This document shows positions 1-32,519 of a stretch of 32,519 bases of DNA, one piece after another. The stretch lies in contig CALKJV010000097.1 in assembly GCA_937995505.1 (NCBI GenBank), forward strand, positions 1 to 32,519, given 5' to 3'. The notes below the pieces were generated by a model that was not told where the DNA came from, ran no database searches, and worked only from the letters and a program-made list of their open reading frames with translations. Position numbers and translations under genes: made by a program. Position 1 is the stretch's first letter, and the number at the start of each line of letters is the position of its first letter. This stretch comes from an uncultured Bacteroidia bacterium (GTDB taxonomy: Bacteria > Bacteroidota > Bacteroidia > SpSt-205).

Positions 1-818
1 ATATCCACAAGGCCTCGTACGTCATGACCGTTTACTGGCCCAAAATACCGCAAACCTAAACTCTCAAATAGCACTGCTGGCCGGGATAGTAGAAAAGTGA
101 ACATCTCTTCTAACCGAGCAGCGTAATCGCGCACCGGAGCGCCCAGTCGCTCCTGCAAGCGGGTTAGAAATCGCCAAATCTCTTCCCGAAACCGATTGTA
201 GGTTCGCGAGGCCGTAATCCCTGCCAAATAGTCCTTTATGGCGCCGACATTGGGGTCAATGGACATCTGGTTGTCGTTGAGGATAATGAGCAGGTCTGGC
301 TGCAAGGCACCGACGTTATTGAGCCCTTCGTATGCGAGTCCTGCGGTGAGGGCCCCATCGCCAATCACAGCTACGACTTTGCGATGGGTCTGCCCTGTAT
401 GCTTGAGGGCTTCTACCATGCCCAGCGCAGCCGAGATAGAAGTAGAGGAGTGCCCGACTCCAAATGTGTCATACGGCGACTCCTCCCGCTTAGGGAAGCC
501 CGAAATACCGTCCTTAAGGCGGTTAGTATGAAAAATAGCTCTACGGCCTGTGAGTACCTTATGCCCGTACGCCTGGTGGCCTACGTCCCATACAAGTAGG
601 TCTTCAGGGGTTTGATAGACATAATGTAGGGCCACAGTAAGTTCTACTACACCTAAACTCGCCCCGAAGTGGCCTCCATACCGCGAGGCATGCTCAATGA
701 GAAAGGCGCGCAGCTCTTCTGTCAGCTGAGGGAGCAGCTCTTCTGGCAGCTCTCGCAGCTGGGCAGGATACTCTATTTGACGGAGCAGAGAGCCTACAGG
801 AGTAGGATTAGGGCTCAT
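1..818 (-). CDS. dxs: 1-deoxy-D-xylulose-5-phosphate synthase, N-terminal ~272 codons (the rest lies beyond the window start)
   Basis: Absent from the supplied ORF track because it runs off the edge. My reverse-strand translation from the ATG (complement of 816-818) reads MSPNPTPVGSLLRQIEYPAQLRELPEELLPQLTEELRAFLIEHASRYGGHFGASLGVVELTVALHYVY...WDVGHQAYGHKVLTGR...GVGHSSTSISAALGM...VIGDGALTAGLAYEGLNN...ILNDNQMSIDPNVG and stays open to base 1. It shows the thiamine-diphosphate GDG...N motif and the typical DXS N-terminus. Confidence 0.9.
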   Translation of the reverse strand, partial: MSPNPTPVGSLLRQIEYPAQLRELPEELLPQLTEELRAFLIEHASRYGGHFGASLGVVELTVALHYVYQTPEDLLVWDVGHQAYGHKVLTGRRAIFHTNRLKDGISGFPKREESPYDTFGVGHSSTSISAALGMVEALKHTGQTHRKVVAVIGDGALTAGLAYEGLNNVGALQPDLLIILNDNQMSIDPNVGAIKDYLAGITASRTYNRFREEIWRFLTRLQERLGAPVRDYAARLEEMFTFLLSRPAVLFESLGLRYFGPVNGHDVRGLVD

Positions 819-1359
819 AAGTGGGCAAAGATAGCGTGTTTAACAAAGAAAAGGTCCGTAGCGGCTGCCAATCAGTGAAAATAATCCGATAGGCGGCTTC
901 CAGCGAGGGCCAGGTGAGAGGCTCTTTCGGAAGGGCGCCACCTAACCGAGTCAAGAGCGCAGCGAGAAAAATTTGCAGGCTCTGCGCTATGTCTTCTTTC
1001 TGGTCTAAGGCTATAAGCTGCTCTCTCACCCAGGCAAAAAGGGTCGGGTCAGGTGCCCCTAAGCAACGGGAAAGCCACTCTATGGCTAAGAGAAGGTACG
1101 GATAGCGGAGCGGGTCGTTGTAAAAACGCTGATAAGGGTAATCCCAGTCTATTTCAGCGACCCGCTGCAGCTCACGCTGGGGGCGTATTCGCAGGCGCAT
1201 GGTGAGGAGGCTCCCTATTGGCCAGGTACTTCCTTTTGCACCTAAAAGCAGAGCCGAAAGCGTGCCTTCCGCTTCGGTATGCAGGCGCAGCACTCGGCTA
1301 CGCTCTCGGAAAGGATAGCTCTGGAGAAGCAGGGCTCGCGTTTTGACTTCAGCGCTCAT
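808..1359 (-). CDS. recO: RecO-like DNA repair/recombination mediator (short form, 183 aa)
   Basis: ORF 808..1392. I prefer the internal ATG at 1359 because it forms an ATGA overlap with the stop of the upstream ORF (TGA = complement of 1356-1358). MSAEVKTRALLLQSYPFRERSRVLRLHTEAEGTLSALLLGAKG resembles the RecO N-terminal OB-fold signature, and a helical region follows. The 3' end overlaps the dxs start by 11 nt. Confidence 0.55.
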   Translation of the reverse strand: MSAEVKTRALLLQSYPFRERSRVLRLHTEAEGTLSALLLGAKGSTWPIGSLLTMRLRIRPQRELQRVAEIDWDYPYQRFYNDPLRYPYLLLAIEWLSRCLGAPDPTLFAWVREQLIALDQKEDIAQSLQIFLAALLTRLGGALPKEPLTWPSLEAAYRIIFTDWQPLRTFSLLNTLSLPTYEP

Positions 1360-1856
1360 GTGATTTGGGCTGTGAGCGTACAAGGTAGCCAACGAGCAGC
1401 TATCTCAAGGTCCCTCTCCAACTCCTCGTAAGTCGTGCGCCAGGCATCTAACTGCTGAGGCGAGACGGCTGAGAGAGGGTCTGTCGTAAGAGGGCTACGC
1501 AGGTAAGCAGGCAGAAAAAGGGTTTCTTGGAGCAGGTGCTGATGCTGAAGGTGGACACGCAAGGCCTGCATGACGGCTTCTGGGGCGTCTAGCACGAGCC
1601 AAGGGGTTTCAGCCAAAAATTGAGCGAGGGGCGTAGCACTCCAAGGCCTATGGAGAACGGCCTCAACCCACTCTGAGCGTCGGCTTAGGGGAAGCCACCG
1701 GGTAGCCATGCCCCCTTCCGAGAGCACGGCGGTCAGTTGGCGAGCTGTCATCCCGCCTTCCACACACCAGAAAATCGTAGCCGATGTCTCCCGAAGCCTC
1801 AAAATACGCCGCCACTGAGCCGCATCTTTGCCGGCTACTACATACAATCGTATCAC
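1356..1856 (-). CDS. hypothetical protein (166 aa, W/R/L-rich, no recognisable motif)
   Basis: Open frame with a GTG start (complement of 1854-1856) 1 nt after the stop of the upstream T9SS cargo gene, and ATGA-coupled to recO downstream. No signal peptide or catalytic motif that I can name. Confidence 0.5.
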   Translation of the reverse strand: MIRLYVVAGKDAAQWRRILRLRETSATIFWCVEGGMTARQLTAVLSEGGMATRWLPLSRRSEWVEAVLHRPWSATPLAQFLAETPWLVLDAPEAVMQALRVHLQHQHLLQETLFLPAYLRSPLTTDPLSAVSPQQLDAWRTTYEELERDLEIAARWLPCTLTAQIT

Positions 1857-1857
1857 C

Positions 1858-4113
1858 CTAGTCTATAACGATTATTTTGCCTATGGCGCTTCGGCGGTTT
1901 TCTGCGTCAATTGCGCCTACGAGGTATAAGCCTGGATTCACCCGTTCTCCAGAGACCGTACGCAAATCCCACACTGCTTGCCCGCCGAAGCTCCGCAAAA
2001 GGCGCACCTGCTGCCCATCTGGTGTAAAAATTCGCACGGTACTCCCCTCTGAGAGGCCCCGAATGCCCACCCAGCCCGAAAAGCCCCGAGAAACCGGATT
2101 AGGAAAGATGTGCAGACTATCTAAGCTCTCAGAGGGCTCCGTAGCCCAATCGCGATAGCTTACGGTTCCGCCCGCTGTAATCATAAATACTTCACCTGTA
2201 AGGTCCCAGGGGCGGATGCGATATACAAGGTTACTGGGCAGGGGGCTATTGGTATTGTCAAAGTTGGCGATTTGGCGGTTACCTTCTGGGCTCAGCACAT
2301 ATACGCCCCTACTGAAGGTGCCCACCCATTTTCGGTTTTGTCCATCCACAGCGATGTCTGTGATGGTTTCTTCCTCTAAGAGGTAGCGATTTTCCACGAC
2401 AGGCAGGGAGACTGTAAGAGTACCATCAAAAGGATCCCCATAGAGCACTGCGACGCCTTTGTCAGTTCCAAGCCAGATTGCCCCTGACCTATCGGCTGCC
2501 AGGGCATACAGCGTAGTGGAAGGTAGACCCGGGAGTGACCTTCCCCCTGGGCCGTAAAGCACAGAGCGATAACCCGCGAGATTATCCGGGGAGCCGCGAT
2601 CATCAATAACTCGGATATTGCCATTTCGGTATAAGACCCACTTGTACCCTCGCGTATCTATGCGCACGAGGAAGGCGGACCCATCTTGATAAGGTAAGGC
2701 CTGCCAAGCTCTCCGTGCAGGCACATAGAAGCAGATGTTTCGTTCGCCTAATTCTTTCACGGCCCATAGGGTTCCGTTTGCATCCCGAGCCAAGCTTTTG
2801 AAGCGCAATACCATCGGCTTCCCATTTGCATCAGGTAAGATTCCATCAAAAGGGCTATTGTAAGCGGTGAAGGTATCTACGGTTCCCTCAAGACTTATGC
2901 GCAAGATGCCCGGCTCTGTGCCCACCCAGATAGCGCTTCCATCCCATACAGCTTCGGTGGCGAAAAAGAAAGTACGAGGCCCCACACTCAAACGGATCTC
3001 CTGGCCCCTTTGAGCCCCATGGGGGTAGAAGGTAGCAATAGCCCCGAAGCTTGAGCCCCACAGTGTACTCCCGCCATGCAGAAAAAACACCCCTTGCGGT
3101 AGAGGGAGTACTTCTGTAACCGAACCCGCTCGCAGACGCTGATACGAATCCGTATAGACCTGTCCCTGCGGGCTAGTAGCTATAGCGCCAGTCCAATTCG
3201 TAGCTACCGCCCAATACTGAGCGGTAGGATCGCACCAGAGGGCCTGCGGACCTGGGTTCCAGACTTGCCCTACAGGTGTACGCCCTGAAAAGAAAAGGAT
3301 ATTAGTATCTTGAGCGGCGATAGCCCATCCCCCGCGCTCTCCTGCGATAAACCGAGGGACTTTGCCCTGTAAAAAGTCCAGGGGAGGGTGTAGTTGCCAA
3401 CCATTCCCCTCTTCCCAGCGCAGGAGGGTATCTTTGTACAGTAGCAGGAATCCCTCGGGCGTCTCTGCCCAACCCCGCCAGTACTGCAAGCTATCTGGCA
3501 AAAGGTGCCCTGGACCGGAGATTTTTTCCCAGGGGCCGACCCATGGCAAGCCTGCACGAAGCCGATAGAGGCTGCTGCGGGTACAAGCCCAGACTTGGCC
3601 ATTCACCCAGCGTATCCGTTCTACCGGGGTGGCAAACCGCTCCCCCACCAGCTGCGACACCGAACCCAAGACCCGCCGCCGGCTTTTCTGCCAGAAAACT
3701 ATCCCAAAATCGGTCGCAATCGCAAGCGTATCTCCTTTCGCATGGAAGCCTCGGATAGCACGAGCAGTGTAGATAGTATTAACGGCTATATCCCGAAAAA
3801 TCTCCAGCTGTTCTGGTCCAGACCCATACTGCACCCGCCCATCCTCATATCCAATAAAAATCTGCCCTGAATAGGGATCCCCATAAATAGCCGTGGGCTG
3901 CGCATACAGGAGCCCATTTGCTCGGGTGAGCTCTGTATAAGTACCTCGCTCGGCATCAATCAAAGCGATTCCCTCTGCCCCTAAGCACCAGAAATAAGGC
4001 GGTACATACGCCACATCCTGCACATAACCGAAGTGCGCATACACCCCCCATCGCCCAATAGCTACTCCTCCCTGCGCATACACAATCGCGCATAGCGCTG
4101 CCAGACGCCACAT
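1858..4113 (-). CDS. secreted multi-repeat beta-propeller protein (two-component-regulator-propeller-like repeats) with a T9SS C-terminal sorting domain
   Basis: The track ORF is 1858..4410, but its first ~99 codons overlap the divergent thpR. The internal ATG at 4113 gives MWRLAALCAIVYAQGG, a signal peptide, and has a TAGCTTTG box 5 nt upstream. Repeated G-T/W-x-G-T propeller-like segments occur (WVGTEPG, LWAVKE, IWLGTDKGV, KWVGTFSRGVYVL). The C-terminus FPNPVSRG...VRIFTPDGQQV...GLYLVGA...GKIIVID matches the Por/T9SS type-A CTD pattern. Confidence 0.8.
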   Translation of the reverse strand: MWRLAALCAIVYAQGGVAIGRWGVYAHFGYVQDVAYVPPYFWCLGAEGIALIDAERGTYTELTRANGLLYAQPTAIYGDPYSGQIFIGYEDGRVQYGSGPEQLEIFRDIAVNTIYTARAIRGFHAKGDTLAIATDFGIVFWQKSRRRVLGSVSQLVGERFATPVERIRWVNGQVWACTRSSLYRLRAGLPWVGPWEKISGPGHLLPDSLQYWRGWAETPEGFLLLYKDTLLRWEEGNGWQLHPPLDFLQGKVPRFIAGERGGWAIAAQDTNILFFSGRTPVGQVWNPGPQALWCDPTAQYWAVATNWTGAIATSPQGQVYTDSYQRLRAGSVTEVLPLPQGVFFLHGGSTLWGSSFGAIATFYPHGAQRGQEIRLSVGPRTFFFATEAVWDGSAIWVGTEPGILRISLEGTVDTFTAYNSPFDGILPDANGKPMVLRFKSLARDANGTLWAVKELGERNICFYVPARRAWQALPYQDGSAFLVRIDTRGYKWVLYRNGNIRVIDDRGSPDNLAGYRSVLYGPGGRSLPGLPSTTLYALAADRSGAIWLGTDKGVAVLYGDPFDGTLTVSLPVVENRYLLEEETITDIAVDGQNRKWVGTFSRGVYVLSPEGNRQIANFDNTNSPLPSNLVYRIRPWDLTGEVFMITAGGTVSYRDWATEPSESLDSLHIFPNPVSRGFSGWVGIRGLSEGSTVRIFTPDGQQVRLLRSFGGQAVWDLRTVSGERVNPGLYLVGAIDAENRRSAIGKIIVID

Positions 4114-4118
4114 GTCTA

Positions 4119-4126
4119 CAAAGCTA
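4119..4126 (-). promoter_or_regulatory. candidate Bacteroidota -7 promoter box TAGCTTTG (TAnnTTTG), 5 nt upstream of the ATG at 4113
   Basis: The complement of caaagcta at 4119-4126 exactly fits TAnnTTTG and sits at the head of the minus-strand chain T9SS cargo -> hypothetical -> recO -> dxs. Confidence 0.4.
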
Positions 4127-4167
4127 AAACACTTTCTCGCGCAAATCGCAGGAGTCTGAGAAATCGC

Positions 4168-4184
4168 TATTTTTGTTAAGTTTG
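4168..4184 (+). promoter_or_regulatory. two adjacent TAnnTTTG boxes (TATTTTTG 4168-4175, TAAGTTTG 4177-4184) upstream of thpR
   Basis: Direct reading of gctatttttgttaagtttg. The second box ends 14 nt before the ATG at 4199. Confidence 0.35.
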
Positions 4185-4198
4185 TCTCTCTACGCAGA

Positions 4199-4714
4199 AT
4201 GCGAGTCTTCCTCGGGCTTAGCCTTACCCCAGAAGTGGTAGGCTGGATCCTTCGGCATAAGCCGTTGCTCTTGCCAGCGGGTTCCCGTTGGCTCCCTCCC
4301 GAGCAGTGGCATATTACCTTAGTGTTTATCGGCGAGCAGCCTGCGGAAAGGATAGAAGCCCTACATGCTGCGGTAGAACCCCTACTCCAAGGACATCCAG
4401 CCATCCCCATTCAACCCTCCTATATCGGCTGGCAAAAGCGAACCCTTTGGGTACATCTACATCGGTCAAACACCCTAGAGAGCTTAGTACGGAAACTCCA
4501 CCAGGCGCTCAACTTGCCTTTTCACCCTCCATTCCGGCCACACATTACGATAGCGCGTGCCAAGGAGCCGCTCTCCTGGGAAGCCCCTCCCCCAGCAGAC
4601 ACGCCCACCTTTACACTAACGACGGCTTACCTCTATCAATCTGTGCTCAAGCCGAGTGGGGCAGAGTATATCCCGCTCAAGCGATACCTTTTTGATATCA
4701 GTCTGCCCCGATGA
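4199..4714 (+). CDS. thpR: RNA 2',3'-cyclic phosphodiesterase (2H phosphoesterase, LigT/ThpR family)
   Basis: Carries the two H-x-T/S-x motifs of the 2H superfamily, WHITLVFIG and PHITIARAK, at the expected spacing in a ~170-aa protein. Confidence 0.85.
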   Translation: MRVFLGLSLTPEVVGWILRHKPLLLPAGSRWLPPEQWHITLVFIGEQPAERIEALHAAVEPLLQGHPAIPIQPSYIGWQKRTLWVHLHRSNTLESLVRKLHQALNLPFHPPFRPHITIARAKEPLSWEAPPPADTPTFTLTTAYLYQSVLKPSGAEYIPLKRYLFDISLPR

Positions 4715-6635
4715 AGAGGAGTTCTGTGCGTCGGTTGAGGGCCCTGCCGGCCTCTGTACGATTGTCTGCCACGGGCCGAGACGCTCCATAGCCCTGAGCT
4801 CGTATTCGTTGCGCGCTAATCCCTCTCTGTACCAGAAACTGCCGCACGGCTTCTGCCCGACGCTGAGAAAGGGCCTGATTGTAAGCTTCGGAGCCTGAGC
4901 CATCCGTATGGCCTTGCACTTCTACAATCCAGGAAGGATTTGCCTTAAGTAGCCGAACTACCTCTTCCAGCTCAACCTCAGACTCAGGCCGCAAGTCAGC
5001 TTTGTCAAAGTCAAAAAATACATTGCGTAAGGTGAGCCGGCTGCCTTTCTGCAAGCGCTCCAAAGGCACCAGGAGCTCATAAGCGGTATCAGCTCGCGAC
5101 AGATCAAAGTGTCCACTATAAAAGAGATAGCCCTTAGCTTTTGCGAAGAGGGCGTAGCGCTGGCCTAAGGGCAAAGAGGTTAGAAACTCCCCAGAGGCCT
5201 GGTTTGCGGTCAGGCTGCGGATGGTATCTCGGGTAGTTACCGAGACGATGAGGACTTCTGCGGGCACAGCCTGCCGGGTCTGAGCATCTACTACTCGCCC
5301 TCGCACATAAGTAGCGACCTGCTGAGGGCGGATTTCCGGCCAGAGCGGGAAGGCGTAAATATCTTCTTTTCCATAGCCCCCTTCTCGCTCCAGCGCAATG
5401 TAGCCTATCTCCCCGCGAGCATCCACGCAAAGGGTCTGCTCATCCGCCGAAGTATTAAGCGGATAGCCTAAGTTTTTAGGTTGGGTCCAGCCTGTATCTG
5501 TAAGATAAGCTACAAAAATATCCTGCCCGCCCATTCCGGGGTGGTAGTCGGAGGCGAAATACAGCGTACGGCCATCTGCCGCTATCATGGGGCTGTATTC
5601 ATTGCCGGGCGTGTTGATGGAAGGGCCGAGGTTAACAGGCTTTTGCCAGCGGCCATCCCGCCAATCGGAGTACCAGATGTCGCTTCCACCGAGCCCACCC
5701 GGCCGGCCAGAAGCGAAGTATAGTCTCCGCCGATCGTGGGTAAGGGAGGGATGCGATTCCCATGCGGAAGTGTTAATCTCAGGTCCTAAGTTTTGTGGGG
5801 GCTGCCAGTCTGTACCCATCAGCTCTGAGAAGTACAAATCACACGAGCCCCTCCCATCTATGCGGTCGCACAGGGTGATAAACGCCCATTGCCCGTCTGC
5901 AGAAAAGAAGGCTGCCCCTTCATTTTTGGGGGAATTTATCGGGGGGCCGAGCGGCTGCGCGGGTCGCCAGCGACTGGTAGCTTCGTCTCGCTCTGCCCAA
6001 TATAAGTCCTCGTCTGGGCCTTGCAGGGGATTGGGAGGGGCGTCCGGTTTCGGTCGCCGAGAAGTAAAGTACAAACGCCGCCCATCTGCCGTGAGGCTAG
6101 GAAGGTACTCTTCGTAAGGGCTATTTACCTCGGGACCCATATTTTTTGGGCGAAAAGGCACAGGGTTTTTGATGAGTTGGGCGGCACTTAAGCTCTGGCT
6201 TAGAAGGAGAGCGCCTTCGTCTTGAAGGCTACGAGGCATGTGCCCCACGGCTACCCTCACGAATTCCTTCCACACAGCAGCCGCAGAGTCATAAACCATT
6301 TGGGCCATGTAGGCTTTCCCTCGGAAATACAAAGCCCAAGCTCGTCCCGCTGCTGATCGCCCCCGAAGCCCTTCTATGCGTCGCGCCACCTCCGCAGCAG
6401 CCCCATACTCCTGCTGCGCCAGGTGCAGCTTGCCTTTGAGGATCCAGGCGTCTTCGTACGAAGGCTCCAAGCGGAGGGCTTCCTCAACAGAGCTCATCGC
6501 TTGGGCGATTTGCCTCGCCTGGATAGAGCGAATAGCACTCAGATACAAATCGTAAGCGCGCTTGGAGATTCCCTTGGGCGGCGTACCCTGCGCAAAGAGT
6601 AGCCCTATCCCCAATACCCAAAATGCCCGTCTCAT
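4698..6635 (-). CDS. OmpA-family envelope protein with N-terminal TPR, TolB-like (PD40) beta-propeller repeats and a C-terminal OmpA peptidoglycan-binding domain
   Basis: The internal ATG at 6635 gives the signal peptide MRRAFWVLGIGLLFAQG and forms an ATGA overlap with the queE stop. Repeated DG..LYF.S.R....G..DI(Y/W) PD40-like units are present. The C-terminus reads NVFFDFDKADLRPES...VEVQGHTDGSGSEAYNQALSQRRAEAV...GYGASRPVADNRTEAGRALNRRTEL, a classic OmpA_C. Confidence 0.88.
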   Translation of the reverse strand: MRRAFWVLGIGLLFAQGTPPKGISKRAYDLYLSAIRSIQARQIAQAMSSVEEALRLEPSYEDAWILKGKLHLAQQEYGAAAEVARRIEGLRGRSAAGRAWALYFRGKAYMAQMVYDSAAAVWKEFVRVAVGHMPRSLQDEGALLLSQSLSAAQLIKNPVPFRPKNMGPEVNSPYEEYLPSLTADGRRLYFTSRRPKPDAPPNPLQGPDEDLYWAERDEATSRWRPAQPLGPPINSPKNEGAAFFSADGQWAFITLCDRIDGRGSCDLYFSELMGTDWQPPQNLGPEINTSAWESHPSLTHDRRRLYFASGRPGGLGGSDIWYSDWRDGRWQKPVNLGPSINTPGNEYSPMIAADGRTLYFASDYHPGMGGQDIFVAYLTDTGWTQPKNLGYPLNTSADEQTLCVDARGEIGYIALEREGGYGKEDIYAFPLWPEIRPQQVATYVRGRVVDAQTRQAVPAEVLIVSVTTRDTIRSLTANQASGEFLTSLPLGQRYALFAKAKGYLFYSGHFDLSRADTAYELLVPLERLQKGSRLTLRNVFFDFDKADLRPESEVELEEVVRLLKANPSWIVEVQGHTDGSGSEAYNQALSQRRAEAVRQFLVQRGISAQRIRAQGYGASRPVADNRTEAGRALNRRTELLFIGAD

Positions 6636-7243
6636 GGAATAGCAAGATAACGATGCCATTGCATACTGAGGCGCCAATGGGGGTTTTCTTTGAGGTAAGC
6701 GAGAATCCACTCTAAGGCAGCGGATTGGTATGCCTGGGGTTGGAGGAAGGCGGGTAGGTTAGGCTTGCAGCGAGCCCGCTGGGCCTCTGCCCACAGAAGG
6801 TCGCTCCGACTATGAACTACTACCTTCAGTTCGTGCGCAAGCTCGTAATAAACAGGATCGGGCTCGCGAAAGCGCTTGGGGGAAAAGGTAATCCAGTCCG
6901 GAAGGGTAGAAGGGGGCGCATGCGCTCCAGAAGTCTCCAGCTGGATAAATAGTCCCACCGCCCGCAAAGTCTGTATAAGTGCCGATAGAGAATGTAGAGT
7001 AGGCTCGCCGCCCGTGAGTACCACGTGTCGGGTAGGAGTCTGCGTTACCCATGCGAGCATTTCTGCGGGCGTGTAGGTAGGCCAGCCCTCCTGGGGCCAG
7101 CTATGCCGAGTATCACACCATGAACACCCGACATCGCATCCCCCCAGCCGGAGAAAGTACGCGGGCTTCCCCGCCCAGAAGCCTTCTCCCTGTAAGCTAT
7201 AAAAGTGCTCTACGATAGGATACACTGGAGCAAGCTTAGTCAT
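6632..7243 (-). CDS. queE: 7-carboxy-7-deazaguanine synthase (radical SAM, queuosine pathway)
   Basis: IVEHFYSLQGEGFWAGKPAYFLRLGGCDVGCSWCDT is the QueE N-terminal signature including the CxxxCxxC-type cluster. Size is ~200 aa. Confidence 0.88.
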   Translation of the reverse strand: MTKLAPVYPIVEHFYSLQGEGFWAGKPAYFLRLGGCDVGCSWCDTRHSWPQEGWPTYTPAEMLAWVTQTPTRHVVLTGGEPTLHSLSALIQTLRAVGLFIQLETSGAHAPPSTLPDWITFSPKRFREPDPVYYELAHELKVVVHSRSDLLWAEAQRARCKPNLPAFLQPQAYQSAALEWILAYLKENPHWRLSMQWHRYLAIP

Positions 7244-9296
7244 GGAAAGAAGGGGATTTCGGGAGTAAACCCCGCCGTCGGAGAAACTCCCGCTGGGCGG
7301 AGAAGCTGGGAAGTTGCGGCTCTAACTCAGAGCGACGCTTGTAAGTGCCATCAGGCTGCAATACCCATGCGTGTCGCGTGTCTGCCAAAAGGGTTTCTGC
7401 GATTTGGATAGCCTGCTCGGCTACTTTCGGGTCGCGCAGGGGATAGGCTACCTCTACCCTTCGGTCTAAGTTTCTGGGCATCCAGTCTGCACTGCCGGAC
7501 CAGACAAAAGCCTCGTCGCCCCGCCAGAAAATATACAAGCGGCTATGCTCCAAAAAACGCCCAATCAAACTATGCACTCGCACGGTCGGGCTCACGGGGA
7601 GGCCAGGTACCAGGCAGCATATGCCACGAATTACTAAGTCCACAATCACCCCCGCCATAGAAGCTTTGTACAAAGCCCGTATCATCTCTGCATCTACCAT
7701 CGCATTCATCACGAGAAGGATGCGGCTAGGCTGCTCAGGGGTATGGGCCGCTATGCACGCCTCAATCTGCTCAAGAAACATCTCGCGCAAGTTTTCAGGT
7801 GCCACAGCGATGCGCCGCCACTGCTTCTGGCCGGAATTTCCAGTGAGATAGTTGAAAAGCTCAGCTAAGTCTCGCGTAATCTCTGGATCGGAAGTGAGCA
7901 GCCCAATATCGGTGTACATCTGGGCAGTTTTCTCATTGTAGTTTCCTGTGCTGAGGTGGGCATAGAGTCGTAGGGCTGGCCCCTCTCGGCGGACCACTAA
8001 GGTGCCTTTGGTATGGATTTTTAGGCCAAGCATACCATACACGACATTAGCGCCGGCTTTCTCCAGTTCTCTGGCCCAGTAGATGTTTGTCTCCTCATCA
8101 AAGCGCGCTTTTAGCTCAATGAGCACTGTAACTTGCTTTCCTCGGTCTACAGCCTCTCGCAGCGCTTGGACGATGAGAGATCTTTCGCCAGTGGTGCGAT
8201 ATAAGGTCTGTTTGATAGCAAGAACATTAGGGTCTCGAGCTGCTGCCTGCACAAACTCCACCACTGGGGCGAAGCTATCATAAGGATGATGCAAAAGCAC
8301 ATCTCCCGCCCCCAGAGTATCAAATATACTCGCTGTACCCTGTAGTAGGAGTGGGGTGTAGGGAATGAAGGGTCTATCTAAGAGACTAGGCTCATCTACT
8401 TCCTCAATGATATCCCAGAGGCGCTCCAGTCCCAGAAGTCCATCTACTTCGTACACATCCTCTGCCTCAAAGCCCAGCTCATCCATGAGGAAGCGAAGGT
8501 TTTCGGCGGGCATACCTGTTGTTGTCTCAAATCGCACTACATCTCCCAGTCGCCGTTGTCGGAGGCTTTTTTCTACCAGCGCCAAAAGGTCGTCGGCCTC
8601 GGCCTCTGAGATTTCTATGTCTGCGTCGCGCGTAAGACGAAAAAGATACGAGCCTTTCACTCGCCGTCCAGGAAAAAGATCTTCTAAAAAAAGCCCTACC
8701 AGGGACTCTATGGGCACAAACCCATACCGATGGCTAGAATGGATAGGAACAAAGCGAGGCAGCACCTGGGGGATGGGCACCAGCGCCGACCCTTCTCGGA
8801 AAACTACCCACAGAATATACTCTAAACCCCGTAAAGGAGGTACGGGATGTGCCGAGTCAAGCGCTAAAGGCGTCAAAAGCGGAAATACCTTATCTTGGAA
8901 ATATTTGCGTAGGGTGTCGCGGGGTAATCGAGCAAGTCGTCGCCCTTGGTAGATATAGATAGACTCTGCCTCTAGCGCCGGCAAGAAGTGTTCGGAAAAG
9001 ATTTTTTGGGCCCGTTGTACTAGCTGGCGGGCGCGCTCTCGTATCTTCTGCAAAGTCTGGCGGGGCGTAAGCCCATCTGGGCCGCGTTCTCGAACCCCTG
9101 CCCGAATTTGCTCCTTGATCCCCGCTACCCGAATCATAAAGAATTCATCCAGATTGCTGTAAAAGATAGACAAGAAGCGCATCCGGCTGAGCAAAGGATG
9201 CGCTTCGTGGAGGGACTCTTCTAAGACTCGTGCGTTGAATTCCAGCCAGCTTAGCTCTCGGTTGAGAAAGAGTTCAGGCCGGCTTAGGTCTACCAT
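7236..9296 (-). CDS. ppk: polyphosphate kinase 1
   Basis: The N-terminus MVDLSRPELFLNRELSWLEFNARVLEE matches the PPK1 start (compare E. coli ...YIEKELSWLSFNERVLQEA). The ~690-aa length and PLD-like C-terminal domains fit. The track start at 9320 is an alternative. I prefer the ATG at 9296, which lies 1 nt after the tilS stop codon. Confidence 0.9.
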   Translation of the reverse strand: MVDLSRPELFLNRELSWLEFNARVLEESLHEAHPLLSRMRFLSIFYSNLDEFFMIRVAGIKEQIRAGVRERGPDGLTPRQTLQKIRERARQLVQRAQKIFSEHFLPALEAESIYIYQGRRLARLPRDTLRKYFQDKVFPLLTPLALDSAHPVPPLRGLEYILWVVFREGSALVPIPQVLPRFVPIHSSHRYGFVPIESLVGLFLEDLFPGRRVKGSYLFRLTRDADIEISEAEADDLLALVEKSLRQRRLGDVVRFETTTGMPAENLRFLMDELGFEAEDVYEVDGLLGLERLWDIIEEVDEPSLLDRPFIPYTPLLLQGTASIFDTLGAGDVLLHHPYDSFAPVVEFVQAAARDPNVLAIKQTLYRTTGERSLIVQALREAVDRGKQVTVLIELKARFDEETNIYWARELEKAGANVVYGMLGLKIHTKGTLVVRREGPALRLYAHLSTGNYNEKTAQMYTDIGLLTSDPEITRDLAELFNYLTGNSGQKQWRRIAVAPENLREMFLEQIEACIAAHTPEQPSRILLVMNAMVDAEMIRALYKASMAGVIVDLVIRGICCLVPGLPVSPTVRVHSLIGRFLEHSRLYIFWRGDEAFVWSGSADWMPRNLDRRVEVAYPLRDPKVAEQAIQIAETLLADTRHAWVLQPDGTYKRRSELEPQLPSFSAQREFLRRRGLLPKSPSFHD

Positions 9297-9297
9297 G

Positions 9298-10650
9298 TCA
9301 GCCGCAGGTGGACTCTCCATACGCCGCCCGAAGGTAAAAAATTTCTGTATCGGGGACTTGGGGGGCCAGCCCTACGCTGGGGCGATAGTAGGCTGCGCCA
9401 ATCAAAGTTCCATCCGCTGCTTCTACCACGAAAGCATGCTGCCGAGCAAACCCGTACAATCCCACTTCCAGCCAGACATCGCTTAAGCGCTTGTGGTGTC
9501 CTTGTAAGCCAGCTGGGGCCATCCGATCGCCGGGCTTCCAACGCCGCAGTCGCAACGGAAAGGAAAGCTTAGACTTCTGCCACCAAAGCTCTCCCTTGGG
9601 CGGCCGCACTGGCATTGTCTCGGCGAGCCGGGTCGTACCTACCTCAATCTTCCAGAAACCCCACTGGTATTGGTTCTCTGAGGCGCTGATATACAAGTCG
9701 GGCCAGGCAGGGGTCCAGAGCGCAGCTTTGCCTACCTGCAACCCTCGGGGCACTCGCACAAACCGCAATCCCTTGAAGGTGCAAGCTGCGCCGACCTGGC
9801 CTTTTTGCCGGAGCCGCCACACTTGCTGAGCCTCACGCAGAGAAAGACCCCACCGCTCCCACACAACTGCATAAAACGCATCCCAAGCCCAAGCCCCTTT
9901 CATTTCTACTCCATAGGGCTGCGCCGTGAGGCCTCGGAGAGCCTGGCGCCTATACAGGCCATGCAGCCTTCGCCATTGCAGGCGATACAGCTTCCACCGC
10001 TGCCGCCATAAGATGGCTAAGGAGGGATTTAAGCGCTGGAGGTGCGGCAAGATCCACCACCGCACCTGGTTGCGTAAATACACCGGGGTATAGTTGCTTG
10101 TGTCCAGGCAGAAGGTCTCCCCACAGGCCCGCACGAAATCCATGACAGATTGTCGACTCACCCCTAGCAGGGGCCGCAACCATACCCCCCTCCGATAGGG
10201 AATACCCTGTAAGGTCTGAGGAGCCGCACTGCGCACGAAGCGATACAGAAGAGTTTCTAATAGGTCCTCTTGGGTATGGGCGGTCGCAGCCCAGCGAAAC
10301 CCTTTTTCCCTTAGGAGGCGCTCTATCCAGTTATACCGCAGTGCACGCGCCTGAGCCTGTTTACTCTGATGGCTTTGCCACTCCTCGGGCCGTACTACAT
10401 ACAGATGCAGAGACCATCCGCGCCGCTGGGCAAAAAGCTGTACCCACTCTTGCTCTACTTGGGATGCCGATCCCCGCAGCTGGTAATTCACATGCGCCAG
10501 CTCAATCTTATACCCGAGTTCTGCAAGGATTAAGCTCAGCCCTACCGAGTCTGGCCCTCCACTAAAAGCTACGAGGAAAGTATCACCTGCAGCAGCATAC
10601 TTCTCAAGTGGTTGAGCAACTGCGCGCAACAGTCGCTCAGGATTGCCCAT
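9298..10650 (-). CDS. tilS: tRNA(Ile)-lysidine synthetase
   Basis: PP-loop FLVAFSGGPDSVGL (SGGxDS) near the N-terminus, and a 450-aa length typical of TilS with a C-terminal substrate-binding domain. Confidence 0.85.
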   Translation of the reverse strand: MGNPERLLRAVAQPLEKYAAAGDTFLVAFSGGPDSVGLSLILAELGYKIELAHVNYQLRGSASQVEQEWVQLFAQRRGWSLHLYVVRPEEWQSHQSKQAQARALRYNWIERLLREKGFRWAATAHTQEDLLETLLYRFVRSAAPQTLQGIPYRRGVWLRPLLGVSRQSVMDFVRACGETFCLDTSNYTPVYLRNQVRWWILPHLQRLNPSLAILWRQRWKLYRLQWRRLHGLYRRQALRGLTAQPYGVEMKGAWAWDAFYAVVWERWGLSLREAQQVWRLRQKGQVGAACTFKGLRFVRVPRGLQVGKAALWTPAWPDLYISASENQYQWGFWKIEVGTTRLAETMPVRPPKGELWWQKSKLSFPLRLRRWKPGDRMAPAGLQGHHKRLSDVWLEVGLYGFARQHAFVVEAADGTLIGAAYYRPSVGLAPQVPDTEIFYLRAAYGESTCG

Positions 10651-10655
10651 CCTTT

Positions 10656-11078
10656 TCAGAAGGGCAGGTCCCCTTCGTTAGAGAGGTCAGGCGGTATAGG
10701 TTCTTCTTCGGAAGCAGGGAGAGACTTAGCTTCTGTGGGTTCTTCACTAGACGAGTCGGTAGAGGCGTAAGTCAGCACCCGAATATTATTCACACGGCAC
10801 TCAAAGCTCACTCCCGGTGTATTATCCTGCCGAGTATAGAGGCGGACAGAGGGAGTACCTTCTACCAATACTGTGGCTCCCTTCTTGAGGAACTTGAGGA
10901 CTTCGGTGCTATCCCCGGGATTGCGCCAATAAGTACATTCTACCCAGAGGGTACGCTCTTCGCCTCCAGATACTCGCTGCGTATGCGGGACAGAGAAGCG
11001 GATGATTTGGCCATTAGTTACGGAGCGTAGCTCAGCGTCTCGTCCTAAGCGCCCGGCCAAAATGAGTTTTGCGTACAT
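10656..11078 (-). CDS. ssb: single-stranded DNA-binding protein
   Basis: OB-fold N-terminus MYAKLILAGRLGRDAELRSVTNGQ..., an acidic/proline-rich linker and the terminal DLPF tail typical of bacterial SSB. Confidence 0.88.
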   Translation of the reverse strand: MYAKLILAGRLGRDAELRSVTNGQIIRFSVPHTQRVSGGEERTLWVECTYWRNPGDSTEVLKFLKKGATVLVEGTPSVRLYTRQDNTPGVSFECRVNNIRVLTYASTDSSSEEPTEAKSLPASEEEPIPPDLSNEGDLPF

Positions 11079-11079
11079 A

Positions 11080-11931
11080 TCAAGGCAAATATAGGTATTT
11101 TTCGGGATTGACTTTCATCCCGAACTCCATGACTTCATAGTGGAGGTGAGGAGCTATGGAATAGCCTGTAGAGCCCACATAGCCGATGATTTGGCCGCGC
11201 TTGACTTTTTGCCCTTCGGTTACAGCCAATCGAGAGAGGTGGGCGTACTTAGTAACTAGGCCATTCGTGTGATCTACTTCTACTTGAAGTCCGTAGCCCC
11301 CTCCATCCCATCCCGCGAAGCGCACCCGGCCGTCAGCCGTAACCCGCACAGGCGCTCCATAAGGAGCAGAGAAATCCAATCCCGTATGCATTTGCCAGGC
11401 CCCATGGAAAGGGTCTCGCCGCATGCCAAAATGGCTCACGATGGGGCCACTAATTGGCGCTATACAAGGCACATACGCTACATGAGTAAGCTGCTCTGAG
11501 ATACGAGCCTGAAGGATGCCGTATTCTGACAAGAGTAGCCGGGATTGGTAGAGCATGCGTTCCATGGATCGCACTGGGGCCCCCCCCATCCCCCCTTCCC
11601 ATACTTCGGTCGGCAAGGGAGGCAGGCCTGCAATAGGGCGGTAGAGCCGCTGCATCCGCTGGTGCAGCTGTTGCATTTGCACCTGATAGCGGATCAGCTG
11701 TCGCTCCAGTAAGTGCTTTTCCTGAAGCAAGGCCTGCCGCTGCCGTTCGGCGATACGGGTATAAAATCTCTCCCAGTGGCTATTCGTAAGGCCCAGAAGA
11801 AGTAGACCTCCTACAATCCCCCAAATCGTTTTTCTGCGCAGCGTGCGCCACACATCTGCTGCCCGCAAGGGGGCAGGCTGGTAAGTAAGGGTTCTTTCAT
11901 CCCATTCAAAGCGATTAAGTAGCATGCCCAT
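11080..11931 (-). CDS. M23 family metallopeptidase (membrane-anchored, coiled-coil N-terminal region)
   Basis: HTGLDFSAPYGAPVRVTADGRV ... GYVGSTGYSIAPHLHYEV are the HxxxD and HxH zinc motifs of LytM/M23. There is one TM segment, IWGIVGGLLLLGL. The start is uncertain (ATG 11931, 11925 or 12003). I chose 11931 to avoid overlap with the upstream gene. Confidence 0.82.
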   Translation of the reverse strand: MGMLLNRFEWDERTLTYQPAPLRAADVWRTLRRKTIWGIVGGLLLLGLTNSHWERFYTRIAERQRQALLQEKHLLERQLIRYQVQMQQLHQRMQRLYRPIAGLPPLPTEVWEGGMGGAPVRSMERMLYQSRLLLSEYGILQARISEQLTHVAYVPCIAPISGPIVSHFGMRRDPFHGAWQMHTGLDFSAPYGAPVRVTADGRVRFAGWDGGGYGLQVEVDHTNGLVTKYAHLSRLAVTEGQKVKRGQIIGYVGSTGYSIAPHLHYEVMEFGMKVNPEKYLYLP

Positions 11932-11956
11932 GCCAGTTTGCGCCGCCGCAAAAGTA

Positions 11957-13141
11957 CTAAAAATCTGTGGTAAGACGCAAACGCATGATTCGTTTATTTC
12001 CAAAATCCACTACATACAGAAGCCGTCGGCTGTGTGCGACAGCGGTAGGACGCCGCATTTGGAGAGGGCCACTCCCCCGCCCTCCGAAAGAGACCCTAAC
12101 GGGCCGGCGCTGCCCTGAAGCGGGTGGGGGCAAAATCCCCTCTAATCCCGATAGCGTAAAGACATAGACCGAGTCTAGCTCAGCATCGCATACGATGAGG
12201 TACGGGCGCGCTTCCCCGGTAAAGGCAATTCCCTCTGGCCGGCGAAACCGCCCAGGTGTGGCCAAGAACCCTTCTGCCAAGCTTGTATCCCCTTGGCTCC
12301 AACGACTTTGGACCTCATAAAAGCGACCCTGCTCACCTTCTCGGATTTCCACAGCATGGATGCGTAAGGGAAGGCCCGGCGCCGTAAGCCCTACCCAAAA
12401 GCCCTCTTTCTGCGACACTACGGGCGATTGGGGCGGCCGGGCCTGTACACACAGCCCCCATGCCCCCTGGAAAAAGTCTGTTTGTATCCCCGTGCTGGTC
12501 TGCACCGCAATCGCCTCCTGCCAAGCATCCATTTGATCAAAGAGCAGGACCGCGTCATCCGGCCCCCCAAACTTCAAGGGGTCCTTATCTGGACCTGTAC
12601 GAGTTACATAGTACCTGCCATCCGCCAAAACCGCTATACGGCGAAACCGCACTAGCGTATCTGAGGTGGAGAAGGTAGTCTTGAAGTAAAAAGGATGGAC
12701 CTGGCGGCGCACCACAGTCGCTTCGGAAAGGCCGTACCCTTGACTACCAATAGGTCGTATGCGATAAAGGGCTTCTAAGCGGTAGGTCTGCCCGCCGATG
12801 ACCGTATCTATCGTAGCAGCTGCAAGCAGATCAAGCCTCCTATCCTGAGCAATCGCGTGCACCCTCGGCAGAGCAAAACGTCCTATCACCCGGCCTGCTT
12901 GATCTAAGCACACAATCTGCCCCGCCACCGAGTCGGCTACATAAATAAGCTCATCGTACCCGATGCATATATCTACGGGCCCCTCAAATCCCTCCCAATA
13001 TGGCAAGATAGGTACATACGCGATAAGGGCCGCATCGTAATCGGGTACCTCTATGAAGCTCAGGTCGGTTTTTCGCCCGAAAAAGTCTCCACAGCCTACG
13101 AGGAGGAGCGGGAGAAGGATTCGGAAGGTTCTTTTAGCCAT
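11957..13141 (-). CDS. lipoprotein with NHL-like six-bladed beta-propeller repeats
   Basis: The ATG at 13141 gives MAKRTFRILLPLLLVGCG, a lipobox (L-V-G-C). NHL-like strands are YVADSVAGQIVCLD and LLYVVDFGNKRIMRL. It overlaps the upstream barrel gene by 46 nt. Confidence 0.65.
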   Translation of the reverse strand: MAKRTFRILLPLLLVGCGDFFGRKTDLSFIEVPDYDAALIAYVPILPYWEGFEGPVDICIGYDELIYVADSVAGQIVCLDQAGRVIGRFALPRVHAIAQDRRLDLLAAATIDTVIGGQTYRLEALYRIRPIGSQGYGLSEATVVRRQVHPFYFKTTFSTSDTLVRFRRIAVLADGRYYVTRTGPDKDPLKFGGPDDAVLLFDQMDAWQEAIAVQTSTGIQTDFFQGAWGLCVQARPPQSPVVSQKEGFWVGLTAPGLPLRIHAVEIREGEQGRFYEVQSRWSQGDTSLAEGFLATPGRFRRPEGIAFTGEARPYLIVCDAELDSVYVFTLSGLEGILPPPASGQRRPVRVSFGGRGSGPLQMRRPTAVAHSRRLLYVVDFGNKRIMRLRLTTDF

Positions 13142-14094
13142 ATTAGTCCGATACGATGTTGTAATCCTAAGCGGCCGAGCCATTCTGCGGCGTAGTCTAT
13201 GCGCAAGCGCCCTCGGCCCAATCCCCGCATGAGCCCCACCCCTATCGTAGGCACATACTGTTCCACGAGGCCTAGCTTTTGGCCGGCCCGCAGATACAGA
13301 AACTTTCCGTAGCTATACTCAAACCCAAGCCGTAAGCTCTCGGCGTTATCATTGGGGTGGTTGAGTTGGAGAGCGGCTTGCAGATGATGGGCGCCTTTTT
13401 CCCACACTCTTAGAGCCCCTCCAATGGCGAAAAGGGTAGGCGCTGGATAAGAGCTTACAGTCACATCGGGGGCCTGGTTGGCGGAGCTGCGCCGCACCCG
13501 CAAGCGCGAGTTTGGCCCGAAGTTCTGCACAATCACTCCGAAACGGAAATCCCGCACATCCGTCTGATACAAAAACCCTACATCCACTACCCATGTGGTA
13601 GCCTGGAAGAAGTCTAGCTGCTCCCGCACTATCTTGAAGGCTCCCCCAGCCGAAAAGCGGTCACTAAACTCATAAGCATATACAGGGCCAGCTGCCCAAT
13701 AAGTGGCTGAGAAGTATTCGCCAGTTCCCGTAGACTGGTACTCCGTACGGCGCTCTATCGGGCCGCTGGTGAGGAACTGCGCTTGGAGACCGACCCGATG
13801 GCTGCTGCGCCAGGGCAAAACAACACTCGCATACGAGTAGTCCAATCCCGCAATCCAAAAAGTATGGCTAAAAGCGGCTCCACTTCCTGAGATACGAGAC
13901 AGCGCGCCTGGATTCCAATACGCGCCAAAAGGGTCTTCGCGGAGAGCTATTGCCGCCCCCCCTAGGCCTACCGACCTGGGAGAAGGATCTATGCGCAAAA
14001 AGGTAAGGGCAGATACGCCGACCCGCTGCCCACCGAGATTCGGGAGCAGCTGAGCCCAACTGAGCCCCCACAGAAAAGCTATACATGCTCGCAC
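13096..14094 (-). CDS. PorV/PorQ-family (FadL-like) outer-membrane beta-barrel, T9SS-associated
   Basis: GTG start with the short signal peptide VRACIAFLWGLSWAQ. SPRSVGLGGAAIALREDPFGAYWNPGAL matches the conserved N-terminal motif of the PorV/PorQ family as I recall it. Alternating aromatic beta-strands run throughout and the C-terminal region is aromatic-rich. Confidence 0.6.
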   Translation of the reverse strand: MRACIAFLWGLSWAQLLPNLGGQRVGVSALTFLRIDPSPRSVGLGGAAIALREDPFGAYWNPGALSRISGSGAAFSHTFWIAGLDYSYASVVLPWRSSHRVGLQAQFLTSGPIERRTEYQSTGTGEYFSATYWAAGPVYAYEFSDRFSAGGAFKIVREQLDFFQATTWVVDVGFLYQTDVRDFRFGVIVQNFGPNSRLRVRRSSANQAPDVTVSSYPAPTLFAIGGALRVWEKGAHHLQAALQLNHPNDNAESLRLGFEYSYGKFLYLRAGQKLGLVEQYVPTIGVGLMRGLGRGRLRIDYAAEWLGRLGLQHRIGLIWLKEPSESFSRSSS

Positions 14095-14109
14095 CAGCGC
14101 AAGTGTATA

Positions 14110-15090
14110 TCAGTTCGGTAAAGTTTCTGCAAAGGCAGGTAGCGGTTCTATGCCCAGGGTAGCGAATAGGGCTTGGTCGTCCGCTAAGTCAGCGTTTGGG
14201 GTTGTAAGGAGCTTCTCACCGAGAAAGAGGGAATTAGCCCCTGCTACAAAGCACAAGGCCTGTTCCACGGGAGAGAGGCGCTCACGCCCGGCCGCCAGGC
14301 GAATCTTACTTTTCGGCATGAGGATGCGCGCCGTAGCGATCGTCCGCACCATTTCCCATACTGTAGGGGGTTCTCTATCCTGCAAAGGGGTTCCTTCTAT
14401 GGGCACTAAGGCATTGATGGGCACGGATTCGGGATGGGGGTTTAGCGTGGCAAGGGTATATAAGAGATCTATTCGGTCTTCTTCTCGCTCCCCAAGTCCC
14501 AGAATCCCCCCTGTACAGAGCGTAAGACCTGCATCCCGCGCAGCCTGTAAAGTATGCAAGCGATCGGCATACGTGCGCGTGGTGATTACCTGATTATAGT
14601 ACGCCTCAGAGGTGTCTAAGTTGTGGTTGTATGCGGTGAGGCCAGCTTCTTTGAGGGCTTGGGCCTGTTGAGGCGTGAGCATGCCAAGGGTAGCGCAGAC
14701 CTCTAGGCCTAATCCCCGTACCGTGCGAACCATCTCCAGCACCCGCTCAAAGTCGCGGTTGTCGCGCACGGCCCGCCAAGCAGCTCCCATGCAGAAACGG
14801 GTTGCTCCTGCGGCTTTGGCTTGCTCAGCTGCCTGTCGCACTTCCTCCACAGACAGCAGCTTATGTACTTGTACCCCTGTCTGATAGCGTACGGACTGCG
14901 CACAGTAGGCACAGTCTTCCGAGCATCCGCCTGTCTTGATAGAGAGAAGGGTACAGGTCTGCACTTGGCCAGGTGTGTGATAGTAGCGGTGCACTGCCGC
15001 AGCCTCCTGGATGAGCGCTAAAAGAGGCCGCCGATAGAGGGTAGCCACCTCCTCTCTTTGCCAGTCGTGCCGCACGGAAAAACTTTCCAT
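14110..15090 (-). CDS. bioB: biotin synthase
   Basis: Radical-SAM cluster CSEDCAYCAQS, downstream FCMGAAWR and YNHNLDTS motifs, 326 aa. Confidence 0.93.
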   Translation of the reverse strand: MESFSVRHDWQREEVATLYRRPLLALIQEAAAVHRYYHTPGQVQTCTLLSIKTGGCSEDCAYCAQSVRYQTGVQVHKLLSVEEVRQAAEQAKAAGATRFCMGAAWRAVRDNRDFERVLEMVRTVRGLGLEVCATLGMLTPQQAQALKEAGLTAYNHNLDTSEAYYNQVITTRTYADRLHTLQAARDAGLTLCTGGILGLGEREEDRIDLLYTLATLNPHPESVPINALVPIEGTPLQDREPPTVWEMVRTIATARILMPKSKIRLAAGRERLSPVEQALCFVAGANSLFLGEKLLTTPNADLADDQALFATLGIEPLPAFAETLPN

Positions 15091-15094
15091 TGAG

Positions 15095-15102
15095 CAAAAC
15101 TA
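15095..15102 (-). promoter_or_regulatory. candidate -7 box TAGTTTTG, 4 nt upstream of the bioB ATG
   Basis: The complement of caaaacta at 15095-15102 exactly fits TAnnTTTG at the head of the long minus-strand gene chain. Confidence 0.4.
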
Positions 15103-15104
15103 CA

Positions 15105-15111
15105 TACTTTG
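15105..15111 (+). promoter_or_regulatory. imperfect -7-like box TACTTTG (one spacer nt short), 4 nt upstream of the lpxK ATG
   Basis: Read directly. It has the same G+4 nt+ATG geometry as the bioB and crotonase boxes but does not fit TAnnTTTG exactly. Confidence 0.25.
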
Positions 15112-15115
15112 GCTC

Positions 15116-16240
15116 ATGCTAAGGCCCAAAAAACTTTGGGCATCTCTCTGGCGTGGGCTTTTCGCTATGGTAGCATTCCCTGTAGCGCTGCTGTACGGCA
15201 TAGGGATTACCCTGCGGAATTTCCTGTATGACCGACGGTGGCTCCCTGTGCACCGCCTGCCCTGCTACGTAGTGAGCGTGGGCAACCTCTCAGTTGGCGG
15301 TAGCGGAAAAACCCCTTTCACCCTCTACCTCATCCAGTGGCTCCACCAGAAGGGCATAAAAGTAGCTTACCTGAGCCGGGGCTATGGGAGAAAAACTCGG
15401 GGGTTCTTAGAGGTTTCGCTCAATACCTTAGAACCGGCACAGAAGTATGGAGACGAGGCTGTTTTGGCTAAGCTACGCTTTCCTGAAGTGCCCGTAGCCG
15501 TCGCAGAAGATCGCTTCCGGGGCGGATTAGAACTCCTCCAGCGCCACCCCGACCTCCAAATCCTCGTCCTGGATGATGGCTTCCAACATCGCAGCCTGCA
15601 CCGAGACCTGGATATTCTCATCGTGGATGCCTTCCTCCCCCCAAAGCAGGACTGGCTTTTACCCTTTGGCCGGCTGCGAGAACCTCTACGCAGCTATCGG
15701 CGCGCAGATCTTATCATCTTCAACCAGAAAAATACTCCCTCTCGCAAGCTCCGTACAGGCTGGCTGCGCCGAGCAGGTAAGCCGGTCTTACGCTTTCACT
15801 ATGAGGCCCGCGAACTTATCTCGGCTTTCGCCGAGCTACCTAATCTAACCCTGGATAGCCTGCGTTACAAAAATGCCTTCGCTTTTTGCGGCATAGCGAC
15901 TCCCCAGAGCTTCTTAGACACTCTGCGGGCGATGCAGGTGTATGTCTTACACTTAGAAAGTTACCCTGACCATCGAGCTCTCTCTGTACGAGAGGCAGAG
16001 TCCCTCGCTCGCAGGTATCGGAGAGTAAAGCGTCTACGCAACCTACCAGAACTGCTCCTCCTCACTACCGAAAAAGACCTTGCCCGGCTCTACGATAGCC
16101 CCGCCCTCTCTGCGTTTAGTGACTTACCTTTGTACGCCTTACGCATCTACATGCAGCCGGATGAACCAGAGCAAGCACATACCATTCTATCTAACCTTTT
16201 CGCTTCCCTTCTGACCCATGACCACACCCGAAGCATATAG
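15116..16240 (+). CDS. lpxK: tetraacyldisaccharide 4'-kinase (lipid A biosynthesis)
   Basis: P-loop VVSVGNLSVGGSGKTP, an N-terminal membrane helix, and LDDGFQH. An alternative start is M17 at 15164. Confidence 0.9.
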   Translation: MLRPKKLWASLWRGLFAMVAFPVALLYGIGITLRNFLYDRRWLPVHRLPCYVVSVGNLSVGGSGKTPFTLYLIQWLHQKGIKVAYLSRGYGRKTRGFLEVSLNTLEPAQKYGDEAVLAKLRFPEVPVAVAEDRFRGGLELLQRHPDLQILVLDDGFQHRSLHRDLDILIVDAFLPPKQDWLLPFGRLREPLRSYRRADLIIFNQKNTPSRKLRTGWLRRAGKPVLRFHYEARELISAFAELPNLTLDSLRYKNAFAFCGIATPQSFLDTLRAMQVYVLHLESYPDHRALSVREAESLARRYRRVKRLRNLPELLLLTTEKDLARLYDSPALSAFSDLPLYALRIYMQPDEPEQAHTILSNLFASLLTHDHTRSI

Positions 16241-17045
16241 CCACTTTCGTGAGACGCTGGAGTATATTCGGCGGTACTTTACTGGCGAAGTAGAAGTTGG
16301 TATCGTTTTAGGTACAGGGCTGGGCCGCCTCGCCGAAGCTATAGAAAAAGAACACCAACTCGCCTATAACTTCATTCCCCACTTTCCTATCAGCACCGTA
16401 GAAAGTCATTTTGGGCGCTTGATCTTCGGTCGCCTAGGCGGGAAGCGTGTGGTCGCCATGCAAGGGCGCTTCCACTACTATGAGGGGTATAGCATGTACC
16501 AAATCACCTACCCCATTCGGATTATGAAGCTTCTCGGTGCCCACACCCTCCTGCTCTCTAATGCAGCAGGCGCTGTCAACCTCTCCTATCAGATGGGCGA
16601 CCTGATGATTATTCGCGACCATATCAATCTACTCCCTGAAAATCCCCTTCGCGGTATAAACTTAGACCAATTAGGGCCGCGCTTCCCTGACATGAGCGCG
16701 CCTTACCATCCCGAGCTTATCCAGAAGGCCCGAGCCATAGCCCAGCGTCTCCAAGTGCCTCTACATGAAGGGGTTTATGCCGCCGTATCCGGCCCTAACT
16801 TAGAAACCCGCGCCGAATACCGTTATCTACGCATCATTGGCGCTGATGTCGTTGGTATGTCTACCGTACCCGAGTGCATCGTCGCAAACCACATGGGCAT
16901 GCGGGTCTTTGCCATGTCTATCATCACGGATATTGGCGACCCAGACAACCTGCGCCCCGTCTCCTTAGAGGAAATCATCCATGTCGCAAATCAAGCCGAG
17001 CCTAAGCTCACCCAAATCTTTACGGAGTTGATACGCTCTCTTTAG
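16218..17045 (+). CDS. purine nucleoside phosphorylase (PNP/MTAP family, inosine/guanosine type)
   Basis: GIVLGTGLG, GRFHYYEGY and VVGMSTVPE motifs. 275 aa. Overlaps the lpxK 3' end by 23 nt. Confidence 0.88.
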   Translation: MTTPEAYSHFRETLEYIRRYFTGEVEVGIVLGTGLGRLAEAIEKEHQLAYNFIPHFPISTVESHFGRLIFGRLGGKRVVAMQGRFHYYEGYSMYQITYPIRIMKLLGAHTLLLSNAAGAVNLSYQMGDLMIIRDHINLLPENPLRGINLDQLGPRFPDMSAPYHPELIQKARAIAQRLQVPLHEGVYAAVSGPNLETRAEYRYLRIIGADVVGMSTVPECIVANHMGMRVFAMSIITDIGDPDNLRPVSLEEIIHVANQAEPKLTQIFTELIRSL

Positions 17046-18904
17046 TGGTGCCTATCTGCCTTACCCTTTCTAGGGCTCTCTCTCTGGGCGCGGGGGATCG
17101 GCGCAAACCTCCTCCTAGGGACTATCAGCTTAGAGGGGGCGGAGGCCTCTGGGGGCTACTTGGAAGGACTCTCTGGGGAATTGGGGCCCTTCTCTCTGCG
17201 CAAAACACCCAAATACTAGACGGGGTAGCCGACACGGCAGGACACCCTCCCGTGTACCAACCCGCGTATTTTCCTTGGTACGACCCGACGGATACTTTTG
17301 CTGGGCTAGTGCTGCGAGCAGGACCTCTCAAGCCCTACCTACGGTGGCAATACGGTGCACCTCTCTATGAGGAAACTGCCACCGCCTTTCCGCCCCTCTC
17401 TCAAACGCCCTATCTCTTGCGCAGCTTGCCTTTAGTGAAAACTAGCAAGCCTTACACTCGGGTGCGCTTCGACCAGTCAAGCCGCCGTACGCAGCTCCTC
17501 TCCGTGTACCACGCTCAGTACGTCCGTTCTGCGAAGCAGCCCTTAGAGGGCGGTTTGAGTACAGCTTATCGCCGCCGTACCCGAGAAGGGGAATACCTTA
17601 GTGAAACGGTAGACCATTACGGCGTTGGGATAGGAGGCTTTGTACGGTGGCGAGAACAGTTGTCGCTTCGCGCCGAAACAGGCTGGAATCAGCTCCAAGA
17701 TCTCTTCCATGGGGGCATCCTCTATGATACGACCCGCTCTCCGTGGACGGCGTTTGAGAAGCAAAGTCAACGCGTGCGTATCTCGGGGCTTCGTTGGCGT
17801 CGCTGGTATCGCTACCTGCGTGGGGAAGCCGCTCTCAAGCTTACCCCGACCCTCTGGTTGCAACTGGAGGCCAGACTCACCGAAGACCGCCTACAATCGG
17901 AAAGTCCCTCTCCCCAAATACCACTCTCACCTTTCTGGGGAGATAGCACTGAGCTGCGGTGGGGCATTCGCCAGAAAGAACAAACCGTAGCCGTCTCGCT
18001 CCACGAGACTACAAGAGGCTATCTACGCGCAGGAACCGAAAGGCTCCAATTGGATACCGACACGATCTTCCTGCCCTGGGAGCTCAGAAGCTTTCTGGTA
18101 GAAGGAGGGCTTTGGCTGGGGGCTTTGCACCTATCAGGCCGATATCAATGGTGGCTTCAGACAAGCAGTCCCCAAGCCCGCAAGGAAGCCTCAGCCGTAT
18201 GGCACAGGGGCTCCTATGAGCTAGGGGTAGCCTATCAATCTCAACCCCTCCCATGGATAGCCTATCAGGCCCAGTTTTGGCGGGCGAACTTTCCCCCTAA
18301 CGAGACCCGTACCCGCTTTTGGGCGGCCTATCGCTTGGGAGAAGGCGACTCCACTCTCCCACCGCTGCAGCTCACTGCATGGGGCAGCCTTTGGAAGCCT
18401 GCTTGGCTCTGGAACGCTCCTCCGCGTGCGGGGGATGGATTCTGGGGCTATGGCCTGACCCTCCAAGGCGGCAAACAGGGCCGCCTCGTGGGCTTACTCA
18501 GTGGACTCACCCTCCAAGCCCTCACACCCCAGGACCCTACGGATCGCCCCTGGACCGAAGTTCTCCCCCTTCTAAGTGGATGGATGCAGGTCTTTTTGCG
18601 GTGGCAACTGCCGGAGAAACCCCCTGTCTATCAGCTCGGGGCACGCATATCCGGTTTCACTCCATTTCGGCTTTTAGGGCTGGAGCCCCATTTCGCTACC
18701 CCTTACTGGGGCAATTTCCCGCGTCAGCCAGCTTATGTATGGCTAGATCCCTACTTCATAGTGCACATTCGGCGCGTAATGGTCTATCTGCGCGTAGAGC
18801 ACGCAACAGAGGGAGTTTTGGCGCAAGGGTATTACCTGATGGCGTGGTATCCGATGCCGGGTCGCGCCTTTTCTTTCGGGGTGCAGTGGGATATCTATAA
18901 CTGA
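17045..18904 (+). CDS. putative outer-membrane beta-barrel protein ('putative porin'-like), function unknown
   Basis: ~619 aa, very W/Y/R-rich with alternating strand-like segments. It ends ...FSFGVQWDIYN, an aromatic-rich terminus typical of OM barrels. GTG start overlaps the PNP stop (TAGTG). The hydrophobic segment LWGIGALLSAQN sits ~40 aa in. Confidence 0.5.
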   Translation: MVPICLTLSRALSLGAGDRRKPPPRDYQLRGGGGLWGLLGRTLWGIGALLSAQNTQILDGVADTAGHPPVYQPAYFPWYDPTDTFAGLVLRAGPLKPYLRWQYGAPLYEETATAFPPLSQTPYLLRSLPLVKTSKPYTRVRFDQSSRRTQLLSVYHAQYVRSAKQPLEGGLSTAYRRRTREGEYLSETVDHYGVGIGGFVRWREQLSLRAETGWNQLQDLFHGGILYDTTRSPWTAFEKQSQRVRISGLRWRRWYRYLRGEAALKLTPTLWLQLEARLTEDRLQSESPSPQIPLSPFWGDSTELRWGIRQKEQTVAVSLHETTRGYLRAGTERLQLDTDTIFLPWELRSFLVEGGLWLGALHLSGRYQWWLQTSSPQARKEASAVWHRGSYELGVAYQSQPLPWIAYQAQFWRANFPPNETRTRFWAAYRLGEGDSTLPPLQLTAWGSLWKPAWLWNAPPRAGDGFWGYGLTLQGGKQGRLVGLLSGLTLQALTPQDPTDRPWTEVLPLLSGWMQVFLRWQLPEKPPVYQLGARISGFTPFRLLGLEPHFATPYWGNFPRQPAYVWLDPYFIVHIRRVMVYLRVEHATEGVLAQGYYLMAWYPMPGRAFSFGVQWDIYN

Positions 18905-19965
18905 AGCACTTCCAGCAGCTCTTCAAAAGCCGCATCAGGAAGGGCAGGGAAATTAGCTATGCGAAAGAAGAGGTCTTTCTGCTCGCCGTAGCCCCAGCCC
19001 AGATAAAGCCCCTCCGCCTCAGCTCGGCTACGGAGCTTCTGGCCTATTTCTGCACTAGGCCAGCGCAGCGCTAATACGGTAGGCGAACGGTACTCTTGCC
19101 TCTGTAGTGGGGGAAAGCCCCGTTCCTCCAAAGCCTTATAGAGCCTGTCAGCTCGGGCGCGCAGGGTCGCTTCTCCTCCCTGCACAGGGGGGCGCTGTGG
19201 AAGGCCTTCTGCGAGGAGATATAGGCCAATGAGGTTGGGCGTGAAAGGCGGTTCGTGGGCTTCGGCCCGCTGAATAAGCCGACTAAGGGAATTGTAACGC
19301 AGGGCTGGAAGCTCACGCATCTCTCGTCGGGCCTCTGGTCCCAGGGCTACCACGGCTAGCCCCGGCGGTAACCCAAAGCCTTTCTGTACAGAAGCAAAGA
19401 CTATATCCACTTGCTCCCACGGCAGGGAGATAGCCCCTAGGCTGCTGGTCGCATCTACCGCAGTAAGCGCCCGAGGAAAGGCCTCGCGCAGAAACCGCCA
19501 CTCCGGAAGGGTAGCCCCTACCGAGGTTTCTACCTGTACTATCCCTACAAAGCCCACGCTCGCGTACTTCTGGGCTATGCTTTCGCGTTGAGAGGGCCAG
19601 GGCTGCTCAGGGGAAATAGCTACCCGATACGCAAAGCCAGAGGCAGCCGCCTGGAGCCCGTACCACCTTTCGCCAAAAGCGCCCTGCGTGAGGTGCAGAC
19701 TCGCCTGCTCTGCCGTAGCATCTACCAGCACTTGCCAGGCCTCTGTCGCCGAACTGACAAAAAACACCAGCCACCCTTCTGGCAAGCCTAAGTGCTCTGC
19801 AACGGCCAACTGCGCCCGAGCAAAAAGGCTTTTCCAGACAGGATCGCGGTGATACCGAGAAAAAAGCCCCTCCGCCAAAGCTCGCTGTAAAAGCGGCTCT
19901 ACTTGGGGATGCAGTTGCGACGGACCCGGCTGGAAGGAATACCGAATCTTCACCGCAGCGTCCAC
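18895..19965 (-). CDS. class-V PLP-dependent aminotransferase, phosphoserine-aminotransferase-like
   Basis: The N-terminal FQPGPSQLHPQV resembles SerC F-x-x-GP-x-x-LP. ASVQKGFGLPPGLAVV resembles the SerC PLP-lysine motif (QKN-GP-G). 356 aa, GTG start. Confidence 0.6.
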   Translation of the reverse strand: MDAAVKIRYSFQPGPSQLHPQVEPLLQRALAEGLFSRYHRDPVWKSLFARAQLAVAEHLGLPEGWLVFFVSSATEAWQVLVDATAEQASLHLTQGAFGERWYGLQAAASGFAYRVAISPEQPWPSQRESIAQKYASVGFVGIVQVETSVGATLPEWRFLREAFPRALTAVDATSSLGAISLPWEQVDIVFASVQKGFGLPPGLAVVALGPEARREMRELPALRYNSLSRLIQRAEAHEPPFTPNLIGLYLLAEGLPQRPPVQGGEATLRARADRLYKALEERGFPPLQRQEYRSPTVLALRWPSAEIGQKLRSRAEAEGLYLGWGYGEQKDLFFRIANFPALPDAAFEELLEVLQL

Positions 19966-20022
19966 ACTCCTAATAATAAGTAAAATCCTTGTTCTCCGCC
20001 AGGCGGCGAGAGCGCGGAGCGT

Positions 20023-20796
20023 TTATTTCCCTTGCCAGGTAGCGGCGCGCTTCTCCATAAAGGCTCGCATGCCTTCTTTCTGATCCTCTGTGGCGAAAAG
20101 TAAATAGAAGTTTCGCCGCTCAAAGTGCAGCCCTTCTTCCAGCGAGAGCTCGTAGACTTTGTTGATAGACTGTTTTGCGAGCTGTACGGCGAGGGGGGGC
20201 ATGGCGGCGATTTCAGCAGCGAGCTTCAAGGCCTCTTCTAGGTATAGCTCCACAGGTACCACCCGGCTCACAAGTCCCCAGGCCTCGGCTTGCTGGGCGG
20301 AAAAGAAGCGGCCCGTAAGCACATACTCCATTGCGCGGGATTTGCCGATAGCCCGAGTAAGGCGCTGCGTACCCCCAGCCCCTGGGATAACCCCTATCTT
20401 TATTTCCGGCTGTCCAAACTGCGCCGTCTCACTAGCTATAATGATATCGCATAGCATGGCCAGCTCACAGCCGCCGCCTAAGGCATAACCGCTTACAGCA
20501 GCAATGAGCGGTTTTTTGAGGCGTTTGATCTGGTCCCATCGCTGAAACTGGTCCAGCTTGAGCATATCTACGGCGCTGTCGCTTGCCATCTCCTTGATGT
20601 CTGCGCCCGCTGCAAAGGCGCGTTCGTTGCCTGTAAGCACGATGGCTCGTACGCTTTCCTCTTGGTCCAAGGCCAGAAGAGTATCTGTTAGCTGAGCTAC
20701 TAAGGCGCGATTGAGGGCATTGAGGCTCTCAGGACGGTTGAGCCGCACTAAGGCCACCCCCGGCCGTACCTCGCGTTCCACAATAAGCACTTCCAT
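20023..20796 (-). CDS. enoyl-CoA hydratase/isomerase (crotonase) family protein
   Basis: The internal ATG at 20796 gives MEVLIVEREVRPGVALVRLNRPESLNALN. FAAGADIKEM and GYALGGGCELAMLCD are crotonase oxyanion-hole motifs. A TATTTTTG box lies 4 nt upstream. Confidence 0.88.
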   Translation of the reverse strand: MEVLIVEREVRPGVALVRLNRPESLNALNRALVAQLTDTLLALDQEESVRAIVLTGNERAFAAGADIKEMASDSAVDMLKLDQFQRWDQIKRLKKPLIAAVSGYALGGGCELAMLCDIIIASETAQFGQPEIKIGVIPGAGGTQRLTRAIGKSRAMEYVLTGRFFSAQQAEAWGLVSRVVPVELYLEEALKLAAEIAAMPPLAVQLAKQSINKVYELSLEEGLHFERRNFYLLFATEDQKEGMRAFMEKRAATWQGK

Positions 20797-20800
20797 GCCG

Positions 20801-20808
20801 CAAAAATA
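20801..20808 (-). promoter_or_regulatory. candidate -7 box TATTTTTG, 4 nt upstream of the crotonase ATG
   Basis: The complement of caaaaata at 20801-20808 exactly fits TAnnTTTG. Confidence 0.4.
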
Positions 20809-20853
20809 CCCCAAACCCGCCACCCTTTGCCCAGGGCCATTTTCCACTAAGTA

Positions 20854-20884
20854 TGCACAAAGCTTTGTATCTTTGTTTGCACAA
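20854..20884. repeat. operator-like element: perfect 12-bp palindrome ACAAAGCTTTGT (20857-20868) flanked by the direct repeat TGCACAA (20854-20860 and 20878-20884)
   Basis: Read directly from gtaTGCACAAAGCTTTGTatctttgttTGCACAAtctATG. It overlaps the TATCTTTG box. Confidence 0.45.
20868..20875 (+). promoter_or_regulatory. candidate -7 box TATCTTTG, 12 nt upstream of the ATG at 20888
   Basis: Exact TAnnTTTG at the head of the six-gene plus-strand chain. Confidence 0.4.
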
Positions 20885-20887
20885 TCT

Positions 20888-23800
20888 ATGGGGTTCTCCT
20901 TGCGTGAGCGGCTTATCGCCTTCCGAGCAAAATACTACCGAGTCCAGATCTTGCGGGGCATTTTCCTGGTGGGATTATGGAGTGTGGGATGCTTTGTGCT
21001 CTTTGCGCTTTCGGAAGGGCTTTTCTGGTGGGAAGTACCGGTTCGGCTCTTTTTATGGGCTATCTGGGTTGGTGGGAGCCTCTTCGCCGTAGGCCGATGG
21101 ATTCTGTACCCTCTACTTCAGTACGGCTTGCGCTTGCGGGGTTACCTTTCGGATGAAGAAGCCGCTCGCTGGATTGGCCGCCGCCTTCCTGAAGTGCGAG
21201 ACAAACTCCTCAATGCCCTCCAGCTTAGCCGGCAGGATATTTCCGAGAACGCCGCCATCGCCCTGGCCATTGAAGAGCGCATGCGGCAGCTTACTGTAAT
21301 TCCCTGGGAGCTTTCGCTGCCGCAGCGAGAGGTACGTCGGTATGCCTTAATTTTCTTGTTAATCACAGCCGGAGCGGCTGGGCTATGGCTCGCCAGCCCC
21401 ACGACCTTCCGTGGGGGGACTTTCCGGTTGCTGCGTCCCAATCAGGTTTTCGCTCGCCCCCTACCCTACACCCTCTCTCTCGTAGGTATCCGCCCCTTCT
21501 ACCGCCAAGGCGAACCTTTAGAAGCTATTATCCTTCTCTCCGGCGAGAAGCTCCCCGCTCAACTGTACGCAGTAGGGGCTACGGGCCCTCTACCCCTGCG
21601 CCGAGAGTCTCCGTCCCGATATGCGCTCTCATTGCCGTCCGTACAGGAGAGTTTCCTTCTGCGGATAGAAACTGAAGGGCAGCTCCTAGGCAGCTACCCC
21701 ATCACGGTGCATCGACCACCTGTACTTCGCAACTTCACCCTCCGCTGTGAATACCCTACTTATACCCGACTCGCCCCCGACACGCTCTCACAACCCATAG
21801 CACGCGTGCTGTATGGGTCTTACCTCTCGGTACAATTTGACATAGAGAGCGAACGCCCCTACCAATTAGAGGCGGAAGGCCTTTCCCTCCGTTCGTCAGG
21901 CGCTACTAGATGGACCGGAAAGCTACTCGCTGCAAGCTCAAATAGCTACGCTCTCATTGTGCGCGACTCCCTTTTTAGCGATACGCTCCGACTCACTGTG
22001 GAAGTGTATCCCGATTATCATCCTTCTGTGCAGCTATTTAGTGAGTGGTTCAATGCCGAGACCTGGGAACAGGGCCTTCGCATGCGGCTTATGGATGATT
22101 TTGGGTTCACTCGGGCCATGCTGTGGTACCGCATAGCTGAAAGTCCAACCCCAAGCCGGGTGCAAGAGCAGTTTCGGGCGAAGCCCCTCTCTATCTCGAC
22201 CGAAGCTTCGCAAGAGAAGTTTTATTCCATCGCTTGGCAGAGCTTAGGGATCCAGACCGGCGATAAGGTGGAATACTATGTAGAAGCCTGGGATAATGAC
22301 GCTCTGCGGGGTCCCAAGTCTAGCCGAAGCATTCTTTACACCTTAGAGCCTACCAATGACGCCCAAAAGCAGGAGATTTTTGCCCAGCTACAAGACTCCC
22401 TACTAAGCGAGCTTCAGAAAATTCATGATAAACTAAAAGAACTTGCCTCTACATCGGATTTATCTAGGAAACTTCGTGAGACTACGGCCCTATCTGAGCA
22501 GTTTCGTTCGGTACGCAGTGAGCTTCGAGCTTTACAGCGGTTAGCCGCTGAGCAGCAGCTATACACGCCCGAGCTTTTAGAGCGTATGCGACAGCTGGAG
22601 AAGGTTTTAGAGTCTATTGACCCGCAGCGGCCCGAACGCTTACTCTCACAGCTCCTGCAGCCCCAATCCGATAGCCTGCGGCGCAGCCAGCTGCAGGAGG
22701 AATTGGAGCGAGCCTACCGAGAGTGGGAAGAGAAGATGGCGCGTTTAGAGGCGCTCTCCCCTCAGTACCAGCAGGAACGGAAGTTAGAGGAGCTCATGAC
22801 GCGTCTTTCGGAGCTTTCCGAGCGCCAACAGGGTCTTGCAAAGCTACCTGACTCACTTCAGCATCAGCCAGGGACACAGGGACCGCAAGAGCGCCTTCTA
22901 GAAGAGACCCAGCAGCTGCGCCGGCAGGTAGACTCCCTTCGTCAGCAGACGCCAGAAAGCGCTCTACGAGACAGCCTCGGCCGTTCCGTCCAGTACCTTC
23001 AAGACGCGCTGAAGTCCATGCAAAAATCTCTTGAGCAAATGCAGCAAGGGGGTTCCCCACAGGAAGCCCAGCAAAATGCTGCGCAAAACTTAGAGCGAGC
23101 GCTTTCGGCGATGGACCAGGGGCAGCAGCAGGCTCAAAGCTCCCAAGAGGCAGAAGAGTACGAAGCTCTGCGCCTCCTCCTCAAGGGTATCCTTTCTCTC
23201 TCTTTCCGTCAAGAAGAAGCCCGAAAAAAAGCCCAGGAAAGTGCGCCCTTCCTTGCGAGTGCTAAGCCGCTGGTGCAAGAGCAGCTCGCTATTCGGCGGG
23301 ATTACGCTCAGGTGCAGGAAACTCTATTTGCTCTGGCAGGGCGATCACCAGTGATTGAAGAAGCTATTTTAGACTTACTGCGGGATATGGATCGGTACTT
23401 TCGGGGGCTATCGTTTCAGGAGGCGGAGCCGCTTATGCGGCGCCAGCAGTACATCCTGCAAGGGCTCAATCGGCTAGCCAATCTTATGACAGAGCTTTTA
23501 GCGCAGTTAGAGGAGAATCAGCGTAATCGGCAGCAGAGGGCAGGGGGAGGGGCTTGTCAGCGGCCGTTTCGGGTGCGGCGGAAAGGCCAAGCAGGTCAAC
23601 CCAGTAGCAGCCCGCAGAAATCACAGGGGCAATCCTCCAGACCTCAGCCGGGCCCTAAAAAGGAAGGGCAAGCCCCTTCGCTCCAACAGCTCCAGCAGCA
23701 GCTCAATGAGGCTCTAGACCGGGCCCTCCAGCCCAACCCTGCCTCTGAGAATCCAGGGGGGATTTCCCCCAGCGAACGGGCACGGCTCTCGGCCCAACAA

Positions 23801-24166
23801 GAGCTCATACGGTTACAACTCCAAGAGCGCCTCCGTCAAAGCCCCGGCGACGCTGGTCAGCTCCAGCAGCTTATTGAAGACATGCAGAAGGCCGAAAAGG
23901 AAATTTTAGGAGGTTCGCTCACCCGAGACCGGCTCCTACGCCAGCAGCAAATTCTCACGCGCCTTTTAGATTACGAACGCTCTCAGCGCGAAAGGGAAAT
24001 AGATCCCACGCGCGAGTCGCGTACAGCCCAGCAGTTTTTCCAACGCACGACAGGTATCTATCCCATTCCCAGCGCTAAGCCTACCCCAGCAACCAGTACA
24101 CCAGCCCTTTGGTTGTATCAGCTACCGTATCAGCGCCTAATTGAAACTTACTTTCAAACGCCATGA
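20888..24166 (+). CDS. large (~1092 aa) membrane-anchored coiled-coil/Q-rich protein, DUF4175-like (family assignment from memory only)
   Basis: The track ORF begins at 20711, but that part is antisense to the crotonase gene. The ATG at 20888 gives MGFSLRERLIAFRAKYYRVQILRGIFLVGLWSVGCFVLFAL followed by further TM helices. A beta-rich middle region (..YYVEAWDNDALRGPKSSRS..) follows, then ~550 aa of heptad-like, Q/E/L/R-rich sequence with a low-complexity S/P/Q/G stretch. Confidence 0.75.
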   Translation: MGFSLRERLIAFRAKYYRVQILRGIFLVGLWSVGCFVLFALSEGLFWWEVPVRLFLWAIWVGGSLFAVGRWILYPLLQYGLRLRGYLSDEEAARWIGRRLPEVRDKLLNALQLSRQDISENAAIALAIEERMRQLTVIPWELSLPQREVRRYALIFLLITAGAAGLWLASPTTFRGGTFRLLRPNQVFARPLPYTLSLVGIRPFYRQGEPLEAIILLSGEKLPAQLYAVGATGPLPLRRESPSRYALSLPSVQESFLLRIETEGQLLGSYPITVHRPPVLRNFTLRCEYPTYTRLAPDTLSQPIARVLYGSYLSVQFDIESERPYQLEAEGLSLRSSGATRWTGKLLAASSNSYALIVRDSLFSDTLRLTVEVYPDYHPSVQLFSEWFNAETWEQGLRMRLMDDFGFTRAMLWYRIAESPTPSRVQEQFRAKPLSISTEASQEKFYSIAWQSLGIQTGDKVEYYVEAWDNDALRGPKSSRSILYTLEPTNDAQKQEIFAQLQDSLLSELQKIHDKLKELASTSDLSRKLRETTALSEQFRSVRSELRALQRLAAEQQLYTPELLERMRQLEKVLESIDPQRPERLLSQLLQPQSDSLRRSQLQEELERAYREWEEKMARLEALSPQYQQERKLEELMTRLSELSERQQGLAKLPDSLQHQPGTQGPQERLLEETQQLRRQVDSLRQQTPESALRDSLGRSVQYLQDALKSMQKSLEQMQQGGSPQEAQQNAAQNLERALSAMDQGQQQAQSSQEAEEYEALRLLLKGILSLSFRQEEARKKAQESAPFLASAKPLVQEQLAIRRDYAQVQETLFALAGRSPVIEEAILDLLRDMDRYFRGLSFQEAEPLMRRQQYILQGLNRLANLMTELLAQLEENQRNRQQRAGGGACQRPFRVRRKGQAGQPSSSPQKSQGQSSRPQPGPKKEGQAPSLQQLQQQLNEALDRALQPNPASENPGGISPSERARLSAQQELIRLQLQERLRQSPGDAGQLQQLIEDMQKAEKEILGGSLTRDRLLRQQQILTRLLDYERSQREREIDPTRESRTAQQFFQRTTGIYPIPSAKPTPATSTPALWLYQLPYQRLIETYFQTP

Positions 24167-24591
24167 CGATCTCGACTACCCAGCAGAGCTTTTCGCACGA
24201 GGAGGTAATACGAAGCCATATTGATGAGGTGGTGCGCATAGAACCGACCTTAATTCAGATAGCCAGTAAGGTAGGTCTACCCGAGGAGCGCCAGCCGCTC
24301 TTCATCGTGGTAGTTACAGAGGCGCTCAGCAACGCTATCCTCCACGGCAATAAACAAGACCCCCAGAAATTGGTACGCTTGCATTTCTACACGCATCCTG
24401 ATCCTCCAACGCTGATAGTAAAGGTGCGAGACGAAGGAGAAGGATTTGACCCCGCAAGCCTTCCGGACCCTACCACCGAAGGAAATCTTCTCCAAGAGTC
24501 GGGGCGAGGGGTATTCTTGATGCGCAACTTAGCGGATGCGGTGGAATTCAAGGAGGGTGGGCGATGCGTGGAGCTGCACTTCCTGCTGTGA
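24163..24591 (+). CDS. RsbW/SpoIIAB-like anti-sigma-factor-type serine kinase (HATPase_c domain only)
   Basis: N-box EALSNAILHGN, G1 box VRDEGEGFD and G2 GRGVFLMRNLAD in a 142-aa protein. The ATGA overlap with the upstream gene was confirmed at 24163-24166. Confidence 0.8.
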   Translation: MTISTTQQSFSHEEVIRSHIDEVVRIEPTLIQIASKVGLPEERQPLFIVVVTEALSNAILHGNKQDPQKLVRLHFYTHPDPPTLIVKVRDEGEGFDPASLPDPTTEGNLLQESGRGVFLMRNLADAVEFKEGGRCVELHFLL

Positions 24592-25064
24592 TAGGCTTTA
24601 GTTACGAATTCGAGCTGCGACCCTGGCGTCTACGCGCAGCGAGGCTGCACAAGGCGTGGCTTTTGCAATGCCTGGCAGTCTATGACCCAAAAAGGCGCGT
24701 GCGGAGGGCCCAGTACTACTTCGTCTCAGAGAGCACCATCACCCGCCTACACGCCCAGTACTTGGGAGAGGCCACGCCAACAGATATAATGACCTTCGGC
24801 TACCCTCTCGGAGAGGGGGTAGAAGCCGAGATCTATGTCGCCCCACAAGTGGTCTACCGACATGCTCGGGCGTACGGCACAGCGCCGGGAGAGGAGCTGC
24901 GCCGAGTGCTGGCACATGGTCTTCTACACCTTTTGGGATGGGGGGACCAGAGTGAGCCCGAAGCCCAAGCCATGCGCGCCGTAGAAGATGCCTGCCTACG
25001 CCTCTGGGGAAGAGCTGCCTCGCCGAAACCTGTTTCACATGAAACACCCAAAGTCGGAATTTGA
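24588..25064 (+). CDS. ybeY: rRNA maturation endoribonuclease YbeY
   Basis: Zinc motif LAHGLLHLLGWGD (HxxxHxxxxxH-type). I prefer the GTG at 24588 (GTGA overlap with the kinase stop). The track start ATG at 24564 is the alternative. Confidence 0.85.
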   Translation: MIGFSYEFELRPWRLRAARLHKAWLLQCLAVYDPKRRVRRAQYYFVSESTITRLHAQYLGEATPTDIMTFGYPLGEGVEAEIYVAPQVVYRHARAYGTAPGEELRRVLAHGLLHLLGWGDQSEPEAQAMRAVEDACLRLWGRAASPKPVSHETPKVGI

Positions 25065-26916
25065 TGTAATTGTCGTCGGCGCCGGTCACGCTGGCAACGA
25101 GGCCGCAGCCGCAGCGGCCCACTTAGGGTGCTCAGTGCTTTTGATTACCCAAGACATGACCAAAATCGGCCAAATGTCTTGCAACCCCGCCATGGGCGGT
25201 ATCGCCAAAGGACAGCTCGTACGAGAGATAGACGCCCTCGGAGGGCTCTCGGGTATCATAACAGACGAGACCATGATACAGTTTCGCATGCTCAATCGCT
25301 CTAAAGGTCCTGCCCTGTGGAGTCCTCGAGCCCAAAATGACCGAGCCGCCTTCGCCGCTCGATGGCGCTGGCACTTGGAGCAAATCCCTAACCTCTTTTT
25401 CTGGCAAGATACAGTTACGGGCCTCCTTCTCACACCTGACAAACGGCAGGTTCTCGGCGTACAGACCCGCACTGGGAAAACCTTCACTGCACAGACCGTC
25501 GTATTGACTACGGGCACCTTCCTAGGGGGGCTCATTCACATAGGCCTCGTACAGCAGCCGGGCGGCCGCATGGGCGAAGCCGCAAGCTACGGTGTCACCG
25601 AACAGCTGCGAGAAATCGGTTTTGAAACAGGCCGCATGAAAACCGGCACCCCTCCCCGCATAGACGGTCGCACCGTAGATTTCTCCCGAATGGAACCCCA
25701 GTACGGCGATGAACCACCCGGCCGCTTCTCTTACGAAGATACCCCGCCCCTTACCGACCAGCTGCCTTGCTGGATCACCTACACAAACCCCAAAGTGCAT
25801 CGCGTCCTAGAAGAAGGCCTTTCTCAGTCCCCTCTCTACACGGGCGTAATCCAAGGCATCGGTCCTCGCTACTGCCCCTCCATAGAAGATAAAATCGTGC
25901 GCTTCTCCGAAAAAGAACGGCACCAGCTCTTTCTAGAACCCGAAGGCCGCCACACCGTGGAAATGTACCTCAACGGCTTTTCCTCCTCCTTGCCCGAAGC
26001 CATACAAGTAGAAGCCCTCCACCATATCCCGGGCCTTGAGAATGCCCGCATCTTTCGGCCAGGATATGCCATAGAGTATGATTACTTCCCTCCCTACCAG
26101 CTGCATCCCACCTTAGAGACCCGCCTGGTAGAGAATCTCTTCTTTGCTGGCCAAATCAACGGCACCACAGGCTACGAAGAAGCCGCCGCCCAAGGCATCA
26201 TTGCAGGCATGAACGCCGCCACCAAAGTGAAAAACCTCCCCCCCTTCACACTAAGCCGGGATGAGGCATACATCGGAGTACTTATTGACGACCTGATTAC
26301 AAAAGGCGTAGATGAGCCCTACCGAATGTTTACTTCCCGGGCGGAGTTTCGGCTGCTGCTGCGCCAAGACAATGCGGACCTGCGCCTTACTGAAAAAAGC
26401 TACCGCTTCGGGCTTACTTCCGAGCGGCGCTATGGGCGCATGAGAAGCCGCAGAGAGCAAATCCAACAGCTCCTCGCTTATCTAAAAGACACCAAAGCAC
26501 CCCCAGACTTAGTGAATGGCTGGCTTGAGTCGCTCGGCGAAGCTCCCATCTCTCAAAAAGTACCCCTCTCTACCCTTCTCTTACGCCCCAGAGTAACCCT
26601 CCAAGGATTAGCGCAGCTGCACCCAGAGCTGCAAGTCTTCTTAGCGCGCTTAGACCCTACAGCCATAGAGACCGCTGAAATTGAGCTTACCTATGGTGGC
26701 TATTTGGAGAAGGAGCGGTTGCAAGCCGAGAAGCTCCGCCGACTAGAAGAAGTACCCTTACCCGAGAGTTTAGACTTCCGTCAGATGGCTTTCCTGTCTT
26801 TTGAAGCCCGGGAAAAACTCCAAAAACATCGGCCCCGCACGATTCGTCAAGCCAGCCAAATCAGCGGCGTAAGCCCCGCTGATATTAGCGCCTTGCTCAC
26901 CTATTTAGGGCGATGA
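25039..26916 (+). CDS. mnmG: tRNA uridine-5-carboxymethylaminomethyl(34) synthesis enzyme MnmG (GidA)
   Basis: The ATG at 25039 gives MKHPKSEFDVIVVGAGHAGNEAA, the FAD GxGxxG motif. PAMGGIAKG, GPRYCPSIEDK and FAGQINGTTGYEEAAAQG are MnmG signatures. Confidence 0.93.
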   Translation: MKHPKSEFDVIVVGAGHAGNEAAAAAAHLGCSVLLITQDMTKIGQMSCNPAMGGIAKGQLVREIDALGGLSGIITDETMIQFRMLNRSKGPALWSPRAQNDRAAFAARWRWHLEQIPNLFFWQDTVTGLLLTPDKRQVLGVQTRTGKTFTAQTVVLTTGTFLGGLIHIGLVQQPGGRMGEAASYGVTEQLREIGFETGRMKTGTPPRIDGRTVDFSRMEPQYGDEPPGRFSYEDTPPLTDQLPCWITYTNPKVHRVLEEGLSQSPLYTGVIQGIGPRYCPSIEDKIVRFSEKERHQLFLEPEGRHTVEMYLNGFSSSLPEAIQVEALHHIPGLENARIFRPGYAIEYDYFPPYQLHPTLETRLVENLFFAGQINGTTGYEEAAAQGIIAGMNAATKVKNLPPFTLSRDEAYIGVLIDDLITKGVDEPYRMFTSRAEFRLLLRQDNADLRLTEKSYRFGLTSERRYGRMRSRREQIQQLLAYLKDTKAPPDLVNGWLESLGEAPISQKVPLSTLLLRPRVTLQGLAQLHPELQVFLARLDPTAIETAEIELTYGGYLEKERLQAEKLRRLEEVPLPESLDFRQMAFLSFEAREKLQKHRPRTIRQASQISGVSPADISALLTYLGR

Positions 26917-28127
26917 ACGGAAAAGCCCGACAGCCCTCCCGATTCCCCTGGTTTGCTCTCTGGATAGGAAGCCTTCTCTTCGCTCAGCAGGGCACCCGAG
27001 ACTTTGCTGCCGAGCGCAAGAAACTAGAACGGCGCCGCCAACAGATTGAAGTGGAGCTCCAACAGACGCAAAACCTTCTCAACCAGACTCGCAGCCAAAA
27101 AAAGCAGTCCTTGACCGAAATGACTCTCCTACGCCGCCAGATCGCCCTCCGGGAAAAGCTCCTCTATAGCATCCAGCAGGAACTGCAACTCTTAGAACAA
27201 GATATTTACCGCTTAGCTACGGTGCGGGATGCATTAGAGCGCGACCTGAAGCGCTTGTATCGCAGCTATGTGTGGACTCTTTACCTCTTAGACAAAAACC
27301 AGCGAGAGGTAAGCCCATGGATCTGGATCTTGAGCGCTGAGTCCTTTCGTCAGGCCTACGAGCGGATGTTTTACTTCCGAGCGGTGTCACGATTTCGGGA
27401 GGAGCAGCTGCGGCTCATTCAGCGCACCCAATACTTTTTAGGGGGACGCACAGAAGAGCTTCGTAAGACCCGACAAGATAAGCAGCGGCTTTTAGCGCTC
27501 TACCTTGAGCAGGCAAAAGCCCTTCAACGCAGCCGAGAGGAGAAGCGGGCCGTATATCAGCAGCTCCAGAAGCAAGAGCAGAACTACCGCCAGCGGCTCA
27601 CGCAGTCCCGACGAGAGCTGCAGCAAATCCAGAAGCGCATTGATGAGCTAATCCGTGCGGAGGTAGAAGCGACTCAAAAAGCAGCTCTTAGCACGGCGGA
27701 GAAGCGTCTAGCAAGTGCCTTTGAGCAGAACAAGGGCCTACTCCCCTGGCCCATAGCGTCGGATAAGGTAGTGGTTACTAGCCCTTTTGGTACTGTAGAA
27801 GATGAGAGTGGCGGGCTTATCACCAATCATGGCGTGTATTTAGCGGGCACACCAGGAGCAGAGGTCCGAGCAGTCTTCGCAGGGAAGGTTACGGCTGTAA
27901 CCCAAATCCCCGGCCAAGGCAAAGTCGTTATTATTCAGCATGGCACTTACCGCACGGTATACGCCCGCTTGCGCGATACCACTGTGCAACCCGGCCAGCA
28001 AGTCTCTATCCTGACCCCAATTGGGCACCTCTCCAGCGGAGCAGAGCATGAGCCCCCGCAGTTATACTTCCTCATCTACAAAGGCAAAACCCCCATCAAT
28101 CCCTTGGAATGGGTAGCCGGCCGATAG
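26913..28127 (+). CDS. EnvC-like murein hydrolase activator / M23 peptidase with a long coiled-coil N-terminal domain
   Basis: Signal peptide FPWFALWIGSLLFAQQ, ~230 aa of heptad-rich Q/E/R/L sequence, and a C-terminal LytM-type domain (GVYLAGTPGAEVRAVFAGKV...VIIQHGTYRTVYARL). ATGA overlap with the mnmG stop. Confidence 0.8.
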   Translation: MNGKARQPSRFPWFALWIGSLLFAQQGTRDFAAERKKLERRRQQIEVELQQTQNLLNQTRSQKKQSLTEMTLLRRQIALREKLLYSIQQELQLLEQDIYRLATVRDALERDLKRLYRSYVWTLYLLDKNQREVSPWIWILSAESFRQAYERMFYFRAVSRFREEQLRLIQRTQYFLGGRTEELRKTRQDKQRLLALYLEQAKALQRSREEKRAVYQQLQKQEQNYRQRLTQSRRELQQIQKRIDELIRAEVEATQKAALSTAEKRLASAFEQNKGLLPWPIASDKVVVTSPFGTVEDESGGLITNHGVYLAGTPGAEVRAVFAGKVTAVTQIPGQGKVVIIQHGTYRTVYARLRDTTVQPGQQVSILTPIGHLSSGAEHEPPQLYFLIYKGKTPINPLEWVAGR

Positions 28128-28987
28128 TTTCCCGTGAAACCCTAACGCTCATCCAGCTGCGCGAAGAAACCTTAGAAGCGCTGATCCCCTTATACGGCCC
28201 AGCAGAAAGCCAAGCCCTCTTTCGGCAGCTCCTAAGTCACTTTTGGCCTAACTGGCAAATTGAATGGCTCATTTCACGAGGAGAAGCGCTGTTTCCTCCT
28301 TACCTCAAACCTGATTGGCAGGCGGCCCTCCGTCGTCTCCTCGCCCACGAACCTCTGGCTTACATCACAAGCGAAGTAGAATTCCTCGGCCTTTCCCTTG
28401 CTGTGCGGCCGGGTGTCTTTATCCCGCGCCCAGAAACCGAGGCTTGGGTACATGGGCTCATCCAGGCGTTCTCCTCTACTCCCCTGCGCTACATTCTGGA
28501 TATTGGCACAGGAAGCGGTGCTATCGCCCTTGCTTTGGCCCGAGCCTTCCCCCAAGCGGAAGTATATGCTGTGGAAAAAAGTCCCATTGCAGCCGAGACT
28601 GCCCGCGAGAATGCCCAACGATATCACCTACCCCTCCACTTGGCCCTAATCCCCTTCGGCGAAGCCCCCCTCCCCAGCTCCTGGCCGCAAAAGTGGGACC
28701 TTATCGTCTCAAATCCCCCCTACATCCCTTACGCCGCCTATCCCGAAACTGAACTGCGCGTCCGCCTTCACGAACCCCCAGAGGCGCTTTTCTGCAGAGA
28801 CATTGAGCCCACTGCGAAAATTCTTGACTTTGCCTCAAAAAACCTAAATGCAAACGCCCGCTGCGTTGTAGAAATTTTTCCCAAAATGGTGAAAAAACTT
28901 ATATCCCTGTGCCATGACCTGGGCCTAATAGCTCAGATACACAAGGACTTATCGGGGCGGCCACGAACCTTGTGGGTACAGCGATAG
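28109..28987 (+). CDS. prmC: release factor N5-glutamine methyltransferase
   Basis: SAM motif ILDIGTGSGAIAL and catalytic IVSNPPYIP (NPPY). 292 aa. Overlaps the upstream gene by 19 nt. Confidence 0.88.
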   Translation: MGSRPIVSRETLTLIQLREETLEALIPLYGPAESQALFRQLLSHFWPNWQIEWLISRGEALFPPYLKPDWQAALRRLLAHEPLAYITSEVEFLGLSLAVRPGVFIPRPETEAWVHGLIQAFSSTPLRYILDIGTGSGAIALALARAFPQAEVYAVEKSPIAAETARENAQRYHLPLHLALIPFGEAPLPSSWPQKWDLIVSNPPYIPYAAYPETELRVRLHEPPEALFCRDIEPTAKILDFASKNLNANARCVVEIFPKMVKKLISLCHDLGLIAQIHKDLSGRPRTLWVQR

Positions 28988-29014
28988 CCGCTCTTGAGAA
29001 AGCCTTTTTTGCGC

Positions 29015-29022
29015 TATCTTTG
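29015..29022 (+). promoter_or_regulatory. candidate -7 box TATCTTTG, 8 nt upstream of the tRNA-Pro 5' end, with TTG at 28994-28996 as a possible -33 element (18-nt spacer)
   Basis: Read directly from ctcTTGagaaagccttttttgcgcTATCTTTGccccactt-CGGGGAG. Confidence 0.45.
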
Positions 29023-29030
29023 CCCCACTT

Positions 29031-29104
29031 CGGGGAGTAGCTCAGCCCGGTAGAGCACTAGTTTAGGGGACTAGGGGCCGTGGGTTCAAATCCCGCCTCC
29101 CCGA
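29031..29104 (+). tRNA. tRNA-Pro. The hand-folded anticodon reads AGG (A34 at 29065). No encoded CCA.
   Basis: Manual cloverleaf. Acceptor CGGGGAG/CTCCCCG with C1:G72 and A73 (bacterial Pro identity). D-arm GCTC-AGCCCGGTA-GAGC. Anticodon stem CTAGT/ACTAG with loop TTAGGGG (U33, A34 G35 G36, G37). Variable loop GGGCC. T-arm GTGGG-TTCAAAT-CCCGC. Confidence 0.85.
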
Positions 29105-29175
29105 CAAGGAGAGCTAAAGCGCTCAGGTGTTCTAAAAACCCTTTGGCAAAGCTATAAGCCGTGGGGGAGGAGCTG

Positions 29176-29183
29176 TATATTTG
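29176..29183 (+). promoter_or_regulatory. candidate -7 box TATATTTG, 6 nt upstream of the aceB ATG
   Basis: Exact TAnnTTTG read from gctgTATATTTGcggcccATG. Confidence 0.4.
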
Positions 29184-29189
29184 CGGCCC

Positions 29190-30701
29190 ATGGAAGTCCC
29201 CAACTGGCTCCTCCCCCCACCCCTGCATACCCTGCTTCGCAGACTCCACAAAGCTTTAGCTCCAGAGAGAAAAGCGGCCTTGAGGGCACGGAAGTCTACC
29301 TCAGGGATCTATTCCCAGCCCAGCCAAGCTATCCGCTCCAGCCAGTGGCAGGCACGCCCCCTTCCCCCACCTCTCCAAAAGCGCTATGTAGAGATTACGG
29401 GGCCTGCCGAGCCTAAGCTCATCATCAACGCGCTGCACTCTGGCGCCGATGCCTTCATGGCTGACCTAGAAGATGCCCTTACGCCGCACTGGGAGCGCCA
29501 GCTCCAAGCCCAAGAAGCTCTCTATCACGCCGCTCGCGGACAGCTCTGCTTCACCAGTCCAGAAGGAAAGGAATACCGCTTAGACCCCGCCTACCCTACC
29601 CTCTTACTGGCGCGCCCACGCGGCCTTCACTTAGTAGAGCGACACTATTGCGTTGACGGCAAGCCCATCGCAGCCAGTTTCTTTGATACCGCCGTCTATC
29701 TCTATCATAACGCAGAAGCTTTACTTCGGCGCGGCGCTGGCCCCTACCTCTATATTCCCAAAATAGAATCTCCCGCTGAGGCTCGGGTTTGGGCGCATCT
29801 CCTCACCCTCTGCGAAGAAACCCTGGGCCTGCCCCTTGGCACCATACGAGTAACGGTGCTCATTGAGACCTTCCCCGCTGCTTTGCAGGTAGAGGAAATT
29901 GTATATGAGCTTCGCGAGCACATCGCTGGGCTCAACGCTGGCCGCTGGGATTACCTTTTTAGCGTCATCAAAGCGCACCAGCACCAACGGCATTTCGTAC
30001 TCCCCGAACGGGAGGCCCTTACCATGGAAGTGCCCTTCCTGCGCGCCTACGCCGAAGAGGTGGTACGAGCTGCCCACCGTAGGGGTATTTTAGCCATTGG
30101 GGGCATGTCGGCTTTCATTCCCGACCGAAAAAACCCAGAGCTAAACGCTCAGGCCTTCGCCCGGGTGGAAAAAGACAAGCGTCGCGAAATAGCGCAAGGA
30201 TTTGATGGAGCTTGGGTAGCGCACCCCGACCTCGTACCTCTCGTAAGAGACCTATTTGAAAAAGGTCTCCAAAGCCGGCCCAACCAGCTGGAGAAATTGC
30301 CCAGCCCCCCTGCAACTCGGGAACAGCTCTGCGCCTTCCCTTCTCTGGCGAAGCCGCTCCCCCTCCAAAGCGTAAAGCGTAACATAGAGGTTTTTCTCTT
30401 CTACCTCACCGCTTGGCTGCAAGGGCAGGGCGCCGTGGCGCTTTTTCACCTTATGGAAGATACCGCTACGGCCGAAATTGCCCGCGCCCAACTGTGGCAA
30501 TGGCTTTTCGCTGAAAAGCCCCCTCTCACCGACAGAGGCGCCCCTATCAGCGTAGCCCTCTACGAAAGCCTCATCGCTGAGGCCCTCCAAACCTACCCAA
30601 ACATCTCCGCCCAGGCTGCCCGGCTCCTACGAGAGCTTGTGTACAGTCCCACTTTTATTCCCTTCCTCACGAGTTATGCTTACCGAAGATACGTACCGTA
30701 A
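29190..30701 (+). CDS. aceB: malate synthase A
   Basis: [37 protein letters not shown] parallels E. coli AceB [37 protein letters not shown]. ~503 aa. I prefer the ATG at 29190 over the TTG at 29181. Confidence 0.9.
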
Positions 30702-31995
30702 CCGTTCCTGGGCTGAGCGAGCAGCAGCCCTCAAGCGAAGCTGGCAAGAAGATCCTCGCTGGAAAGGTGTCGTACGCCCTTATGCCGCCGAAGAGGTGAT
30801 TCGCCTGCGGGGGTCGTATGACTTCGCCTATCCGATTGCGCAGCGAGGCGCAGAAAAATTATGGGACGCCCTCCACACTCGCCCATGGGTGGCTGGCCTG
30901 GGCGCCCTCACAGGATTACAAGCCGTACAAGAGGTAGAGGCGGGTCTACCTTCTATCTATGTGAGTGGTTGGCAGGTCGCCGCGGATGCTAACCTCGCCG
31001 CCCAAACCTATCCTGACCAGAGTCTTTATCCCGTAGAGAGCGTACCTTCCCTCGTGCGCCGCATCAATAACGCCCTCCTACGCGCCGACCAAATAGAGTT
31101 TCTGCAAAACCCTGAAAAAGGCCCTTCTCGCGACTGGCTCGTCCCTATCGTGGCTGATGCTGAAGCGGGCTTCGGTGGTAACCTCAACGCCTTTGAGCTA
31201 ATGAAAATGATGATTGAAGCCGGGGCGGCCGGCGTGCACTTTGAGGACCAGCTCTCTTCCGCAAAAAAGTGCGGCCATCTCGGCGGCAAAGTGCTCGTCC
31301 CCACCAAAGAAGCTATCCAGAAACTCATCGCTGCACGCCTCGCCGCCGACGTGCTGGGCGTACCCACTGTACTTATCGCTCGCACAGATGCCAATAGCGC
31401 CACTCTTATCACCACGGATGCCGATCCGTATGATGAGCCTTTTATTCTGCGGGACCGGGGCCGCTCGTCCGAAGGGTTCTTCTATGTGCGTTCGGGGCTG
31501 GAAGCCGCCATCGCCCGCGGCTTGGCGTATGCGCCGTACGCAGACCTGCTATGGTGCGAGACAAGCACCCCCGACCTCGGCGAAGCCAAAGAATTTGCCC
31601 AAGCTATCCATGAGAAGTTCCCTGGTAAGCTCCTGGCCTATAACTGCTCCCCTTCCTTCAACTGGAAAAAACACCTCTCCGAAAGCGAAATGCTCACCTT
31701 CCGAGAAAAGCTTGCCGAAATGGGCTACAAGTATCAGTTTATCACGCTAGCAGGCTTCCATGCACTCAATACGAGCATGTTTGAGCTGTCGCGGGCTTAC
31801 TTAGAGCGAGGCATGGCGGGCTATGCAGAACTGCAAGAGCGGGAATTTGCCCTGCAAGCTCACGGCTTCCGAGCGGTCAAGCATCAAGCTTTTGTGGGCA
31901 CAGAGTATTTTGATGCTGTGCAGCTTACCGTTACCGCAGGCCAAAGCTCCCTCGCCGCCATGGACGGGTCTACCGAAAAGGCGCAGTTTCACTGA
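30676..31995 (+). CDS. aceA: isocitrate lyase
   Basis: Catalytic loop [23 protein letters not shown], and the ICL-family C-terminus. The ATG at 30676 ([19 protein letters not shown]...) overlaps the aceB 3' end by 26 nt. Confidence 0.93.
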
Positions 31996-32035
31996 GACTT
32001 TGCCTGAGACCGGAGGGGCCTCTCTTATCCAAACC

Positions 32036-32519
32036 CTACCCTTTTACTGAATATTCGCCGCCCCGGCGCCGAAACTTCTCTTCGTCCACCTGGACCTCCT
32101 TAAGAGCCGCCTCTACTCCCACTTCGAGAATGTGCGGAGAGTACTTGTGTCCTTCCTTGTTTGCAGAATAAAAACGTCCACGAAGATCCATCATTAGATA
32201 AGAGTCTGAGATATGCTCGGTATCCTCGGACACTAGGTCTGTGTGACTCTCGTTGAGGCCTTCCCGATTCCTTTCTACGTAAGCCCGGAACTCTAAATCA
32301 GATACTCTCACTGCATCAAACTCCTTGTCGTTTTGATACTTAACGGGGCTCACCTGTAAAACCTTCCACCTTTTTGGTCGCATGAGGTTGATAAAATCTG
32401 TCATCTTCTCATCTTTATTGAACCTACATACCACGGTGTTTATCTTGAGGAAAATTCCGTTTTGGTGGCATACTTCGGCAAAACTCATTATCTTATCCTG
32501 CGAGATGACACCAGTTTTT
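32036..32519 (-). CDS. prokaryotic viperin (pVip), radical-SAM antiviral nucleotide dehydratase: C-terminal ~161 codons only (the N-terminal radical-SAM half lies beyond the window end)
   Basis: The frame stays open to the last base (…KTGVISQDKIMSFAEV…), so the track's M at 32488 is not the true start. It aligns to the human viperin C-terminal region as I recall it: KINTVVCRFN / KINSVINRFN; RWKVLQ / RWKVFQ; DSYLMMDLRGRF / DSYLILDEYMRF; HILEVGVEAAL / SILDVGVEEAI; VDEEKFRRRGGEY / FDEKMFLKRGGKY. GC is ~45% against ~57% in the neighbours. Confidence 0.85.
   Translation of the reverse strand, partial: KTGVISQDKIMSFAEVCHQNGIFLKINTVVCRFNKDEKMTDFINLMRPKRWKVLQVSPVKYQNDKEFDAVRVSDLEFRAYVERNREGLNESHTDLVSEDTEHISDSYLMMDLRGRFYSANKEGHKYSPHILEVGVEAALKEVQVDEEKFRRRGGEYSVKG

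What the first reader, a model, noticed from the sequence alone, without database searches (positions are those of the whole stretch)
32036..32519. Truncated prokaryotic viperin (pVip) at the window edge, probably the border of a defence island
The last 484 nt encode, on the minus strand, a protein collinear with the C-terminal half of viperin/RSAD2. Four separate conserved blocks match (RWKV-Q, DSYL--D----F, ILxVGVExA, F-RRGG-Y). Prokaryotic viperins are established anti-phage enzymes that convert NTPs into 3'-deoxy-3',4'-didehydro-NTP chain terminators. They usually sit in defence islands, often next to nucleotide kinases or other defence genes.

The catalytic CxxxCxxC half and everything upstream of the gene are outside this window. 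The genuinely interesting neighbourhood (partner genes, possibly uncharacterised systems) lies just beyond base 32519. The host appears to be a GC-rich Bacteroidota-like organism, so the substrate specificity (CTP/GTP/UTP) is unknown.
Basis: partly seen in the sequence, partly recalled or inferred. Interest (0 to 1): 0.72.

Follow-up and report, generated by a model that had tools for sequence, protein, structure and literature searches.

The report
Cut-off bacterial viperin (pVip) gene
The last 483 bases of the window encode the C-terminal half of a bacterial viperin, a known type of anti-phage enzyme, cut off by the window edge; it is a real but ordinary, rather divergent family member with one unusual residue in its substrate pocket.

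Summary
Window 32036-32518 (minus strand) is 160 sense codons plus a stop, open to the window edge. It matches the C-terminal half of the viperin family: NCBIfam NF038283 E 5.7e-41, PADLOC pVip E 1e-37, solved viperin structures E 1e-23 to 1e-17. MoaA reaches only E 3e-3. About 140 N-terminal residues, including the CxxxCxxC motif, lie outside the window and could not be recovered. No collection holds this DNA, and no protein is more than 51% identical. The closest full-length relatives pass the curated viperin cut-off and carry CNxxCxFC.

The host is a Bacteroidia bacterium related to hot-spring MAGs. The rest of the window is housekeeping and partly syntenic with those relatives. None of the 80 relatives has a viperin next to aceA, and the fragment has 45.7% GC against 55.8% elsewhere. 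So it is an accessory, probably horizontally acquired gene at a variable locus. Whether a defence island follows cannot be told.

One oddity: the nucleobase-pocket position (mouse Cys314, usually Asn in prokaryotes) is Ala here and Ser in its five closest relatives, so the substrate preference is unpredictable.

Verdict: new member of a known kind, low to moderate interest.

The parts
32036..32518 (-). C-terminal 160 codons plus stop (32036-32038) of a viperin-family radical SAM gene (pVip). The reading frame is open at the window edge, and about 139 N-terminal codons lie outside the window.
   Evidence: Translation. NF038283 E 5.7e-41 over profile positions 134-280/281. PADLOC pVip E 1e-37. 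PDB viperins E 1e-23 to 1e-17. Aligns to residues 140-298 of the 307-aa L081 viperin.
32126..32176 (-). Beta-8 loop (nucleobase-binding loop), fragment residues R115-L131, 'RFYSANKEGHKYSPHIL'. Ala119 (codon 32162-32164) occupies the position of mouse Cys314, and His124 that of mouse Lys319.
   Evidence: Ungapped alignment to mouse viperin chains 5vsl/6q2p. Role of these positions from Shomar et al. preprint 10.1101/2023.09.13.557418. Residue census in relatives: Asn 42, Ser 4, Asp 3 of 49 metagenome loci; Asn 44, Ser 13, Asp 10, Cys 2, Thr 1 of 70 database proteins; Ala in none of them, only in the window.
32363..32446 (-). Conserved nucleotide/triphosphate-pocket blocks 'LKINTVV' (K25, N27 = mouse K220, N222) and 'RWKVLQV' (R50, K52 = mouse R245, K247). 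All are intact.
   Evidence: These columns are invariant or nearly so in alignment A1. Lys220, Asn222 and Lys247 are named as residues contacting a docked ligand in mouse RSAD2 in PMC11970327.
31996..32035 (.). 40-nt spacer between the convergent stop codons of aceA (+) and the viperin gene (-). No terminator-like hairpin was detected.
   Evidence: Sequence; terminator and promoter scan found nothing.
30676..31995 (+). Isocitrate lyase (aceA), the last core gene before the viperin. It marks the edge of the conserved, syntenic region.
   Evidence: 81-85% identical to aceA of the eight closest Bacteroidia MAGs (L001-L008). Upstream synteny with L005 and L002.

Best explanation
The window ends inside an apparently intact gene for a prokaryotic viperin (pVip), a single-protein anti-phage defence enzyme.

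The full protein would be about 300 aa. Its missing N-terminal half would carry the CxxxCxxC [4Fe-4S]/SAM site. The C-terminal half seen here forms the nucleotide-binding part of the partial TIM barrel.

By analogy with characterised viperins, it would use a 5'-deoxyadenosyl radical to dehydrate a ribonucleoside triphosphate to its 3'-deoxy-3',4'-didehydro (ddh) analogue. That analogue terminates phage RNA synthesis.

The gene is an accessory, probably horizontally acquired insertion. It lies downstream of aceA in the chromosome of a Bacteroidia bacterium related to hot-spring MAGs.

Shown here: family membership of the C-terminal half, intactness of the visible part, accessory status and deviating composition. 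Inferred: presence of the radical-SAM half, ddhNTP synthesis and anti-phage function.

The preferred nucleotide cannot be predicted, because the usual pocket Asn is replaced by Ala.
For: - 160 sense codons without a stop, running to the window edge.
- Strong, specific profile hits: NF038283 at 140.5 bits over half the profile. The five closest full-length relatives score 285-310 bits against a cut-off of 180, so the fragment scores at the density expected of a true member.
- PADLOC pVip hits at E 1e-37.
- An exhaustive search of 1.84 billion representatives found 921 relatives. Every full-length one that was scanned is viperin-like.
- Of the 80 related metagenome ORFs, 71 carry a CxxxCxxC motif, nearly always CNxxCxFC. 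Five of the nine without it are cut by a contig end.
- Residues equivalent to mouse K220, N222, R245, K247, Y302 and R347 are all conserved.
- Accessory status: no viperin within 10 kb of aceA in 80 related genomes.
- The syntenic relatives L005 and L002 have thiL-nadA, or a met-gene insert followed by thiL-nadA, at this position.
- GC is 45.7% against 55.8%, and GC3 is 52.5% against about 60%.
- Closest clade members lie in defence contexts: L082 has an RtcR-like CARF regulator, the pVip and a VakA kinase; L179 has PD-T4-3 nearby.
Against: - The catalytic half, the start codon and the promoter are not in the window, so intactness is unproven.
- NF038283's curated cut-off (180 bits) is not reached by the fragment alone.
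- The pocket residue that is Asn in most prokaryotic viperins is Ala here.
- The C-terminal 'RGGxYxW' Trp is absent: the protein ends RRGGEYSVKG.
- No relative is closer than 51% identity, so no direct functional transfer from a tested pVip is possible.
- No defence gene is visible elsewhere in the window.
Confidence: 0.78

Rival explanations
1. It is a viperin pseudogene or remnant. Only the C-terminal part survives, and the N-terminal half is disrupted or missing in the genome, not merely outside the window.
For: - The gene abuts a window or contig end, and nothing upstream can be seen.
- Some related ORFs in metagenomes lack CxxxCxxC, for example L093, L117 and L139.
- The conserved pocket Asn and the terminal Trp are lost.
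Against: - 160 codons are free of stops in a region of 46% GC.
- All residues that are invariant across the family alignment are retained.
- The bit-score density equals that of intact relatives.
- The Ser/Ala pocket and the missing Trp are shared with intact full-length clade members L081, L082 and P0013, so they are clade traits, not decay.
Confidence: 0.1
2. It is a viperin-family enzyme with a diverged role: a different substrate or product, or a non-defence use of ddh-nucleotides. This would be a functionally distinct Ser/Ala-pocket subclade.
For: - In an NJ tree of 225 C-terminal halves the window groups with only five sequences. All of them have Ser, and the window Ala, where prokaryotic viperins normally have Asn.
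- Neither Ser nor Ala appears among the pocket classes described by Shomar et al. (Asn, Cys/Lys, Arg, Asp), in the main text or in the part of the supplement that is held.
- Two clade members are followed by a conserved 120-aa ORF of unknown function.
Against: - The triphosphate- and ribose-side residues are conserved.
- An Asn follows immediately (Ala119-Asn120) and might substitute within a flexible loop.
- Clade member L082 has the classical viperin-associated kinase, and L179 a PD-T4-3 neighbour. Both point to ordinary defence use.
Confidence: 0.1
3. It is another radical-SAM enzyme (MoaA-like or a peptide maturase) misread as viperin.
For: There is a weak MoaA hit at E 3e-3. Pfam finds no domain in the fragment.
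Against: - Viperin models score 124 bits higher than MoaA.
- The C-terminal extension is the family-specific part of viperins, and it is the part that matches.
- The nine PDB hits with E below 1e-16 are all viperins or viperin-like enzymes; the only two others are chance-level (E 0.26 and 0.87).
- The absence of a Pfam hit is expected, because PF04055 covers the N-terminal half. In L081 it spans residues 9-176.
Confidence: 0.02

Closest known systems
Prokaryotic viperins (pVips; Bernheim et al. 2021; NCBIfam NF038283; PADLOC pVip models PDLC02903-02905)
   Same: The C-terminal half is collinear with the family profile to its last position. The conserved blocks KINTVV, RWKVLQV, SYxMxD..GRF, ILEVGV and RGGxY are all present. 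The gene is accessory with deviating GC. The best PADLOC model is 'viperins not associated with kinases', which fits the absence of a kinase downstream.
   Different: - It is at most 51% identical to any sequence found.
- It has Ala instead of the typical Asn at the nucleobase-pocket position. Its small clade has Ser.
- It has no Trp after RGGxY.
- The N-terminal radical-SAM half is unseen.
Animal viperin RSAD2 (mouse structures 5VSL, 6Q2P)
   Same: It aligns without gaps to mouse residues about 208-351 at E 7e-19. Equivalents of K220, N222, R245, K247, Y302 and R347 are conserved.
   Different: The CTP-selective pair Cys314/Lys319 is Ala/His here. The gene is bacterial, so the ER-targeting N-terminal helix of the animal protein is not expected (own knowledge). 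Overall identity is low.
Viperin-kinase modules (pVip + VakA/CMPK2-like kinase), as in locus L082
   Same: L082's viperin is the second-closest relative at 49% identity and belongs to the same Ser/Ala-pocket clade.
   Different: In the window the gene downstream of the viperin is the convergent aceA, so there is no kinase on that side. Whether a kinase or an RtcR-like regulator lies upstream is unknown.
MoaA (GTP 3',8-cyclase), the nearest non-viperin radical-SAM family
   Same: It shares the radical-SAM partial-barrel fold. There is a weak local match at E 3e-3.
   Different: It scores 16.5 bits against 140.5 bits for viperin. The viperin-specific C-terminal blocks are absent from MoaA models.

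Membership tests
Viperin family / pVip (NF038283) | Profile match above the curated whole-protein cut-off (180 bits) | tested here: inconclusive
   The fragment scores 140.5 bits over profile positions 134-280 only. The five closest full-length relatives score 285-310 bits. The same score density over a full-length protein would therefore pass, but the full protein is not available.
Viperin family / pVip (NF038283) | Viperin-specific C-terminal extension, with conserved blocks through to RGGxY | tested here: met
   The fragment is collinear to the end of the NF038283, TIGR04278 and PADLOC profiles and to solved viperins. 29 invariant columns are shared with ten relatives.
Viperin family / pVip (NF038283) | Radical-SAM CxxxCxxC [4Fe-4S] motif in the N-terminal half | not testable with these tools
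   The motif lies beyond base 32519. The DNA is absent from genome, metagenome and viral collections and from the protein collections. Of 80 related metagenome ORFs, 71 have the motif.
Viperin family / pVip (NF038283) | Scores better than MoaA and other radical-SAM families | tested here: met
   Viperin scores 140.5 bits and MoaA 16.5 bits. The nine PDB hits with E below 1e-16 are all viperins or viperin-like enzymes; the two others are at E 0.26 and 0.87.
Viperin family / pVip (NF038283) | Nucleotide-pocket residues (mouse K220, N222, R245, K247, Y302, R347) | tested here: met
   Fragment residues K25, N27, R50, K52, Y107 and R152 align to them without gaps. That these residues contact CTP is from own knowledge of the mouse viperin structures. 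One search adds only that K220, N222 and K247 contact a docked ligand.
Prokaryotic 'promiscuous-pocket' viperins (Shomar et al.) | Asn at the position of mouse Cys314 in the beta-8 loop | tested here: not met
   Ala119 occupies that position and Asn120 follows it. Asn is found in 42 of 49 metagenome relatives and 44 of 70 database proteins. Ala is found in none of them.
CTP-selective (animal-type) viperins | The Cys314/Lys319 pair | tested here: not met
   The pair is Ala119/His124 in the window.
pVip as an anti-phage defence system | ddhNTP production and protection against phage | not testable with these tools
   This needs expression of the full-length gene, phage challenge and LC-MS.
Defence island | Clustering with other defence genes within about 10-20 kb | tested here: inconclusive
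   The 32 kb inside the window hold only housekeeping genes. The other side is not available. Relatives L082 and L179 have PADLOC-recognised neighbours.

The most novel reading that the evidence does not exclude
The window's viperin and its five closest relatives (L081, L082, P0001, P0011, P0013) form a sparsely sampled subclade. In it the nucleobase-contacting Asn of prokaryotic viperins is replaced by Ser, or by Ala in the window. This could give a substrate preference or product spectrum not seen in characterised pVips. In some members it comes with a conserved 120-aa partner protein of unknown function.
Probability: 0.2. Interest if true: 0.45.

Novelty: new member of a known kind. Interest (0 to 1): 0.25.

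Why it matters
Viperins are among the few immune enzymes shared by bacteria and animals, and their ddh-nucleotide products are of interest as antivirals. This fragment adds a divergent member, below 51% identity to anything in very large collections, from a Bacteroidia lineage related to hot-spring MAGs. It also flags a small clade with a non-canonical pocket residue, which is a cheap target for substrate-specificity work. Beyond that it is an ordinary, already well-understood kind of defence gene. The potentially interesting neighbourhood is not in the data.

Tried and rejected
1. Extending the contig. None of these found the source or a near-identical sequence:
- An exact 30-mer from the fragment was absent from genome contigs and metagenome contigs.
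- An exact-protein look-up of aceA found nothing.
- Word-indexed and exhaustive protein searches found nothing above 49% identity.
- Degenerate-pattern scans of metagenome and viral contigs found at best 51% and 43% identity.

2. Looking for the missing N-terminal half elsewhere in the window, in case of circularity or a split gene. tblastn with full-length relatives found only the edge fragment. It also gave a weak hit to an unrelated housekeeping radical-SAM ORF at 6632-7243.

3. Using aceA as an anchor to read the equivalent locus in relatives. None of the 80 loci carries a viperin. This gave the 'empty site' picture but not the missing sequence.

4. A terminator and promoter scan of 31800-32519 found nothing.

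5. Identifying the newest PDB hits (9dfn and related entries) in the literature. No paper in the library cites them.

6. Looking for a 'Ser' or 'Ala' pocket class in Shomar et al. None appears in the main text or in the stored, truncated part of Supplementary Table 3.

7. The MoaA reading was rejected on score.

8. Structure prediction was not attempted. Half a barrel without its cluster-binding half would give no usable model.

Full report
**Observation.** The minus strand of window 32036-32518 translates into 160 sense codons ending in a stop at 32036-32038. The frame is still open at the window edge. The ORF list shows a 150-aa ORF from an internal ATG at 32488, but homology to viperins already starts at residue 4 of the fragment. 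The gene therefore continues past base 32519.

They align to solved viperin structures:
- RWKVLQV
- DSYLMMD..GRF
- ILEVGVEAALKE
- FRRRGGEY

**Family assignment.**
- NCBIfam gives NF038283 'viperin family antiviral radical SAM protein' at E 5.7e-41. This is 140.5 bits over profile positions 134-280 of 281.
- The animal viperin model TIGR04278 scores E 3.3e-22, and MoaA only E 3e-3.
- The three PADLOC pVip models score E 1e-37 to 7e-35. The best is 'viperins not associated with kinases'.
- Pfam finds nothing. This is expected, because PF04055 covers the N-terminal half; in the L081 relative it spans residues 9-176.
- Nine PDB sequences match at E 1e-23 to 3e-17, and all are viperins or viperin-like enzymes; the two other listed hits are at chance level (E 0.26, 0.87).
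- The fragment alone is below the curated cut-off of 180 bits. However, the five closest full-length relatives score 285-310 bits, so the fragment's score density is that of a true member.
- Aligned to the 307-aa L081 protein, the fragment covers residues 140-298. About 139 residues are missing.

**What could not be seen.** The CxxxCxxC half, the start codon and everything upstream are outside the window. I tried several ways to recover them:
- An exact 30-mer was searched in the genome and metagenome collections.
- An exact-protein look-up was made for the neighbouring aceA.
- A word-indexed search was run over 5.8 billion proteins; the best hit was 48% identical.
- An exhaustive HMMER search was run over 1.84 billion representatives. 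It found 921 relatives, the best 49% identical.
- Pattern scans were run on metagenome contigs (best 51%, L081) and viral contigs (best 43%).

The source is not in any of these collections, and the protein has no close relative. Among the 80 related metagenome ORFs, 71 carry a CxxxCxxC motif, nearly always CNxxCxFC. Five of the nine without it are cut by a contig end. The missing half is therefore expected to carry the motif, but that is an inference.

**Host and locus.**
- aceA (30676-31995) is 81-85% identical to aceA of the eight closest Bacteroidia MAGs, L001-L008 (record titles include SKYB95, SKW77 and KatS3mg025; that these are hot-spring MAGs is from my own knowledge). More distant hits are Hymenobacter and Pontibacter.
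- The genes from the 1151-aa ORF (20711-24166) through YbeY, MnmG, an M23 peptidase, PrmC, tRNA-Pro and AceB to AceA are syntenic with L005 and L002.
- The rest of the window is housekeeping: RecO, polyphosphate kinase, a PP-loop ATPase (TilS-type), BioB, LpxK, a purine nucleoside phosphorylase-type enzyme and an enoyl-CoA hydratase. None of these is a family I recognise as a defence gene (they were scanned with Pfam, not PADLOC).
- None of the 80 aceA loci has a viperin within 10 kb.
- Downstream of aceA, L005 and L011 have thiL-nadA immediately. L002 has a 4.8-kb insert first, carrying methionine-pathway genes and a secreted protein.
- The window contains no thiL or nadA.
- The fragment has 45.7% GC against 55.8% for the rest of the window. 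Its GC3 is 52.5% against 56-61% for neighbouring genes.

Together this shows an accessory, probably horizontally acquired gene at a variable position directly after the core gene aceA. The two genes are convergent, with 40 nt between their stop codons and no recognisable terminator.

**Mechanism.** The alignment to mouse viperin (chains 5vsl/6q2p; chain index plus 44 equals the mouse residue number) is ungapped. Fragment residue n corresponds to mouse residue n+195. The correspondences are:

| Fragment | Mouse viperin |
|---|---|
| K25 | K220 |
| N27 | N222 |
| R50 | R245 |
| K52 | K247 |
| Y107 | Y302 |
| R152 | R347 |

All of these are conserved in the window and invariant or nearly so among relatives. 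K220, N222 and K247 are named as contacting a docked ligand in mouse RSAD2 in PMC11970327. Their role in CTP binding is from my own knowledge of the mouse viperin-CTP structures.

The most likely function is the family one. The enzyme would carry out radical-SAM dehydration of an NTP to a 3'-deoxy-3',4'-didehydro-NTP, which acts as a chain terminator against phage transcription (established for pVips; own knowledge; preprint 10.1101/2023.09.13.557418). That step is inferred, not shown.

**The one unusual feature.** Shomar et al. locate nucleobase recognition in the beta-8 loop. They describe these pocket classes:
- Cys314/Lys319 in CTP-selective animal viperins.
- An Arg in UTP-selective fungal viperins.
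- Asn at the Cys314 position in most prokaryotic viperins ('promiscuous pocket').
- Rarely Asp.

In the window this position is Ala119, followed by Asn120. The Lys319 position is His124. I counted the residue at the Cys314 position in related sequences:

| Residue | 49 metagenome ORFs | 70 database proteins |
|---|---|---|
| Asn | 42 | 44 |
| Ser | 4 | 13 |
| Asp | 3 | 10 |
| Cys | 0 | 2 |
| Thr | 0 | 1 |
| Ala | 0 | 0 |

Ala occurs only in the window. A neighbour-joining tree of 225 C-terminal halves places the window in a six-member clade with L081, L082, P0001, P0011 and P0013, all of which have Ser. These proteins also lack the Trp of the usual RGGxYxW ending. Both features occur in intact full-length clade members, so they are clade traits rather than decay. 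Neither Ser nor Ala appears as a pocket class in the paper's text or in the stored part of its table. The substrate preference is therefore genuinely open.

**Contexts of the closest relatives.**
- L082: an RtcR-like CARF-AAA-HTH regulator (PADLOC E 3e-80), a 98-aa ORF, the viperin, and a viperin-associated kinase (pVip-kinase model E 3e-63; VakA E 5e-25).
- L179: the viperin, a 118-aa ORF, and a PD-T4-3 homologue 1.3 kb away.
- L178: the viperin followed by a 122-aa ORF that is 40% identical to the one in L179 (E 5e-33), with no Pfam or PADLOC hit.
- L081: a PAS-SpoIIE phosphatase lies downstream.

In the window the downstream neighbour is aceA, so any partner gene would have to lie upstream, outside the window.

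**Verdict.** The defence-island reading is plausible but untestable here, and no island extends into the window. This is a new, divergent member of a known kind. Interest is low to moderate. It rests on the atypical pocket residue and the sparse clade, not on the gene as such.

Noticed in passing
window 29031-29105 (+); also L005 8351-8425 and L002 7398-7472: This is a tRNA-Pro gene with anticodon AGG (A at position 34), lying between prmC and aceB. It is conserved at the same place in two syntenic Bacteroidia MAGs. A34 tRNAs other than tRNA-Arg(ACG) are uncommon in bacteria (own knowledge). This might imply inosine formation on a Pro tRNA.
   Followed up: partly
L178 6862-7230 (+) and L179 1376-1732 (+): A conserved ORF of about 120 aa lies directly downstream of the viperin in two of the window's closest clade members. 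The two copies are 40% identical (E 5e-33). There is no Pfam or PADLOC hit. The ORF is absent from the window and from all other fetched loci. It may be an uncharacterised viperin partner.
   Followed up: partly
L082 171-3882: A viperin plus viperin-associated kinase (VakA-like) sits next to a divergently transcribed RtcR-like CARF-AAA-HTH sigma-54 activator (PADLOC E 3e-80) and a 98-aa ORF. This suggests that viperin expression might be controlled by a signal-sensing regulator.
   Followed up: partly
window 31996 onward, compared with L005 11314-13379, L011 2779-4826 and L002 10394-17347: The position just after aceA is variable among related Bacteroidia. L005 and L011 have thiL-nadA immediately. 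L002 has a 4.8-kb insert first (homoserine dehydrogenase, acyltransferase and sulfhydrylase-like genes and a secreted protein). The window has the viperin.
   Followed up: partly
window 6632-7243 (-): A second, unrelated 203-aa radical-SAM ORF (PF04055, E 1.3e-8) lies next to polyphosphate kinase. It gives a weak tblastn hit to the N-terminal half of viperins (E 3e-5) but is a housekeeping-type enzyme, not the missing half.
   Followed up: partly
window 20711-24166 (+) and 18895-19965 (-): The large 1151-aa ORF is conserved at 64% identity in L005 and L002; the 356-aa ORF was not compared with relatives. Neither has a Pfam hit at E <= 1e-6. Their functions are unknown.
   Followed up: no
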